Notes under the pieces: model-generated
The model's database searches: none
Seen by the model: the letters and a program-made list of their open reading frames with translations, nothing else
What the model was told of the DNA's origin: nothing
Part shown: positions 1 to 64,000 of the stretch, one piece after another
How the letters are laid out: each line of letters starts with the position of its first letter
Numbering within the stretch: the stretch's first letter is position 1
Translations under genes and position numbers: made by a program
Assembly (NCBI GenBank): GCA_043727115.1
Contig: JAYSZA010000043.1
Location: forward strand, 975 to 64,974
Direction of reading: 5' to 3'
Source of the DNA: Candidatus Saccharimonadota bacterium
Lineage (GTDB): Bacteria > Patescibacteriota > Saccharimonadia > Saccharimonadales > SZUA-47
DNA: 64,000 bases

Positions 1-57
1 ACTTCTGTTCATAAACTTTATAAAGTATCAGAAAATAGTAGTGGGGTTCTTGAGTTA

Positions 58-984
58 ATGTTTATAGACAAATTAGACTTCTTAAGTAGTGATGGGCTTT
101 ATACCCTTAAGTCTCTCGGCAACTCTAGACTTTTGACGTACGATCCATCTGATGTTCGTCGTATATTTGCATTTGAGCCCTCCTCTAAACCGCTAGCCCC
201 GGAAACCATGAACATACCTTCAACACTGACTAATTTGGATTCACTTGCTGATATATCAACACACAAATCAACTATCAGCATAAGTGTATACCCAAATATT
301 GGTGAAGAGGGATCAAACACTGATGAGGTGGAGTTTATCTTTGGATCAAAAAGCTCTGACTTTAAAAGGAAGTTGTTTAATATGAAGGGTCCTTTCAAAG
401 CTGCTGTGTGTGAGGATAATGGGGCTTACTATTGTATCGAAGGCGATACGTACATCGACATTCAAAATACCTCATCCGAGGTTCATGAACCTTCTTCAGT
501 AAAAGCTACAGAAAAAGGAATGAAGTCTAAAACTTTCTTGGGCAGTAAAGTGATATTTTCAAACGAAACTGGCATAATTGTATATGACACTAGCACTTTT
601 AGTGGCTACTATTCGTATGTTTTTTCTGAACAGGAAGATATCTCAAATCTTCAGACGTTGAATGACAACGAATTCTTGTTTACGGCAAACTCGGGAAAGC
701 AAAACGATACAGTATACAAAATGAACACTTCGGGTTCGGGAAAATCCATCAGTCCGTTTATTGACGATATAAATGAATCGAATTTTATTGAAAAATACTC
801 GATTTACGATAAAAATATTTATTTAACACCTGATCTTGGTGATGTGGAGTATAGCGAAAATACAAACGACTATAGGTATTCTGAAACCAAAAAAACAGAG
901 GTTAATAAACTTATCAATGACCTGAAAGCTAAGCATAAAGACACACTAGAGGGCTATACTATCATCAACACATTAGCAAGCTAA
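58..984 (+). CDS. hypothetical protein (possibly 5'-truncated by window edge)
   Basis: 308-aa ORF from the first Met at 58. The frame has no stop back to base 1, so the true start may lie upstream of the window. Asn/Ser/Tyr-rich with no recognisable catalytic motifs. The 3' end overlaps the recF stop by 4 bp (convergent). Confidence 0.45.
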   Translation: MFIDKLDFLSSDGLYTLKSLGNSRLLTYDPSDVRRIFAFEPSSKPLAPETMNIPSTLTNLDSLADISTHKSTISISVYPNIGEEGSNTDEVEFIFGSKSSDFKRKLFNMKGPFKAAVCEDNGAYYCIEGDTYIDIQNTSSEVHEPSSVKATEKGMKSKTFLGSKVIFSNETGIIVYDTSTFSGYYSYVFSEQEDISNLQTLNDNEFLFTANSGKQNDTVYKMNTSGSGKSISPFIDDINESNFIEKYSIYDKNIYLTPDLGDVEYSENTNDYRYSETKKTEVNKLINDLKAKHKDTLEGYTIINTLAS

Positions 985-2027
985 TCTCGGCTGATCGGGA
1001 TGATGTTATAGGCAGAGAAGTGGTCTATTGCTACGTCAGCGTCGGTGGTTGTTAGAAAAGTTTGGTAATCTTTCAAAGCTTCGGCTAATGCTCGTCGACG
1101 GCTTCCATCTAGCTCAGAAAACACATCGTCTAGTAGGAATATCGGCGCTTTTCCTGTTTGTTCGTGTAGAAGTTTTAGCTCGGCAATCTTGAGAGCCAAA
1201 ACGATGCTTCTGGTCTCGCCACGCGATGCAGTAATGCGGGCGTCAGAGCCCTTTAGCTCCACCAACAAGTCATCGCGGTGAGGACCTGCGCCAGTAAAGC
1301 CACGCATTCTATCAGTGTCTATTGTTTGTTTCAGATGAGCTAGTAGCTGGTCGCTGTAGTTTGTGAATGATATTTTGCTGGTGTAGTTAAACTGCAGTTT
1401 TTCTTTGCTGTTACTGATAGTTTGATAGTGAGCCTCGCAAACACTTTGTAGTTGTTGGACTAGTTCTAGACGATTTTTAACAATAGTTCCGGCCTTTTCT
1501 GCCAGCTGTAAATCCCAAACAAATAATTGGTCCGGAGAAAAAGATTCCTGTTTCAGTAGTCTATTCCTCTGTGCCAGTGCCCGGCGAAAGGCTACTAGTT
1601 CTGATTTATAGCCAGGCCGGGTGAGTGATAGTATGCCGTCCAAATAGCTCCTGCGTCTGTCTGGCTCTTTTCCTAGTAGCAACATGTGTTCGGGTTCAAA
1701 CACTACTACCGGTAAGCTTGTGGCGAGCGACAATCGTTTTTTTGCCTCGCCGTCAATTTCCATTATCTTTGGTTTTCCAAGCTCTAGTTTTACAACTCTA
1801 GTAGAATCATCCGTCAGCGCTTCTAGTCTCAACCATTCGGCGCCGATGGACACCAAATCTTTGTCGGCCGCCATGAATCCCTGAAGCGTACAAATAGTGT
1901 GAATTGCCTCCAGGAGGTTTGTTTTACCGCTGGCATTTGATCCGACAATAATGTTTACGCCCGGCTCAAACCCAAATAACCCATTTGTATAGGAACGAAA
2001 ATTAGTCAACTCAAGTGTTCTCAGCAT
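981..2027 (-). CDS. recF: DNA replication and repair protein RecF
   Basis: The N-terminus MLRTLELTNFRSY matches the RecF N-terminus, with Walker A GSNASGKTNLLEAI. The ABC-ATPase signature and D-loop region (LLDDVFSELD) are present. The ATG start at 2027 was chosen; the ORF track extends to 2072 but that extension covers a palindrome. Confidence 0.9.
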   Translation of the reverse strand: MLRTLELTNFRSYTNGLFGFEPGVNIIVGSNASGKTNLLEAIHTICTLQGFMAADKDLVSIGAEWLRLEALTDDSTRVVKLELGKPKIMEIDGEAKKRLSLATSLPVVVFEPEHMLLLGKEPDRRRSYLDGILSLTRPGYKSELVAFRRALAQRNRLLKQESFSPDQLFVWDLQLAEKAGTIVKNRLELVQQLQSVCEAHYQTISNSKEKLQFNYTSKISFTNYSDQLLAHLKQTIDTDRMRGFTGAGPHRDDLLVELKGSDARITASRGETRSIVLALKIAELKLLHEQTGKAPIFLLDDVFSELDGSRRRALAEALKDYQTFLTTTDADVAIDHFSAYNIIPISRD

Positions 2028-2034
2028 AACAACA

Positions 2035-2060
2035 TTATATAGGTCAGATGACCTATATAA
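2035..2060. promoter_or_regulatory. perfect inverted repeat TTATATAGGTCA-GA-TGACCTATATAA immediately 5' of recF
   Basis: Arms of 12 bp with a 2-bp spacer. It lies 8-33 nt upstream of the recF ATG, in the divergent region shared with the 2356 gene. Candidate operator or hairpin. Confidence 0.4.
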
Positions 2061-2355
2061 TGTAAATATCAAATTACAAATCCAAAATAATAAACAAATT
2101 GTAAAACTTAAATTCTAAACATGGACAACCCTAGTAGCAGAGTGTTGCTCAGCCCCGAGTAAGACTATTGGCTATTTGGGGGGTAGCTGTTTTCTGTGTT
2201 CATGACGCTTAAATAATGTTAACATAGGACATTGCATGGGCATTATTCAACAGGCTATTCTTAATACATATGTGAGAAATTCGTGATACTGTAGTTTTGG
2301 GTAGTAAATACAAAAAAATACAAAGCATACAATAATTGTCAACAGGAGTAAGCCC

Positions 2356-3159
2356 ATGAGTGAGCAACCTATCCTAGACCCTATACTCACACAAGATATG
2401 CCCAGCCAAATATATCCAGAGGTAACATCTGATGCACTCTTGCCGGCCGAGACCGCCAACTACCAAGGTAATTGGTTTAATTTGCAGCACGTCCGCATGC
2501 AAAGCCCCAATTTTGAAAATAAGTTAGTTGCCTTTATAGGGCGACATATCGATTCACTTACACCCGGGCAATCCAGGTCGTCTCTAGATAAGCCAGAAAA
2601 CTTTCAGACACATTACCAGTCACAGCTCAACCAGTTTAATGCCAACCTGGAACGCACTTACTCGCTAGTACACTACGGCAAAGCGGCAGACATAGGAGGC
2701 ACATCTTTGGCTGCCCTAGGCCACGGTAAAATCGGGCAGCCGGGTACAGTTTATAGCGACGGCATAACCAAGACGGAACAACCGTTAACCGACAGACAAA
2801 AAGATATTATCGCCGGACATGAGGCTTATCACGGTATGGTTGATGCCCAAGGTTCTGCTAGTGCAGAAGTAAAAAGTGGTTTCGACTGGGAAGTTTTTAA
2901 TGTCTTGGTTGATAGTGGCAGTGTCGTACAGCCTAGCTACTTGCGCGAGTCAGATGAACTGCTGGCACGCATGGCGCAGTTCAAGAACTACTTTGGTATG
3001 AGTGCTAATGAGCAATTTACCACTGAACACCTTGCTCACATTAGGCAACATTATGTTGATGATACTAGCTTAGATAACGGTATCTCACTTATGCTCAATA
3101 TCGTCACTCCAAACACTGAGGCAAGGTTTGTGGAGCTTATGAACGAGCTGCCGGTCTAA
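2356..3159 (+). CDS. hypothetical protein with HExxH motif (putative Zn-metallopeptidase-like)
   Basis: 267 aa with no signal peptide. It contains IIAGHEAYHGMVD (HExxH). No other family-defining motif was recognised by eye. Confidence 0.55.
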   Translation: MSEQPILDPILTQDMPSQIYPEVTSDALLPAETANYQGNWFNLQHVRMQSPNFENKLVAFIGRHIDSLTPGQSRSSLDKPENFQTHYQSQLNQFNANLERTYSLVHYGKAADIGGTSLAALGHGKIGQPGTVYSDGITKTEQPLTDRQKDIIAGHEAYHGMVDAQGSASAEVKSGFDWEVFNVLVDSGSVVQPSYLRESDELLARMAQFKNYFGMSANEQFTTEHLAHIRQHYVDDTSLDNGISLMLNIVTPNTEARFVELMNELPV

Positions 3160-3161
3160 TT

Positions 3162-3518
3162 ATGAAACGCCTGCTTAGTGTATTTGACAGGTTAAATACG
3201 CTCACATGGATTGGTGATGATTGGTTTAACCGTAGACTCACATTTCCTCACCGCCGTTTTTATCCGCTCTCGACTCTCTTGTTTTTGCCGGTGCTGGCTA
3301 CCATTCTATCACCGGCAATTGTTTTACTCTACTTTATTGTTAGGCGTCCCGAGAATGAGATGTTGGCCATTTTATTGATGGCTTTTGCTGCACTGATCGT
3401 GATTTCAGTGCCCGTGCTCGCTGTTGTTGCAATATTAAAATGGCGGAAGAGGCGACAGATAATGCAAAAATTTGCAAAGAAAAGAACTGGCTATAAATAC
3501 CGTGGTTTACGTAATTAG
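3162..3518 (+). CDS. small membrane protein (2 TM, basic C-tail)
   Basis: 118 aa. Its start lies 3 nt after the stop of the upstream HExxH ORF, suggesting an operon. There are two hydrophobic helices (LSTLLFLPVLATILSPAIVLLYFIV, LAILLMAFAALIVISVPVLAVVAIL) followed by a K/R-rich tail. Confidence 0.5.
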   Translation: MKRLLSVFDRLNTLTWIGDDWFNRRLTFPHRRFYPLSTLLFLPVLATILSPAIVLLYFIVRRPENEMLAILLMAFAALIVISVPVLAVVAILKWRKRRQIMQKFAKKRTGYKYRGLRN

Positions 3519-3656
3519 ATTAGCGAGTCCTTGAATTAACATACCTGTCCACTACATTAATCGGCAGTATAGTTTCGGTTGTTTCATCATCTACTTTTGT
3601 CCAAATTTTATGATTGTTTCGATTTTAGTGTTTGCTTTTTGAGACTTAAAAAGTTT

Positions 3657-4748
3657 TCAACTTTTTACGGGCATAACGACGTGTAGATAGTTGTCGTTGT
3701 CTGGGTCGGTCAGGATACATGGGTCAAGTTTGCCGTTTACATTTATCTGAATTTTTTCACCTTCAAAAGCGCTGAGAGCATCAAGAATATAGCGTGAATT
3801 CATTGTAATTACAGCGTCGCCTGAAATTTCAGCCTCTGCTACGGCGTTGTTTTCCCCGACTTGTGATGCGATTGAGCGTATGCTTACTTCTTTTTTTTCT
3901 TCGCTCATAGTTACGGTTACGCCACCGGCTGCTTCCCGCGCAAAAAGGCTTGAGACTTTGGTTATTTCCTGTAAATCTGTTCGCTTCAAAACGGCGGTAG
4001 TTGCGTAATCTTTAGGTAGAAGTTTGCGGTAGTCAGGATAGTTTCCTTCAATTAGCCTAGTGACCAGTTCGACGGAACCGACACTAAATCTTGCTTGCTG
4101 CTCGTCGTACTGCACACCAACACTGACAGTATCATCACGCATAACTCTCAGGACGTCTTGTAGAGATGAGGCTGGTAGAAGTAGATTGACTTCCTTTTCT
4201 TCAGCCCCAATCACTTTTTCTGCCAAACGGTATGAGTCTGTGGCTACGGCGTATAGTTTGCCGTTAAGTGTGTGTAGGTACAGTCCGGTTAGAACTGGTC
4301 TAGCGTCATCACTTGATGCAGCAAACAAAACTTGTTGCAGTGCAGACTTCAAATCCGCACCAGTCATTTGTAGAGAGTGCCCGTTTTCAATAGTTGGCAT
4401 AACAGGGAAGTCATCGGCTGGTGTTCCGTTGATACTTGAGCTGTGGTGTTCGGTTGTTAACTTTAGTTTACTGTCGACAACTTCAAGTGTTAGTGTTCCT
4501 GAGGGTAGGCTGGAAACATAGTCTTGCATTAGCCTGGCTGGAACAGTAATTGAGCCCTCGGCTTTAATCTTTGCTCCGATTGTCTCGCTTATTGCAACAT
4601 CTAGATTTGTAGCCGCTACAAGAAGCTGGTTATTTTCTGTTTTAAGTAAAACGTTTGAAAGAATTGGTAGTGAACCACGTGAGCTTGCTATACGCGAAAC
4701 TGTTGCGAGTGCCCTGGATAGATTTTCCTGTGTGACGGTCAGTTTCAT
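3657..4748 (-). CDS. dnaN: DNA polymerase III beta subunit (sliding clamp)
   Basis: 363 aa. The N-terminus MKLTVTQENLSRALATVSRIASSRGSLPILSNVLL is typical of DnaN, and the protein has three-domain clamp length. It sits directly downstream of dnaA. Confidence 0.95.
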   Translation of the reverse strand: MKLTVTQENLSRALATVSRIASSRGSLPILSNVLLKTENNQLLVAATNLDVAISETIGAKIKAEGSITVPARLMQDYVSSLPSGTLTLEVVDSKLKLTTEHHSSSINGTPADDFPVMPTIENGHSLQMTGADLKSALQQVLFAASSDDARPVLTGLYLHTLNGKLYAVATDSYRLAEKVIGAEEKEVNLLLPASSLQDVLRVMRDDTVSVGVQYDEQQARFSVGSVELVTRLIEGNYPDYRKLLPKDYATTAVLKRTDLQEITKVSSLFAREAAGGVTVTMSEEKKEVSIRSIASQVGENNAVAEAEISGDAVITMNSRYILDALSAFEGEKIQINVNGKLDPCILTDPDNDNYLHVVMPVKS

Positions 4749-5180
4749 AATATATAGTCTCCTTTATATAAATATATAGTTATTATAGGCTGTGTGGATA
4801 ACGTGTATAACTGGTCTTTTAGAGAAGTTAATTCTGAAAAAATGCGGAGTATAACTTGGTGGTATAGCGTGTGTAGAACATGAGCACAAGTTTGGGCGAG
4901 TATTTTTGCCCTGCGAATAAACCCAAAGTTGAGCACAGTTTGTGCACAGCCGGCCAATAGTTTGTCGCTTGATATACACAAGTTGTACACACCATATTTT
5001 GAGTCCAAAATGGCGCATTTGAGTGCAGTTGGAATGTTATTTTTGAGAATCGCAAACGAGCCATACTTAGCGTATGGTGAATGCGACTCGGAGAAAAAAC
5101 TTTTCAAATGTGCCAAAAACAGAGCTGGTGCACGAAACAAAGTGTCGTGGCAGAGTTCTGTGGTGCGTCCATTTTGGACT
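4749..5180. promoter_or_regulatory. dnaA-dnaN spacer: AT-rich putative DNA-unwinding element plus DnaA box (downstream half of a bipartite oriC)
   Basis: 432-bp non-coding gap. 4749-4790 is almost pure A/T (ATATATAGTCTCCTTTATATAAATATATAGTTATTATAGG). A perfect DnaA box TGTGGATAA lies at 4793-4801. Confidence 0.5.
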
Positions 5181-6557
5181 TTATGCATACAATCTCCCCC
5201 TTAATTCAACTAGTTGCTGGCGTACAGCTGGGTCTAGGTGAGAAGACTTTTCGATTTTATCAACAGAATGAATGGCGGTCGTGTGGTCTTTGCGGCCTAA
5301 TTCATTAGCAATTTTCGGAAAGCTCATGTGTAGCTCGCTCCTTAGCATATACATAGCCATTTGACGCGGGTAGACGATGTCTTTGTCGCGCTTAGGGCTT
5401 AGCAAATCCTCCATTGAGATAGAGAAGTAGCGAGCTACTCGCTCAACAATATGCTTGGGTGAAATATGCTTAGGTCTAGACTTTGCACTTCCAAGCAGTG
5501 TTTGCGCAACCTGTAAGTCTGGTTCTAGTCCACGCATCTCACAAAAGGCTAGAAGCTGGTTTAATACGCCCTCTAGTTCACGGATGTTAGTAGTCACCAA
5601 ATTAGCTAGGAATTCAGTGACATCGGCCGGTAGCTGTAAGTCGTTGGCGTGAGCTTTGGTTTGGATAATTGCACAGCGAGTTTCAAAATCCGGAATCTGC
5701 ATGTCTATAGACATTCCCCAGGCAAAGCGACTTCGTAGTCTTTCCTCAAGAGTCGGAATATCTTTTGGTGGTTTATCACTGCTGATAATAATCTGCTTAT
5801 TAGCCTGATGCAGAGCATTGAAAGTATGGAAGAACTCTTCCTGGGTTTTTTCTTTTCCAGCTATAAACTGAATGTCGTCGATGATTAGAACGTCCGCGCT
5901 ACGGTAATGGTCGGCAAAGTCAGTGTTTTTTTTGTAGCGAATCGCATCTAGAAACTCCTGTACGAACTGCTCGGTAGATATATAGAGAACATGTGACTGT
6001 GGATTGCGCTTCAGAATTTCATTACCAACAGCCTGCATCAAGTGAGTTTTTCCGATTCCAACTCCACCATACAAAAACAAAGGGTTATATTTCTCACCTG
6101 GTTTACCCGCAATGGCTTGGCAAGCTGCGTAGGCAAGCTCGTTTCCGGCACCGACTATAAAGTTATCAAATGTGTAGCGGTCATTAATACCTCTGCGGTA
6201 TTTGTGCGTCAGGCTGGTATTTCTGTTGTTTTGAGTTGATGGTCTTGGCGCGCTAGAGTTGTGTAAAACCATTGTGTCGTTTGATGTTGATTTGCTGGAA
6301 GGGGCTTTGGCATTATAGATTTTGAATTCAATTTGTTCTGGCCGTATGCCGTTCTTGTCTAGTACATCTAGAAGTAGGTCCTGGTATTTTTTCTCTAATT
6401 GCTGCTTTATGAATATATTTGGAACGCCCACTATGACACTGGAGCTATCAGCTTGCAGAAGTTGAGTGGCCTTAAACCAGGTCACAAAGTTACCCCGTGA
6501 AATAGTTAGTTCTATCTCACCTAAGACTGCCTGCCATAATCTCGCGGTATCCTGCAC
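5181..6557 (-). CDS. dnaA: chromosomal replication initiator protein DnaA
   Basis: 458 aa. Walker A GGVGIGKTHLMQAVGN lies in an AAA+ core, and a C-terminal DnaA-box-binding helix-turn-helix region is present (VARYFSISMEDLLSPKRDKDIVYPRQMAMYM). Confidence 0.95.
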   Translation of the reverse strand: MQDTARLWQAVLGEIELTISRGNFVTWFKATQLLQADSSSVIVGVPNIFIKQQLEKKYQDLLLDVLDKNGIRPEQIEFKIYNAKAPSSKSTSNDTMVLHNSSAPRPSTQNNRNTSLTHKYRRGINDRYTFDNFIVGAGNELAYAACQAIAGKPGEKYNPLFLYGGVGIGKTHLMQAVGNEILKRNPQSHVLYISTEQFVQEFLDAIRYKKNTDFADHYRSADVLIIDDIQFIAGKEKTQEEFFHTFNALHQANKQIIISSDKPPKDIPTLEERLRSRFAWGMSIDMQIPDFETRCAIIQTKAHANDLQLPADVTEFLANLVTTNIRELEGVLNQLLAFCEMRGLEPDLQVAQTLLGSAKSRPKHISPKHIVERVARYFSISMEDLLSPKRDKDIVYPRQMAMYMLRSELHMSFPKIANELGRKDHTTAIHSVDKIEKSSHLDPAVRQQLVELRGRLYA

Positions 6558-6679
6558 TAGCTTTTCCCCTCGGCTTACACTTTTTTGTATCCACCTAATA
6601 GTACGCTAAAGTAGTACGACTTTTCCACAGCTACTTTCACAACATTTAATGTGAGTAATCACACACCCTTGGGGCGGGG

Positions 6680-6742
6680 TTATCCACAGAAACGATTTAC
6701 ATCTGTTAATAATGTGGATAAAGGCTGTGGATGAGTGGATAA
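6680..6742. promoter_or_regulatory. cluster of four DnaA boxes (oriC, upstream half)
   Basis: TTATCCACA at 6680-6688. TGTGGATAA at 6713-6721. TGTGGATGA at 6726-6734. AGTGGATAA at 6734-6742. An AT-rich stretch follows at 6745-6800. Located between dnaA and rpmH. Confidence 0.8.
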
Positions 6743-6811
6743 GCAATACTCTAAATTTTGCAATTTGTAAAATTTCTATGCAAGATGCTGATTATGGTTG
6801 GGTGTTACTCC

Positions 6812-6840
6812 TTGCGCAAAAAGGGCGTCGATGGTAGAAT
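6812..6840 (+). promoter_or_regulatory. sigma-70-like promoter for rpmH-rnpA (TTGCGC-17 bp-TAGAAT)
   Basis: -35 TTGCGC at 6812-6817, a 17-bp spacer, and -10 TAGAAT at 6835-6840. The rpmH ATG lies only 8 nt downstream with no Shine-Dalgarno, so the predicted transcript is leaderless. Confidence 0.45.
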
Positions 6841-6848
6841 AGAGCGAT

Positions 6849-6986
6849 ATGCCAAAACGAACTTTCCAACCAAAGAAGCGCAAGCGATCGCGCGTTCACG
6901 GCTTTTTTAAGCGAATGTCTACACGAACAGGAAGAATTGTTCTGAAAAGACGACGACTTAAGGGTCGAAAGATGCTTTCTCGTTAA
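6849..6986 (+). CDS. rpmH: 50S ribosomal protein L34
   Basis: Manual translation gives [45 protein letters not shown] (45 aa), a canonical L34. It is not in the ORF track because it is shorter than 60 aa. Confidence 0.9.
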
Positions 6987-7041
6987 TAGTTTTTCGGTTC
7001 AACAAACAACAACCATTGCATAAGCTGAGCGGAGCCACCAA

Positions 7042-7377
7042 GTGATAGCACGCAAAAACCGATTTCACGGACACAACAGTGTGTCGCGAGTGCGCGGTAA
7101 ATCTGTGCACACTCAAAACTTCAAAGTTTTCTATATGCATAACCCAAAACGCCAAGATTATAGAATGGCGGTTGTTGTCAGTAAAAAAACAGCTAAATCT
7201 GCCGTAGTTAGAAACCGCATCAGACGTCGTCTTTATGAGCTGGTCAGAACCCAGGCCATGCTAGCCGGACAACCGTTTGACGTTGTTTTTGTTGTGCAGA
7301 ATCCAGACCTTGCAAATATGCCCGCCCAAGACCTAGCACTTCAAGTCATGAATGCGACTCAAAAAATCGTCGAGTAG
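7042..7377 (+). CDS. rnpA: ribonuclease P protein component
   Basis: 111 aa, basic. The sequence (VVSKKTAKSAVVRNRIRRRL) matches the RnpA core. GTG start with GGAG 7 nt upstream. Located downstream of rpmH. Confidence 0.85.
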   Translation: MIARKNRFHGHNSVSRVRGKSVHTQNFKVFYMHNPKRQDYRMAVVVSKKTAKSAVVRNRIRRRLYELVRTQAMLAGQPFDVVFVVQNPDLANMPAQDLALQVMNATQKIVE

Positions 7378-7449
7378 TAGTCCAATTTACACCAAATAAC
7401 ACTCCTCAGTCGTGGTATAGTGGAATAAACGGAGTAACCAAGAGAATCT

Positions 7450-8427
7450 ATGTTCACCACCTTTATCGTGCAACCAATTTTTAACGTGCTAACCCTGATT
7501 TATGCGCTTCTACCTGGCCATAACTTTGGAGTTGCAATCATTTTGTTCACAATAGTGACTAGATTTGCTCTCTATCCGATGCTTAAAAAGCAGCTGCGCC
7601 ACACCAAGGCAATGCGTGAATTACAGCCAGAGATAAAGAAGATAAAGGCCAAAACAAAAGGCAACAAGCAACAAGAATCACTAATGATGATGGAGCTTTA
7701 TAAAGAGCGAGAAATCAAACCACTCGCTTATATGGGGCTGATGATTTTCCAGATTGTGCTGTTTTTTGCTCTTTTCTCCGGGCTTAACAGAGTGGTAAAC
7801 GACTCAAAAGCAATTTATGACTTTTCATACCCTGTAATTCAGAACATAAGTTTTATGCAGGACCTAAATGCTGATATCTCCAAATTTGATAATACGCTTT
7901 TTGGTGGTATAGACCTTGGGCGTGCAGCAATAGCAAACGAATCTGGGTTTTATTTCCCGGCATTCATGCTAGTACTTGGCTCTGCGCTGATACAGTTCTT
8001 CCAGATCAAACAAACGATGCCGTCAAGCAAAGACGCACGTAAACTGAAGGAAATACTAAAGGACGCAAACACTGGCAAACAGGCCGACAGTTCAGAAATC
8101 AGCGCTGCTATGAGCCGTAATATGGCCTATATTCTACCGTTCTTTATTTTCGTTGTAACCATCGGTTTCCCAGCAGCACTCTCGCTTTACTGGTTTGTTG
8201 GCGGCTTGGTCGCATATTTGCAACAGTCCTATCTACTAAAGCAAGACGAATATTCCATGACTAACGGCACCGCAACAGCTACTGTTGTGTCAAAGAAGCC
8301 ACTGCGCAAAAAAGACTCCGGCGTTAAAGTTACTGTCCTGAGCGAAGAAAAAGCAGAAACTAAACCAAAAGCCAAAAAATCTAAATCTAAATCCTCTCAA
8401 AAAAATCGTAATAAACGAAAGAGGTAA
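7450..8427 (+). CDS. yidC: membrane protein insertase YidC/Oxa1 family
   Basis: 325 aa. A short Gram-positive-type YidC with five TM segments and a Lys-rich C-tail, in the conserved rnpA-yidC-jag context. Confidence 0.9.
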   Translation: MFTTFIVQPIFNVLTLIYALLPGHNFGVAIILFTIVTRFALYPMLKKQLRHTKAMRELQPEIKKIKAKTKGNKQQESLMMMELYKEREIKPLAYMGLMIFQIVLFFALFSGLNRVVNDSKAIYDFSYPVIQNISFMQDLNADISKFDNTLFGGIDLGRAAIANESGFYFPAFMLVLGSALIQFFQIKQTMPSSKDARKLKEILKDANTGKQADSSEISAAMSRNMAYILPFFIFVVTIGFPAALSLYWFVGGLVAYLQQSYLLKQDEYSMTNGTATATVVSKKPLRKKDSGVKVTVLSEEKAETKPKAKKSKSKSSQKNRNKRKR

Positions 8428-8432
8428 TTGTC

Positions 8433-8894
8433 GTGGAAGAATCAATTCAGTTCGCTAAAAAATATTTAGAGGATATGTTGTCGTTTTTTGGTTTAAATGT
8501 AGATGTCTACGCCACCAGTGAAGACGGTGAGGTAATTGAGCTGAACGTACCAAGTACACACCTGAACGGATTCTTGATAGGTAATCATGGGGACAACATG
8601 CGTAGCATGCAGTATTTGATTAGCATGGCGCTTAAAAGCAAAGAATTTGAATTTAACAGAGTAAATGTGGACATCGCAGACTACAAAAAACAACGCGCCC
8701 ATCGCCTAGAAGAGCGTGCAGTTGAGTGGCTGGAGCAAGTGAAGACATCTGGTAAGGAGATGCACTTAGAGCCGATGAACGGCGCAGACAGACGCACTAT
8801 CCACAAGCTAGCGGGCGAACATGGTATTGAAACAGAATCTGAAGGCGAAGGTCTAGAGCGCCACATCGTACTGAAACCAGCACCAGCAGAGTAG
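8433..8894 (+). CDS. jag: Jag/KhpB-like RNA-binding protein (KH + R3H)
   Basis: 153 aa. The C-terminus carries an R3H-like signature (GADRRTIHKLAGEHGIETESEGEG). It sits in the conserved position after yidC. GTG start with RBS GAAAGAGG. Confidence 0.8.
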   Translation: MEESIQFAKKYLEDMLSFFGLNVDVYATSEDGEVIELNVPSTHLNGFLIGNHGDNMRSMQYLISMALKSKEFEFNRVNVDIADYKKQRAHRLEERAVEWLEQVKTSGKEMHLEPMNGADRRTIHKLAGEHGIETESEGEGLERHIVLKPAPAE

Positions 8895-8936
8895 ACTTTT
8901 CTTTACTTGTAAATATATCGGGCGTAAAGTAATTCT

Positions 8937-11906
8937 ATGAGACGTGAGGTTTGGGTGCTGATAGTCGTATCTATTGTTTATGTTTTTTTTGGTTCCCTCA
9001 CGAAGGCCAGCGCACAGGCTTCTGACCCCCATTTGTGGGATGGCAATATTACCCTTGAACAGTCCAAAACAATTACACCTACCCAAGTGCAAAACAGGCA
9101 CGACTGTCGTTACGTAAACGCTAAAAGTATAAGCTTGAAAACCCCATTTACATATATGTTTGCCACGGTTCCGGTGATGCTGAACCCAACCACCACCACC
9201 ATAGGCAATAGATGCATTATTGATAACCAAAACGGATATTTTACCAACGAGTTTCTACAAGGTAGTGGGGATAGCTATCTGGCTTCGTATTACTTTGGTG
9301 ATAGTACAGACAAAATGTATGATTTAGCTCCAATGCTATCAGGCAATTATTGGATTGAGCCAGCCTCAAATAGCAACACTGTATTGTTTTTGGTCAAAAA
9401 TGCTTTTACGGACAAAACCTATTCAGTTAATACGCAGAACGATATTGGTGATGCCCGGCCCGGCATTAGGAGCAATAAGCTAACCTGGGAATTTGGCAAC
9501 CTACAACCAGAAACCTGGAGAGACAAGGACGGCGTAGTTTTCAAAATCGACGAGCACGTGTTTTCACCGAACGGGCAATTCATGGCCATTCATTACAAAT
9601 CAACAATCGCGAAAGTGAATTTGCGCAACATGGAAATGATGCCTGTCGCCTACGACACCAGCTTAAAAGGCAGCGAACTTGCGATAAGCAATGACGGCCG
9701 TTATGTTGCACAGCTCAAGTCTAGTAAATTGTTTGTTACAGATACATATGGGTGTGAAACAGTCTACAATTCAGACTCCTGGGATATAATTTCTGGACAG
9801 TTGTCCTATCCGGGCTGCAAACAGAGTCAAGACATTATCCCCGGGCTTGTTAGTGGAGGATTAATTAGCTCTGGAAAATTCTACAAAAGACCGTACTTTT
9901 CACCAGATAGTAAAAAGCTGAATATTGCTGTCGGCACTAGGCGGACGGACATCAATACCGGTGGTTCAATGATTCCCTTGGCCTTCAACTGGCAAGAGGT
10001 CGTATTGACAGCCAATAATCACGTCAGTAATGTGCAGGGATATTTAGCAATGGGCGATAGTTTTTCGAGCGGCGAGGGGGACTTGCAGGGCGGAACTTGG
10101 TATGAACCAGGGACCGACGAACAGGGAAACAAAGACACTTTTGAAGGACGCAATCTGTGCCATTTGTCGCGTCGGAGTTACCCGTATCTTATCGCAAAAG
10201 AACTGGGGTATTTGTCGGGTGATGCATCCGAACCCACGACGCCTCTGGATAATGACTTGTTCCACTCAGTAGCGTGTAGTGGGGCAGTTATACATAATAT
10301 CGTAGGTACTACTAACGAAGATAACTTTGACCATGAAAACTCATCAAACCAGTACAGGAATGATTTTCTCGGTAGTTTAGTTCGGTGGCAGCCCGGACGG
10401 ATAAAACAACTTGATGCACTAGATTCGTTCGTATTTGGAGGCTATTCAGTCTCAGAGCCTAAACCAGAAGTCATTACACTAGGAATAGGCGGTAATGATG
10501 GAGGATTTGGCGATATCGTTAAATCATGCACCCTTCCTGGAACATGTAAGTACGCAGTCGAGCAATCGATTGACCTGAGCAACCTAGCCATTGGGCTTAT
10601 GAAAATAAAACCAAAATTAGTAGACACATACAAAAAAATAAAGCAAACTAGCCCAGAATCAAGAATATACGTCCACGGCTATCCAATATTTGTATCTGAT
10701 AGAGTAGGTGATTTGAGTGATAGTTTAGACGGTGGAACTTGTAGGGCAAATGTACGCTTGGACTTTCAAGAACGCCGACTTGTAGTAGAGGGCATTAAGT
10801 ATATGAATGAAATAGTACGAGCGGCGGCAAGTGAAGCAGGGGTATTCTACGTGGATATAGAGGATATACTTGAGGGGACAAATTTATGTAGTGGGCATAA
10901 TCCAGGGGACATTACTGTTAACGGTGTGACTGCCGGAAACGATATCGATTTTAGTCTGTGTCTCTTCAGGACGGGCTGTATTGGTAGTGAAAGCTTCCAT
11001 CCGAATCAATTAGCGCACAGATTATATAAGGAAAGAGTATTATCCTACACCGGTAATCTATCCGAACCAATGCCGCCGGTCGTATTAACAAGTATCCCGG
11101 CTCCGGATGATTTCTTTGGATCAACTGCAAGTAGTCAAGCGGGAGTGCACAATAACGGGGGCAATTTCACCATTGTCGTGCCCGAGCCCAAGCCGTTTTT
11201 GAGTGGCAGTGAACAAGGCAGTAAGATTTTACAAGAAGGCTTATTGCCGGGCTCTATATTGCGTGTTGAACTACAATCAACCCCAATAACTATCGCGGAT
11301 TTCACAGTTCCAGCGGACGGTGTAGTTAACCAACCTATAGAATTGCAATCTGATTCTGAGCCTGGAGCGCACGAACTTCATATATTTGGGGTGGACAATT
11401 TCGGCACAGCTTTTGATTATTACGAGCCAATCCTAATCGCTTTTAGTGAAACCGATTTCGATGGCGACGGAATAACAGATGATGTTGATAGCTGCATCAC
11501 TGTATTCGATAGCTTTGTAGACGTGGACCAAGACGGAATTGATGATGTCTGTGACGGTGAAATAGTCATCACACCTCCAGAACCAGAAGTGATAATCGTT
11601 CCTCCGGAGGAAATAATTGTTGAAGACCCAATCACCGAAGAAGAAACTTCACCAGAAACACCGACTCCACAAGTACTGGACCGTGAAAAAGGTGAGCCAA
11701 ACCCAGAAACTGTAGCAGGTGATGAAGAAACGGTTCCGCAAGTACTCGGTGCCTCAACTAGCTCCGATAATACACCATTAGAATCCCAGTCAGTGCTTGG
11801 AGCTGCTGCAGACCTAGCTAGCACAGGCAAGCCCGCGATAGTAACCTTTTTCGTGGGTATAACATTCGTTATTATAGGAATCGTGTTATATAAACACCAA
11901 AAATAA
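8937..11906 (+). CDS. large cell-surface protein: signal peptide + PD40-like beta-propeller repeats + SGNH/GDSL hydrolase domain + Asp-rich Ca-binding (TSP3-like) repeats + Pro/Glu stalk + LAxTG sorting signal
   Basis: 989 aa. N-terminal signal peptide MRREVWVLIVVSIVYVFFGSLTKASAQA. Repeated SPNGQF/SNDGRY/SPDSKK propeller-like motifs. A GDSFSSGEG block sits near 10049-10078, with GGNDGG and FHPN.LAH blocks downstream (SGNH). DFDGDGITDDVDSCITVFDSFVDVDQDGIDDVCDG follows. The C-terminus LASTG (11814-11828) plus hydrophobic helix plus KHQK resembles a sortase (class E LAxTG) substrate. Confidence 0.75.
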   Translation: MRREVWVLIVVSIVYVFFGSLTKASAQASDPHLWDGNITLEQSKTITPTQVQNRHDCRYVNAKSISLKTPFTYMFATVPVMLNPTTTTIGNRCIIDNQNGYFTNEFLQGSGDSYLASYYFGDSTDKMYDLAPMLSGNYWIEPASNSNTVLFLVKNAFTDKTYSVNTQNDIGDARPGIRSNKLTWEFGNLQPETWRDKDGVVFKIDEHVFSPNGQFMAIHYKSTIAKVNLRNMEMMPVAYDTSLKGSELAISNDGRYVAQLKSSKLFVTDTYGCETVYNSDSWDIISGQLSYPGCKQSQDIIPGLVSGGLISSGKFYKRPYFSPDSKKLNIAVGTRRTDINTGGSMIPLAFNWQEVVLTANNHVSNVQGYLAMGDSFSSGEGDLQGGTWYEPGTDEQGNKDTFEGRNLCHLSRRSYPYLIAKELGYLSGDASEPTTPLDNDLFHSVACSGAVIHNIVGTTNEDNFDHENSSNQYRNDFLGSLVRWQPGRIKQLDALDSFVFGGYSVSEPKPEVITLGIGGNDGGFGDIVKSCTLPGTCKYAVEQSIDLSNLAIGLMKIKPKLVDTYKKIKQTSPESRIYVHGYPIFVSDRVGDLSDSLDGGTCRANVRLDFQERRLVVEGIKYMNEIVRAAASEAGVFYVDIEDILEGTNLCSGHNPGDITVNGVTAGNDIDFSLCLFRTGCIGSESFHPNQLAHRLYKERVLSYTGNLSEPMPPVVLTSIPAPDDFFGSTASSQAGVHNNGGNFTIVVPEPKPFLSGSEQGSKILQEGLLPGSILRVELQSTPITIADFTVPADGVVNQPIELQSDSEPGAHELHIFGVDNFGTAFDYYEPILIAFSETDFDGDGITDDVDSCITVFDSFVDVDQDGIDDVCDGEIVITPPEPEVIIVPPEEIIVEDPITEEETSPETPTPQVLDREKGEPNPETVAGDEETVPQVLGASTSSDNTPLESQSVLGAAADLASTGKPAIVTFFVGITFVIIGIVLYKHQK

Positions 11907-11934
11907 AACCAGTGTCATATAAAGTTCATTCAAC

Positions 11935-12450
11935 CTATAGCTCCGTATAAGTGCTTGTCAGTTTGTCTATATCAGCCTTAGAGCTCGCTCGGGTAACTAC
12001 GGGGTAGCAAGAGTAGATGACTTTTTTTGAGTTGCTAAAAATAAAACCAGTTCCTTCAAAGTTGCCACACGACTTATTATTAATTAGTCTTTCGGGGAGT
12101 TTGGTAGTTAGTGTTTGGCTTAATTCGTAAGGCTTGTCCCGAGGGCTTTCTAGGTAAACGTAACAAGAAGGGGTTTTAGTAAATTTTTCTTCAAGGTCAC
12201 CACAACTAACTCCTATGAATAATTCTTCGCCGGTCTCTGCTTCTACGTCTTTTTCTAGTTTTTCAAAGTCAGCAAGTAACTGCTTCATGTCTGATACATT
12301 TTTTTGGTCTAGGTATTTGTTATATCCGTAAGCTCCACTGATTGCTAGAAGAAGGAAGCCAATCAAAAGAACCACTCCGTACCTACCTGCAAACGACTTT
12401 ATACCAGAGTTTCTAGCTTTAGATTGCTTACTAGTAGCTTTCTTTATCAT
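11935..12450 (-). CDS. hypothetical membrane-anchored protein
   Basis: The ORF track extends to 12531, but that extension runs through a palindrome. The probable start is MIKKATSKQ at 12450. One N-terminal TM segment (VVLLIGFLLLAISGAYGY) is followed by an extracytoplasmic domain with two Cys. Confidence 0.5.
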   Translation of the reverse strand: MIKKATSKQSKARNSGIKSFAGRYGVVLLIGFLLLAISGAYGYNKYLDQKNVSDMKQLLADFEKLEKDVEAETGEELFIGVSCGDLEEKFTKTPSCYVYLESPRDKPYELSQTLTTKLPERLINNKSCGNFEGTGFIFSNSKKVIYSCYPVVTRASSKADIDKLTSTYTEL

Positions 12451-12490
12451 AACCACAATTGTAGCCTGTTTTATTAATACCCCCAAATCA

Positions 12491-12519
12491 TACTGTACAA
12501 GGACAGTCCTTGTACAGTA
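12491..12519. repeat. 29-nt perfect palindrome (REP-like), left flank of transposase
   Basis: Arms of 14 bp around a central A. It ends 10 nt before the transposase ATG. Confidence 0.85.
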
Positions 12520-12529
12520 CACTAAGGTC

Positions 12530-13213
12530 ATGCCTAGCAGGAACGCCGTTAAAAAATTTGAACCAGATTCTATGTACCATGTATATAATCGTGGTGTAGA
12601 TAAACGGATAATATTTGTAGACGAGCGTGACTATAGTGTTTTCCTGAGTTTTTTGAAGTACGCTCTGTTGTCTGATGATGAGCTTAAAAACTACCAAGTT
12701 GTTGATGCGGGAATTATTTCACAAGCGGAAAGATTTAATCTAAGACGAGAAGGACTGCACGGAGTTGTAGAACTGGTCAGTTTTTGCTTAATGCCGAATC
12801 ACTTTCACTTGCTACTGTACCAATATGAAATTGACGGAATTACGCGTCTAATGAGATCTGTCGCAACTGGGTATTCAGGATATTTTAACAAACGGCACAA
12901 AAGGGTAGGATCATTGTTTCAAGGTCGGTATAAGGCTAGTCCAATAAGTTCGCAAGGTTATTGGGACCACATTAGCCGCTATATTCATCTCAACCCCCTA
13001 GATATTGGTGAAGATTATGAGACTTACTCGTACTCGAGCTACAGAAATTACACTGGGAATTTCGAAGCTGAGTGGCTAAGACCGAATCTTGTGCTTGACG
13101 GGTTTGAGTCGGCTGCTGCATATCAAAAGTTCGTGTCGGAGTATGTTCCTTACAGGAAAGAGCTAAAGGACACCAAGGATCTGCTTGCCAATAGCAGAGA
13201 ATTGGAAGAATAA
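12530..13213 (+). CDS. IS200/IS605-family Y1 transposase-like protein (REP-associated tyrosine transposase-like)
   Basis: 227 aa. Family pattern YHVYNRGVDKRIIF...CLMPNHFHLLL (HUH motif)...GSLFQGRYKAS...RYIHLNP. It is longer than a minimal IS200 TnpA, with a C-terminal extension. Confidence 0.75.
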   Translation: MPSRNAVKKFEPDSMYHVYNRGVDKRIIFVDERDYSVFLSFLKYALLSDDELKNYQVVDAGIISQAERFNLRREGLHGVVELVSFCLMPNHFHLLLYQYEIDGITRLMRSVATGYSGYFNKRHKRVGSLFQGRYKASPISSQGYWDHISRYIHLNPLDIGEDYETYSYSSYRNYTGNFEAEWLRPNLVLDGFESAAAYQKFVSEYVPYRKELKDTKDLLANSRELEE

Positions 13214-13254
13214 TATCTTACTGCACAAGGACTGTCCTTGTACAGTAAGATATT
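13214..13254. repeat. 41-nt near-perfect palindrome (REP-like), right flank of transposase
   Basis: The 29-nt core matches the left copy (one mismatch) in inverted orientation, with arms extended to 20 bp. It begins immediately after the transposase stop. Confidence 0.85.
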
Positions 13255-13302
13255 ACCGTTATTTTTCTTTGTTGTTTGGAACCAACATAAACAGAGTAAA
13301 GT

Positions 13303-14583
13303 CTATCCGAGGATTTTGTTGTATATTTCTAGGGTTTGGGCGGCCATTCGGCGCCAAGAAAATCTTTTGGCGTTTTCGTAGCCTTTTTCTATAAGTTTTT
13401 TTCGCAGAGGCTCGTTGGATATGACCTCGTCGATTTTTGCTGCCATTTCCTGAATATCAAGCGGGTTAAAATAAACCGCTGCATCACCATGAACTTCAGG
13501 CAGGCAAGTTGCATCACTGCTGACTACCGGACAGCCGTGAACCATAGCCTCTAGACCCGGTAAACCAAAGCCTTCACTGAGCGATGGGAATACATAGGCT
13601 CGGGCATTTTGGTAATACCACTTCAGTTCTTCGTCAGGAATAAAACCAGTGAAAATTATATCTTCAAAACAAGGCTGTTTATGGCTCGACTCACCCAAAA
13701 TCCTGCTGTCTTCAGGAGACTTTTTCAGTGACGAGATAAATGACTTTTCCGACGAAGAGGTATCTTTAGATACATCTGAGGAGGAAAGGCTTTTAGATTG
13801 TTCTGAAAAATCTTCTGAGGCGGTAGGTATTTTAGGTGTGTTGCGCCTTGCCCATCGCTCTAATGATTTGCTGTGATGTTCTCTTTTGCCGATTAAAACT
13901 AGCTTTAAGTCCGCGTGTTGTTCTTTCAGTAAACAAAATGCACTGATTAGTCGCTCCAAGTTTTTGTGTGGGAATGCGCTGCCGGTATACATGATGAACT
14001 TTTCTGGTGGGTTTTCCGGTGTGTGGGCTTTGCCGGGAAGTGGCGGTTCACTAGATTCCAAGGTAACTGTTGTTTTGCGGTTGGTGAATAAATGGTATTT
14101 GTTAACCGCATCTGCAACATATTGAGTAGGTACTAGGATGTGTTTTGCACGGCGGTGCGCTGACCATAGCAAGAATCGGTATCCTCGCATGCGCAGGGCA
14201 TGTAACCAGCCCGGAAGACGCCCGGCACGGACAAATTTGAGCATGGTTAGGTCGTGTGTGAATGTCGTCTGCTTCTTGAAGTAGAAAATTGGCTGTTGAG
14301 GTGTAAGTGTAAAATGAACCAAATCCGCCCTTAATCGGTACAGTTGCCAGGCATATAAGACCTGGTTAATCGGATTGAAACTAAAGTTACCAAACCTTGT
14401 ATGTTTAACCACGAAGTTTTTGTTGGTAGGCATCCAATCATCTTTTGGTTCTACTAGAATTGTGTAGTGGTGGTCATTATCAATCTCTTGCAAATGCTCC
14501 AGTAATCTTGCGACAGGACGTCCCGTGCTGGCTCTACGTATACGTGCATCTATGACTATGTGTTTCTTTGGAGGCTTTGACAT
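13303..14583 (-). CDS. glycosyltransferase family 1/GT4-like with Ser-rich low-complexity insertion
   Basis: 426 aa. The C-terminal domain carries FTGFIPDEELKWYYQNARAYVFPSLSEGFGLPGLEAMVHGCPVV (EX7E-type GT-B motif). An unusual ~50-aa insertion, SEDFSEQSKSLSSSDVSKDTSSSEKSFISSLKKSPEDS, lies between the two Rossmann halves. Confidence 0.75.
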   Translation of the reverse strand: MSKPPKKHIVIDARIRRASTGRPVARLLEHLQEIDNDHHYTILVEPKDDWMPTNKNFVVKHTRFGNFSFNPINQVLYAWQLYRLRADLVHFTLTPQQPIFYFKKQTTFTHDLTMLKFVRAGRLPGWLHALRMRGYRFLLWSAHRRAKHILVPTQYVADAVNKYHLFTNRKTTVTLESSEPPLPGKAHTPENPPEKFIMYTGSAFPHKNLERLISAFCLLKEQHADLKLVLIGKREHHSKSLERWARRNTPKIPTASEDFSEQSKSLSSSDVSKDTSSSEKSFISSLKKSPEDSRILGESSHKQPCFEDIIFTGFIPDEELKWYYQNARAYVFPSLSEGFGLPGLEAMVHGCPVVSSDATCLPEVHGDAAVYFNPLDIQEMAAKIDEVISNEPLRKKLIEKGYENAKRFSWRRMAAQTLEIYNKILG

Positions 14584-14617
14584 GAGCTCATTATACCTCT
14601 TAATTTTTTGTCAGTAT

Positions 14618-14643
14618 CTACCCTATATGTGACAATAGGGTAG
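14618..14643 (+). promoter_or_regulatory. inverted repeat CTACCCTAT-N8-ATAGGGTAG abutting the start codon of the 14644 gene
   Basis: Arms of 9 bp. The downstream arm ends one nt before the ATG and contains the only SD-like AGGG. This could be an operator or a translational-control hairpin. Confidence 0.4.
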
Positions 14644-15018
14644 ATGAATAATTTTCAAAACGGTGTGACTTCTAGTGACTTAGTACCGCAGTCCTTCAAA
14701 AACTCTAATCAAAACGTCAGTTTTCAGAAAACCTATAGCGTATCTGGCACACAATCAAACAGCGCAAATCAACTACTCTATTCTGCTAGCTCACCAGGAG
14801 TTTTAACCGTAGATGATGGCTCTAACTCCCAAGTATTGGGTTTGTCTAATACTGTGGCAAACACAAGCTCATCGAGTATCACTCAGAATTCAAATAACTA
14901 TATTCCAGTAGCCCTGGTTTTTTTGGTTATCGCAGCTACTTTAAGCAACTATTTCTTTAAACGCTACAAAAGCATTCCAGTAGCAGCCGAACAAGAGCAA
15001 TCTGATGACGAAGAGTAG
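14644..15018 (+). CDS. small Ser/Asn/Thr-rich C-terminally anchored membrane protein
   Basis: 124 aa. About 95 aa of low-complexity S/T/N/Q-rich sequence precede a single TM segment (IPVALVFLVIAATLSNYFF) and a KRYK...acidic tail. The gene overlaps the downstream Wzy_C gene by 14 nt. Confidence 0.5.
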   Translation: MNNFQNGVTSSDLVPQSFKNSNQNVSFQKTYSVSGTQSNSANQLLYSASSPGVLTVDDGSNSQVLGLSNTVANTSSSSITQNSNNYIPVALVFLVIAATLSNYFFKRYKSIPVAAEQEQSDDEE

Positions 15019-16348
15019 CACAGACCGAATTTCTCGTCTTCTGTTCGTTCTGTCGATTATCCTTGTTGTCTATATGCCACTTCACGTCTTCATAGCGCAG
15101 TCCGCCAGCTTGCTAACTGGGGGCATAGAGGTGTGGAAGGCGGCAAAGGATTTATTAATCGTCATTCTTGTTCCAGTTTTATTATTTCTGAGCTATAGAA
15201 GGGGACTTCTCCACAACAAAACCTTTCGTTGGCTGATGATTTTGGGCGGACTATACACGTTACTGCACGGTTTATTCGTTATATTCGACGGAAACGACGA
15301 TACGTATTCAGCAATTGTTGGGAGCGTCTACAATACAAGGCTACTCGGCTATCTACTGCTTGGCTATATTGTAGGTTCAGCAAAAGAAGGGGAAAAGTAC
15401 CTGCGCTATTTACTCACAGCAACGGTGATAATCGCAAGCGCGGTAGCGTTGTTTGGTGTGTTGCAGTACTTTTTGCCATCAGATTTCCTGACGCATGTCG
15501 GGTATAGCCTGGACAGGGGGGTGAAACCACTCTTTTTCATCGACGATAAGCCCGATTTGCCTAGAGTAATGAGCACAATCAAAGACCCTAACTCGCTGGG
15601 TGCATACTTAATTTTGCCGATGTTATTGACTGGCTACGCTTTATTTAAAAAATCTGTGAATGAAGCAATATTTGCACGTCCATTCCGCAGGGAAGTGCTA
15701 GGAGTAATGTTAGCTTTACAGTTTGGTGCACTGACACTAACATTTTCACGCGGTGCGTTTCTAGGACTTATATTCAGTACACTTACTTTACTTTGTATAG
15801 CGAAAGGGAAGCAAATACTGCTGATAGCAAAAAGATTTTGGTATATTTTGCTCGGCACTACTCTGATTTTTATTAGTTTGTTCGTAGTATTACAAGATAC
15901 ATATTTGGTCCAAAATGTAATTTTTCATGCTGATGAATCTACGGTTCTTGAAGACCCAAATGAGCTGAGAGTTACTTTCTTCCAGGAAACCTTAGACAAG
16001 GTTATAGACGAGCCTCTAGGTTCCGGTCCAGGGACTGCAGGGCTGGTCGCCATAAATAACCCAAAAGGCGGCGTACTGACAGAGAATTACTACCTCCAGA
16101 TAGCTTACGAGGTTGGCTGGGCAGGTTTTCTGTTTTTTGCCACAATTCTAGGTGTTCTAGCAGTAAATTTGTACAAAATGCGCAAAAATGCCGTAGCGGT
16201 GGTCCTGCTAAGTAGCCTTGTTGGTTATTTGTTCTACAGCCTACTCATTCATCTATGGTCAAACGAAGCCCTAGCCCTGCAATGGTGGCTACTTTGCGGA
16301 GCTGCTATTGGCTATTTTGCGATGCGACCGAATGACAAAAAACTCTAG
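15005..16348 (+). CDS. O-antigen ligase/polymerase family (Wzy_C) membrane protein
   Basis: 447 aa with at least 10 TM segments. It carries the signature ENYYLQIAYEVGWAGFLFF (the H/N-x2-L-x4-E-x-G-x2-G pattern) and FSRGAFLGLIFSTL, typical of WaaL/Wzy/PglL-type enzymes. Confidence 0.7.
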   Translation: MTKSSTDRISRLLFVLSIILVVYMPLHVFIAQSASLLTGGIEVWKAAKDLLIVILVPVLLFLSYRRGLLHNKTFRWLMILGGLYTLLHGLFVIFDGNDDTYSAIVGSVYNTRLLGYLLLGYIVGSAKEGEKYLRYLLTATVIIASAVALFGVLQYFLPSDFLTHVGYSLDRGVKPLFFIDDKPDLPRVMSTIKDPNSLGAYLILPMLLTGYALFKKSVNEAIFARPFRREVLGVMLALQFGALTLTFSRGAFLGLIFSTLTLLCIAKGKQILLIAKRFWYILLGTTLIFISLFVVLQDTYLVQNVIFHADESTVLEDPNELRVTFFQETLDKVIDEPLGSGPGTAGLVAINNPKGGVLTENYYLQIAYEVGWAGFLFFATILGVLAVNLYKMRKNAVAVVLLSSLVGYLFYSLLIHLWSNEALALQWWLLCGAAIGYFAMRPNDKKL

Positions 16349-16355
16349 ACTAGAA

Positions 16356-16787
16356 TCATCTCTCTTCTACTTCTGGATCTTTCTCGCCCCAAATAAAATA
16401 CTTGGTCCAAACAAAGTTCCAGAATAGTGCCAGAGCTGAACTGACAACCAATGCGATAGTGTAATCAAAATGCAGAACTCTGACACAAAAGCTGACCAGT
16501 AGAGCCCCGCCTATAATCGCCACCCAGCTAGTTGCGTGAAATTCTACTAAGTAATTTGAGAGTGTTTTATTCTGTTTTCGCGATTTATTTTTGTAGGTCC
16601 AGTTGTGATGCATGGCAAAATTATGAAACAGCGCAACCTCGGAAGCCAGTAGCTGAGCAATGAATATGTGTATACCCATCTGTTTGTAAAACAGACTTAA
16701 AAGCGCGTAGTTAATGATGAAACCCGCGGTTCCAACTATGCAAAATCTAATAAAATCTATCGATACTAACTTTTTAGCTAATTTCAT
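16356..16787 (-). CDS. GtrA-like small membrane protein (polyprenyl-phosphate sugar flippase family)
   Basis: 143 aa, 4 TM. FIRFCIVGTAGFIINYALLSLF...HNFAMHHNWTYK matches the GtrA family pattern. Confidence 0.75.
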   Translation of the reverse strand: MKLAKKLVSIDFIRFCIVGTAGFIINYALLSLFYKQMGIHIFIAQLLASEVALFHNFAMHHNWTYKNKSRKQNKTLSNYLVEFHATSWVAIIGGALLVSFCVRVLHFDYTIALVVSSALALFWNFVWTKYFIWGEKDPEVEER

Positions 16788-16845
16788 ACTTATCTTTAAT
16801 TCTAGCTCATGCTAGCATTAAGCAAGAACAAAAGGGAAAAATCAC

Positions 16846-17568
16846 GTGGCCAAAACCAAGAAATTATCTATCGTCATACCTTGTTATAACGAAAAACCGA
16901 CTATAGAAAAACTATTCAAAGAAGTCCAAGACGTGAATCTGGGGACCACAAGCAAAGAAATCATTATTGTCGACGATGGCTCCAAAGACGGAACTCGAGA
17001 TATTCTAAAAAAATTAAAAAAGGCCAACCCAGAAATCAAAGTATTGTTGCAAGAAAAAAATCAGGGTAAAGGTGCCGCTCTGAAACGAGGATTTCTAGAA
17101 TCTACCGGCGATGTTTTGATTGTTCAAGATGCTGATTTAGAGTATGACCCACAAGAATACATCAGGCTGCTCTACCCAATTGAGCGTGGTCATGCAGATG
17201 TAGTCTACGGCTCTAGATTTGTCGGGGGCGAACCGCATAGGATTATTTACTATCGCAACCAAGTCGCTAACAAGTTTCTAACAACACTATCCAATATATT
17301 CACTGGGCTAAACCTGACAGACATGGAAACATGCTACAAAATGATGAACGGAAATTTGGCGCGTGAGCTTGCTGCTGATTTACAGTCTGACCGATTCGGG
17401 TTTGAGCCGGAAATCACAGCACGTATAGCCAAAAAAAATGTGAGAGTCTACGAAATTGGGATTAGTTATTATGGCCGTAGCAAAGAAGAGGGCAAGAAAA
17501 TTGGTTACAAAGACGGCCTGAAAGCAATCTGGGAAATTATCCGATTTAACGTGTTTGTGGGGAAGTAA
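16846..17568 (+). CDS. GT2 glycosyltransferase, DPM1/GtrB-like polyprenyl-phosphate sugar synthase
   Basis: 240 aa. LSIVIPCYNE...IIIVDDGSKDGT...VQDADLEYDP (DxD) are the GT-A motifs. It has no C-terminal TM segment, which is DPM1-like. Confidence 0.8.
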   Translation: MAKTKKLSIVIPCYNEKPTIEKLFKEVQDVNLGTTSKEIIIVDDGSKDGTRDILKKLKKANPEIKVLLQEKNQGKGAALKRGFLESTGDVLIVQDADLEYDPQEYIRLLYPIERGHADVVYGSRFVGGEPHRIIYYRNQVANKFLTTLSNIFTGLNLTDMETCYKMMNGNLARELAADLQSDRFGFEPEITARIAKKNVRVYEIGISYYGRSKEEGKKIGYKDGLKAIWEIIRFNVFVGK

Positions 17569-17569
17569 T

Positions 17570-19360
17570 ATGGCAAAAAAGCAGGCGGTAAAAAAACAGT
17601 CATTGTCTGAAAAATTCAAGCTCCTGCTCAAAAAATATGGTATCGGAACAGCCATTATACTTTTCGTAACACTGTTATATTTCGCGCCTCTACTCAACAA
17701 ACTAGATAGCTACATCGAAGGCGGCGACTCTATGTTCAACGCTTGGACGCTGGCTCGGAATCACAACTGCTTGAAAGGTGATTGTGACAACTATATTGAC
17801 GGAAATATTTACTACCCAAACAAAGACACGATGCTCTACTCAGAGACTCAGCTCTCGACAGGACTCCTGACATTGCCGCTTCATTACATTAACGACAATC
17901 CAATATTCAGCTATAACGTCTGGAAGATTTTCAGTACGTTTTTGAGCGGCTGGTTCATGTATTTATTGGTCAAAAAAATCAGCAAGGGTCACGAGATAGT
18001 GTCGGTTACGTCAGGACTGATATTTGCATTTTCACCATTCAAAATGTCGGCACTTGGTCATTTGCAAAACCTGAGCATATTTTATCTGCCCTTAATTGTG
18101 CTACTGATATTGTGCTACTTAGAAAAGCAGAAAAGAGGATATCTAATTGGCCTGCTTGCGTCGCTTATATTACTGTTCTACGCTTCGTGGTATCAGATGT
18201 TTTTTGCCTTGGGAGCCTTGGGCGTAATGCTCCTCGTGATAGGAGTTATTAGGCTGTCATCTTGGAGGAATATTCTCGTCATCAGCTCGGTAGTCATTAT
18301 TGCTGTGCTTTCTACCTTACCACTCGCAAGACAATACACTCGTTTCTCTAAGGAGAATGATGCAGGATTCACCATTGGCGCTCAGCCTAGTTATGCATCA
18401 AGCGTTGCAGACTACTTTATTCCGCACATCGGTACCGCTGAAGGCTGGCTATACGACAAAGTCGCACCAACTAACGCTCGCCGTATTCCATACAACCTGG
18501 ACAGCATCTCCTACCATGGTGCTGTATTGTACATGGTTGCTCTGGCGATAATTATAATTTTGTTTAGAAAACGTAAAGCCAGCAAAGAACATAGCCAACA
18601 ATATAAATGGGCAGTGGTATGGCTTGCGGTTGGGCTCGTTGGTTTGTTGTTTTCTCTGGGTCCACTCCTAAAGATTGGTGGTAGCTATATTTACGCCACT
18701 CTAAATAGTGGCGTAGGTTTGAGTATGCCACTGCCATATATTTTGCTAGATTTTGCTTTGCCCCAGATTCAGTTTATACGTGCAGTGGGGCGCTGGAGCA
18801 TACTTTTATTGTTTGCGTTATGCGTAGCGCTAGCGTATCTTCCTCGTGTTGCAGACGCCACTGCAAGCCTGAAGAAAAGGAAAAGTATAGTTTATGGGGC
18901 AATAATTATTTTATTTATTTTTGAGCTTGCGCCACTGCATTTTCACTACATGTCGAATCGACCACATGCCTATGATATTAAAATTCCGGCTGTCTATACT
19001 CATATCAAAAATATCCCACAGGTAGATAATCTGCTGGTTTTGTATGCAGACCAGGACTATCCTAATCCGGAACTCGCTTTTGCGCGTATGGAGACTGTAA
19101 TGTGGGCAGGCTATCACAACAAAAATATCTTTAACGGCTATAGCGGCTACACGCCACCAAACTACGAAGAGGATTACGCTGATTTCCAAGATTTACGCCT
19201 CGATGATATAGAAAAAATGAAATCAAAAAAACTGGACTATGTGCTTATTGATAAACAACTATCCACAACCAACCCAGAGCTAGCAGATACCGCTAAGACG
19301 CTTTTCTATGAGGTAACTTATGAAGATGCAAGATACCTACTGATGAAAATCAGTAAATAG
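17570..19360 (+). CDS. polytopic membrane protein, putative GT-C-fold glycosyltransferase
   Basis: About 597 aa from ATG 17570; the ORF track start at 17555 overlaps the preceding gene. Many TM helices plus a large C-terminal extracytoplasmic domain. Its position after the GtrA/GtrB-like pair matches the classic three-component glycosylation layout. Confidence 0.5.
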   Translation: MAKKQAVKKQSLSEKFKLLLKKYGIGTAIILFVTLLYFAPLLNKLDSYIEGGDSMFNAWTLARNHNCLKGDCDNYIDGNIYYPNKDTMLYSETQLSTGLLTLPLHYINDNPIFSYNVWKIFSTFLSGWFMYLLVKKISKGHEIVSVTSGLIFAFSPFKMSALGHLQNLSIFYLPLIVLLILCYLEKQKRGYLIGLLASLILLFYASWYQMFFALGALGVMLLVIGVIRLSSWRNILVISSVVIIAVLSTLPLARQYTRFSKENDAGFTIGAQPSYASSVADYFIPHIGTAEGWLYDKVAPTNARRIPYNLDSISYHGAVLYMVALAIIIILFRKRKASKEHSQQYKWAVVWLAVGLVGLLFSLGPLLKIGGSYIYATLNSGVGLSMPLPYILLDFALPQIQFIRAVGRWSILLLFALCVALAYLPRVADATASLKKRKSIVYGAIIILFIFELAPLHFHYMSNRPHAYDIKIPAVYTHIKNIPQVDNLLVLYADQDYPNPELAFARMETVMWAGYHNKNIFNGYSGYTPPNYEEDYADFQDLRLDDIEKMKSKKLDYVLIDKQLSTTNPELADTAKTLFYEVTYEDARYLLMKISK

Positions 19361-19365
19361 AAAGT

Positions 19366-20379
19366 TTACTTCCAAAAACGGAGCTTTTTCAGGAGTGAAC
19401 GAAGCCTGTGCAATCTGTAGGCATTAGGCGGTAAATCATAGGTGATGATAGATTTAATGTAATCAGTGGATACTTTTCTAGACTTTTGAATTTTTCGGCG
19501 TTCAACTAGTTTTTTTGGTAAATATAAATTAGTGATAAATAAACCTTTAAATACAGGCACTAGCTTACCTCTCATCAAAGACGATAGCACTATTGAACTG
19601 TAGGCTAGTAAGAATCTAGGCCAGATTGTCGTCATTAGACGTAGAGGAACATTTTTCAAGAAAAGCCAGGGCAGGTTCTTAATAGTCATGTAGGTGGTTA
19701 GGCCAGGAACTTTGCCACTCGAAGCACCCACTTTATGATAGGCGACTGCCTTTGGGCTGTAAGCTACTTTCCAGCCCGCTAGTTGCGCGCGGAAGCTGAT
19801 ATCTACGTCCTCATAGTATGCAAAGAAATCTTCGTCAAATAGACCAATTTGTTTTAGCATTTCTATACGGTATACACTGGCACCACCAGTTGCTCCGAAA
19901 ACTTCTTGCCCAATGTCATATTGCCCCGAATCTACGTCATTTCTGCCTCTTGGATACGCTAGCCCCCAAGAAGTGTATTGGTCGCCAGTTGAATCTATCG
20001 TGCCGTCCGTTTTTAATAATTTACCGGTGGCTATCCCCACCTTCTCACTGCTCATCTGAGAATTTAACTCTTCGAGCCAGCTTGGTTCTGGGGTCGCATC
20101 GTTATTTATCAGCGCTACAAATTCATAGTCATTATCTGCAACATAACGAATGCCTGTGTTTACTCCACCCGCGAAGCCTTTGTTCACGTTGTTTTTCAGT
20201 AAAACAATCTCTGGATGATTCTGTTTGACAATAGATACAAAGTTATCTGTAGAATTATTATCTACAGCGATGATATCATGCCCAGTAGTCTGCTTTTGTA
20301 GGGCAGCGATACAGCTCAGAGAATCTTTTTCTCCATTCCAATTAAGCACAACGACTGCAATGTTAGATTGTTTATTCAT
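19366..20379 (-). CDS. GT2 family glycosyltransferase (rhamnosyltransferase-like)
   Basis: Start taken at MNKQSNIAVVVLNWNG (20379). GT-A motifs: IIAVDNNSTDN, NKGFAGGVNTGI, INNDATPEPSW. Confidence 0.8.
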   Translation of the reverse strand: MNKQSNIAVVVLNWNGEKDSLSCIAALQKQTTGHDIIAVDNNSTDNFVSIVKQNHPEIVLLKNNVNKGFAGGVNTGIRYVADNDYEFVALINNDATPEPSWLEELNSQMSSEKVGIATGKLLKTDGTIDSTGDQYTSWGLAYPRGRNDVDSGQYDIGQEVFGATGGASVYRIEMLKQIGLFDEDFFAYYEDVDISFRAQLAGWKVAYSPKAVAYHKVGASSGKVPGLTTYMTIKNLPWLFLKNVPLRLMTTIWPRFLLAYSSIVLSSLMRGKLVPVFKGLFITNLYLPKKLVERRKIQKSRKVSTDYIKSIITYDLPPNAYRLHRLRSLLKKLRFWK

Positions 20380-20412
20380 GGGCAACTCATCTATAATGAT
20401 ACAAGACTTTTC

Positions 20413-21213
20413 ATGAAACATATCTATAGCAAACAAAACAGAGCACTTCTAGCAGAACTAGTACGAACCGACTTTAAGCTACGCTATCAAGGTTCGGTTC
20501 TTGGCTACGCATGGTCGTTACTCAGACCGCTATTTATGTTTGCCATTCTATATCTTGTGTTTGCGGTTGTTTTTAAAGTGGGAAAAGACATACCTAGCTT
20601 TCCGATCTATCTATTGCTCGGTATCGTTTTGTGGAACTTTTTTCAGGAAATGACACAACAGAGTCTTGGATCGATTGTGGGTCGGGGTGATTTGATCAGA
20701 AAGATTAGGATTCCTAGATGGATGATCATCGTATCGGCAAGTGTTGGTGCTTTAATCAACCTAAGCCTGAACCTAATTGTTGTGCTCGTTATCGCGTTAA
20801 TTAGCGGCATGGATTTGTTGGTTACCAGTGTTCTGTTGCCATTATTTATTATCGAAATATACATATTTGCACTTGGATTAGGACTCCTGCTATCAGCACT
20901 TTTTGTTAAGTATAGGGATGTAAGCTACATATGGGACGTTTTGCTACAGGCAGGTTTTTACGCTACGCCGATCCTTTATCCAGTAAGTTTGATATCTAAC
21001 GTTACTGCTCAGAAAATATTATTTATTAATCCAATGGCTCAGGCAATTCAAGGCGCCCGTAACGTTTTTGTAACACCCGAAGCAGTAACCATAAATGATG
21101 TTTGGCATAATCAGTGGGCGTTTTTGCTGCCACTTACTATTGTGCTTGTTTTCTTGATCGTTGGCACGCTCTATTTCAGAAGAGAAGCTAAAGATTTTGC
21201 GGAGAACCTATAA
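20413..21213 (+). CDS. ABC-2 type polysaccharide exporter permease (Wzm/TagG-like)
   Basis: Start at MKHIYSK. The ABC-2 signature region ELVRTDFKLRYQGSVLGYAWSLLRPL is followed by 6 TM segments. Located directly upstream of the Wzt-like ATPase. Confidence 0.85.
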   Translation: MKHIYSKQNRALLAELVRTDFKLRYQGSVLGYAWSLLRPLFMFAILYLVFAVVFKVGKDIPSFPIYLLLGIVLWNFFQEMTQQSLGSIVGRGDLIRKIRIPRWMIIVSASVGALINLSLNLIVVLVIALISGMDLLVTSVLLPLFIIEIYIFALGLGLLLSALFVKYRDVSYIWDVLLQAGFYATPILYPVSLISNVTAQKILFINPMAQAIQGARNVFVTPEAVTINDVWHNQWAFLLPLTIVLVFLIVGTLYFRREAKDFAENL

Positions 21214-22410
21214 ATGAATAGTCGAAACGAAATTGCAATAAAAATCTCGCACGTCAGCAAATCATTTAAGTTGCCCCACGAAAAGAATACCTCTGTCAAG
21301 AGTTTCGTAGTAAATCCGTTCAAGAAGAGAACGTATGAAAAACAGGAAGTTTTGAAAGATATTGATTTTGAAATCAAAAAAGGTGATTTTTTTGGAATAG
21401 TTGGCCGTAATGGCAGCGGCAAAAGTACACTCCTAAAACTGCTAGCGGGTATATATTCTCCCGACTCAGGACACATACAGGTTAACGGCAAACTTACTCC
21501 ATTTATTGAGCTAGGTGTAGGCTTTAACCCAGAGCTAACTGGTAGAGAAAATGTTTTCCTAAATGGTGCGCTACTTGGTTTTAATCGTAAAGAAATGCTA
21601 GCGATGTACGATGAAATTGTTGAATTTGCAGAAATTGAAAAATTTATGGATCAAAAACTTAAAAATTATTCATCAGGTATGCAGGTTCGTTTGGCGTTTT
21701 CAATTGCTATCAGAGCTGAAAGTGACATACTAGTACTCGATGAAGTATTGGCAGTAGGTGATGCTAACTTTCAAAAAAAATGCTATGACGTGTTTAAACG
21801 CTATAAAACCCAAGGTAAGACTGTGGTTCTTGTTACTCATGATATGGGTGCTGTTGAACAGTTCTGCAATAAGGCAGTTCTGATTGATGAGGGCCAGATT
21901 AAAGTCAGTGGTTTGCCGTACAACGTTACTAAAAGTTACAACAAGGCTAACATTGAAGAGCAAGATAAAGTTCAAGACGATAAAATTAGAAAAAGGAACA
22001 ACAAGAAGGTTTTTATCGAAAAAGTATGGATTGAAAAAAACGGAAAAGAAACAGTTGCTTTATCAAACGAAAACCCTATTGATATAAAAATAAAAGTCAT
22101 AGCCAATGTCGACATTAAGCATCCTGTGTTTGGAATAACAATTCTTGATCAGACAGGAAGACCACTATTCGCCACCAATACGTTAGTGAAAGAAATCCAT
22201 CACAAACTAATAAAAGATAAATTTTATACAATAAATTTTCATATAAAGAACACACTTTCAGACGGCAATTACTATGTTGTGCCAGCAGTTACAGATGAGA
22301 TTAGTGAGGAAAAATATGACTCAATCGACGAAGGTCATCTTTTCTCTATTTCTGGGTGGGAGTTCCCGGCATTTGTGTTGCAGCCCGACTATTCAATCAC
22401 TATTAAGTAG
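21214..22410 (+). CDS. ABC transporter ATP-binding protein (Wzt/TagH-like) with C-terminal carbohydrate-binding-like domain
   Basis: Walker A GRNGSGKST, signature YSSGMQVRLAF, Walker B ILVLDE. About 150 aa of extra beta-rich C-terminal domain, as in O-antigen Wzt proteins. Confidence 0.85.
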   Translation: MNSRNEIAIKISHVSKSFKLPHEKNTSVKSFVVNPFKKRTYEKQEVLKDIDFEIKKGDFFGIVGRNGSGKSTLLKLLAGIYSPDSGHIQVNGKLTPFIELGVGFNPELTGRENVFLNGALLGFNRKEMLAMYDEIVEFAEIEKFMDQKLKNYSSGMQVRLAFSIAIRAESDILVLDEVLAVGDANFQKKCYDVFKRYKTQGKTVVLVTHDMGAVEQFCNKAVLIDEGQIKVSGLPYNVTKSYNKANIEEQDKVQDDKIRKRNNKKVFIEKVWIEKNGKETVALSNENPIDIKIKVIANVDIKHPVFGITILDQTGRPLFATNTLVKEIHHKLIKDKFYTINFHIKNTLSDGNYYVVPAVTDEISEEKYDSIDEGHLFSISGWEFPAFVLQPDYSITIK

Positions 22411-22415
22411 CTATT

Positions 22416-23399
22416 TTACAGACGTGCTTTTTTTTCTAATGAGTGTTTTTCGATATCTTTTATATTATCTCTATTTTTGTTTACGACATAAGAAGCTCGT
22501 AATTTTTCGAAATTTCTTACAGGGCTACCAACGAAGTTTCTTATCTTTTGACTGAACGAATAATCCTTATCTTTAATAATAAACGAATAATCTCTAAAGG
22601 TTTCAAGAATTAATAACTTCAACAAGCTATATATGCGCCCTTCAGGGACAACATTAAGAACCTTTAACATAGCACTGTACTCGTCTATCCTACGCGAAAA
22701 ATACTTTCTTATGGGGTAGTCGTTGGAATGCATAACATTTCCTTGGGGAGCGAAGGCTTTTAAATAACCAGCTTCAAGAACATCACTTCCAAGTAGTTGA
22801 TCTTCTGAGTAATCAACATCTCTGTAAGGTAATATTTTCTTCAGGTAATTGAGCTTAACGGCCGAGTTTACATCAGAAAAGAATGTCAGTTTTTGATCTA
22901 ACCCCCTTTTATTTATAAGTGACTTGCCTCTGTGGATCATTAGTGAATGATCAGGACCTAAGGAGTTAAAAACAGAAGAAACCTCTCGTTTAGTAGTTGC
23001 ATCGGTGAAGGGTCTAGGTGTTTGTTTTCCGACAACACAAAAAACATCTTTACTTAGATAGAATGGCTCAATCATGAACTCCAACCACTTATTATGTGCC
23101 GGAATTGCATCCTGAGAAAGAAACACTATAAATTCAGCGTCTGACATGCTGGCAGCTAAGTTTCTTGTTTTGCCGTGACCAAACTCTGAATTGGGTATTT
23201 TGTGAAGTCTTACCTCAGGAAAATTTTCAATAATTGACAGTGTTTTATCTTTGGATCCTGAATCAATAATAAGTAGTTCGAAGCTAAGTTCTGTTTCTTG
23301 TGACAAAACGGCAGCGATTAGACTATGGAGATGTTCTTCACCGTTATAGGTTGGAACAGCTATAGTTACATCTAATTTTGATTTTTTAGATATTCCCAT
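22416..23399 (-). CDS. GT2 family glycosyltransferase
   Basis: LDVTIAVPTYNGEEHL...LLIIDSGSKDKT...FLSQDAIP are the GT-A motifs. Confidence 0.8.
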   Translation of the reverse strand: MGISKKSKLDVTIAVPTYNGEEHLHSLIAAVLSQETELSFELLIIDSGSKDKTLSIIENFPEVRLHKIPNSEFGHGKTRNLAASMSDAEFIVFLSQDAIPAHNKWLEFMIEPFYLSKDVFCVVGKQTPRPFTDATTKREVSSVFNSLGPDHSLMIHRGKSLINKRGLDQKLTFFSDVNSAVKLNYLKKILPYRDVDYSEDQLLGSDVLEAGYLKAFAPQGNVMHSNDYPIRKYFSRRIDEYSAMLKVLNVVPEGRIYSLLKLLILETFRDYSFIIKDKDYSFSQKIRNFVGSPVRNFEKLRASYVVNKNRDNIKDIEKHSLEKKARL

Positions 23400-24310
23400 G
23401 TCCGTTGGATTCCTTCCTCGAATTTATATTGTGGACGAATATCAAAGTCTTTTATGAACTTAGATGTATCTAGGACGATATGATCAACGAATGTGGAAGG
23501 CACTGCTTTGAATTCTTTGGTTACTTTATTGCCTGTAACGGTTTCTATAACCTCAACGAGCTCATTAACCGATCGGCCTTCACCCGATCCAATGTTATAT
23601 ATATCGCATATTTCAAGATTTTTATCAAAGGCCTCTACTATAAGGTGTGCGACGTCTTCAACGTAGATATAGTCTCTAATCATTGATCCGTCTCCATATA
23701 TTGTTATTGGCTCATTGCGTAGGACTTTTTCTAGGAATATAGGAATTACACCTTGACCGCTAAGTGTATTTTGTCTAGGTCCATATGGGTTCGAAATGCG
23801 CATTACTAAAGAGTTCAAACCGTATTTTGTTTGGAAATATCTAAGATAATTTTCTATAGTGAGCTTACCTATTGCATATGGAGACACGGGTTTGGGGCAA
23901 ACTCGCTCGCTTATAGGATCATGAGTTGGAACGTTTCCGTATATTGCACCACCTGTAGAAGCAAATATTACTCGTTTTACTCCTTTTTCTGTACAAATTT
24001 TAAACAATTCGATACTCATTCTTATGTTTGTATCTATATCTACGGAAGGATCATTATCAGAAGTTATAGGTGTTGTTGTGGATATGAAGTGAAAAACATA
24101 ATCCATTCCTTCTACGGCCTCTTTCAGGCTGGTACTATTCAAGAAATCTCCAGAGACAATTTCTACATTATGGTGCTCGGCATTAGAAAAAATTACACTA
24201 TTAGATTTGTAGCGGTCAAAACAACGAACAAAATGTCCTTGTTCTGCCAATGAATCAACCAAGTGACTGCCAATAAAACCGTTTGCACCTAAAACTAAGC
24301 ATTTAGCCAT
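23372..24310 (-). CDS. NAD-dependent epimerase/dehydratase (SDR family, UDP-sugar 4-epimerase-like)
   Basis: GANGFIGSHLVDSL Rossmann motif with the YxxxK catalytic motif (YAIGK). Confidence 0.8.
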   Translation of the reverse strand: MAKCLVLGANGFIGSHLVDSLAEQGHFVRCFDRYKSNSVIFSNAEHHNVEIVSGDFLNSTSLKEAVEGMDYVFHFISTTTPITSDNDPSVDIDTNIRMSIELFKICTEKGVKRVIFASTGGAIYGNVPTHDPISERVCPKPVSPYAIGKLTIENYLRYFQTKYGLNSLVMRISNPYGPRQNTLSGQGVIPIFLEKVLRNEPITIYGDGSMIRDYIYVEDVAHLIVEAFDKNLEICDIYNIGSGEGRSVNELVEVIETVTGNKVTKEFKAVPSTFVDHIVLDTSKFIKDFDIRPQYKFEEGIQRTWEYLKNQN

Positions 24311-25550
24311 TGATTATTCTCTTTTCAAATATATTTACGAATTTTCTACCAGATACGTCCCAGTCTGCGCCAGATACGCTATCAGCTGCCTTCTTGGCGT
24401 ATTTAGGTAAGTCCTTCCTTGTAACTATCTCTGACAATCGATTTGCCATTGCGGTAGGGTTGTTCGCAGTGTATGCAATAAATTCATTGTTTGAAACCAA
24501 TCTGTTATTAGGAGCGTCATTAACAACAGGTATAGTTCCGCATGCGAGGAGCTCAAGAGGTAACAATGACATATTGGTTAGGGAAATCACTAGAGCCACA
24601 GCACATCGGTTGTATACATCGGACAGTTCACTTAGGGGCATCGACATAAGGTTCTCATAAGGAAAGGGAATTTCGTATTCTCTGACATCCCACCCAGCTA
24701 GGTTGATTGTGTACTCAGGGTGTTCATTGTGAAATTGAGTAAGTGCCATTATTCCAAGCTCAAAACCTCTCCGAGCAGTTACAGGTCTGGCATAAAAGAA
24801 TATCTCTTTTCTCTCGTCTTTATTTTCGAAACGATAGGTTACTTTATCGGCGCCAAAATCATAATGATCTGTCGGCATTTCATAATCGGATTTGAGTTTA
24901 TTCGCAAGCCAACCACCTGCAGTAATTCCATGAAATCCAAATCTATAGCTATTTTGTGCTAGTACATACTCTGATCCAACAGGGTAGAAATAGGGCTCAA
25001 AATCTTGCACAAAATAGAATCGTTTTGCCGTGACCCCGCTATTAAACACTGGGTATGCTGTCTCCCAACCGGTGGCAAAGATCGCGTCGGCATTAGCCAT
25101 ATCTTTTTTGAGCCACTGCATAGTTGAAGCCGCAGCAACCTTTTCATAAGAGCCATCATTAACTACTTCTTTAATCTGAGTGATATTTCTAGGGTCAATT
25201 GTTGAATACAAGTATATTTTATTTTTATGACCAGCTTTTTCTAGATAACTAATAAACCTAAAAAGATTTTGATGTCCACCACTTCCTTTGCCAGGAGGTG
25301 ACATCACCCAGTTGACCGTATAGCACTTTTTAGGTTTAATTTTTGGATTAATTTTATCTGTATCAATTTTCGACCAATCCGCCTTAAGGATGTCTTCAAT
25401 TTTTGCAAATGAATGGAGTTTTACGGCACTTCCTGGATTAAGTCGGCGGTACAATCTCTCTAGCATTCGAATCTGAAAGATGATGAGGCCATCTTTCTTT
25501 ATCATTCGATATGCAGAGTGTGGTTTTTTAACAATCTTTTTTAACACCAT
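24303..25550 (-). CDS. glycosyltransferase, WsaF-like (putative rhamnosyltransferase, GT-B fold)
   Basis: 415 aa. The overall pattern resembles WsaF-type GT4 rhamnosyltransferases. The call is supported by context (rml genes, ABC exporter) but was made by eye. Confidence 0.5.
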   Translation of the reverse strand: MVLKKIVKKPHSAYRMIKKDGLIIFQIRMLERLYRRLNPGSAVKLHSFAKIEDILKADWSKIDTDKINPKIKPKKCYTVNWVMSPPGKGSGGHQNLFRFISYLEKAGHKNKIYLYSTIDPRNITQIKEVVNDGSYEKVAAASTMQWLKKDMANADAIFATGWETAYPVFNSGVTAKRFYFVQDFEPYFYPVGSEYVLAQNSYRFGFHGITAGGWLANKLKSDYEMPTDHYDFGADKVTYRFENKDERKEIFFYARPVTARRGFELGIMALTQFHNEHPEYTINLAGWDVREYEIPFPYENLMSMPLSELSDVYNRCAVALVISLTNMSLLPLELLACGTIPVVNDAPNNRLVSNNEFIAYTANNPTAMANRLSEIVTRKDLPKYAKKAADSVSGADWDVSGRKFVNIFEKRIING

Positions 25551-25594
25551 AGTTTCAGATGTAAGTATAGCAAATTTAGAGGATAGTTTGACTA

Positions 25595-27991
25595 TTAAAT
25601 TGGTGTTCCTGTCGTAAGCAGTCCTACGAAATCATTAGATAACGTCTTGATTTTGTTTTCTCCTCCCAAATTTACTAAAGAGCCCCAAGACTTTATTGGT
25701 CTTTTTTGTCCTGCAGCAATGTAGTAGATCGTTGTAGAGTCTTTAGTCTTAATAAACCTTGTCAAAGAAGTATCTCTTTTCATATTTCGGGCTAGTAGCG
25801 GGTCTAGTTGGGTAAGAGATGATGGGGTAAATCCATACTCTGAAGCTATTGTCGAGCTAGCGGTATGCAAAATTCCATCATCGGCTACAAACACAACATT
25901 AGTTGCATTTTTGTATACCGCAGGAAGGTTCCCTGAGTTTGCGTATGCTGCTAGAGTTTGACTATTTACAGTATGTACACTGTTCCAGATATAACCAAAA
26001 TCTTCAAATCTATTTGCACTTTCTATGCCTAGTCTAGAGGTGGCGCCTGAAACAACATAAATAGAGCTGTTGGTTGCACTTTTAAGCAAATCCCCTGGAG
26101 CAAACTTCAATGGTCCACCAGGTATCTTCATAAATACTATTGAAGGAATTTCAGAAATATCGCCCAAATCATACCCTAGTTTACTGAATGTTTCATAGCT
26201 AACCATTGATCTAAGAGCTCCATTCTCTAGTACTGCTAGAGAATTTCCCCCAGCGTTCTTTATCACTGGTTTTAAGATAGCGTCAGGAAGTTTATTTATG
26301 ATTGTATCACTGAGTTTTGATGGCTGAAGCCCATGACCTGTCGCAAGTGGGTACTTTGAGGCACCATTCATAATGTATGTATTGCCAGATGATTTTTTAA
26401 CTAGACAATTTGCTGAGTTTTGAGCGATACCGTTTGTCATACTAAACGATGCTACTGTAAACTTCTTTATGTTCTTTAGCCCTAAACAATTGTAAGTATC
26501 GATACTATTTACCGGATAATAGCTGGTGCCGTTATAAATTCTAACCGTGCTGGAGTTGTTTGCTACTAGGTAGTCATTATCTACTAGAGGGATACCATGA
26601 CCAAGATTTTCAAGTGTATAGTCGCTTACCTTCGATAGGTTGCTGCTAGCTAATAGTTCATTTAGTTTAGAGATTTCAAATATAATTCTTTTTTTACTGT
26701 TTTCAATTTTATAGACAGTAGTATTGGCAAAACCCACCACAACGTCAGAAAGATTTTCAGGAGAAGTGACAAGTCTACTTATGGCATCCCCAGACATAAC
26801 TACAATGTCCTCACTCCCAAAACCAAAATTCTCTAGAGAGGACCAAGAACTTATCGGGAACTTATAGCCAGCACTAACTAAATATATCGTGCTCGCATCT
26901 GGAGTTTTAACAAGCCTACCAATAGACGAATTGTATGGTGTTGTGGCGTTTGGAATAGCGTCGATTTCTTGTTGACTAACAAAACGTACATCATTCAGTC
27001 CAAGTCCGAATTCATTTGCAATAATCATTGAAGGGATCGTGTGTTTTCTGGAACCGTCGGTATAGTATAGCGAATTTGATGTTTCAGTTCTGATTAAGCT
27101 ACCTGTAGTAGGGCCAAACCAATCACTAAACATGCGCCAGAAATTTCGATTACCATAAGCTCCACACCCATCACCACTACCATATAAATTATCTAGTGCC
27201 GATTGATTTGGCTGGTATGGAGTGTATATGTATAAGCTTGCAGTTGCTTGATTCTGTATGTACACGTTTGAGCCAGTCGGGTTTGGGCAAGAGGTCGTTG
27301 CAGGGCTGTAGTAGATAAAATTATTTCTGTGCTTTTTGTAATTGAAACCATTGGGGTTTGCCTCATACCGCCGAAATGCCTTAGCGGCCTGATAAACCTG
27401 GTTAAAGAAGCCGTAGTATTCATCGTTACAGTCCAGAGGTTGGCCCGGTGGCGGATCTGGACATCCATACCCCATTGCAATTCTGTACTGAGACGACCAA
27501 GGCCAGTCGTCTGATATAAGACTCTGTTCCTTCTGTAGCATCACAATTAAAACTTGTGGATTTATGTCGCAAGCTTTTGAAGCATCAAAAATAATCTGAG
27601 CAGCTGATTTCGTACCACCAGCGATACTATTTTTACATAAGTCACTACCCCCATTTGTAATTGATGGAATTGTTTCCATATAATCTTTAATACAAGTATA
27701 GGGTGGCGGATATCCTTTTGATGTACCGTGCTCTGCTCTGGTAGTGCTTCCGCTGTAGATTTTATTCCCATTTGTGTCACAGCTAGGTACTTTAGAGCTA
27801 AGAAAAGCCTGTATCTGATCAGTAGTCATTGAGTAACTGTTATAGAAAATTGCATCATCAATAATATTACCCGCTTTGAATTGTGATCCACTCAATCCAT
27901 AGACGGCTGTAGTCTGTGCAATAGTAAGTATTCCAACCGAGAATACCAGTGTGTATATCATTTTTTTTATTGAACTCTTATAGTCAAGCAT
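25595..27991 (-). CDS. large secreted protein: signal peptide + Cys-containing N-terminal domain (possibly lysozyme-like) + 8 copies of a ~45-aa repeat module
   Basis: 798 aa. The N-terminal domain contains ...DINPQVLIVMLQKEQSLISDDWPW.... Eight repeats follow, with core [ST]x[IV]Y[LYV][IV]xxGxK[RY]xIxSxxxFxxxG[FY]. Confidence 0.7.
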   Translation of the reverse strand: MLDYKSSIKKMIYTLVFSVGILTIAQTTAVYGLSGSQFKAGNIIDDAIFYNSYSMTTDQIQAFLSSKVPSCDTNGNKIYSGSTTRAEHGTSKGYPPPYTCIKDYMETIPSITNGGSDLCKNSIAGGTKSAAQIIFDASKACDINPQVLIVMLQKEQSLISDDWPWSSQYRIAMGYGCPDPPPGQPLDCNDEYYGFFNQVYQAAKAFRRYEANPNGFNYKKHRNNFIYYSPATTSCPNPTGSNVYIQNQATASLYIYTPYQPNQSALDNLYGSGDGCGAYGNRNFWRMFSDWFGPTTGSLIRTETSNSLYYTDGSRKHTIPSMIIANEFGLGLNDVRFVSQQEIDAIPNATTPYNSSIGRLVKTPDASTIYLVSAGYKFPISSWSSLENFGFGSEDIVVMSGDAISRLVTSPENLSDVVVGFANTTVYKIENSKKRIIFEISKLNELLASSNLSKVSDYTLENLGHGIPLVDNDYLVANNSSTVRIYNGTSYYPVNSIDTYNCLGLKNIKKFTVASFSMTNGIAQNSANCLVKKSSGNTYIMNGASKYPLATGHGLQPSKLSDTIINKLPDAILKPVIKNAGGNSLAVLENGALRSMVSYETFSKLGYDLGDISEIPSIVFMKIPGGPLKFAPGDLLKSATNSSIYVVSGATSRLGIESANRFEDFGYIWNSVHTVNSQTLAAYANSGNLPAVYKNATNVVFVADDGILHTASSTIASEYGFTPSSLTQLDPLLARNMKRDTSLTRFIKTKDSTTIYYIAAGQKRPIKSWGSLVNLGGENKIKTLSNDFVGLLTTGTPI

Positions 27992-27996
27992 AATAT

Positions 27997-28527
27997 TTAC
28001 TGAATCTCCAGAGAACTTGATGCACTACCATAATAATTATTTGATTTATACGAAACCACGACATCCCATTTACCACTTAGGTTGAAGTTATCCTGACTAA
28101 TATCTTCTATATTGCAGATAGTACTACTTGCATCTGGGTAGGCAGGTGCCTTAAAAGTTTCTTCTTCTCCATCTTTACTAAAAACAACAGTACATTCTCC
28201 TTCTTGAAGGGTCTGTGGCATAAATGCTCGCACCTCTATGAAATCACCATACTGACCAGCGTCTGCTATGACAACGGTGACATTGACCGGAGAACTTGCA
28301 GTGCTACTTGGCTTTTGCTGAGCGACACTTGGTTGATCGTCCTTGATGTCATTACCTGCCTGAACTTCAATTGCGGTAGGCGGATTATAATTTATACTAT
28401 CAGTTTCAGCGGTTTTGGTGGGGGTATTCTTCTCAGACATCGTAAAAAAAGCAACAATACCAAAAATTAAAATGACTAGAATTAGAAGAGACAAATATAC
28501 CACAGATTTTTTTGAAGTTTTATACAT
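27997..28527 (-). CDS. hypothetical N-terminally anchored small exported protein
   Basis: 176 aa. A TM segment (VVYLSLLILVILIFGIVAFF) precedes an extracytoplasmic domain with two Cys. The gene is 5 nt downstream of the large repeat protein. Confidence 0.5.
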   Translation of the reverse strand: MYKTSKKSVVYLSLLILVILIFGIVAFFTMSEKNTPTKTAETDSINYNPPTAIEVQAGNDIKDDQPSVAQQKPSSTASSPVNVTVVIADAGQYGDFIEVRAFMPQTLQEGECTVVFSKDGEEETFKAPAYPDASSTICNIEDISQDNFNLSGKWDVVVSYKSNNYYGSASSSLEIQ

Positions 28528-28622
28528 ATGTTTATTTTAACACTAACGCTTATAACTTATTTATATTATCATAATTATTAACTTTAGTCCAGTTCGCTAC
28601 ATTTTCTGTATAATAAACTGAG

Positions 28623-29966
28623 ATGTTAAAAAAAATAATGTTCTTTATAAAGGTTAATCCACAGTATCTTATATATACATACTGGCTTTTAATAGTTGGT
28701 TTTATTGCATTTGCGATTGATTATGCAATAGTTCCCGACGAGGCGGTTCACTTTACTGCTGTAGAGTATTATTCTAGACACACACCAAACCCTTTCCTGT
28801 CTGAACAATCAGACTCATTTAATGCAGGACAGCTTACTAGACTCGGTTCGTATATTTATTACTATCTTATGGGTTTTGTCTATAACTTTGGTATTTTCAT
28901 AAACAAAAATCCGCTCATACTCGTAAGACTTCTAAGTGCTTTATTTAGCCTAGGGACATTAATCTACCTAAATAAAATCGCAGACCTATTAAGGGTTGAG
29001 AAAAAAATAAAGCTTGCAGCGTTGTTTTTGATTGCAAACTTACCGATGTTTCTAATAATATCAGCAGGTGTAAATTACGATTCACTTTCAATATTTGTAT
29101 CAACGCTAATCGCATACCATTTTATCCAACTTTCTAAGAAGTTTACTGTATATCGTAGTCTTATCCTGTTTAATTTGATTATCTTGGCACCGCTTGTTAA
29201 ATTTTCTCTTGCACCAATTTCTCTTGTAGCTGTCGCATCATACGCCATATTGTTTTTTACACGGGCTAAATCCAAGAAAAAAAACAAAAATATTAAAACA
29301 AAAGAAAAAATTATAATCTCAAGTCTACTCATAGCTTTAGTAATTATTTCAGGGATACTCATTGAGAGGTATGTAATAAACTACATTGATTATGGTGTAT
29401 TTAACCCCGTATGCGATCAAGTTTTAACAAAAGAACAATGCGCAAGTAATTTTGTTTACCAAAGAGATCAGCAGTATATTGACGCACAACTTCAGCAGCC
29501 AACTATAAACTACATTCACTACACAGCTCAGTGGTTACAGATAATGAATGCGCGTACGTATGGAGTGCTTGCTCATAACAATTTCATTGATAACTACACA
29601 GTTATTTATACTGGACTTCTTATTTCTATAGTGCTTGTACTTATGTTTATTCGTAGGTTTATGTTAACTAGAAAAAACATGTACATTGCAGTTGTAGCAG
29701 TATTCTACACCGCAGTTTTAATTTATGTGAATGCTGGTGGGTATGAGCGTTCGCAGCAAATTGGGCTTGCCGTTCAGGGAAGGTACTTATTTCCAGTAGC
29801 ATTTATCTTCACACTATTGACACTATCCTTGTATACCAAGGAATTTAATAAAATTAGAGCTAGTTTCGCGTATAAACTACTTATAATTTTGTTGATAACG
29901 TTTGCACTATTAGCCGGACCGTTTAATCTATATTACGGAACAAATAGCACATGGTGGTTTAGATAA
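28623..29966 (+). CDS. polytopic membrane protein, DUF2142-like (putative GT-C type glycosyltransferase), paralog of 34452-35921
   Basis: 447 aa with about 11 TM segments. N-terminal loop VPDEAVHFTAVEYY. The C-terminus QGRYLFPVAFIFTLLTLSLY parallels the 34452 paralog. Confidence 0.5.
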   Translation: MLKKIMFFIKVNPQYLIYTYWLLIVGFIAFAIDYAIVPDEAVHFTAVEYYSRHTPNPFLSEQSDSFNAGQLTRLGSYIYYYLMGFVYNFGIFINKNPLILVRLLSALFSLGTLIYLNKIADLLRVEKKIKLAALFLIANLPMFLIISAGVNYDSLSIFVSTLIAYHFIQLSKKFTVYRSLILFNLIILAPLVKFSLAPISLVAVASYAILFFTRAKSKKKNKNIKTKEKIIISSLLIALVIISGILIERYVINYIDYGVFNPVCDQVLTKEQCASNFVYQRDQQYIDAQLQQPTINYIHYTAQWLQIMNARTYGVLAHNNFIDNYTVIYTGLLISIVLVLMFIRRFMLTRKNMYIAVVAVFYTAVLIYVNAGGYERSQQIGLAVQGRYLFPVAFIFTLLTLSLYTKEFNKIRASFAYKLLIILLITFALLAGPFNLYYGTNSTWWFR

Positions 29967-30069
29967 TACTAGCCGATGTGTCAAAGATCCAGTATTAAAA
30001 CTTCAAGTACTTGCTTTTAGTAAAACTATATTTTGAGTGATTGGGTATAGACTGTAAACTGTGAACAAC

Positions 30070-31155
30070 ATGAAAAAAAATAGTAAAGTTTGCGTTGTTA
30101 CTTGTTACCGCCAGCCAAACTATGTAAGAGCCGTTGTGCTGCGTAAGTCAGTTGAAGCATCTGGATTTGAGTTGATTGTAGTAAAGAATAGGTACACAAG
30201 TATACTTAGATACCCAGAGGTTGCTATAAAACTGTTAATTTCAAGGTTTAAAAACAACCCAGACACGTATCTGGTTACGTTTAGAGGCTATGAAATCCTA
30301 CCCCTAGTACTAATAATTGGGATTGGTAAAAACATAATATTTGATGAGTTTATTAATTTGAGCGAATGGTTATTTTATGAGCACAAAATAATTCCCCCTA
30401 AATCACTGATTGCAAAGTGTTTTACAGGCTTGAATGCCTGGATTATGAATAAATCAGACGTCATCCTGGCTGACACGAGTTGTCACGCGAAGTTTAGTTC
30501 GAACCTAACAGGGATATCGAGAGAGAAGTATAGGGTTGTTCCAGTAAGTGCCGATGAGAGCATATTTTATCAACATATAAAAAAAACGAGCCTAAAACAT
30601 AAAGAATTCAAAGTGTTTTTTTATGGTTCAATGCTTCCACTGCATGGCTTGAAGTATATTCTTGAGTCAGCGGTAGATTTAAGTTCGTACAGACAAATTA
30701 AATTCGTTATTGTAGGGGGCAAGAATAAAACCCGCAAGTTGGTTGATGAGCATATACTGTTTGGAGCCCGTATCGAGTATATCGACTGGGTTCCCATAGA
30801 TAAACTCCCTGCATTAATAAATGATAGCGAACTTTGCTTGAGTGGCCCTTTTGGCGACACGGTACAGTCAAAACAGGTTATTACAGGCAAGACGTATCAA
30901 TTTATAGCAATGGGAAGGGTAGTGGTCATGGGTAGGATTGATAATATGAGTGGTTTTGAGGATAAGGTCAACTCTTTAATTATTGACCAGGGATCCTCTG
31001 CGAAACTGACTGAATCTATACTTTGGGCATATAAAAACAGAGACAAACTTAATGGTATTGAACTGAAGGCGAGACTACTCTACGATAATAAATATTCAAA
31101 TGAAGCGACAGCGAAAGTCATGAAGAAGATCTTGATGAACTTAGTTTTTGCTTGA
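30070..31155 (+). CDS. GT-B fold glycosyltransferase (GT1/GT4-like)
   Basis: The ORF track starts at GTG 30061; ATG 30070 (MKKNSKV) is preferred. The C-terminal half resembles a GT-B nucleotide-binding domain. Confidence 0.5.
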   Translation: MKKNSKVCVVTCYRQPNYVRAVVLRKSVEASGFELIVVKNRYTSILRYPEVAIKLLISRFKNNPDTYLVTFRGYEILPLVLIIGIGKNIIFDEFINLSEWLFYEHKIIPPKSLIAKCFTGLNAWIMNKSDVILADTSCHAKFSSNLTGISREKYRVVPVSADESIFYQHIKKTSLKHKEFKVFFYGSMLPLHGLKYILESAVDLSSYRQIKFVIVGGKNKTRKLVDEHILFGARIEYIDWVPIDKLPALINDSELCLSGPFGDTVQSKQVITGKTYQFIAMGRVVVMGRIDNMSGFEDKVNSLIIDQGSSAKLTESILWAYKNRDKLNGIELKARLLYDNKYSNEATAKVMKKILMNLVFA

Positions 31156-31996
31156 AATGTAGACTACTTGAAAGAACAAAAAGCCCCAGCAAGAATAGAA
31201 AGTATATTGATCGATCCAAAACACTCGCTGCAATTACTTGTTCGCTTGGGATTTTATGTAGTGACTGCGAAAGTAGTATGAATGATTCCCTGATTCCTAT
31301 AGCCCCCGGTGTAAATGCCACAAAGAGAGCTAGATTCGCACTACCAGTGTAGGTTATTACCGATACTACACTAGGGCTAGGACCAACAACACCTATTTCA
31401 ATGTAGTATATTATGGTAACCAATGCTAGCTGTGATGCTGTGATGAAAAATATCTTGTTAATTATGTTATATGAATAGCCAAATACTGAACCTTTAGTAC
31501 GTGCAATTATCAGGCAGGCTACAACTCCAAGTGACGATAGAAGTAAAATTATTGGTTTGCTAGAAAATAGCATAATTAAACTTAAAACACCAAAAGCTAC
31601 ATAATAGACAACACTTACAAGGGAGTAGTCTTTAATTTTTATACCGTGTTTAGCTTTTAGGTATACAGCTCTATAACCTGGCCCACTTTGTAGGGGTCCA
31701 AAAAAATTCACAAGCGTTGAATATGCCGTCAGTAAGCCGGTTTCATAAAAAGATATTTCCTTTTTAAAATACTGAACTGTAGCTTTTGTAAGCATGAGAT
31801 TGGAAGAAAGGAAGAGGATGTACAGTAAAAGAATTAAACATAGTACTAAGATATTTATATTAGACAGAGGTTCCAATGCTCCAGGATTGTTTTTTATATA
31901 AAATACAAATGACAGAGAAAACAATACAAATAAAGTATAGCCAATATTTTTTCTTACGCGCTTATTTGTTAGTAGACTTAAAATTCTTTTTTTCAC
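31118..31996 (-). CDS. UPF0104/LPG-synthase-TM family flippase-like membrane protein
   Basis: 292 aa, 8 TM. The C-terminal motif TPGAIGIRESFILL matches the family-conserved TPGGLGVxE. Confidence 0.6.
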   Translation of the reverse strand: MKKRILSLLTNKRVRKNIGYTLFVLFSLSFVFYIKNNPGALEPLSNINILVLCLILLLYILFLSSNLMLTKATVQYFKKEISFYETGLLTAYSTLVNFFGPLQSGPGYRAVYLKAKHGIKIKDYSLVSVVYYVAFGVLSLIMLFSSKPIILLLSSLGVVACLIIARTKGSVFGYSYNIINKIFFITASQLALVTIIYYIEIGVVGPSPSVVSVITYTGSANLALFVAFTPGAIGIRESFILLSQSLHKIPSEQVIAASVLDRSIYFLFLLGLFVLSSSLHFKQKLSSSRSSS

Positions 31997-32741
31997 AGAG
32001 AACCAGGTACCCTTCTGAAAGATCTGAACTGTTAAATAGTTTACTAAACCAATAGAACGGTGTGATAAATATTTCTAGATCAAATTTGTATAAGAAACTA
32101 GGCGGTTTTACTGGGTTCACTCCACTGGCTTGTGTTCTAGTTTTCATATCCTTACGAGAAAGTCCGTTCTTATCTTTTGCCAGCACTCTTCTTAAATACC
32201 TAACTATGTCCGTAAAAGGAAAGCCATAGTTAGCAAAATTAACCACATTTAATTCACTAGATTCCAATAGTTTTTTGAGACCGTCTCTTTCGTATCTCCT
32301 GTAGTGACCAACCATCGTGTCCCATTCGTCAAAAAGTTTTTCTTTAGCAGGAACTGAAATAATGACGTATCTATTTGATAGTGCAACGAGTGTTTTGAGG
32401 AGTGCTCTGTCATCCTCTACATGCTCTAACACTTCGCAACTTATAACAAGATCGTATTTTTCTTTTCCCACTAGCTTGAAAGCATCTTGTTTTTTGAATT
32501 CAAGCGCTGTTTCACTAATCCCATATTTATCACGTAACGTATTGCCGGTTTCGATCGCTTTATCTGAGAAGTCTACGCCTTTTCCTGTTTTACCGAGACT
32601 TGCGATCGAACAGTCTAGTTCTCCAGCTCCACAGCCTACATCAATAAATGATTCGAAATCAATATTTTTTATCCACGACAAAATGTTCTTTTTTCTAAAT
32701 AAATAACGCGGTGCTTTAAAGAATGTATTATTTTTCGACAT
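31962..32741 (-). CDS. class I SAM-dependent methyltransferase
   Basis: Motif I IDVGCGAGELDCSIA, with the post-I acidic residue (VDFSD) and motif II YDLVISCEVLEHVED. Confidence 0.8.
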   Translation of the reverse strand: MSKNNTFFKAPRYLFRKKNILSWIKNIDFESFIDVGCGAGELDCSIASLGKTGKGVDFSDKAIETGNTLRDKYGISETALEFKKQDAFKLVGKEKYDLVISCEVLEHVEDDRALLKTLVALSNRYVIISVPAKEKLFDEWDTMVGHYRRYERDGLKKLLESSELNVVNFANYGFPFTDIVRYLRRVLAKDKNGLSRKDMKTRTQASGVNPVKPPSFLYKFDLEIFITPFYWFSKLFNSSDLSEGYLVLCEKKNFKSTNK

Positions 32742-32839
32742 TACTATTAATCATACAGCAAAGTTGTTAATTCAATTAAGAAATGTGTTGTGTAAAATTA
32801 CTAAAAAGTAATTTTTAGAGATATTTCTGGCATATTATG

Positions 32840-34339
32840 TTATTTGTAAATAAAAAAGTCTAATAATGGGTTCATTGGAGGCTCAATCATGGTTAATATA
32901 GTCGGGCTATTGCTTATCTGAAGTAAACTGTTATGGTCAAGATATTGCCAGAGCCATGTTTGCGCGAGATCACCTGCGGTTACCTGTTCTCTTCCGGAGT
33001 ATGTATATTCTGAATTGATATCGTCAGATTTTCCTGAATATGTTCTTCCATCTATAAATCTTGATTGCATATCGTTTTGCCGTTCTAGGTGGAGCTTCAT
33101 CCATGTTTCTGCATTAAATTTTTTATCAAGTTCCGCAGAATTTGCAAACACATCGAGCGCGAGATAGTTCGAAATACGGCCAGTCCCCCAGTCGTTTCCT
33201 TCAGGGAAATATATCTCGTAAGATCCTGGTGTGTAAACAGTCCCACCTGGTAAGGCATATTGAGGCGATGAATAATTGTTGAATATGAAAGATGAGTATA
33301 TTAAATCAGCATTCCATGATGATAGCAATAATCCTTGTCTACCAGCTAAATTTGTTAGTTGAACCCCGTTTAATTTAAGCGAAATATTACCCATGTATTC
33401 AGGTGACAATATACTATGGTTAATTACCGTACCGTCATCATGTACGTTCCATCCGTTAATCCATTCTTTTAGCGGTTTACCGTTTACTAGTTCTTCTGAA
33501 TCCGCGTCGGATTGTCGAGCATATGAGGCTATTTGAAGTTCAGCTTCAGCCGCCCTCCATTTATGTGCGTTTTTGTGTGTAGGCATCATTACTTTTGCAA
33601 TGCTAAGTACTGTTGAGTTCCATGCGTTCTCTTCCGCTTTAGTGTCACCAGGTGTAAGTATAACGTCGTCAGATGTTGCGTAGTAGGCGACCAAATCATT
33701 ACCCTTCGAGAGCTGGTAGTTAGCTTCACTTTCTACCACCATAGCAACAATTTGTCGTTCAGACGGAGTAAGATCGTCGTATAGTAACCATCCAGCTGTA
33801 CCAAAGTAAAACGCCCAATAAGAACTTTGCCAGCTATGGCCCCAAGTATCACCTTTGTTGCCGTTGTGAACCACGTGTTTTAGCGAAGCTCCTAGCAGTA
33901 GTTGTTTTGCGCGTATAATTGCGGATTTTTCTGATATACCAACCTCTTTTTCTACGTATGCACCGGTCTTAACCGCAACCGCAACCGCATAAGATGCTGT
34001 AGAGATTGCTCGTTGATCTATACCATTTGGTTTTATAGGTCCCGTTTGATTACCGAAACAGTAGGGATACCAGGTTTTAAGTGTGTATTTAATGCTATTT
34101 GAAAAACTCAATCGTATAGATTTGTTTATTTTTCCAGTAGGTCTAGCTAAATTAATGTTCTTTGGCGGACTGATTGAAAGACTAGAATCGATTTCTGGTG
34201 GGTTGGGATTGGATCCAGAGACTCTAGTATGGGGACATTCGATGGGGGGTTCAACAGATAGAGCTACACCTGGAGCAGTATTTAAGGTAGTCGCCAGCAT
34301 CACTACGCATAAGCACAGTATTTTTTTTATTGAAATCAT
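32840..34339 (-). CDS. secreted hypothetical protein (possibly glycan-modifying)
   Basis: Start taken at MISIKKILCLCVVMLATT (signal peptide); the ORF track begins at GTG 34360. The mature ~480-aa domain is rich in aromatic residues. No catalytic motif was assigned. Confidence 0.5.
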   Translation of the reverse strand: MISIKKILCLCVVMLATTLNTAPGVALSVEPPIECPHTRVSGSNPNPPEIDSSLSISPPKNINLARPTGKINKSIRLSFSNSIKYTLKTWYPYCFGNQTGPIKPNGIDQRAISTASYAVAVAVKTGAYVEKEVGISEKSAIIRAKQLLLGASLKHVVHNGNKGDTWGHSWQSSYWAFYFGTAGWLLYDDLTPSERQIVAMVVESEANYQLSKGNDLVAYYATSDDVILTPGDTKAEENAWNSTVLSIAKVMMPTHKNAHKWRAAEAELQIASYARQSDADSEELVNGKPLKEWINGWNVHDDGTVINHSILSPEYMGNISLKLNGVQLTNLAGRQGLLLSSWNADLIYSSFIFNNYSSPQYALPGGTVYTPGSYEIYFPEGNDWGTGRISNYLALDVFANSAELDKKFNAETWMKLHLERQNDMQSRFIDGRTYSGKSDDINSEYTYSGREQVTAGDLAQTWLWQYLDHNSLLQISNSPTILTMIEPPMNPLLDFFIYK

Positions 34340-34451
34340 AATTATAATTTTCTCACACACCGTGACGTATATCTATCACATTGAGTAGAATATTTTGGAG
34401 TTTACATATAAATTTAGAAAATGACTCATTTGGCTGTAATATTAAGATTAT

Positions 34452-35921
34452 ATGTCATGGAGAAATACACTAAGATCGTTGTTTAAGAGTAATTATTTTT
34501 ATATATTTATTATAGTATCTTTTATTTTATCTAGTCTTTTCGTAGCTACAATTACAAAATTTGATGTACCTCATGATGAAAGGTATCATTTTACGCTTGT
34601 GAAGCGTTTTGTGCATGAGGTAGACCCGTTTATAAACGAATTTGTAAGTGGTGATGAATTCTTCGGAGACATACAACGGAATCCTTCAATTATGTATCAC
34701 TACTTATTAAGTAAGCCTTTATATGTAGTAGAGAACATATCTCAGAATGAAGTACATCAAATATTATTTTTGCGACTGGTCAACATAATTATTGCAGTAA
34801 TTTCACTTGTTGTCGTCAGGAAATTAGCTCTAAAAGTATCTAGCTCAAAAGCCATTGCTAATCTTGTCATGGGAATGACAGCTTATAGTACGATATTTAT
34901 TTTTATATCAAGTGCGATATCTTATGATAATTTATTTGTTTTACTATTCCTCCTCTCATTCTATTTCTCAGTTGATCTAATTGAAAATAAAAATAAACCT
35001 AGATCTTTTTTTATACTTCTGGCTATATGTTTGTTTGGTTCATTGGTTAAGCAATCGTTCTTAATATTTGGCTTTTTGTATGCAGTATTTTTTATATTCC
35101 TATACTTTAAGACAGGTGTACGCTTAATAAAGCACCCGAAAAACGGCTTCTTTTTATATAGCGTAATTTTATTGGGAAAATTCACAAAAACAAATAAAAT
35201 CCTTGTTGTGTGCACTCTGATACTCGTAGGGATGTTTATGGAGCGTTATGGCATTAATGTGATTAGATATGGAACCCCACTGCCAGACTGTAGTCAAGTA
35301 CACACACTCGATGTATGTAATGAGTGGCCAGCGTATGCTAGGAACACTAATCTAAAGCAAACACTCGAAAGTCGGTCGATCAGCATGAACTTCCTGGGAT
35401 ACGCGGATTATTGGCTAGATGAAATAAGGGGCAGGACAAATGGTGTATATACTGGTTGGGATGTGAAGCATGACACGTTACTAATTAGATTGTTCATGTT
35501 GTTTTCACCGATTGTTACGTTTTATCTATTGATTGTTAACAATAAAAAATACAAAAAACTAAAATGGATAATTTTAGCAATATTTATAACAGTTGGTTTT
35601 TCCGCATTTCTGCTGCTACATAACTACACTTCATATATTAATTACAGGCATCCTGTCGCTATACAGGCTAGGTATTTGATGCCGGTACTCCCGATTATCT
35701 ACCTAACTATCATTTTTGTCATTAGTAAATCAATAAAAACAAAATCTGGTCAATCTTTGTTCTATACTATTGTTGCGGTTTGCTTCCTGACTTCAGGTAT
35801 TATTTCGTACATTCAGCTCACGAGTGGCCCGTGGTATAGAAGTGATAAACGAGTAGACTCATTGGTGCGTACCTCTAAGAGATTGGTAAGACCACTTAAC
35901 GTACTAATCGTTAAAGACTAA
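34452..35921 (+). CDS. polytopic membrane protein, DUF2142-like, paralog of 28623-29966
   Basis: 489 aa with about 12 TM segments. N-terminal loop FDVPHDERYHFTLVKRF and C-terminal QARYLMPVLPIIYLTIIFVI are shared with the paralog. Confidence 0.5.
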   Translation: MSWRNTLRSLFKSNYFYIFIIVSFILSSLFVATITKFDVPHDERYHFTLVKRFVHEVDPFINEFVSGDEFFGDIQRNPSIMYHYLLSKPLYVVENISQNEVHQILFLRLVNIIIAVISLVVVRKLALKVSSSKAIANLVMGMTAYSTIFIFISSAISYDNLFVLLFLLSFYFSVDLIENKNKPRSFFILLAICLFGSLVKQSFLIFGFLYAVFFIFLYFKTGVRLIKHPKNGFFLYSVILLGKFTKTNKILVVCTLILVGMFMERYGINVIRYGTPLPDCSQVHTLDVCNEWPAYARNTNLKQTLESRSISMNFLGYADYWLDEIRGRTNGVYTGWDVKHDTLLIRLFMLFSPIVTFYLLIVNNKKYKKLKWIILAIFITVGFSAFLLLHNYTSYINYRHPVAIQARYLMPVLPIIYLTIIFVISKSIKTKSGQSLFYTIVAVCFLTSGIISYIQLTSGPWYRSDKRVDSLVRTSKRLVRPLNVLIVKD

Positions 35922-35942
35922 TAGTGTATTAGAATATTTTGA

Positions 35943-37217
35943 TTATATACCTATGCCTAAATAGGTAACGTTAGATTCTTCGCATTGTTTTTTTAACTCT
36001 GAGTGTTTGTTTCTGCCGTCTAGAAAAACCTGCGATGATTCAATTTTTTCTAGTGTAATGTTTTTAAATTCATCATGTGCTGTTGCTAAAACAATCACGT
36101 CTTGGTTTTCAAGAATTTCATCCAACGACGCATGGGTAGATTTATCGGGGAAGTATGGATCATAAGTAGATATTTCTGCATTACGTTCTTTGAGCGTGCT
36201 TATAACAGTTTTTGAGGGGCTTTCACGATCGTCACCTACATTTGCCTTGTAAGAAAGTCCTAATATGGCTACTCTTTTATTCTTTAAGCTACCCAAACCC
36301 TTTTCAATAAGTGTTTTTTCGACTGTGTCGATGGCATAGATTGGCATGTTTTCATTGATTGAACGTGCTAATTTCAAGAAATGATGATCAAAGCCGCGGC
36401 CTTTTGCATATTCAATTAGGTAGTAAGGATCAACCGGTATACAGTGGCCACCAACGCCAATTCCCGGATAATGGGCCATGAAAGCGAACGGTTTTGTTGC
36501 GGCGCCATCTATGACATTCACTACATTTATACCAAGTTTTTCAAAAGACATCGCCAGCTCATTAACGAATGCGATATTGATATCTCTAAATGAATTTTCT
36601 ACAATTTTTACTGCTTCTGCTTCTTTAAGATTACTCATTTTTTTAATTTTTGCGTTAACTAAAGTAGAGTAGAATTCGTATGCAATTTCTAACGCCTCGT
36701 TAGAGTTTGCGCCTAGGACGCGGTTAATATTGCCAACATGCCATTTTGAGTCGCCTGGGTTAATGCGCTCTGGGCAGTGTGCGATATGAAGCGTTTTGCC
36801 TATCTTGTGATTCGTAGCCGATTCGATCGCCGGAATTATTACTTCGTCACATACGCCTGGGTTAATCGTTGACTCTATGACAAGCAATGACCCATCTTTA
36901 AGATTTTTTGCAGCGCTTACCGAGGCGTTTGTGACAATAGACAGATCGGGTATTTTATTGGCGTCAACAGGTGTGGGGACGCAAATAATTGCTATGTCTA
37001 CGTTAGAAATACTTGAAAAATCATCGGTGAATCTGATTTTACTTTTTTGAAGTCTATTTTCTGCTTCAGCATCATCAATTGGTGATATTTTTTTTATAAG
37101 TTGTGCTAGTTTTTTCTTGCTTTGGTCCACTCCAACAACTTGAAATCCTTTTTCTTCGGCCAATAGAGCAAGTGGCAATCCGACATAACCAAGCCCAATA
37201 ATTGCAATGTTTTTCAC
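35943..37217 (-). CDS. nucleotide-sugar dehydrogenase (UDP-glucose/GDP-mannose dehydrogenase family)
   Basis: N-terminal Rossmann motif IAIIGLGYVGLPLA. GHCIPVDP contains the family's catalytic Cys region. SYKANVGDDRESPS is the C-terminal UDP-binding motif. Confidence 0.85.
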   Translation of the reverse strand: MKNIAIIGLGYVGLPLALLAEEKGFQVVGVDQSKKKLAQLIKKISPIDDAEAENRLQKSKIRFTDDFSSISNVDIAIICVPTPVDANKIPDLSIVTNASVSAAKNLKDGSLLVIESTINPGVCDEVIIPAIESATNHKIGKTLHIAHCPERINPGDSKWHVGNINRVLGANSNEALEIAYEFYSTLVNAKIKKMSNLKEAEAVKIVENSFRDINIAFVNELAMSFEKLGINVVNVIDGAATKPFAFMAHYPGIGVGGHCIPVDPYYLIEYAKGRGFDHHFLKLARSINENMPIYAIDTVEKTLIEKGLGSLKNKRVAILGLSYKANVGDDRESPSKTVISTLKERNAEISTYDPYFPDKSTHASLDEILENQDVIVLATAHDEFKNITLEKIESSQVFLDGRNKHSELKKQCEESNVTYLGIGI

Positions 37218-37260
37218 TTACACTAGATTATAACCTAAATAACAGATACAATACAGTGTA

Positions 37261-38229
37261 ATGAAGTTAGTAATTTTTACCATCTGTAAAGATGAGGCTG
37301 GAACCATAGCTGAGCTATTAAATAGAATGCCCAAGAAAATTCATGGTGTTTCGACTATTGAAACGCTAGTAGTTAGTGATGGGAGTACGGACGATACAGT
37401 TAAGATTGCACAACAAAAAGGTGCAACAGATGTAATTGAAGGAATAAAACAAAAGAGATTAGCATACAGATTCCAACAAGCAATAGATAGAGCCCTCACT
37501 ATGGGTGCAGATTATGTGGTCAATATAGATGGTGATTTACAGTTCTCACCAGAAGATATCCCCAAGCTCCTTAAGCCTATCATTGAAGGCAAGGCTGACT
37601 TTGTAGCAGCAGACAGGTTTACGGACATAGAAACTGGCACTAGACGAAGGCCAGTGAACATGCCAAAAGCAAAATATTGGGCCAACCGACTTGGCGCATG
37701 GATAGTTGGTAATCTTTCAGGAGAATCTTTCCGTGATGTTACATGCGGGTTTAGAGCCTATAACAAAAAAGCAATGATAGCAATAAATATCAACAGCAAC
37801 TACACATATACTCAAGAGTCATTCCAGGTGTTAGCTTTAAAGAAGCTGAATATTGTGTCTATGCCGATAGATGTAAAATATTATCCCGGCAGAAAAAGTA
37901 GGGTTGTGCGTAGTTTTTGGCAATTTCTTTTCGGAAGTGCACTAAATATACTTCGTGCGTACAGGGATTATGCTCCGCTAAGATTTTTTGGAACATTGAG
38001 CCTTGTTACGATAATTCCAGGATTGTTATTAGGATCGTTCGTGTCGTTTAACTGGGCATCGACGGGAAGTATTAGTCCTTATATTGCATTTGGAATAATG
38101 TCTCTATTTATGACCTCTATTGGTCTTGCATTTGGAATATTAGGGCTTGTTGCTGATATGTTTGATCGAATGTTGAACAATCAAGAAAAAATTATAGAAG
38201 AACTAAAAACACAAAAATATAAAAAATAG
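37261..38229 (+). CDS. GT2 glycosyltransferase with C-terminal TM helices (polyprenyl-phosphate glycosyltransferase-like)
   Basis: VVSDGSTDDT, NIDGDLQFSP (DxD). Two C-terminal TM segments as in GtrB/ArnC. Confidence 0.75.
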   Translation: MKLVIFTICKDEAGTIAELLNRMPKKIHGVSTIETLVVSDGSTDDTVKIAQQKGATDVIEGIKQKRLAYRFQQAIDRALTMGADYVVNIDGDLQFSPEDIPKLLKPIIEGKADFVAADRFTDIETGTRRRPVNMPKAKYWANRLGAWIVGNLSGESFRDVTCGFRAYNKKAMIAININSNYTYTQESFQVLALKKLNIVSMPIDVKYYPGRKSRVVRSFWQFLFGSALNILRAYRDYAPLRFFGTLSLVTIIPGLLLGSFVSFNWASTGSISPYIAFGIMSLFMTSIGLAFGILGLVADMFDRMLNNQEKIIEELKTQKYKK

Positions 38230-39087
38230 TTACACTAGATTCATTAGATATTCGCCGTAACCCGATTTCACGAGTGGTTCAGCAATTTTCTGTAACTGTT
38301 CTTGGTCAATTAATCCCTGTGTGTAGGCAATTTTCTCCGGACTACCAATTATTTGCCCAGTTCTTTTTTGGATAACACGAACATAATCAGTAGCATCGCT
38401 AAGGCTATCAATAGTTCCTGTATCCAGCCATACATCGCCATCATCCAGTGTTGTTACTTTTAGTTTTCCACGCTTTAAGTATTCTTCGTTAACTGCGGTA
38501 ATCTCTAGTTCGCCACGTTCACTCGGCTTGATATTTTTAGCGATTTCAATTACGTCATTATCATAGAAATATAGCCCCACAACAGCGTAATTAGATTTAG
38601 GGTTTGTCGGTTTTTCTTCTATAGATTTTGCTTTCAAATTTTCATCAAATTCTACTACACCATAACGTTCAGGGTCTGAAACCTGATAGGCAAATACGGT
38701 GCCACCATCTGGATCCGTGCAGGACTTTAGTGATTCATCGAGTTCATTGCCGTGGAATATGTTATCTCCAAGAACAAGAGCTACTTTGTCGTTACCGATA
38801 AAATCTTCACCGATAATGAAAGCTTGAGCGAGACCATCTGGAGATGGCTGTACAGCGTAGCTAAGACTGATGCCAAAATCAGAGCCATCGCCGAGTAATC
38901 GCTTGAATTGATCTTGCTCGTGTGGAGTCGTGATGATTAAAATATCACGAATTCCTGCTTGCATAAGTGTGCCAAGCGGATAATAAATCATAGGCTTGTC
39001 ATATATGGGGATTAGCTGCTTAGATATACCTTTGGTAATAGGATATAAACGTGTGCCTGAACCACCGGCTAGTATAATGCCTTTCAA
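38230..39087 (-). CDS. rmlA: glucose-1-phosphate thymidylyltransferase
   Basis: [38 protein letters not shown] is a canonical RmlA N-terminus. Confidence 0.95.
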
Positions 39088-39186
39088 AATTTTCTCCTTA
39101 TATTCAATTACAGTCTAACACCCTGTAATATCATTGTCATCGTATCCTTCACAACATATCAATATAATTTTGTTACAATCTATAGC

Positions 39187-41916
39187 ATGACCAACAAACT
39201 TACGCTTAGAATAATTTCAGGAGTGTTCATCTCTAGTATTTTTATAGCTTTACTATACGTAAGTGCAGCACAGGCTGCCACATGCACGATCACTGTTTTA
39301 AATACGAATACATCAGGGGCAGGTTCGTTCACTCAGGCACTAAACGATGCCAACGGATCTTCAAATATGGATGTTATCTGTTTTAACATTCCAGGGAGTG
39401 GTGTGAAAACCATAAACCTAACAGCACAGTTAGGTATATCTCAGCCAGTAGAGATTGATGGAACGACTCAGCCGGGATATTCAGGCGCACCATTGATAGA
39501 ATTATACGGTGGAAGTGCAAACGGTCTAGTTGTATCCTCTGGTGGGAATATCATCAGAGCAATAGCAGTAAATGGGTATGCCGCTGATGGGTTATTGCTT
39601 CAAGGCCCTGGCGGCAATACCGTTGTTGGTAGCTACTTTGGGTTGGGCCCCAACGGGATAAGCGATCGAGGTAATGGTGCAAGCGGCATAGGGATTTTAT
39701 CACCAAATAATATTATTGGTGGCTCTACTTCTACGGACAGGAATATTATTTCCGGTAACGGTGGCAACGGACTCGTTATTGGTGGAGCTGACGCCTCTGG
39801 AAATGTTATTAAGGGTAATTACTTTGGTACAAATGCAGCTGGTACAGCATCGGTTCCGAACAGTGGGGACGGGTTACTAATCAATGGTTCGTCGGGTAAT
39901 ACAGTTGGAGGCACGGATTCTGTTAACCCAACATCTTCATGTGTAGGTGCCTGTAACCTCTTCTCTGGTAATGGCGCAAACGGCGTAGGTATATGGCATT
40001 CTGGTGCATCTAGCAATACAGTAGTTGGTAACTATATAGGCGTAAAAGTTGACGGTCTAAGTGCACTACCCAATGGAGATATAGGATTAGAAATTCAAGA
40101 TGCATCGGGAAATACAGTCGGAGGCGTAACGGTAAATGAGCGTAATCTAATATCTGGTAATTTTGGAGCGGGGGTGTCAATTACGGGTATACCGAACGGA
40201 ATCGTTACTCAAAACAACATTATAAAAGGTAATTATATCGGTGTTAACAAACTTGGTAACTCTGCAATAAAAAATCATAAAATGGGAGTTAATATTGGCA
40301 CTCCTGCTGGTGGTAGTAACGCGGCAAAAAACAATCTTATAGGGGGTACTGACGGAGTGAGCCTTGGGGGTTCCTGTACTGGTGCTTGCAATGTTATTGC
40401 TGGCAACGGATGGAACGGAATTTATATAAGTGGACTGGACGGTGGCGACAACCAAGTACAAGGCAATTTTATTGGCGTGGGGGCAAGCGGAGGTTGGACA
40501 ATACCAAATTTGCTGGATGGCATAGGTATTGTTAACTCACCCAATAATAAATTCGGAGGCCCTATAAACAGCGCTCGCAATCTTATTTCTGGCAATGGCG
40601 GTTATGGTATCGCAATTGTCGGAAGTTATTCTACCGGTACAAGAATAGAGCGGAACTATATTGGTATCGCCACAGACTCTAATCCGATGCCTAATCAAAA
40701 GTCGGGAGTTGGAGTTGAGTCCGCTGTCGATACTGCAATGTTGACGAATTCTATTTATGGAAATGGGCAACTAGGGATAGATTTAGCAATAAATGGTATT
40801 ACTGCGAACGATGGCGGGGATGCGGACAGTGGCCCTAACAGGCTACAGAACTATCCAGTTTTATCATATGCATACTCAGCAGATGGCAACACAACGGTTT
40901 CGGGTATGTTAAATAGTAACGGAACTACCACTTACACAGTGCAATTCTTCAAAAGCCCATCATGTAATGGTGGTCAGTTTGCGGGATATGGTCAAGGCCA
41001 TACTTACATAGGTTCAAAAGTCGTCTCCACTGACGCAACTGGCAATACATCTTTCACAGCGGCGTTTGCTGGGCTAACAGAGAGCGGGTATGCAGTCACG
41101 GCAACAGCTACAAAGATGTATAACGGGTCTTTATATGAAACTTCGGAGTTTTCTAGATGTGTGCATATTCCGAGACAACATCCTGATGGGGCTGTGATTA
41201 CACCCGCAGGCAGCCCAAATCTATTCATGATTGAAAATGGAAAAACTAGAAAAATAGGGTCAGTAGAAGTATTGAGGAGCCACAACATAACCTCCCAAGA
41301 GATTAAGACAGCAACAACAAGCGACACGACATTTCCTGGAGGCAACGGCCTTTACTTTAGGGAGGGTACTGTCTTGAAGGGAAGTAGCCCAGATATATAT
41401 TTTATAGATCAGATTGGTCCCAATTCATACCAAAAACGCAAACTAACCTCGGGGGCAGCATTTAATGCACTAGGCTATAGCGCGTCAGATGTAATAACTG
41501 TACCGGATTCAGCGCTAGGTCTATCTTCCGGCTCATCAATGAGCACGTCTGCTTATCATCCAGATGGTACTTTAGTAAAAAGTCCGTCCGGAACAGTGTA
41601 TCTGATTATGGATGGGAAGAAGCGTCTCATAGGCTCACCAGGAGTCTTTGTATCGCATCGGTTTAGGGCTGTTGATATTAAATGGGCAACAGGCGGAGAT
41701 TTAGCCAGGTCATCTGGTGGAAATCTAGGTTATCGGGAAGGCGCATTAGTAAAGGGTTCTTCATCGACAATATATATAATTGATGATGATTCTGGGGTAA
41801 TCAAAAAAAGAAAAATAACGTCATCTAGCGCATTCGTAGAGCTTGGCTACTCCATTAATGAAGTAATTTCTATCCCGAATAATGAGTTACCACTTGCGAA
41901 CGGTGCTAATATATAG
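39187..41916 (+). CDS. secreted parallel beta-helix repeat protein with 4 C-terminal copies of the shared ~60-aa repeat
   Basis: 909 aa, with a signal peptide. There are dozens of PbH1-type turns (NxIxGNxxxGIxI / GGxxNxIxGNYIG). The C-terminus from ~41149 holds four repeats [HR]xxG[AT]L[IV]KxxxxxxIY[LFI]Ixx..KKRxIxSxxxFxxxGY. Confidence 0.8.
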   Translation: MTNKLTLRIISGVFISSIFIALLYVSAAQAATCTITVLNTNTSGAGSFTQALNDANGSSNMDVICFNIPGSGVKTINLTAQLGISQPVEIDGTTQPGYSGAPLIELYGGSANGLVVSSGGNIIRAIAVNGYAADGLLLQGPGGNTVVGSYFGLGPNGISDRGNGASGIGILSPNNIIGGSTSTDRNIISGNGGNGLVIGGADASGNVIKGNYFGTNAAGTASVPNSGDGLLINGSSGNTVGGTDSVNPTSSCVGACNLFSGNGANGVGIWHSGASSNTVVGNYIGVKVDGLSALPNGDIGLEIQDASGNTVGGVTVNERNLISGNFGAGVSITGIPNGIVTQNNIIKGNYIGVNKLGNSAIKNHKMGVNIGTPAGGSNAAKNNLIGGTDGVSLGGSCTGACNVIAGNGWNGIYISGLDGGDNQVQGNFIGVGASGGWTIPNLLDGIGIVNSPNNKFGGPINSARNLISGNGGYGIAIVGSYSTGTRIERNYIGIATDSNPMPNQKSGVGVESAVDTAMLTNSIYGNGQLGIDLAINGITANDGGDADSGPNRLQNYPVLSYAYSADGNTTVSGMLNSNGTTTYTVQFFKSPSCNGGQFAGYGQGHTYIGSKVVSTDATGNTSFTAAFAGLTESGYAVTATATKMYNGSLYETSEFSRCVHIPRQHPDGAVITPAGSPNLFMIENGKTRKIGSVEVLRSHNITSQEIKTATTSDTTFPGGNGLYFREGTVLKGSSPDIYFIDQIGPNSYQKRKLTSGAAFNALGYSASDVITVPDSALGLSSGSSMSTSAYHPDGTLVKSPSGTVYLIMDGKKRLIGSPGVFVSHRFRAVDIKWATGGDLARSSGGNLGYREGALVKGSSSTIYIIDDDSGVIKKRKITSSSAFVELGYSINEVISIPNNELPLANGANI

Positions 41917-41928
41917 GTAGGAGGTGTT

Positions 41929-42867
41929 ATGAAAAAGCTACAAGTTTTCCTAATATCAATGTTGAGTTTTATAACTCCAATAGCCTTATCTTTAGGTTCT
42001 GCTGGTGCACTTGTTCGGCCTTCAGGAATGATAGTTCAGGATTCTGGTGGCGCATATTATTATACTTACTACACGCCAGGGACGAGCTACTCAGATCCTA
42101 GATTAAAATATATCGGACATGGAGAAGTGCTGAGTTATTATCAGAATAGAAACAGAAAAGCCTACACTATAACAGACACCGAAAAATCAGGCTATACAGT
42201 GCATAATCATAATTTAACCTTTCCTTGCGGCGAAGCTGCTAGAGATCAGTACGGGAAAATTGCGTTTTTTGAACCACTTGGGTGGCCTCCTGGTGCACAA
42301 GATCAAGGTGACCCCGTCTTTTCTTATGCAGAGAATTTTCCACAATATGTTGGCTTTGTAAACTGGGACCACTCAGGCAGTACAGGATCTCATCATCAGG
42401 ATATTCTGAAAGAGAGTGGATATAATCAAATATCTACGGTTGATGGACTGCCAGAGGGAGTAACCGGTGGTATTTACCCGGGGGGAGTACCTAACTGCGT
42501 AATAGTAAAGCAGACAAATTCACCAGACTATTACAGAGTATTTAGACACCAGACACCCACAGCAGTAGAAGTGGAAAGAAAAGTAAAAATACAGACACCC
42601 GAAATACTCGATTTATGGACAAATTTCAATAGTTATACCTACGAAACAGATATCACATCACTTCCGAGTGTAGGTAGCGCTAAAATGCCTCCAGGACTAC
42701 TGGTAAGAACTATTGCAAATTCAAATGTATATTTCACAGACGATGAGGGATATAAAGTTCTCATACCAACTCAAGCAAAATTTGATGAGTTAGGTTTCAA
42801 CCCAGGCGACGTAACAATCGTGGAACAATCAACACTAAATACTACCCCCACAAAGATTTTGTACTAA
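41929..42867 (+). CDS. secreted protein with one C-terminal copy of the shared repeat
   Basis: 312 aa. RBS GGAGG, signal peptide. The C-terminal LVRTIANSNVYFTDDEGYKVLIPTQAKFDELGFNPGDVTIV matches the repeat in the two neighbouring big proteins. Confidence 0.7.
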   Translation: MKKLQVFLISMLSFITPIALSLGSAGALVRPSGMIVQDSGGAYYYTYYTPGTSYSDPRLKYIGHGEVLSYYQNRNRKAYTITDTEKSGYTVHNHNLTFPCGEAARDQYGKIAFFEPLGWPPGAQDQGDPVFSYAENFPQYVGFVNWDHSGSTGSHHQDILKESGYNQISTVDGLPEGVTGGIYPGGVPNCVIVKQTNSPDYYRVFRHQTPTAVEVERKVKIQTPEILDLWTNFNSYTYETDITSLPSVGSAKMPPGLLVRTIANSNVYFTDDEGYKVLIPTQAKFDELGFNPGDVTIVEQSTLNTTPTKILY

Positions 42868-42878
42868 ATTAATAATAG

Positions 42879-43388
42879 ATGAAGTATTGTAAAAATTGTG
42901 GGAAAAAAATAACCAAAAGTTCTGAGTACAAATTTGATTGTACGTCATGCAAGAGTACCTATTATATAAACCCTAAGGGTGCGACAGCTCTATTACTATT
43001 TGATGAGCATGGCAATTTACTACTCGGCCGTAGAGCAGTCGAGCCGCACATAAACAAGCTAGATTGTATAGGAGGATTTGTAGACGTTGGTGAGAATTTT
43101 GAGATGGGGATGCTACGAGAACTACAGGAAGAGTCGGGACTAGCGGCGACAGATATCACAGGCTTAAAATATCTGGGCAGTACCTATGATGATTACGAAT
43201 GGCAAGACAGGGTAGTGCCGGTTGTGTCAGTGTATTTCACTGCCACATTATTAAAGAGTGCTAAAAAATTAGTCGCAACCGATGATATAGCAGCTTTTGA
43301 GACTGTAGACATTGAAAGTATTAGAAGAGAAGATGTTGCATGGGATGGCATGTGGGAAATGCTTAAGTTGCTTAAAGATAATTCTTAA
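42879..43388 (+). CDS. NUDIX hydrolase with N-terminal zinc-ribbon
   Basis: CKNCGKK...CTSCKS forms a Zn ribbon (CxxC...CxxC). The NUDIX box GFVDVGENFEMGMLRELQEESGL is a perfect GX5EX7REUXEEXGU. Confidence 0.85.
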   Translation: MKYCKNCGKKITKSSEYKFDCTSCKSTYYINPKGATALLLFDEHGNLLLGRRAVEPHINKLDCIGGFVDVGENFEMGMLRELQEESGLAATDITGLKYLGSTYDDYEWQDRVVPVVSVYFTATLLKSAKKLVATDDIAAFETVDIESIRREDVAWDGMWEMLKLLKDNS

Positions 43389-44211
43389 GACTATCATACC
43401 AATCTGTTGATTCGAAGCCGGTTGACTGGATTTTGTCTAAAGCAAGGGTGCTTTGAAGTGGGCGGGGGGCTATTCCGGTCTTGCCGGCAAAGTATTCTGC
43501 TGTGGTTGTGTTTGACACAATTAAATCCTCACGTCCAAGTAGTTTGAAAATTGCTCGGGTTATATCTGCCCAGCTGACTGAATCTCCGTCGTTTGACACA
43601 TTGTAAGTACCGTAAGTTGGCTGTTTTGTCAGCAGGTGGTTGATTGCGCGCACTAACTCTGATGTGAATGTAAGTCGGCCGATTTGGTCATGAACCACAG
43701 TTGGGGAAATATCTTTTTCAGCCAAGCTCATCATTGTACGAACGAAGTTTTTGCCCTCACCGATTACCCAGCTGGTACGCAATATATAGAATTTGGGTGC
43801 TAGAGAAACTGCGATATCACCGGCTGCTTTGCTAGCGCCGTAAACAGACAAGGGCGAGAATGCTTCATCTTCTGTATGTGTGTCTGCCGTGCCATCAAAA
43901 ACGTAGTCAGTGGACACATGTACAAGTGTCATATCGTACTGAGCTGTAACTGCAACCAAGTTTGCTACTGCATCGGCGTTGATGCTCCATGCAAGCACGC
44001 GACCCTCAGAGGTCTCCGCACCATCAACGTTAGTATAGGCGGCGGCATTGATCAGGACATCGATACCAGACCAGTCGAAGGCCTCAACAGATGCTTTGTC
44101 TGCAATATCCAGCTCATCAATATCAGCGTATTTTGCATTTGGATATTTTGCACAAAGTGCCGTGCCCAATTGTCCGTTTGCTCCTACAATAAAAATCTTT
44201 GAATCATCCAT
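43372..44211 (-). CDS. rmlD: dTDP-4-dehydrorhamnose reductase
   Basis: IFIVGANGQLG...LINAAAYTNVDGAE...YGASKAAGD (YxxxK) gives the RmlD pattern. Confidence 0.9.
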   Translation of the reverse strand: MDDSKIFIVGANGQLGTALCAKYPNAKYADIDELDIADKASVEAFDWSGIDVLINAAAYTNVDGAETSEGRVLAWSINADAVANLVAVTAQYDMTLVHVSTDYVFDGTADTHTEDEAFSPLSVYGASKAAGDIAVSLAPKFYILRTSWVIGEGKNFVRTMMSLAEKDISPTVVHDQIGRLTFTSELVRAINHLLTKQPTYGTYNVSNDGDSVSWADITRAIFKLLGREDLIVSNTTTAEYFAGKTGIAPRPLQSTLALDKIQSTGFESTDWYDSLKNYL

Positions 44212-44743
44212 TGTTTACCTCTTTGTTAAATTTTTCTGCTGCTCTATTAATAAATTCTATCTGAGTGTCAACGATAGTACCGGGAAGATTAGCTACTGGG
44301 TGCCAATCACCAACTACTTCCAATTCATTTAGATCGGCATAGTACACTGATGCTATTTCCGCCCCACGCTTAACTTTGTGGAAAAAGGAGGTAACAAAGA
44401 CAGTTGGGGGCGTTTCAATTTTTAACTCATCTCTAAAAATTCTGTTTATGGCCCCGTCTATACCATTATTTAAATCAGTTGCTCTAAGTACAGTGCCGGG
44501 TGTATGAAGCATTCCTGGCCAATTTGGGTCATCGTCATCTCTTTTAAGTAGTAAAACCTCAGTATTACCAGTCGGGGAAGTTCTAAGTGGCACTACTTCT
44601 ACAATTGGTGTTACGCATAGTCTGGTTACTTGTTCAAAAATAGGTCCCGGTAAAAATCCCGGTTCAAGACCATTTAGGACAGAGGCTGCTTCTTGAATCT
44701 GTTCTGCGGTTGGACCAGAATTTTGAGGGATATTTTCTGACAC
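44204..44743 (-). CDS. NUDIX-fold-like protein with degenerate NUDIX box
   Basis: 179 aa. LLLKRDDDDPNWPGMLHTPGTVLRATDLNNGIDGAINRIFRDELKIE has NUDIX-like spacing, but the catalytic Glu residues are replaced. It is embedded between rmlC and rmlD. Confidence 0.5.
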   Translation of the reverse strand: MSENIPQNSGPTAEQIQEAASVLNGLEPGFLPGPIFEQVTRLCVTPIVEVVPLRTSPTGNTEVLLLKRDDDDPNWPGMLHTPGTVLRATDLNNGIDGAINRIFRDELKIETPPTVFVTSFFHKVKRGAEIASVYYADLNELEVVGDWHPVANLPGTIVDTQIEFINRAAEKFNKEVNNG

Positions 44744-44746
44744 AGT

Positions 44747-45319
44747 TTAAACTTCCATTGGGGTTATTTCAGACAGATTTGGGTGGTTCTTGTCTCTTTC
44801 AGACAAGATACTATCACCCAGAGGGATTGGCCATTCAATCGCTAGCTCTGGGTCGGCTAGGTTCACGAAGCAATACTGATCATAGTTGTCTGCTCTCCAG
44901 TGGTCGTTGGTGCTGTAAACGTAGAATGTACCATCTTCTAATACTTGGAAGGAGTTTGCAACGCCTTTGGGCAAAAATACCGATGATGAGTTAGTAAGCG
45001 TGGTGGTGTAGACAGTCCCAAAGCTTGCCCCTTTGCGCAAATCGACATACGCAACGAATGCACTTCCGGTCACAACAGAGATATATTTGTCCCACGGTTC
45101 AGTGTGAAAACCCCTGATGACTCCGCGGTCCTTATTGAACGATACATTGTTTTGTACTATTTGAAAGTCAGCAGGGAGGCCTTGTTCTAGCAGTTTTTCA
45201 CGTTGGAACTTTTCCTGAAACCAACCACGATCGTCGCTTGGGAAGTCGATGTCAAAGATAAGTAGTCCCGGTATCGGAGTCTCTCTTTTTGTGAAAACTG
45301 TCGTCGGAATATTTGCCAT
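44747..45319 (-). CDS. rmlC: dTDP-4-dehydrorhamnose 3,5-epimerase
   Basis: GLLIFDIDFPSDDRGWFQEKF...RGFHTEPW is the cupin RmlC signature. Confidence 0.9.
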   Translation of the reverse strand: MANIPTTVFTKRETPIPGLLIFDIDFPSDDRGWFQEKFQREKLLEQGLPADFQIVQNNVSFNKDRGVIRGFHTEPWDKYISVVTGSAFVAYVDLRKGASFGTVYTTTLTNSSSVFLPKGVANSFQVLEDGTFYVYSTNDHWRADNYDQYCFVNLADPELAIEWPIPLGDSILSERDKNHPNLSEITPMEV

Positions 45320-45322
45320 AAT

Positions 45323-46360
<1,038 letters not shown>

Positions 46361-46423
46361 TTAAAAACCAATATACTAACTATAGTTAAAAACACAACAG
46401 TTACAGCGATGATAGATAGGGTG

Positions 46424-47764
46424 TTAACTGATAATGGAGGTGACTTTGTTTACCAGCTCAGCCAGCTCTTCCTGAGTATTTGCTTCGGCATTGAGGCGCA
46501 TAACAGGCTCAGTATTGCTGGCTCGGAGATTAAACCAATAATTTGGATATTCAATAGTTAGGCCGTCTAGAGTATCGGATTTTCCGTCGGGAAAGGTTAT
46601 CGCTAGCGCATCGAATATTTGTTCTTTAGGTTTTGTAGTTTCAAAGTTCTGTTCAGGAATCATGGAATAACGGCGGTATTCGTCAACTAGCTCTGATAAT
46701 TTTTGACCTGAGTTGGTCAATGCCTGCATGGCAGTTAAAGCCACAATTAGTCCTGAATCTGCATCATAGTTTTCTTTGTAGAAAAAGTGCCCAGTTGTTT
46801 CGCCACCAAACACGCCACCGACTTCTCGCATGAGTGAACCAACATTAACCCTGCCAGCCTTTGACCGAATTGCAGTTCCACCCCACTCAGAAATTAGTTC
46901 TTGGGTTGCACGGCTAGTTCTGACATCATGAACAATTACGCTATTTGGATACTTTTCTAGATATAGCTTTGCGACAATAGACATCAAATCTGTTCCTAGG
47001 ACAGGACGCGATTTGTCGTCGACAAACACTGCACGGTCACCGTCGCCATCAAAAGCTATGCCAAAGTCGTAGTTTTTCTCTTTAACTTTATCCATCAGGT
47101 CCTGCAAGTTTTCCATCTTTTGCGGGTTTGCTTCATGATTTGGGAAGGTTCCGTCGAGCTCAAAGTACATAGCGTCTGCTGTTATTGGTAATTTAGGAAG
47201 AATTGAAGGCAGGATTGCTCCAGCCATACCATTGCCTGCGTCTATTGCTATATTGAAGGGCTTTAGGTTGTCTATGAATCCCATGCAGTGCTCGACCCAC
47301 TCCATCGTCACAGATTTCTGTGTCAAAGTCCCGGGCGTTGCTGCGGTAGGTTTGAACTGCTTGTTTAGACTTAAATCACGAATAGCGTCCAGACCAGAAG
47401 CTAGGCCTACTGCAGTTACTTTGTCTCGGTATAGTTTGATACCGTTTTCATCACCCGCGTTATGGCTGGCGGTGATTACTGCACCTCCACTCAAATCCCA
47501 TTTGCCAACAGCAAAATAAATCATGTCACTAGTTACTTCTCCTATGTCCCAAACAGCGCGACCTTGTTCACGCAAACCTTCAATGAATGCTTTGCTTAGC
47601 GCCTCAGAGTCGGGACGCATATCACGGCCGACAGCAATGATTCCATCAGTAGGCAACCAATCTGCAAATGCTTTGGCTGTGTCTTTAACAAATTCTGGCG
47701 ACAACTCCGTGCCTACTTTTCCCCGTATATCGTATGATTTGAATATGTCGCTTATTGAAGACAT
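46424..47764 (-). CDS. phosphomannomutase/phosphoglucomutase
   Basis: Active-site loop ITASHNAGDENGIKL (TASHNP variant). Metal-binding FDGDGDR. Four-domain length (446 aa). Confidence 0.85.
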   Translation of the reverse strand: MSSISDIFKSYDIRGKVGTELSPEFVKDTAKAFADWLPTDGIIAVGRDMRPDSEALSKAFIEGLREQGRAVWDIGEVTSDMIYFAVGKWDLSGGAVITASHNAGDENGIKLYRDKVTAVGLASGLDAIRDLSLNKQFKPTAATPGTLTQKSVTMEWVEHCMGFIDNLKPFNIAIDAGNGMAGAILPSILPKLPITADAMYFELDGTFPNHEANPQKMENLQDLMDKVKEKNYDFGIAFDGDGDRAVFVDDKSRPVLGTDLMSIVAKLYLEKYPNSVIVHDVRTSRATQELISEWGGTAIRSKAGRVNVGSLMREVGGVFGGETTGHFFYKENYDADSGLIVALTAMQALTNSGQKLSELVDEYRRYSMIPEQNFETTKPKEQIFDALAITFPDGKSDTLDGLTIEYPNYWFNLRASNTEPVMRLNAEANTQEELAELVNKVTSIIS

Positions 47765-47822
47765 GAAGTACCTCTTTTCTATCTTCTAGTATACCTCGGG
47801 CGGATTCTGTTAGTATAGACCT

Positions 47823-48275
47823 ATGAAAATAGTGATTGTTAGCGGCTACTTTAACCCCTTACATGGTGGACACCTTGATATGATTGAAGAAGCTGCAAAG
47901 CTCGGAGATAGACTGATAGTCTCGGTTAACAACGATAAGGCTCAGATGATGAAAAAGGGCAAAATTATCTTGGATGAGCAAAACCGCGCGAGACTTATGC
48001 GCTCACTTCGTCTAGTTGATGAGGTAATTGTCTCTGTCGATGAAGATTTAGGCCAAGCTCTTTCTCTGCGTAAAATCAGGGAATTGTATCCGGATGATGA
48101 ATTAATATTCGCAAATGGTGGCGATCGGGACCCAAATAAACATGCATTACCAGAAAATGAAATGCAGGCCATTGAAGATTGTAATATCAAAGCAGTTTTT
48201 GGTGTTGGTAGCAGCGAGGTTGAAAAAAGAGATTCGTCTTCTAGGATAAACAAAGAAAACGGCAACGAAGAGTAA
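47823..48275 (+). CDS. cytidylyltransferase-superfamily sugar-phosphate nucleotidyltransferase (RfaE domain II / TagD-like)
   Basis: 150 aa. IVIVSGYFNPLHGGHLDMIEEAAKLGDRLIVSVNND contains the HxGH motif, and the overall pattern matches heptose-1-P adenylyltransferase / glycerol-3-P cytidylyltransferase. Confidence 0.7.
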   Translation: MKIVIVSGYFNPLHGGHLDMIEEAAKLGDRLIVSVNNDKAQMMKKGKIILDEQNRARLMRSLRLVDEVIVSVDEDLGQALSLRKIRELYPDDELIFANGGDRDPNKHALPENEMQAIEDCNIKAVFGVGSSEVEKRDSSSRINKENGNEE

Positions 48276-48277
48276 GT

Positions 48278-50290
48278 CTATTCAACCGTTACAGATTTTG
48301 CCAGGTTGCGCGGCTTGTCTATGTCGCGCCCTAGATCCTTGGCAGTGTGGTAGGCGAATAGGTGCGTTACAACGGCTGATAGGATTGGCTGGAGTTGTTC
48401 GGGAACTTTCGGAATCACAATAAAGTCATCTGCAAGTTTTGCGGCTTCCGACTTAGCATCGTCGACTATGGCGACTAGTGGTCCGCCGCGGGCCTTTATT
48501 TCTTGCATGTTGCTGAGTGATTTTTCCGCAACGTCATTTGTGAGTGCTAACGCAAAAGTAGGGAAGTTTTTGTCAATTAACGCCAAAGGCCCGTGTTTCA
48601 TTTCTCCACCAGCAAAGCCTTCGGCGTGAATGTAGCTGATTTCTTTGAGCTTGAGCGCGCCCTCCAAAGCTACAGGATAGGCATAACGGCGACCAATACA
48701 TAGGAAATTTGGGTGATGTGAATATTTTCTGGCGATTTTGGCAATTTGTTCTTCGTTTTCTAACACTTTTTCTATCTGTTTTGGTAAATCATCCAGGGCG
48801 TGCAGTAAAGTAGAGTATTCCGGGTAGTTTTTGGACAAAGAAAGCGCAATTAGGAGTAGAACCGTGACTTGGGCGATGAATGCTTTGGTGCTGGCCACGG
48901 CCTTCTCTTGACCAGCGTGACAGTAAACACCCGCGTCAGTTAGGCGCGACAGAGTAGAGCCTGTTGAATTAATCACACCAAGTTTGAGTATGCCTGTTCC
49001 TTCTAATTTCTTCAGCGCCGCAATTACATCAGCAGTTTCACCGGATTGTGAGACAACTAATACAGCAGTACTTCTAGAAAGGGGCTCAGAACGGTAGCGG
49101 AACTCACTGGCTTGTTGAATCTCTACAGGAATTCCAGCGATTTCTTCTATTAAATATTCACCCACCATTCCGGCGTAGAGTGAGGTTCCGCAGGCAAGTA
49201 TTACTATGCGGTCGATGAACTGAAGCTGGGTTTGTACTAGCTCCAAGCCTCCGAGTTTGACTAAATTTTCTTCCACACGTAATCGCCCAAGCATTGCAGA
49301 GCGAACTGTTTGTGGAGCTTCGTGCATTTCTTTGGACATAAAGTCAGGGTATTCGCCCGTGTCAGAGGTGCTAGATTCTAATTCGATGTGTTCTGACGGT
49401 CTGTGTAATCGTTCCTTGGTGTTGCCATCGATAACTCGGTAGCCGCCCTGTGTCACAATCGCTATGTCGTTGTCTTGTAGAAACACGACTTCTTGAGTGT
49501 GTGGGGCCATTGGTATCGCGTCTGAACCAATAAACATTTCACCTTTGCCAACGCCGATTGCAAGCGGGCTAGATAGTTTAGCGCAGTAGATAGTGTCTGG
49601 TTGGTTGGTGGTAATCATCACAATGCCGTATGCGCCGCGTAATGCGTCTATAGTTGCGATAAATGCCTGCTCTACATCACCAAGTTTCTGAAAATGATAG
49701 TGAACTAGATTCGGAATAACTTCCGTGTCTGTGTCAGAGTAGAATTTGTAACCTTTCGGCTCTAGAAATTTTTTGATGTCTTGGTAGTTTTCGATGATAC
49801 CGTTATGGATAACACTGAATTCACCAGATTTGTCGTGGTGCGGGTGAGCATTTTTGTGTAGAACGCTTCCATGTGTGGCCCACCGTGTATGTCCTATTCC
49901 AACCTCACACACAGAGCCAGACTGTCTGCTCTCAGGTGACGCCTGAGACACCACAGTCTTCTCGGCCCCTTCCGCCTTACTCACTTGCGATGCGCGCTGC
50001 ATCGTACCCGATGTACGACTTGCTTGCGCTTCTCGTGAGTAGGGCGAAATTGGCTCGAGCTCTGAGTGTGAGGCGTCAAGCCATGTAGGAATAGAGTCTT
50101 CTAGTGACGCTTTCTCAAGCTCCTTGCGGAGGGCTTCGACGCGACCGACAACCTTGGTTGTGTTGATTCTTCCTTTTTGTAGTTGAGACAAGCCGGCAGA
50201 GTCATAGCCACGGTATTCTAGCGATTCAAGACCATCCAAAATGTAGGGAGTTCCATTATTTTTTCCTACGTATCCAACAATTCCGCACAT
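48278..50290 (-). CDS. glmS: glutamine--fructose-6-phosphate aminotransferase with ~60-aa insertion in glutaminase domain
   Basis: MCGIVGYVG (Cys2 nucleophile), GIGHTRWATHG, and two SIS domains. It is 670 aa versus ~610 typical. The extra residues (IPTWLDASHSELEPISPYSREAQASRTSGTMQRASQVSKAEGAEKTVVSQASPESRQSGSVC, ~49906-50092) form a GC-rich low-complexity insert. RBS AAGGAG. Confidence 0.9.
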   Translation of the reverse strand: MCGIVGYVGKNNGTPYILDGLESLEYRGYDSAGLSQLQKGRINTTKVVGRVEALRKELEKASLEDSIPTWLDASHSELEPISPYSREAQASRTSGTMQRASQVSKAEGAEKTVVSQASPESRQSGSVCEVGIGHTRWATHGSVLHKNAHPHHDKSGEFSVIHNGIIENYQDIKKFLEPKGYKFYSDTDTEVIPNLVHYHFQKLGDVEQAFIATIDALRGAYGIVMITTNQPDTIYCAKLSSPLAIGVGKGEMFIGSDAIPMAPHTQEVVFLQDNDIAIVTQGGYRVIDGNTKERLHRPSEHIELESSTSDTGEYPDFMSKEMHEAPQTVRSAMLGRLRVEENLVKLGGLELVQTQLQFIDRIVILACGTSLYAGMVGEYLIEEIAGIPVEIQQASEFRYRSEPLSRSTAVLVVSQSGETADVIAALKKLEGTGILKLGVINSTGSTLSRLTDAGVYCHAGQEKAVASTKAFIAQVTVLLLIALSLSKNYPEYSTLLHALDDLPKQIEKVLENEEQIAKIARKYSHHPNFLCIGRRYAYPVALEGALKLKEISYIHAEGFAGGEMKHGPLALIDKNFPTFALALTNDVAEKSLSNMQEIKARGGPLVAIVDDAKSEAAKLADDFIVIPKVPEQLQPILSAVVTHLFAYHTAKDLGRDIDKPRNLAKSVTVE

Positions 50291-50579
50291 TTATTTTTAT
50301 CTCCTTAATACAATCTTATGATTTTCTCTTAATACAGTTCTTCTTATGTCATGTGTTTACACCGCTTCAAGAACTGAACGCATATACAAACATCTACTTG
50401 CCGTGGAATACTCTTAAAAATTAATCTGTTAAACACACGATAATAGCGCTGCGCAGTAAGTAGCTTCGCATGTATATGGCTACTAGTCATAGTTGTATTT
50501 GCAACAAGCAGTCTTCAATTAACAGAGTAGAGACCATTTGGGTATATAGGGTAGTTGTTAGATACAGTAGAGGAAATAT

Positions 50580-51683
50580 TTACACTTTGCTGTTTTTTAC
50601 AACGATTTTATCGATGTTAGCTCGGAATGCTTCCGTCGAGAACCTCTTGGCTTGGTCAGTAATGGCGCGGGTATTGTAGAGCTTGTAGTTGAAATCTTTG
50701 ATTTTGCCAGCTAGTGAGCTGGACGTCTGTTCATTAAAAAACTCGCCAGTTACTCCTTCGATTACAGTATCAAGTGCACCACCAGCTCGGTATGCAATCA
50801 CCGGCGTCCCGGCAGCTTGGGCTTCTACGGCGACAATGCCGAAATCTTCCTCATTAGGGAATATGAAGGCTTCGGCCCGTGAGACATACTTAATCATGTC
50901 TTCGTCGGAGACGTTGGTTTTGAAGACTACAGTGGGTCCAGCCATATGTTTGAGTCTGTCATGTTCTGGGCCGTTGCCAACAACCGTTAACTGTGCTTGA
51001 ATTTCATTGCAGGCTGCGATGGCTAGATCTAGTCGCTTGTGTTGGACCTGGCGGCCAAATGTAACAAAACCTGAGCGTTTCAGGATTCCATTATTTGCAA
51101 ATCGGTTGATATCGCCGGGTGGGTATAATAACTCACTGTCACGTCCATAGAATTTTTTGATTCTTGCTTGTACGGCGGTTGATATGGCGTACATTTGGTC
51201 GGGACGTTTACTGGCTTTCAGGTCCCATTTACGAGCGCAGGGCAGTAGGATTCTTAAACCTAGTCGCCAAATTGGATTAAGCCCACCGCTACCTTCGCCA
51301 CTCAAGTATTCGTCTGGTTTAACCCAATAGTACAACGTTGGCGTGTAACACATGTTGATATGCACCCCATCTGGAGCGCGTACAGCCTTAGCCTCAGCGC
51401 CTGATGCAGATATCACAATGTCGTAGCCTTTTAGTTTCAAGTGTCCGAAGTGCCACTGACGCGGTAGTGTGAGCAGTTGATGCTTACGCAGAACCTTAGG
51501 TAATCTCTGAAACCAGGCAGTATGAACATCTGCATTTTTGAACAGAGGCATTTTGTTTTTTTCATAGGTCGAAGTGTAGATTGGTGCGTCAGGATACATT
51601 CTGTGAAGCTCCAAAATCACTCGCTCAGCCCCGCCCATATTGGTAAGCCAGTCACAGACAATTGCAATCTTGGGCTTAGGCAT
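50580..51683 (-). CDS. glycosyltransferase family 1 (GT4)
   Basis: 367 aa GT-B fold. KIAIVCDWLTNMGGAERV...FIFPNEEDFGIVAVEAQAAGTPVIA is the EX7E motif. Confidence 0.8.
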   Translation of the reverse strand: MPKPKIAIVCDWLTNMGGAERVILELHRMYPDAPIYTSTYEKNKMPLFKNADVHTAWFQRLPKVLRKHQLLTLPRQWHFGHLKLKGYDIVISASGAEAKAVRAPDGVHINMCYTPTLYYWVKPDEYLSGEGSGGLNPIWRLGLRILLPCARKWDLKASKRPDQMYAISTAVQARIKKFYGRDSELLYPPGDINRFANNGILKRSGFVTFGRQVQHKRLDLAIAACNEIQAQLTVVGNGPEHDRLKHMAGPTVVFKTNVSDEDMIKYVSRAEAFIFPNEEDFGIVAVEAQAAGTPVIAYRAGGALDTVIEGVTGEFFNEQTSSSLAGKIKDFNYKLYNTRAITDQAKRFSTEAFRANIDKIVVKNSKV

Positions 51684-53128
51684 CAGTCGGACTTTCCGGA
51701 GAACATCCTAGCTACTACTTGGACGCCAGTTTTCAAAAGAATGACAATGTCTAACCAGAAGCTCCAGTTCTGTGCATAGTACATATCTAGTTTGCGACGT
51801 TCTTCGAACGGAATATTCTTTCTACCGGACACAACTGCTAGACCAGTGACCCCGGGCTTAACACTTAAGATAACGTTCTTTTTCTTGAACAGATTCATTT
51901 CTTGAGGGATGAGTGGTCGCGGCCCAACAAGGCTTAAATCACCCTTCAACACGTTTAGAAGTTGAGGAAGTTCATCGATACTTGTCTTGCGAAGTATTTG
52001 CCCGATTTTGCTGATACGAGGGTCGATTTCTAAGAAATCACCGTTGTCGCGGTACTGTTTAATTAGAGCCGGTTTGCCCATCTTTGTGAACGCTTCTTCC
52101 GGGGTGAGTCCATTGTATGTATGGCTATGAGTTCGGAATTTGAAAAGGCCAATTTTTGTGTCAAATCTAGACATGCGGGTCTGTCTGTAAACAGGGTCGC
52201 CCCCGCCGATGGTTGCAAGAATCAACCAAACGAATAGCAGTATTGGAGATGCTAGTATCAGTAGAATTGTTCCGAAGAATAGGTCAAATAGGCGTTTAAT
52301 AACTCGCCCCCAGCCAATTAGTGCTGTCTGATGAACGGTTACGGTTGGTATATTTTGAAATAGACTAACTTCTATACTGCCAATGAATAGTCCGTTGTTT
52401 CCGGGCACAAACCGATAAGATATGTGATGTTCCTGGGCGTAGTTTAGAATTTCGTCGTTCTTATCTTGGCTGGAATACAGCTCTGTTTGAACAATTGTAT
52501 TGATGTCGTATTTTTGCAGTTTCTGTATGGCTGTTTCAAAACTAGTGAAGTGGTGTTTTGTGGCAACATGAGCGTATTTTTCCGGGTTGTTTGTAACAAT
52601 ACCGACAACAGAAAATCCTGAGTGTTTGGCATTTAGGCCCTGTGCCAGCTCTGCGGTAATAGGCGTCGAGCCAATTATGAGTACGTCATTGATACCGATA
52701 CCGTAACGGAACAGCGTGCGTCTGACTCCTCGGGCAATGGTGCGGAAAAGCAGTGTTAATAGGAACGCAAACAAAAGCCCGTAGACGGTTACGAGTCTTG
52801 CTGGGAAAATCGGGCGATTCAGTACATATTCAGCACCGATTAGGAATAAAATACCGATAAATGAACCGATAAGTAACATCAATGCTTCTTTGAACCGGTT
52901 TTCATAGACTCTTGCATGGTAGAGGCCAAATAGAGCAAAAATAAGAAGCCAGAATCCTAGCAAAACAGCTACGACACCAATGTATGCCTGCGCAGTTATA
53001 GGCTCAATAAGGGGTCGGTCGTCAAGTTTGACGCGAATAATGAACGCAAGAGTAAATGCGATGACAAGCGCAAAAAAATCTAAGACAAGTAGGACGAAGC
53101 TGTAAAGTAGCGAAGCACTATGTTTCAT
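51683..53128 (-). CDS. polyprenyl glycosylphosphotransferase (WbaP/CpsE-type initiating sugar transferase)
   Basis: 481 aa with N-terminal TM segments and a central domain. The C-terminal bacterial sugar transferase domain carries RLFDLFFGTILLILASPILL...SIDELPQLLNVLKGDLSLVGPRP. Confidence 0.85.
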   Translation of the reverse strand: MKHSASLLYSFVLLVLDFFALVIAFTLAFIIRVKLDDRPLIEPITAQAYIGVVAVLLGFWLLIFALFGLYHARVYENRFKEALMLLIGSFIGILFLIGAEYVLNRPIFPARLVTVYGLLFAFLLTLLFRTIARGVRRTLFRYGIGINDVLIIGSTPITAELAQGLNAKHSGFSVVGIVTNNPEKYAHVATKHHFTSFETAIQKLQKYDINTIVQTELYSSQDKNDEILNYAQEHHISYRFVPGNNGLFIGSIEVSLFQNIPTVTVHQTALIGWGRVIKRLFDLFFGTILLILASPILLFVWLILATIGGGDPVYRQTRMSRFDTKIGLFKFRTHSHTYNGLTPEEAFTKMGKPALIKQYRDNGDFLEIDPRISKIGQILRKTSIDELPQLLNVLKGDLSLVGPRPLIPQEMNLFKKKNVILSVKPGVTGLAVVSGRKNIPFEERRKLDMYYAQNWSFWLDIVILLKTGVQVVARMFSGKSD

Positions 53129-53198
53129 CTATCTGTTATTGTAACATCAAACTGTTGCAGATTAATTACGGACGGTTTAGTATAAAAGCATAAACAAA

Positions 53199-53642
53199 AT
53201 GCGTACAAAGCAAAATACTACCGGCAAAACTAAGAAACTTATGATTCAGTTTGCCCAGTATATGGTTACGGGCGGTGTTTGGTTTTGGAGTGGGTACATT
53301 ATAATCATTACCCTGGACAACCACATTGGTTTGTTTTGGGCCAATCTGATTGGTAACGCAGTTGGTATTACGCTCAACTTTTTGTTAGAACGTTATTGGG
53401 TGTTCAAGACCAAGAAGCCTGCAAAACTTGGAATTATGGCCCGACGCTACATTGTCTACACTGCATTGAACGCTTTTTTATTGAACTATCTAATTCTTTA
53501 TGTTCTGCAGAGAAACGGTATCATGCCAGAAATCGGGCAGTTTATTGCCAGTGGCTTCTTCACAGTCTGGAATTACCTCTGGTACAAAAAATGGGTATTC
53601 AAAGACCAGCCAAAGCCTAGGCGGACACGACACCATGCATAA
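53199..53642 (+). CDS. GtrA-like small membrane protein (second copy)
   Basis: 147 aa, 4 TM. FAQYMVTGGVWFWSGYII...NFLLERYWVFK is the GtrA pattern. Confidence 0.7.
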   Translation: MRTKQNTTGKTKKLMIQFAQYMVTGGVWFWSGYIIIITLDNHIGLFWANLIGNAVGITLNFLLERYWVFKTKKPAKLGIMARRYIVYTALNAFLLNYLILYVLQRNGIMPEIGQFIASGFFTVWNYLWYKKWVFKDQPKPRRTRHHA

Positions 53643-53652
53643 ATTGGGCAAC

Positions 53653-53680
53653 TTCGAAATAATAAATTCGAAATACGAAA
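53653..53680 (+). promoter_or_regulatory. TTCGAA-AT-N6-TTCGAA-AT repeat upstream of LexA-like regulator (candidate operator)
   Basis: Two palindromic TTCGAA hexamers lie at 53653-53658 and 53667-53672, with a further ACGAAA at 53675-53680. They are 36-63 nt upstream of the ATG at 53716, which has the RBS AGAGGGGGGAG. Confidence 0.35.
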
Positions 53681-53715
53681 CAAATCTTAAATTTTAAGAG
53701 GGGGGAGAAACACTT

Positions 53716-54177
53716 ATGGCGAAACAGAATATGAAACAACAAGCAAGTAATTCGGGTACAGGTGGCAAGACTAGACCAACCAAAAAACAACACGAAACAT
53801 TAGATTTTATACGACACTTCACAAGTGAACATGGCTACAGCCCAAGCTATAGAGAAATTATGAATGGCTGCAACTACACATCCGTTGCAACAGTAGCTTT
53901 GCATGTTAACAATTTGATAAACCGTGGGCATTTGCGTAAGCGAGACAAATCCGCGCGGTCGCTTGAGGTTGTCGAAGGCGTAGCTGAAAGTCATGTTGCA
54001 TCTAGCAATCACAAACACGAACTGATGGCGGAGGTAGAAAACAGGTTCAAGCGACTAGAAGAAGAGGTCTCAGAAGAAATTCTAAACGAAGTCTACGTAC
54101 TGGTTGGTGCACTAAAGATTCTTGGTCACGTGGAGGTTGCCCGCGCCTACGCCTCTAGGATAAATGCTTTAAGTTAG
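53716..54177 (+). CDS. transcriptional regulator with LexA-type N-terminal winged-helix DNA-binding domain and C-terminal coiled-coil (no S24 peptidase domain)
   Basis: Residues 22-90, PTKKQHETLDFIRHFTSEHGYSPSYREIMNGCNYTSVATVALHVNNLINRGHLRK...ARSLEVV, align position by position with the E. coli LexA DNA-binding domain ([34 protein letters not shown]...HLKALARKGVI...RGIRLL). The C-terminal 60 aa are helical, with heptad-like hydrophobic spacing. Confidence 0.65.
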   Translation: MAKQNMKQQASNSGTGGKTRPTKKQHETLDFIRHFTSEHGYSPSYREIMNGCNYTSVATVALHVNNLINRGHLRKRDKSARSLEVVEGVAESHVASSNHKHELMAEVENRFKRLEEEVSEEILNEVYVLVGALKILGHVEVARAYASRINALS

Positions 54178-54799
54178 AGAGGTCTTTATAGTATCTATTT
54201 CCATGGTCTCCTAGCATGAATCCGACCATTAATTCTTCTAGTTTTTCTTTTGGTAATCCTTCAAATTCTTTGCTAATACCCCCAAAAATAAAGTTTTTTG
54301 CTTCTGGCCCCAAGGTAATAAGTCCAGCCTCTAAGGGAAGAGAAATGACTTTATTTATGTACGCGTTTCCTGATAGTTGTGAACGGTATAGTCTAGCCAA
54401 TGCTTGTGGAGTCATAAAACCAGCAAGTACGGTGCACATTTCGGCACCTTCCGACATAGACTGTTCAAGCAGATCGATCATTGACCCGGCTGTAGCGACC
54501 ATGAAATCGGCAGCAAAAGTATGTTTACGGGCGAAACTCCCCATTTTTGCAGGTATGCTGTCTACAAACATCGTTACTTCGTGTCGGGTCTGTTGGGTGA
54601 AGCCAGTGTCTGCGTCGTGGAGCTGTTCAAATAGCGGTTTTTCAAAAGGTAATCCACCTCTAACAGATATTGCAATTGATGCTTCTTCTCCTGAGATATA
54701 GACGGGCTCGACTACGTCAACGACTCTCTGGATCAGTTGGTCTGCGTAAGAGCGGTATTCTCTTCGACTGAGTGCTTTGTTTTTTATTGCACCCATCAT
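54155..54799 (-). CDS. upp: uracil phosphoribosyltransferase family protein
   Basis: Start taken at MMGAIKNK; the ORF track extends to 54862. The PRPP-binding motif FAADFMVATAGSMIDLL matches Upp DPMLATGGS, and the C-terminal ITLGPEAKNFIFGG matches Upp IIPGLGDAGDRIFG. Confidence 0.6.
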   Translation of the reverse strand: MMGAIKNKALSRREYRSYADQLIQRVVDVVEPVYISGEEASIAISVRGGLPFEKPLFEQLHDADTGFTQQTRHEVTMFVDSIPAKMGSFARKHTFAADFMVATAGSMIDLLEQSMSEGAEMCTVLAGFMTPQALARLYRSQLSGNAYINKVISLPLEAGLITLGPEAKNFIFGGISKEFEGLPKEKLEELMVGFMLGDHGNRYYKDLSNLKHLS

Positions 54800-55125
54800 A
54801 TGTCTTACGCCAATATCAGCATGCACAGGTTTCACCAACAGAACCATTACCGGCAATAACAAGAAAACCGCTTTGTTGTGCTTCTAGACAAAGTTCGTCC
54901 ACTTCAGCCATCCTCATGCCAGGAGGCAGACAGTTATCTAGCTCAAATAAGTCTCTAGCTCTTTGAATATCTTCGTAAGGTGATGAGAATATTCTGTCTA
55001 ACTCGGCGGTTGCTGCCATAAATTGACTCCTAATTTTTACCATCATAGGTAACTGTAGGCCATAGTGCAAGCATATAAAGTATAAAAATAGTAAACAAGT
55101 TAAACATCCGCTACACTAGCAGTTA

Positions 55126-55854
55126 ATGAGGGTACCAGCAAAGAATGTGTTGAAAATGCGTCGCTCTGTTTTTGTGCTATTTGTTCTAATTACGCTACTG
55201 GTAGTAGGCATAAACCCTAGTTTTGAACAGGATACACCACAGGTAGGGCCACCAGTCGCCGTATTATCTGATTCTGTAATCGCAAGTGAGCTAGCAATTG
55301 ATGTATTGGAGCGACTAGAAGTTAAGGGCAGGGCGCCAAAAACCGGTTATTCCCGAAGTGAATTTGGCGATGGATGGGCTACTGTTGGTGGCTGTGATAT
55401 GCGTAATATTATGCTCGCCCGCGGTATGACGGAAGTAGAACTAGCGACAGATAATTGTGTGGTGCTGAGCGGCACGCTCAATGACCCATACACAGGTACA
55501 GTAATTTCTTTCGTGCGCGGTAGTACTACTAGTAGTCTTGTGCAGATTGACCATGTGGTTGCGCTGAGTGATAGTTGGCAAAAGGGTGCGCAGAGTCTGG
55601 ATGCAGATACGCGCCTGCGTCTAGCCAATGACTCATTAAATTTACTTGCAGTTGATGGTCCAACAAATCAGGAAAAAGGCGACGGAGACGCAGCTACTTG
55701 GCTCCCGCCCAACAAAGCATTCAGATGCCAGTATACTGCACGCCAAATAGCTGTGAAGTCGAAATATAGTTTGTGGGTGACAGAAGCAGAAAAGTCCGCC
55801 ATGAAAAGGGTACTAAATGGTTGTGGAGAACAGGTATTGCCGGTACTAAGTTGA
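55126..55854 (+). CDS. secreted/membrane-anchored HNH-type nuclease (DUF1524 / GmrSD-C-terminal-like)
   Basis: N-terminal signal anchor RRSVFVLFVLITLLVVG. His-Me finger region QIDHVVALSDSW...NLLAVDGPTNQEKGD. Confidence 0.7.
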   Translation: MRVPAKNVLKMRRSVFVLFVLITLLVVGINPSFEQDTPQVGPPVAVLSDSVIASELAIDVLERLEVKGRAPKTGYSRSEFGDGWATVGGCDMRNIMLARGMTEVELATDNCVVLSGTLNDPYTGTVISFVRGSTTSSLVQIDHVVALSDSWQKGAQSLDADTRLRLANDSLNLLAVDGPTNQEKGDGDAATWLPPNKAFRCQYTARQIAVKSKYSLWVTEAEKSAMKRVLNGCGEQVLPVLS

Positions 55855-57311
55855 CTAATTCTAGTGAACCCAAAAGAAAAATAATTCATCCGTCTTGGTT
55901 GATTGCTTGGGTGAGTATTGGGATTATTGCCGGGACATATCTGTCGCTATTCTGGTCTGGATTTTCTGGTACTGAGTGGATTGTGTGTAGTTTCTGTTTG
56001 GGGCTAGTTGGATTTATTAACAAACAATTTTTCGGTGTGTTAATGGTGTTGTTTGCGGGGCTTGGTTTCGGGCTCTGGCGAGGAGGTTTAGAGATACAAA
56101 AACAACATGGTTTTGAAAAGTATCTGGGCACGGAAGTGCAAATTGTTGGAAAAGTTGGCGAAGACCCGAGCTTTGACACAGAGGGCGATATACGCATGAA
56201 GCTAGAGAACGTATTGGTGGATAATGAGCCAGTAGGCGGCAAGGTTTGGGTGTCTATAAATGACTCGAATGTTATAAAGCGGTCAGACATTATTGCTGTT
56301 GAAGGAAAAATAACGGAAGGTTTCGGAACGATTCCGGCTGCTCTTTACCGAGCTAGACTAGTTCGAATTGAACGCCAGGATTATGTTGATGTTGGTCGAG
56401 ACGCGCGTGACTCCTTTGCTGGCGGAATACGCACAAGCATTCGCGAACCAGAAGCATCGTTAGGAGCCGGATTCTTAGTGGGCCAAAAGACTACTCTTCC
56501 AGAAAGGTTAGGAAATGATTTACGGCTACTCGGACTAACTCACATCGTTGTTGCCAGTGGCTATAATCTAACAATTCTAATACGTTTTGCTAGGCGATTT
56601 TTTGAGAAAATATCTAGATTCACAGCTCTTGCAGGATCTTTCACCTTAGTATATGGGTTCCTGCAGATAACTGGTGCTACTCCATCAATGTCGCGCGCAT
56701 CATTAATTGCGGGAATTAGTTTGCTTGCTTGGTATTTTGGTCGCAAGTTACACCCTGTCGTACTGTTATCGTTTTCTGCGGCAATCACGGTCATAATTAA
56801 TCCTTCATATGCATGGGGAGATATAGGCTGGTTACTGTCATTCGCATCATTCATCGGAGTGATTATGTTTGCGCCCTTACTGCACGTGTACTTTTGGGGT
56901 GACAAAAAAGCGGGAAACATCAGACAGGTATTTATCGAAACAGCGTCCGCGCAACTACTAACACTTCCAATCATTGCATATGTCTTTGGACAATATTCAC
57001 CGCTGGCATTGCTAGCGAATGCATTGGTTCTGTCGTTTATACCACTTTCTATGGCTTTGACTGCTGTCGCGGGAGTGGCGGGACTAACCTTTCCAACCAT
57101 CGTTGCAGAAATCATTGGTTTACCTGCAGAGTTAGTTCTTCGATATATTACGACAGTCGTTAACTCTTTGGCGCAACTACCTCTTGCGAGTTCGGAGATT
57201 GTTTTTTCAACGACCACAGTATTAGTTAGTTATATAGTGATTGTCGTTGGGATGGTTTACATGTGGCGCAGAACTGGGTACGAATTCAGGAGCTACAACA
57301 TCATTGAGTGA
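55851..57311 (+). CDS. comEC: ComEC/Rec2 DNA internalisation channel (DUF4131 + competence domain; no C-terminal metallo-beta-lactamase domain)
   Basis: Competence-domain signature LLGLTHIVVASGYNLTIL...ITGATPSMSRASLIAGISLLA. The protein ends at ~490 aa without an MBL domain. The likely start is TTG 55851, overlapping the upstream stop (TTGA). The ORF track begins at ATG 55773, which lies inside the upstream gene. Confidence 0.8.
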   Translation: MTNSSEPKRKIIHPSWLIAWVSIGIIAGTYLSLFWSGFSGTEWIVCSFCLGLVGFINKQFFGVLMVLFAGLGFGLWRGGLEIQKQHGFEKYLGTEVQIVGKVGEDPSFDTEGDIRMKLENVLVDNEPVGGKVWVSINDSNVIKRSDIIAVEGKITEGFGTIPAALYRARLVRIERQDYVDVGRDARDSFAGGIRTSIREPEASLGAGFLVGQKTTLPERLGNDLRLLGLTHIVVASGYNLTILIRFARRFFEKISRFTALAGSFTLVYGFLQITGATPSMSRASLIAGISLLAWYFGRKLHPVVLLSFSAAITVIINPSYAWGDIGWLLSFASFIGVIMFAPLLHVYFWGDKKAGNIRQVFIETASAQLLTLPIIAYVFGQYSPLALLANALVLSFIPLSMALTAVAGVAGLTFPTIVAEIIGLPAELVLRYITTVVNSLAQLPLASSEIVFSTTTVLVSYIVIVVGMVYMWRRTGYEFRSYNIIE

Positions 57312-57364
57312 TTATCTTTGCAACGCACAGCTTGCAATTTTATTATGGCAAAATCTGTAGTTGC

Positions 57365-57393
57365 TTGACAAAAAACTCGATGCGGAAGATACT
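57365..57393 (+). promoter_or_regulatory. sigma-70-like promoter TTGACA-17 bp-GATACT upstream of the LTD gene
   Basis: Consensus -35 at 57365-57370, a 17-bp spacer, and -10 GATACT at 57388-57393. RBS AAGAGGG at 57403-57409. GTG start at 57417. Confidence 0.45.
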
Positions 57394-57416
57394 TCGCTAA
57401 TAAAGAGGGTTAACTT

Positions 57417-59057
57417 GTGAAGTATATCGCTTCAATTTTCATTATTTCAGTCTTTAGCCTAGCGATATTTCTATACCCTCCCGTAACTGTTGCTGCAGTT
57501 TCTGAAAACCTAGTTATTATGCAACTGCAAACAGCCGGAGCCGTTTCTGGCACCTTGAATGAAGAAGTTATAGTGCTTTATAACCTTTCGGCAGCGGATA
57601 TCAATATCTCTAACTGGTGCCTGCAAGACAGTAGTGCTTCAAATGGTGTGACTTTTAATGATCTAGCTTGTACGGTTCCAGTTGATACACAAACACAACT
57701 CTGGGCCGCGTCAGGTGGTTATGTTAGCTTTGCTACGTCTGAATTCATGACAAAAAACCCCGCTTTTACTCCGGATTTTATTTTCAGTGCAGGCATAGCT
57801 GCATCCGGTGGGCACATGATACTAGTTGACGAGAATAAGCAAGAAATTGACAGGGTATCTTGGGGTACGGCGGTTCAAATCAATGGTATCTTGCCGGCAA
57901 TAAAACATACGGAAGGAAAAGTACTAAGTCGTGATTCATTGGCACTGCAGCTGGACACAGATATCAATTTGGTAGATTTTAGTTCTAGGCCGTTATTAAA
58001 TCCAATTGTGTCCGGAGTTTACGAGGTAGAGATAGTTGTCGATACATGTTTAAATATCCCAGATGTTCAACTTGAAGTGCCGCAAGGCTATATGGTTGAT
58101 GCAGATGGTGTTTGCATTGAGGATTTCTGCCCTAACATTGACGAGCTACAGATTGTTGCGCCGGAAGGTTACGAAAAGATTAATGGTGCAGTGGACTGTA
58201 CTCTAATACCGCTTGAAGACGCAATACTATTTATTACAGAACTGGTTGCCAATGCACCATCCGATGATAAGGGGCAAGAGTTTATTGAATTCTACAATCC
58301 ACAAAAATACGCAGTTGATTTAGAGGGCTATAGGCTACAAGTTGGTCCAGGGTTCACTAAGGAATTCGTATTTCCTCATCAAAGTATCGCCGCAGGGCAG
58401 TATCTAGTATTTGAGGACTCTGTAACTAAAATTGTTTTGCCAAATACAACCGGAGTAGAGCTAAGACTAGTTGCACCAGCAGGCAATATAGTAAGCGAGA
58501 GTCCCGTTTATAGTAACGCTAACGATGATGCGTCTTGGGCCTTAGTTGAAGACCAGTGGATTTATACAAATCAAATTACGCCTGGAGGGCCAAATAAACC
58601 CTACTTGGAGCCAGTAGAAGATGAAGTGACTGGTGTCACAAGCGTGCAAGCACCATGTCCGGCAGGTAAATACCGCAACCCAGAAACAAATCGCTGCCGC
58701 ATTATAGAAACAGCGGTATCACAGCTGACACCGTGCGATGAGGACGAGTATAGGAATACCGATACTAACCGTTGCCGAAAAACACCTGTAGTCTCCTCAC
58801 TGTCCTCATGCCCAGAGGGACAGGAAAGAAATCCTGAGACAAATCGCTGCCGTAAAGTAAGCGTGCTCGGAGCATCACTAGATGAAATTCCTACAGTTAC
58901 AGATGTTGCAGTAGAAAATAAAGCTGGGCAGATAAATTGGCTGGTTATTGCCGTAGCTTTGTCAGGAACATTAGCATATATCACTTATGAATGGCGCCGT
59001 GAGCTGGGGCAGAAACTGGTTCTAGTTAAACGCCGCTTTGCCGGTTTTGTGAGATAA
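57417..59057 (+). CDS. cell-surface protein with two lamin-tail domains, three Cys-loop repeats and C-terminal TM anchor
   Basis: Signal peptide. LTD 1 VIMQLQTAG...EEVIVLYNLSAADINISNWCLQ. LTD 2 ITELVANAPSDDKGQEFIEFYNPQKYAVDLEGYRLQVG. Three repeats C-x4-[YE]RN[PT][ED]TNRC-R at 58656-58853. C-terminal TM segment WLVIAVALSGTLAYITY then RRELGQK. Confidence 0.75.
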   Translation: MKYIASIFIISVFSLAIFLYPPVTVAAVSENLVIMQLQTAGAVSGTLNEEVIVLYNLSAADINISNWCLQDSSASNGVTFNDLACTVPVDTQTQLWAASGGYVSFATSEFMTKNPAFTPDFIFSAGIAASGGHMILVDENKQEIDRVSWGTAVQINGILPAIKHTEGKVLSRDSLALQLDTDINLVDFSSRPLLNPIVSGVYEVEIVVDTCLNIPDVQLEVPQGYMVDADGVCIEDFCPNIDELQIVAPEGYEKINGAVDCTLIPLEDAILFITELVANAPSDDKGQEFIEFYNPQKYAVDLEGYRLQVGPGFTKEFVFPHQSIAAGQYLVFEDSVTKIVLPNTTGVELRLVAPAGNIVSESPVYSNANDDASWALVEDQWIYTNQITPGGPNKPYLEPVEDEVTGVTSVQAPCPAGKYRNPETNRCRIIETAVSQLTPCDEDEYRNTDTNRCRKTPVVSSLSSCPEGQERNPETNRCRKVSVLGASLDEIPTVTDVAVENKAGQINWLVIAVALSGTLAYITYEWRRELGQKLVLVKRRFAGFVR

Positions 59058-59119
59058 CGCACAACATTCAGGTAAGTTGGGCGTATAGTTGGAGTTACTA
59101 ACTAAGGGAGAACCGTTCT

Positions 59120-59545
59120 ATGGATTGGGGAAGTCAATTAGGTGATTTGAACTGGTGGGCAGTAGTCGGGGCAACCGCATCTACATTTGTAGTTGGGTCT
59201 GCATGGTATTCGATGAGTGTGTTTGGTAAGAAGTGGGCAAAGTTAATAGGCTTGAGCGAAAAAGATATGAAAAGTGGTGATGGCATGACAGAAGTATTTG
59301 TCATGACGGGCATAACGTCGTTCATTACAGCTGCCGTTATGGGTGCTCTAATGATGGCGACTGGTACAAGTGGAGCTGCTGACGGATTATTATTTGGTGC
59401 TATTGCAGGAGTCGCATTTCGATTCGGGAGTCACGTCATGCACAATGGATTTGCGCGTCGTAGCAAAGACCTGACTTGGATTGACGGAATGCACGATATA
59501 GTAGCACTAGCCGTAGTTGGTGCAGTGCTAGGGCAGTGGCTCTAG
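59120..59545 (+). CDS. DUF1761-family small membrane protein
   Basis: LNWWAVVGATASTFVVGSAWYSMSVFGKKWAKLIGL is the DUF1761 N-terminal pattern. 4 TM segments. Confidence 0.65.
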   Translation: MDWGSQLGDLNWWAVVGATASTFVVGSAWYSMSVFGKKWAKLIGLSEKDMKSGDGMTEVFVMTGITSFITAAVMGALMMATGTSGAADGLLFGAIAGVAFRFGSHVMHNGFARRSKDLTWIDGMHDIVALAVVGAVLGQWL

Positions 59546-59591
59546 TCATCCTGGTTTGGCCTAAGCAGATATCAACTAGTACAATAGGGGT

Positions 59592-60479
59592 ATGAGCCTG
59601 AGCCCCGAGAATATTCAACTGATAGTCAATCAAGATTCAGGCAAAGTCCCTGCTAAAATGAAGTCATTGTCTAAACTTGTTAAAGAATACGGTTTGCGTC
59701 TGAAGATGTGCGATGGTCCTGATCTGGATAATACTATTCGTGAGGCTTTAAGAAACAAAAAACTGAAACGGATTATTATCGGTGGCGGCGATGGTTCAAT
59801 CAGTCTGACAGCAAGCTTGGTTCGCCGCATTAAACCTAACGTTGAAGTTGCAATTCTGCCTCTCGGAACTGCTAATTATTATGCCAAATCTCTGGGCGTT
59901 ACCCGCAGTTTAGCGCAAGCATTTGAAGTAGCAATGGGAAGTAATACTGAGCAGAGACATTTATGTCGTGCCAACAAAAGAGACTTCCTGATAGGCGTCA
60001 ACGTCGGCGCAACTTCGCAGATGTTTTCTGAGGTCACAGATGAAGACAAGAAGCGATATGGAAAACTGGCCTATTTCAACGGGATTGCTAAGGTATTCTT
60101 CCGCTCGTCAGCACCCGATTTAGAAGTCAGAGCAAATGGCAAAAAGTACTTCTACACCAGCACGGAGCTGGTCGTACTGAACCAATATATGCCAGACTCT
60201 ATTCATATAACACCGAAAGTTTCTGGTGCTGAACCTTACTTTGAAATTATCACCTATGGTCTAGGCAACAATAGCTTCTCACCTTTTTTCGCTGCCGCTA
60301 TATTCGCCTTAAGCTTGGGTAGAAATCAAAAATATCTGAAGCGTATCAGAGCAACCAAAGCAGAAATTAGAAGTCGCAAACAGCAGCCTGTTGCGATTGA
60401 CGGTGATAGCATGGAGCGGTTGCCTCTAAAGGTTGAATTAATCAAAAAACCGGTGACTTTTGTCCGGTCAGACGACTAG
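59592..60479 (+). CDS. diacylglycerol-kinase catalytic domain (DAGK_cat) lipid kinase, YegS/BmrU-like
   Basis: RIIIGGGDGSIS (GGDG motif) and AILPLGTANYYAKSLG (LPxGTxN motif). Confidence 0.75.
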   Translation: MSLSPENIQLIVNQDSGKVPAKMKSLSKLVKEYGLRLKMCDGPDLDNTIREALRNKKLKRIIIGGGDGSISLTASLVRRIKPNVEVAILPLGTANYYAKSLGVTRSLAQAFEVAMGSNTEQRHLCRANKRDFLIGVNVGATSQMFSEVTDEDKKRYGKLAYFNGIAKVFFRSSAPDLEVRANGKKYFYTSTELVVLNQYMPDSIHITPKVSGAEPYFEIITYGLGNNSFSPFFAAAIFALSLGRNQKYLKRIRATKAEIRSRKQQPVAIDGDSMERLPLKVELIKKPVTFVRSDD

Positions 60480-60560
60480 AGAATGGAGTTAATTTCTACA
60501 AATCTTGTATTAGAACCGTAATTCACTATACTGAGAACAAAGATAGAGAGGTTACTCATA

Positions 60561-61694
60561 ATGAAAGAACTTACGGTTACACTGCAAGAAAAACGTGCTT
60601 TAGCAATTGCAACTTTGATAGCGATTATATTTGGTGCGTATTTTTTAAGCTCCTTTTTCATACTGGTTGTTTTGGCAGGAATTCTCTCCTACTTGTTCAG
60701 CCCGTTATATAACAGGCTATCCAAAAGGATGAGCAGCTCATCAGCTTCCGCAATAGTACTGCTCATTAGTATATTGGCTGTCGTGGGACCACTCACTTTG
60801 ATTATAATTTTCGCTGGCGTACAAGTTAGTAATAATATTAATTCTCTTGCTAACTCGTTGTCGGGCTCTAGCCTAACTAATACGGGCTCTAGGATTATTG
60901 AGATTGTTAATGATTTTCTTGATTCGATACCATTCGTTAACTTCACTGTTACGGAACAGTCCCTGATCGATGGAGTTAAAAGTATCTCGCAAACAGCCGG
61001 TTCATATTTATTAGACGTAGCTAGCGGGGTTGCGTCAAGCATCCTTGGGTTCATAACAGCAAGCATTATATATATGTATGTTTTTGTATCACTTTTGCGC
61101 AACGGCCGGACTTTGATCACGATCTTCCGCAAACTTAACCCATTGGGCGATGAGATTTCTAACCTATATCTAGAAAAAATTGGTGCTATGGTTCGAGGCA
61201 CAGTCCAGGGCCAGTTCATAATCGCAATAGTTCAGGGATTTCTAGGGGCATTAACTTTCGCGTTGCTTGGTTACCCAGAGTTCTTCTTCATTTTGTTCGT
61301 TGTTTTCTCTGCCATGTCGGTAATACCGTTAGGAGCCGGGATAATTTCAATACCAGCGGCAATAGTTATGGCGCTATTTGGGCAGGTATGGCAGGGGATT
61401 GTGATCATACTTCAGCATATTTTGATAAATTCAAATATTGATAATATTCTTCGCCCGATTCTTGTACCAAAAAAGGCAAGACTTGATGCTGCTTTGATGC
61501 TCCTGTCGGTATTCGCAGGAATTAGGCTGTTTGGATTTCTGGGGATTGTTATAGGACCTACTATTATGATAATTATAGTCACTACAATTAGGGTCTATCT
61601 GGATGTTTATGAAGATTATGGAAGCAGTTTTGATGCAGCCGAGAAACCACGCAAATCTAAGCTGTGGTTTCTCAAAAGAAAACAAAAAGCCTGA
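60561..61694 (+). CDS. AI-2E family transporter (UPF0118/PerM-like)
   Basis: 377 aa, 8 TM. TVQGQFIIAIVQGFLGALTFALLGYP...GAGIISIPAAIVMALFGQ is the family pattern. Confidence 0.75.
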   Translation: MKELTVTLQEKRALAIATLIAIIFGAYFLSSFFILVVLAGILSYLFSPLYNRLSKRMSSSSASAIVLLISILAVVGPLTLIIIFAGVQVSNNINSLANSLSGSSLTNTGSRIIEIVNDFLDSIPFVNFTVTEQSLIDGVKSISQTAGSYLLDVASGVASSILGFITASIIYMYVFVSLLRNGRTLITIFRKLNPLGDEISNLYLEKIGAMVRGTVQGQFIIAIVQGFLGALTFALLGYPEFFFILFVVFSAMSVIPLGAGIISIPAAIVMALFGQVWQGIVIILQHILINSNIDNILRPILVPKKARLDAALMLLSVFAGIRLFGFLGIVIGPTIMIIIVTTIRVYLDVYEDYGSSFDAAEKPRKSKLWFLKRKQKA

Positions 61695-61790
61695 GCCTAA
61701 TCTGTATTTGTCAGGGCTATCCATTAGCAGTATAGTTAGGGTTAGCACTGTATATTTAAGCTCTAAGATTCGGGGAAAAGGATTCTAGAT

Positions 61791-62762
61791 ATGGAACAAG
61801 AAAATCAGAAACCTGTAGAAACAGAGAATACTGTAAATAATGTTGCTCCGGAGGGTTCTGTCCCACCAGCTGAAGTTTCGGCATCAGCCCAAGCTATAAA
61901 GACAAACAAAGGTAATAAATGGATATTCCCAGTTTTGGCTGTTGCTCTACTATGCGCAATAGGAGGCGGTGCCTGGTTCTTGTTCAGGGGCGATAAGCCA
62001 GCTGAAAATAACAGCACCAGAATCGTGCCTGCAATCAATAGCTATGATGAATGTGTTGCCGCTGGATATCCTATTATGGAGAGCTTCCCAGAGCAGTGTG
62101 GTGTCCCAGGTGGTCAGACATTCGTAAACACAAAAGCAGTGACAGCGGAAGAAACATCCGAAATCGAAGAATCAGAAGAGGTTGCGTTGGAGTGTACGGA
62201 TGACGAAACATTATTTGCCGACAATGAATTTGGAGCAGCATTTTGCTATCCAACAGAGTGGGGTTCCGCATCAGTTATGGATGCAAAAGTAGATGTGTCT
62301 GATACTGGTTACCGAGAAGCAGTTCGCTTTTCTGCAAATACGAAATTCATAGTTGGTGGGACAAGTGAGGACTGGTCAACCACTGTTGGTCGTGGTGTTG
62401 GCTGCAAGGAACCCAATAATGTCGTTCCAGAACTTAGTAGCTATGATACAGACTGGCACGATTTTTCTGGTGAGGGTATGGCTATAGAGTTTGCGTCCAG
62501 AAGTATTGCTACGAACGAAGGTGGCTATGACATTACGGAGACAGTATCGAATATGCTAGAAGTCGGTGTATGTGTGCAGGGGCACAAAGTAATCGACGGA
62601 TCTAGATACAGGGTGCTCTTCGAAGCATTTTTCACAGATTTTTCCGAAACATCAGGCATTACTACACCAAAAGCACATATCGATAATTCAAACGTTCTGT
62701 TCACGGACAAAGAAAGAGCTCAGTTTGATTCCTTGCTTGCGTCAGCCACCAGCACTAATTAG
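61791..62762 (+). CDS. hypothetical N-terminally anchored extracytoplasmic protein
   Basis: 323 aa. An acidic N-terminus is followed by a TM segment (WIFPVLAVALLCAIGGGAWFLF) and a Cys-containing extracellular domain. Confidence 0.5.
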   Translation: MEQENQKPVETENTVNNVAPEGSVPPAEVSASAQAIKTNKGNKWIFPVLAVALLCAIGGGAWFLFRGDKPAENNSTRIVPAINSYDECVAAGYPIMESFPEQCGVPGGQTFVNTKAVTAEETSEIEESEEVALECTDDETLFADNEFGAAFCYPTEWGSASVMDAKVDVSDTGYREAVRFSANTKFIVGGTSEDWSTTVGRGVGCKEPNNVVPELSSYDTDWHDFSGEGMAIEFASRSIATNEGGYDITETVSNMLEVGVCVQGHKVIDGSRYRVLFEAFFTDFSETSGITTPKAHIDNSNVLFTDKERAQFDSLLASATSTN

Positions 62763-62771
62763 TTGATAAAA

Positions 62772-63581
62772 CTAACTAGTGGTCTTTGTGCGGAATAGGT
62801 GAGAAGCGGTTGGAACTGCAACTATTAAAATTATGAGACTCCACATTACAGCCAGCCAGCCGTAATTTCCGATAGGTGTACCTAGTATGAGAGCTCGGAT
62901 AGCCTCCACGACCTGTGTTATGGGCTGGTTTTCTGCAAAAGCTCTTAGGTATGTACCCATCCCATCTGTTGGACTGAAGGCGCTAGACGCAAATGTTAGA
63001 GGGAATATGATGACAAAAGTTAGCCACTGAACAGCCTCTACACTTTTAGCCATGACACCGATGATAGCTGATAACCAAGAAAACGAGAAGGTGAAGAGAA
63101 GTAGTATTCCTACAATTTGTAGCCATTCAAAAGCGCTAGCCTCTGGGCGGAACCCAATAACGAGTCCTGCGAGCAACATGACGACAGTAGAAATTGTGTT
63201 TCGAAAAATATCTGAAACAACATGACCATTTAAAACTGCCAAATTTGCCATAGGTAGACTACGGAATCTATCAACAATACCTTTTTTCAAATCATTCGTG
63301 ACGGCTATCGCAGTTGTTGTCGAACCAAATGAAACGGTCTGAACGATGATTCCAGCCATCAAAAAGTTAATATAGCTAACACCAGGAGGAAGTGCTTTTT
63401 CGATTGCTCCGCCAAAAACAGATGCGAATAGTACAAGGAACATTATTGGCTGGAAGAACGCGCCAAGGAGTTGGTCGGTGTTACGTAGAATGTGCGTGCT
63501 GCTGCGCTTTATCATTAACATTGAATCAAGAAACATTAGATAGAGTTTTGATTTTTTCTGGAACACTAATTCGACGGCCAT
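62772..63581 (-). CDS. ABC-2 family transporter permease
   Basis: 269 aa, 6 TM. Overlaps the upstream ATPase gene by 1 nt. Confidence 0.75.
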   Translation of the reverse strand: MAVELVFQKKSKLYLMFLDSMLMIKRSSTHILRNTDQLLGAFFQPIMFLVLFASVFGGAIEKALPPGVSYINFLMAGIIVQTVSFGSTTTAIAVTNDLKKGIVDRFRSLPMANLAVLNGHVVSDIFRNTISTVVMLLAGLVIGFRPEASAFEWLQIVGILLLFTFSFSWLSAIIGVMAKSVEAVQWLTFVIIFPLTFASSAFSPTDGMGTYLRAFAENQPITQVVEAIRALILGTPIGNYGWLAVMWSLIILIVAVPTASHLFRTKTTS

Positions 63582-64000
63582 TATTTTGCTCCTTTGCTTG
63601 ATTTATCGGTTAGGCTTAGGAATACATCATCTAGTGTTGGTTTATGTATATCAATAGACGTTATTTGGATATGTTTTGCATTCAGTTTGTCTAGTATTTC
63701 TCTGACGTCTTCTCCGGTATTGTTTAATTTCACGGTTACTGTAAGTTCATCGACGTGCTTGTCGAACACTGATTTGCCTAACAATTTTGTGGCTTCTTGG
63801 AATGATTTGTCATTGCCCAAAGTCAGTACAAGCTGGTCTTTTCCAATTTTGCTCTTTAGCTCTGCTGCTGTTCCTTCAGCGACAACTCTACCGTCATTAA
63901 TAAGTATAATTTTGTCGGCTAGCTGGTCGGCTTCTTCTAGATACTGTGTAGTAAGCAAGATGGTTGTACCACGTTTCATGAGGTTTTTGATAATCTCCCA
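63581..64000 (-). CDS. ABC transporter ATP-binding protein (C-terminal part; N-terminus beyond window edge)
   Basis: TTILLTTQYLEEADQLADKIILINDGRVVAEG is the H-loop/D-loop region. The reading frame continues past base 64000. Confidence 0.75.
   Translation of the reverse strand, partial: WEIIKNLMKRGTTILLTTQYLEEADQLADKIILINDGRVVAEGTAAELKSKIGKDQLVLTLGNDKSFQEATKLLGKSVFDKHVDELTVTVKLNNTGEDVREILDKLNAKHIQITSIDIHKPTLDDVFLSLTDKSSKGAK

Follow-up and report, generated by a model that had tools for sequence, protein, structure and literature searches.

Three tandem repeats in the stalk of a membrane protein of a Candidatus Saccharimonadota bacterium are, on good support, an extracytoplasmic bacterial version of the 2-cysteine adaptor hairpin of giant viruses (Pfam PF08793, 2C_adapt). 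The unit covers about 26 residues and consists of a 14-residue two-Cys β-hairpin, C-x2-G-x2-R-N-P-x-T-N-R-C, followed by [R/K] and a flexible linker rich in A, S and T. This description is well supported, as is the arrangement of the three units as a beads-on-a-string stalk between Ig-like lamin tail domains (LTDs) and a C-terminal membrane anchor.

Results

Architecture of the LTD protein

The window (the whole stretch of DNA analysed, 64,000 nucleotides) encodes an LTD protein that runs from a signal peptide through an LTD, two-Cys motifs, a second LTD, three hairpin repeats and a TM helix to a cytoplasmic tail (Table 1). An identical protein (P0084) is present in public assemblies. Both LTDs are bona fide lamin tail domains by HMM and by their lamin-like Ig fold: Pfam LTD (PF00932) scored 84.9 bits over two stretches (cut-off 34.3, E=6e-24), and the tails of lamin A/C, B1 and B2 were the top Foldseek hits, with target-normalised TM-scores of 0.65–0.74. 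The full-length AlphaFold model has a mean pLDDT of 86.5. A VAA/VS-type cleavage site is probably present at the N terminus. The motif where the TM helix meets the cytoplasm has three invariant residues (Y521, E525 and R527), and at least 90% of the sequences also have Y524 and W526. Across the family, 38–47 aa separate the last Cys from YEWR; the juxtamembrane segment is weakly conserved and disordered in the AlphaFold model.

The two-Cys motif found in two copies between the LTDs is distinct from the stalk hairpins. Its cysteines (C211, C233, C238 and C261) are invariant or nearly so, and Pfam gave no match to it.

Table 1. Features of the LTD protein and its upstream genes (positions in the window; aa, residues of the LTD protein)
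Feature	Position	Strand	Residues	Evidence and remarks
GmrSD_C/DUF1524 His-Me finger nuclease, upstream of comEC	55126..55854	+		Pfam E=1.3e-18
comEC (Competence + DUF4131), upstream of LTD gene	55773..57311	+		Pfam
LTD protein gene	57417..59057	+	546 aa	ORF listing; type I membrane protein
Signal peptide/signal anchor	57417..57500	+	1-28	AlphaFold hydrophobic helix aa 2-19
LTD 1	57504..58001	+	~30-195	Pfam LTD; modelled β-strands aa 32-191
Two copies of a different two-Cys motif, between LTDs	58047..58199	+	211-233 and 238-261	Sequence
LTD 2	58209..58601	+	~265-395	Pfam best stretch 271-359; AlphaFold strands aa 272-384
Hairpin repeat 1, CPAGKYRNPETNRCR	58656..58700	+	414-428	Unit HMM 52.7 bits; strands 418-420, 427-429
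Linker 1, IIETAVSQLTP	58701..58733	+	429-439	pLDDT <50 at aa 432-437
Hairpin repeat 2, CDEDEYRNTDTNRCR	58734..58778	+	440-454	Unit HMM 41.1 bits; strands 444-446, 453-455
Linker 2, KTPVVSSLSS	58779..58808	+	455-464	High entropy, 1.97 bits
Hairpin repeat 3, CPEGQERNPETNRCR, membrane-proximal	58809..58853	+	465-479	Unit HMM 50.0 bits; strands 469-471, 478-480
Juxtamembrane segment	58854..58931	+	480-505	pLDDT <50 at aa 483-502; entropy 2.29 bits
TM helix	58932..58991	+	~506-525	AlphaFold helix 508-525; hydrophobic sequence
Y-x3-E-W-R motif, cytoplasmic end of TM helix	58977..58997	+	521-527	Orthologue conservation

The three stalk repeats

The first-pass annotation had located three Cys-loop repeats at 58656–58853, between the second LTD and the membrane anchor, in the extracytoplasmic stalk of the protein. 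These positions are the codons from C414 to R479 of ORF 57417..59057 (+), after LTD 2 (strands to ~384) and before the TM helix (508–525), and the peptides read exactly as noted, each with Cys at i and i+13. The proposed spacing of ~24 aa was approximately right, with measured start-to-start distances of 26 and 25 aa and linkers of 11 and 10 aa. Richness in Arg and Asn was borne out (3 Arg and 2 Asn per 15 aa), whereas the description of the repeats as basic knobs held only in part: they are only weakly basic, the net charge being +3, −1 and +1 for the 16-aa cores and −1 for the stalk (aa 412–508).

The pattern C-x5-RN-x2-TNRCR occurs three times in the protein, in none of 200,000 shuffles, and is expected 2e-9 times per protein from composition. 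With the unit HMM, the best other six-frame ORF in the window reached 7.9 bits, compared with 41.1–52.7 for the three copies. Chance resemblance or a low-complexity artefact is refuted by the shuffles and by the thousands of homologues that keep the motif. A recent DNA repeat was rejected on the nucleotide identity among the copies (24–30 of 45) and their divergent codon use, identical amino acids being encoded by different codons in 8/9, 8/12 and 5/9 cases. The repeats are old copies maintained by selection.

Conservation and distribution in Saccharibacteria

No other part of the protein is as conserved as the repeats, whether in 108 close orthologues or in 82 Saccharibacteria species representatives, so the non-conservation that had been set beforehand as a refutation of the motif does not hold. 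Column entropy is 0.6–0.8 bits in the repeats, against 1.4–1.9 in the LTDs and 1.5–2.3 in the linkers, juxtamembrane segment and TM helix. Nearly half of the invariant columns of alignment A2 (16/33) lie within the repeats. Among the 108 orthologues, the invariant residues are C414, R420, T424, R426 and C427 in repeat 1, and C440, R446, T450, N451, R452 and C453 in repeat 2; the 'CDEDEY' form is confined to the repeat-2 position. Numbered within the unit, R7, T11 and R13 are invariant and N8, P9 and N12 near-invariant. The family consensus from 265 + 410 bacterial units is C-[PKA]-x-G-x-x-R-N-P-x-T-N-R-C, and the linkers of the family, 10–16 aa long, are enriched in A/S/T/L, with L-x-P at their end.

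Copy number ranges from 2 to 6 across Saccharibacteria species. Both Cys were present in all complete units found (1429/1429), and 117 of the 120 best full-length homologues carried 2–6 strict-motif units. Unit-HMM scores were about equal over all copies (43–46 bits). We considered whether the membrane-proximal copy is specially conserved: by score it is not, being the best copy in 29/82 proteins, although five of the six invariant columns of the phylum-wide alignment A5 fall in it (the remaining one is an LTD2 residue).

A unit profile search of 1.84 billion proteins recovered 2301 cluster representatives. In a degenerate DNA pattern scan, 71 of the 80 genomes among the matches listed had a Saccharibacteria-lineage label, and in the searches made the combination of two-Cys hairpin stalk and YEWR anchor was found almost only in genomes so labelled. 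All 82 species-representative orthologues have the LTD. The LTD HMM matched 101/125 motif ORFs, the rest being mostly truncated or split, with a few full-length and divergent. Recurrence of the motif in other architectures, a possibility raised in the first-pass annotation, was essentially absent: the order LTD–repeats–TM holds nearly throughout. The one exception, P0208, has no LTD and keeps the TM anchor and the same neighbourhood as its LTD-containing relatives. A separate family of small proteins was rejected because the homologues of 100–270 aa reflect contig ends or split genes. Judged from these sequence searches, the LTD-repeat protein is present across Saccharibacteria. A literature search found no paper describing the repeats or the function of the LTD protein.

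Relation to the giant-virus 2-cysteine adaptor

The repeats had not been recognised as a named motif. This needs correcting, as they correspond to the 2C_adapt hairpin, and the equivalent segment of an orthologue already carries the DPAM label 'TNF receptor-like' (see below). In papers found, the 2-cysteine adaptor is described as virus-specific and of unknown function; the Pfam description quoted in PMC6163548 makes 2C_adapt a virus-encoded domain attached to kinases or OTU-like peptidases, a context in which the Saccharibacteria repeats do not occur.

The 14-residue core C-[P]-x-G-[KQ]-x-x-N-P-x-T-[GN]-R-C, its two Cys 13 positions apart, is common to bacterial and viral units, and this match extends over 265 + 410 bacterial and 199 viral units, the latter selected by pattern. 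Some copies are near-identical (viral CPEGQYRNPETGRCKKI, bacterial CPEGQERNPETNRCRKV), and both groups form tandem arrays with a period of 22–46 aa. The DNA pattern C-x2-G-x3-NP-x-TGRC matched at least 120 viral loci, mostly in giant-virus MAGs and often in 2–6 tandem copies. Ten of 107 viral pattern ORFs matched Pfam 2C_adapt at E≤0.01 (best 7.8e-8), the core of the model aligning on 'NPxTGRC'. With the Saccharibacteria unit HMM, 240 viral units scored more than 15 bits (up to 44.6), and a reversed-sequence control gave none (maximum 5.5); detection between the bacterial and viral profiles works in both directions. Bacterial and viral units aligned in hhalign with 98.4% probability (E=7.6e-15), a partly circular test because the viral units were gathered with a pattern derived from the bacterial motif. 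When the stalk model was compared with viral structure models, Foldseek ranked giant-virus proteins on top (phaeovirus and Marseillevirus, E ~7e-4 to 9e-4).

The two kinds of unit also differ. Bacterial units are extracytoplasmic, whereas giant-virus 2C_adapt is intracellular. At position 12, Asn in bacteria is replaced by Gly in viruses; positions 6 and 10 have Glu versus Val/Lys, and position 15 Arg/Lys versus Ile/Val. Linkers are A/S/T-rich in bacteria and K/P-rich in viruses. The C-terminal extension V-x-K-x-G-x-[IL]-G-[KR]-K-[IL], canonical in 2C_adapt, is absent from the bacterial units, but it is seen in only a subset of viral units (for example ...GRCVKKDGVIGKKI). In place of a ~35-residue domain with a basic, Gly-containing extension, the bacterial units have [RK] and an A/S/T/L linker after the second Cys. 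The bacterial unit is tied to the LTD–repeats–TM architecture, whereas the viral module is promiscuously fused, occurring on DNA polymerase X (10–12 ORFs), DNA ligase and helicases, and also on kinases and peptidases. The Pfam 2C_adapt model gave no match at E≤10 to the window protein, its stalk or single units; its gathering threshold (22 bits) was not reached, and 7/82 orthologues matched weakly (best E=0.058). The viral unit profile had no match among PDB sequences.

Hairpin fold, disulfides and other families

AlphaFold predicted one two-stranded β-hairpin per repeat, with flexible, low-confidence linkers between them. Repeat pLDDT was 55–79 in the full-length model and ~80 in a stalk-only model (pTM 0.27). 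One disulfide per repeat, as first proposed, is plausible: the Cys pair is kept in every complete unit, the Cys count of full-length proteins is even in 206 and odd in 17, and S. epibionticum, a Saccharibacterium available in culture, has genes for DsbA (class II essential) and VKOR. A DsbD/CcdA-like neighbour was also considered as a redox link and dropped (DsbD_2, 23 bits, below cut-off and not reproduced in a homologue).

At the fold level, the unit probably belongs to the TNF-receptor/furin-like 'β-finger' class. Like these modules it is a small β-hairpin, with one putative disulfide, starting C-x2-G-x-[YF], and like TNFR-like modules it sits in a stalk near the membrane. Each bacterial unit has two Cys and one predicted disulfide, however, compared with two to three disulfides in a TNFR-like cysteine-rich domain, and flexible linkers separate the units, whereas TNFR-like modules are stacked into a rod. 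A published DPAM annotation labels residues 476–543 of SEML1_0775, the S. epibionticum orthologue, 'TNF receptor-like' (score 0.941). This segment probably corresponds to the repeats by position, since it follows LTD2 and a 630-aa homologue (P0445) has its repeats at 475–566. When the protein, its stalk and single units were scanned with Pfam and NCBIfam, all matches were sub-threshold (TNFR_nem, CBM_14, EGF_4, NCD3G, DUF4215 and the irrelevant PorB). TNFR_nem (PF25314, cut-off 27 bits) scored 7.2 on the whole protein and 25.0 on the stalk alone, and was sub-threshold in 63/82 orthologues, over model positions 18–34 (best E=3.5e-6). Against the PDB, the best Foldseek hit of the stalk model had E=0.11; megalin/LDLR, R-spondin furin repeats and CD320 came on top, none of them significant.

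Two further resemblances were set aside. The actinohivin segment 'GTVRNAQTGRC', found by searching PDB sequences with the bacterial unit profile (E=0.33), is a ricin-B hairpin and was treated as coincidental. In the six-Cys CBM_14 domain (~53 residues), only model positions ~26–49 were matched, repeatedly, and the scores sum partial matches; we conclude that the CBM_14 matches are probably spurious.

Gene neighbourhood and fitness data

Several distinct gene arrangements place the LTD gene within 0–2 genes of comEC, a DUF1524 nuclease gene, ruvC/ruvA or a pilin-like gene, and PBP genes adjoin it in some lineages. The order DUF1524 nuclease–comEC–LTD of the window is also found in loci L001 and L004–L006. 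Among 48 assessable species loci, comEC is directly upstream of the LTD gene in 19 and absent nearby in 28. Pfam did not detect a metallo-β-lactamase domain in the upstream comEC of the window.

The only Tn-seq available, published for S. epibionticum, scores the LTD orthologue NE/ES/ES and comEC NE/NE/NE; the orthologue is class II essential and belongs to a core, Patescibacteria-enriched family. This contrast implies a ComEC-independent role of the LTD protein, unless the phenotype comes from polar effects on ruvC, the PBP gene and ruvA. The first-pass label 'DNA-uptake-associated' suits only part of the lineages; in S. epibionticum, the LTD gene is classed as essential and comEC as dispensable. 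No gene in the S. epibionticum gene tables is annotated ComEA.

Discussion

We tentatively propose that the 2C_adapt-like hairpins form a disulfide-stapled stalk that is also an array for multivalent binding, for which DNA is the foremost candidate ligand, a reading that we regard as quite possible though short of probable. DsbA/VKOR would close one disulfide at the base of each hairpin (C414–C427, C440–C453 and C465–C478), and each stapled small module would be stable and display its invariant Arg/Asn/Thr loop. The array would hold the LTDs off the membrane, through the wall zone, and would also offer a low-affinity, multivalent 'adaptor' surface to a repetitive partner near the membrane. The leading candidate for this partner is extracellular DNA, which may be captured and then passed to ComEC or to surface nucleases; a wall polymer or a protein could take its place.

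That the array binds something, rather than acting as a pure spacer, is suggested by the polar or charged nature of the invariant residues R7, T11 and R13. DNA is suggested by the DNA-handling neighbour genes in several arrangements, by the fusion of the viral module to Pol X, DNA ligase and helicases, and by the lack of an annotated ComEA in S. epibionticum. We also count in favour of DNA that the DNA-condensing ascovirus protein P64 contains the viral module four times (PMC6163548) and that nascent ranavirus DNA yielded a kinase with the 2-Cys adaptor (PMC8734342). Against this reading we count the nearly neutral units of the window, the charge of the arrays, +6 per 100 aa in Saccharibacteria versus +19 in viruses, the 28 of 48 assessable loci that lack comEC nearby, and the contrasting Tn-seq calls of the orthologue and comEC; the conserved Glu at unit positions 3, 6 and 10 would be unexpected in a DNA binder. 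Kinases and peptidases carry the viral module as well, so it may serve as a general protein adaptor.

Among known systems, ComEA, by which competent bacteria receive DNA, is a candidate functional analogue of the LTD protein, and of the whole protein only. Both are membrane-anchored extracytoplasmic proteins, and the LTD gene is next to comEC in part of the phylum. The LTD protein is anchored at its C terminus, however, and ComEA at its N terminus; the Pfam scan found no helix-hairpin-helix family (ComEA-type) in the LTD protein, which, unlike ComEA, is needed for fitness where comEC is not. Other bacterial and archaeal LTDs are fused to extracellular nucleases or, in haloarchaea, to a ComEC-type metallo-β-lactamase domain (PMC5118699). 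The protein described here shares their extracellular, membrane-associated and DNA-related context (PMC5118699) but has no catalytic domain.

The stapled hairpins might instead be inert, merely giving stiffness and protease resistance to the spacer by which the LTDs cross the wall zone. Their conserved polar residues would then serve, as turn formers (N, P, T, N, G) and in salt bridges within the module (E6–R15, E10–R7/R13), to fold a mini-domain that lacks a hydrophobic core. Such a stalk fits the position of the repeats between ectodomain and TM helix, their flexible A/S/T linkers, the variable copy number, the distance to the membrane of 38–47 aa, the nearly equal scores of all copies with no preference for the membrane-proximal one, and the stalk-type character of the nearest, non-significant Foldseek neighbours (furin-like, EGF and LDLR repeats). 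It fits poorly with repeats that are far more conserved than the folded LTDs, with conservation that reaches residues normally variable in EGF/TNFR-type modules, and with intracellular viral proteins that keep the same loop where no stalk is needed; we consider an inert stalk rather unlikely. Still less can be said for metal binding, in which Cys of adjacent repeats (C-x12-C-x12-C-x12-C) would chelate Zn or another metal and form no disulfides. Cys-to-Cys spacing is regular within units and across many linkers (13 being the commonest), and disulfides are less expected in the cytoplasmic viral homologues, yet linker length varies while the spacing inside the unit is fixed, proteins with odd unit numbers and single viral units exist, and the units have neither a CxxC nor a His ligand pattern. 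The bacterial units are moreover extracytoplasmic, S. epibionticum has DsbA/VKOR, and giant viruses are known to encode Erv1-type oxidases (one appears in a published table). We regard metal chelation as very improbable.

A binder of the envelope or of a protein, not of DNA, is a further alternative: the repeats could anchor the protein non-covalently in peptidoglycan or teichoic-type polymers, or dock a conserved partner, for example a PBP, a pilus component or a molecule of the host surface. Such binding would explain a ComEC-independent fitness role, given that the S. epibionticum orthologue is essential, core and Patescibacteria-enriched where comEC is dispensable, although polarity on the downstream ruvC, PBP and ruvA genes could account for the same Tn-seq call. 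The repeats are located at the wall, PBP genes adjoin in some lineages, and short hairpin repeats in tandem are characteristic of modules that bind the wall, such as choline-binding repeats. Bacterial and viral units also partially match the C-terminal hairpin of the chitin-binding CBM_14 model, but these summed matches concern one hairpin of the six-Cys domain. No wall-binding family was matched, and the viral homologues act in eukaryotic cells, which have no peptidoglycan. On balance, envelope or protein binding in place of DNA binding seems to us rather unlikely.

Saccharibacteria are obligate epibionts without nucleotide synthesis and are naturally transformable, and their envelope proteins are largely uncharacterised. 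The hairpin repeats, as the most constrained part of the LTD protein, mark where its function probably lies, and they give precise targets for mutagenesis (the Cys pairs, R7, T11 and R13) in an organism that is now genetically tractable. Our results argue for a separate profile for these repeats and flag probably spurious 'chitin-binding' annotations on viral tandem repeats. A cellular, extracellular counterpart of the viral 2-cysteine adaptor could help to assign a function to both. Extending the DNA-binding proposal, the two-Cys hairpin could be an unrecognised nucleic-acid-contacting module of Saccharibacteria and giant viruses, and the LTD–hairpin–TM protein the missing extracellular DNA receptor, an analogue of ComEA that also feeds nuclease-based nucleotide scavenging; this extension is speculative and, in our estimate, doubtful. 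If true, Pol X, ligase, helicases and kinases of giant viruses would be held to the viral DNA by this module, and a DNA receptor of this kind would explain why the LTD protein is required for fitness where comEC is dispensable.

Three two-cysteine repeats in a lamin-tail-domain protein

The protein that carries the repeats has two lamin-tail domains (LTDs; Pfam, E=6e-24), and the top Foldseek matches of the whole protein are the Ig-fold tails of lamin A/C, B1 and B2 (AlphaFold model from an alignment of 108 close orthologues, mean pLDDT 86.5). From N- to C-terminus it comprises a signal peptide, LTD1, two copies of another two-Cys motif, LTD2, the three repeats, a juxtamembrane segment, a TM helix and a tail; by the positive-inside rule the repeats would be extracytoplasmic. 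The array in this 546-aa protein reads CPAGKYRNPETNRCR - 11 aa - CDEDEYRNTDTNRCR - 10 aa - CPEGQERNPETNRCR, and both the interval and the peptides reported in the first-pass annotation were borne out exactly. The pattern C-x5-RN-x2-TNRCR is present three times in the protein; it turned up in 0 of 200,000 shuffled versions (composition-based expectation, 2e-9 occurrences). A unit HMM scored the repeats at 52.7, 41.1 and 50.0 bits, and the remaining six-frame ORFs of the window at 7.9 bits or less. The copies are no recent DNA repeat: nucleotide identity between them is 24–30/45, and shared amino acids are mostly encoded by different codons.

The inter-LTD motif (C-x-N-[IL]-x-G-x-Q-x3-P-x-G-Y-x5-7-C), with invariant or nearly invariant Cys, matched no family in a Pfam scan; it is present in two copies here, three in homologous locus L069 and four in L024. 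The Y-x3-E-W-R at the start of the tail is invariant or near-invariant in close orthologues and recognisable phylum-wide, and may serve as a signal for docking or sorting.

Positions of the features in the window and at homologous bacterial and viral loci
Feature	Locus	Position (nt)	Residues	Remarks
Nuclease, comEC	window	55126-57311		GmrSD_C/DUF1524 His-Me nuclease, then comEC, upstream of LTD gene
LTD gene	window	57417..59057 (+)
Inter-LTD motif	window	58047-58199	211-261	CLNIPDVQLEVPQGYMVDADGVC and CPNIDELQIVAPEGYEKINGAVDC
Repeat array	window	58656-58853	414-479	units at 414-428, 440-454, 465-479
Juxtamembrane segment	window			disordered; between repeats and TM helix
TM helix	window		508-525
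Y-x3-E-W-R	window	58977-58997	521-527	cytoplasmic TM end
C-terminal tail	window			basic, helical; begins with Y-x3-E-W-R
DUF1524 nuclease - comEC - LTD	window, L001, L004-L006
comEC - yebC - LTD - ruvC - PBP - ruvA	L002, S. epibionticum
comEC - pilin-like gene - yebC - LTD - ... - ruvC	L251
Pilin-like (N_methyl) gene	L251	2606-3139		between comEC and yebC; 801-kb contig
LTD - ... - ruvC - ruvA - ruvB - ... - recA	L003
Divergent oxidoreductase-type arrangement	L074	2395-4829		conserved 233-aa membrane protein; 22 further loci
Divergent oxidoreductase-type arrangement	L127	3444-5886		as L074
In-frame TAA	L002	5935-5937		first-repeat position 2; one MAG
comEC-LTD fusion	L001	5006-6735		deletion
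Phaeovirus-type ORF	L130	1221-2003		one motif copy with exact bacterial loop PCKQGWVRNPETNRCRKC, N-terminal to DUF6940 domain
CBM_14-scoring viral ORFs	L239	3970-5505		example from L131-L250
CBM_14-scoring viral ORFs	L165	4799-6262		example from L131-L250

Conservation across Saccharibacteria

The first-pass annotation had tied its proposal to conservation in orthologues, which proved strong. Among the close orthologues, the repeats hold 16 of the 33 invariant alignment columns, with a column entropy of 0.6–0.8 bits (LTDs, 1.4–1.9; linkers, juxtamembrane segment and TM helix, 1.5–2.3). Units in the best full-length homologues follow the consensus C-[PDKA]-[EA]-[GD]-[QEK]-[EYF]-R-N-P-[ED]-T-N-R-C-[RK] and most often recur every 26 aa. 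Among close orthologues, the three repeat positions each have a characteristic form (e.g., ‘CDEDEY’ marks repeat 2), which indicates that the duplication is old. In a phylum-wide set of 82 full ORFs, taken from genomes matching the RNPETNRCR pattern, overall identity is merely ~25–35%, and the membrane-proximal repeat contains five of the six invariant columns. Copy number ranges from 2 to 6 (mode 4).

The pattern and HMM database scan proposed in the same annotation recovered the motif in LTD proteins across Saccharibacteria. As an LTD is present in 82/82 phylum-wide ORFs, the repeat is tied to one architecture, with a single LTD-less variant found (protein P0208). In species-representative genomes, a degenerate DNA pattern for RNPETNRCR gave matches at 120 or more loci; among the matches listed, 71 of 80 bear a Saccharibacteria-lineage label, including cultivated strain TM7i. 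The 30-column unit profile retrieved 2301 proteins at E<=1e-3 (798 at E<=1e-30) from 1.84 billion representatives. A full-length query returned 1427 proteins, and the strict motif occurs, in 2–6 units, in 117 of the best 120.

A C-terminal 154-aa query yielded 83 proteins, all labelled Saccharibacteria where they carry a name and none longer than 268 aa. We rejected a separate family of short proteins, because this query missed every full-length orthologue, even the identical protein; candidate collection for short queries may be the cause.

The repeats as hairpins with a putative disulfide staple

In AlphaFold models of the full-length protein and of the stalk alone, each unit is one two-stranded hairpin, with strands at motif positions 5–7 and 14–16 and the N-P-E-T-N-R loop in between, at moderate pLDDT (55–79 and about 80, respectively). 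Since the linkers are modelled with low confidence and the stalk model has a pTM of 0.27, the stalk may be pictured as beads on a string. Both Cys are kept in all 1429 of 1429 complete units detected by HMM, full-length proteins mostly have an even Cys count (206 even, 17 odd), Cys–Cys spacing is fixed inside units while linker length varies, and S. epibionticum encodes DsbA (itself class II essential) and VKOR. From these observations we infer one disulfide within each unit. We conclude with high confidence that the repeats form a two-Cys hairpin stalk stapled by such putative disulfides.

Pfam and NCBIfam scans of the repeats gave no family at its threshold; recurring sub-threshold matches were TNFR_nem (model positions 18–34), CBM_14 (about 26–48), EGF-like families and NCD3G. 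Searches of the PDB by sequence and by fold gave no significant match. In the S. epibionticum orthologue SEML1_0775, a published DPAM parse recognises two Ig-like domains and labels residues 476–510 and 523–543 ‘TNF receptor-like’, with a score of 0.941 (Wang et al. 2023, Table S2, PMC10633639). We equate this segment with the repeats by position: it follows LTD2, and in a 630-aa homologue (P0445) the repeats span 475–566.

A related module in giant viruses

Scanning viral contigs with the exact RNPETNRCR pattern gave one match, on IMGVR_UViG_638275973 (335,593 bp), presumably Ectocarpus siliculosus virus 1, where an ORF starts ...KPCKQGWVRNPETNRCRKC; a BFVD search independently lists EsV-1-207. 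The looser pattern C-x2-G-x3-NP-x-TGRC matched at least 120 viral loci, against a rough chance expectation of ~ten for a collection of unstated size. Many are giant-virus MAGs with 2–6 tandem copies of a unit with consensus KKCPEGKV[LI]NPKTGRC[IV]K, the linkers between them being rich in K and P. The 107 viral ORFs carrying the module include Pol X-type polymerases (10–12), protein kinases (10), ABC1 kinases (10), helicases, DNA ligases and peptidase-like proteins.

The Saccharibacteria unit HMM detected 240 units above 15 bits in the viral ORFs (maximum 44.6), and none in reversed sequences (maximum 5.5). Aligning bacterial with viral units, the latter gathered with a motif-derived pattern, hhalign gave 98.4% probability (E=7.6e-15). 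Giant-virus proteins topped a Foldseek search of viral structure models with the stalk model (including Feldmannia virus and Marseillevirus entries, E about 7e-4 to 9e-4), and lookalikes occur across groups, viral copy CPEGQYRNPETGRCKKI resembling the bacterial consensus and bacterial copy CPEGKVINPDTGNCVNV the viral one. Ten of the 107 viral ORFs reach the Pfam virus-specific 2-cysteine adaptor domain, 2C_adapt (best E=7.8e-8), its core aligned on ‘NPxTGRC’. The window protein, however, has no 2C_adapt match in a Pfam scan, and the Saccharibacteria repeats lack the C-terminal extension canonical for that domain. We therefore class them as a bacterial version of this module that falls outside the present definition of the Pfam family. 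We conclude that the motif is not categorically new: it is a variant of the 2-cysteine adaptor motif of giant viruses and, at the level of fold, probably one of the single-disulfide β-finger class.

The CBM_14 gathering score is passed by 48 of the 107 viral ORFs via summed partial matches. ‘Chitin-binding type-2’ names on such proteins, e.g., CeV A0A0N7G7L5, are probably misannotations.

Gene neighbourhoods

The LTD gene lies 0–2 genes from comEC in several different arrangements, and in one lineage a competence-pilus-type gene is a neighbour. In the window ComEC (Competence + DUF4131), Pfam detected no metallo-β-lactamase domain; the separate DUF1524 nuclease might replace it. In a separate genome group (24 of 120 Saccharibacteria loci), the gene is divergent and has, in place of comEC, a 233-aa membrane protein, an 80-aa protein and a pyridine nucleotide-disulfide oxidoreductase as its neighbours. 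An assignment of the 233-aa protein to DsbD_2 was dropped, the similarity being weak and not reproduced. A stop codon that separates an LTD ORF from a repeat+TM ORF (L002), and a fusion of truncated comEC with the 3' half of the LTD gene (L001), look like pseudogenes or assembly errors.

Possible function of the stalk

In S. epibionticum Tn-seq, the LTD gene is called NE/ES/ES, with normalised reads of 451, then 104, then 13, whereas comEC is NE/NE/NE with about 12,000 reads throughout, and comEC deletion abolishes transformation but does not kill the cell. The LTD protein would therefore act beyond ComEC-dependent uptake, unless insertions in its gene have polar effects on ruvC, PBP and ruvA downstream (all NE/GD/ES). 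Strong polarity, though possible, is argued against by the NE call of upstream yebC.

We propose, with low to moderate confidence, that the stalk has a second role as a multivalent binding array, for which DNA is the leading candidate ligand. A link to DNA is favoured by the comEC and recombination-gene neighbours, the viral fusions to DNA enzymes, the lack of ComEA in the S. epibionticum annotation, the four copies of the adaptor module in ascovirus DNA-condensing protein P64 (PMC6163548) and the kinase with a 2-Cys adaptor recovered on nascent ranavirus DNA (PMC8734342). It is limited by the position of comEC, directly upstream in only 19 of 48 assessable loci, by the near-zero charge of the stalk (-1 overall; +3, -1 and +1 for the three units of the window) and by the apparently ComEC-independent Tn-seq phenotype. 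Alternatively, the stalk could be a pure spacer, or its binding partner could be a protein or a wall polymer.

We found no literature report of the motif forming an extracellular tandem stalk in any Saccharibacteria protein, or of a link between the LTD protein and giant viruses. The LTD protein is phylum-wide in Saccharibacteria and probably essential and, while the mechanism is still putative, its repeats offer sharp, testable targets in a now genetically tractable organism.
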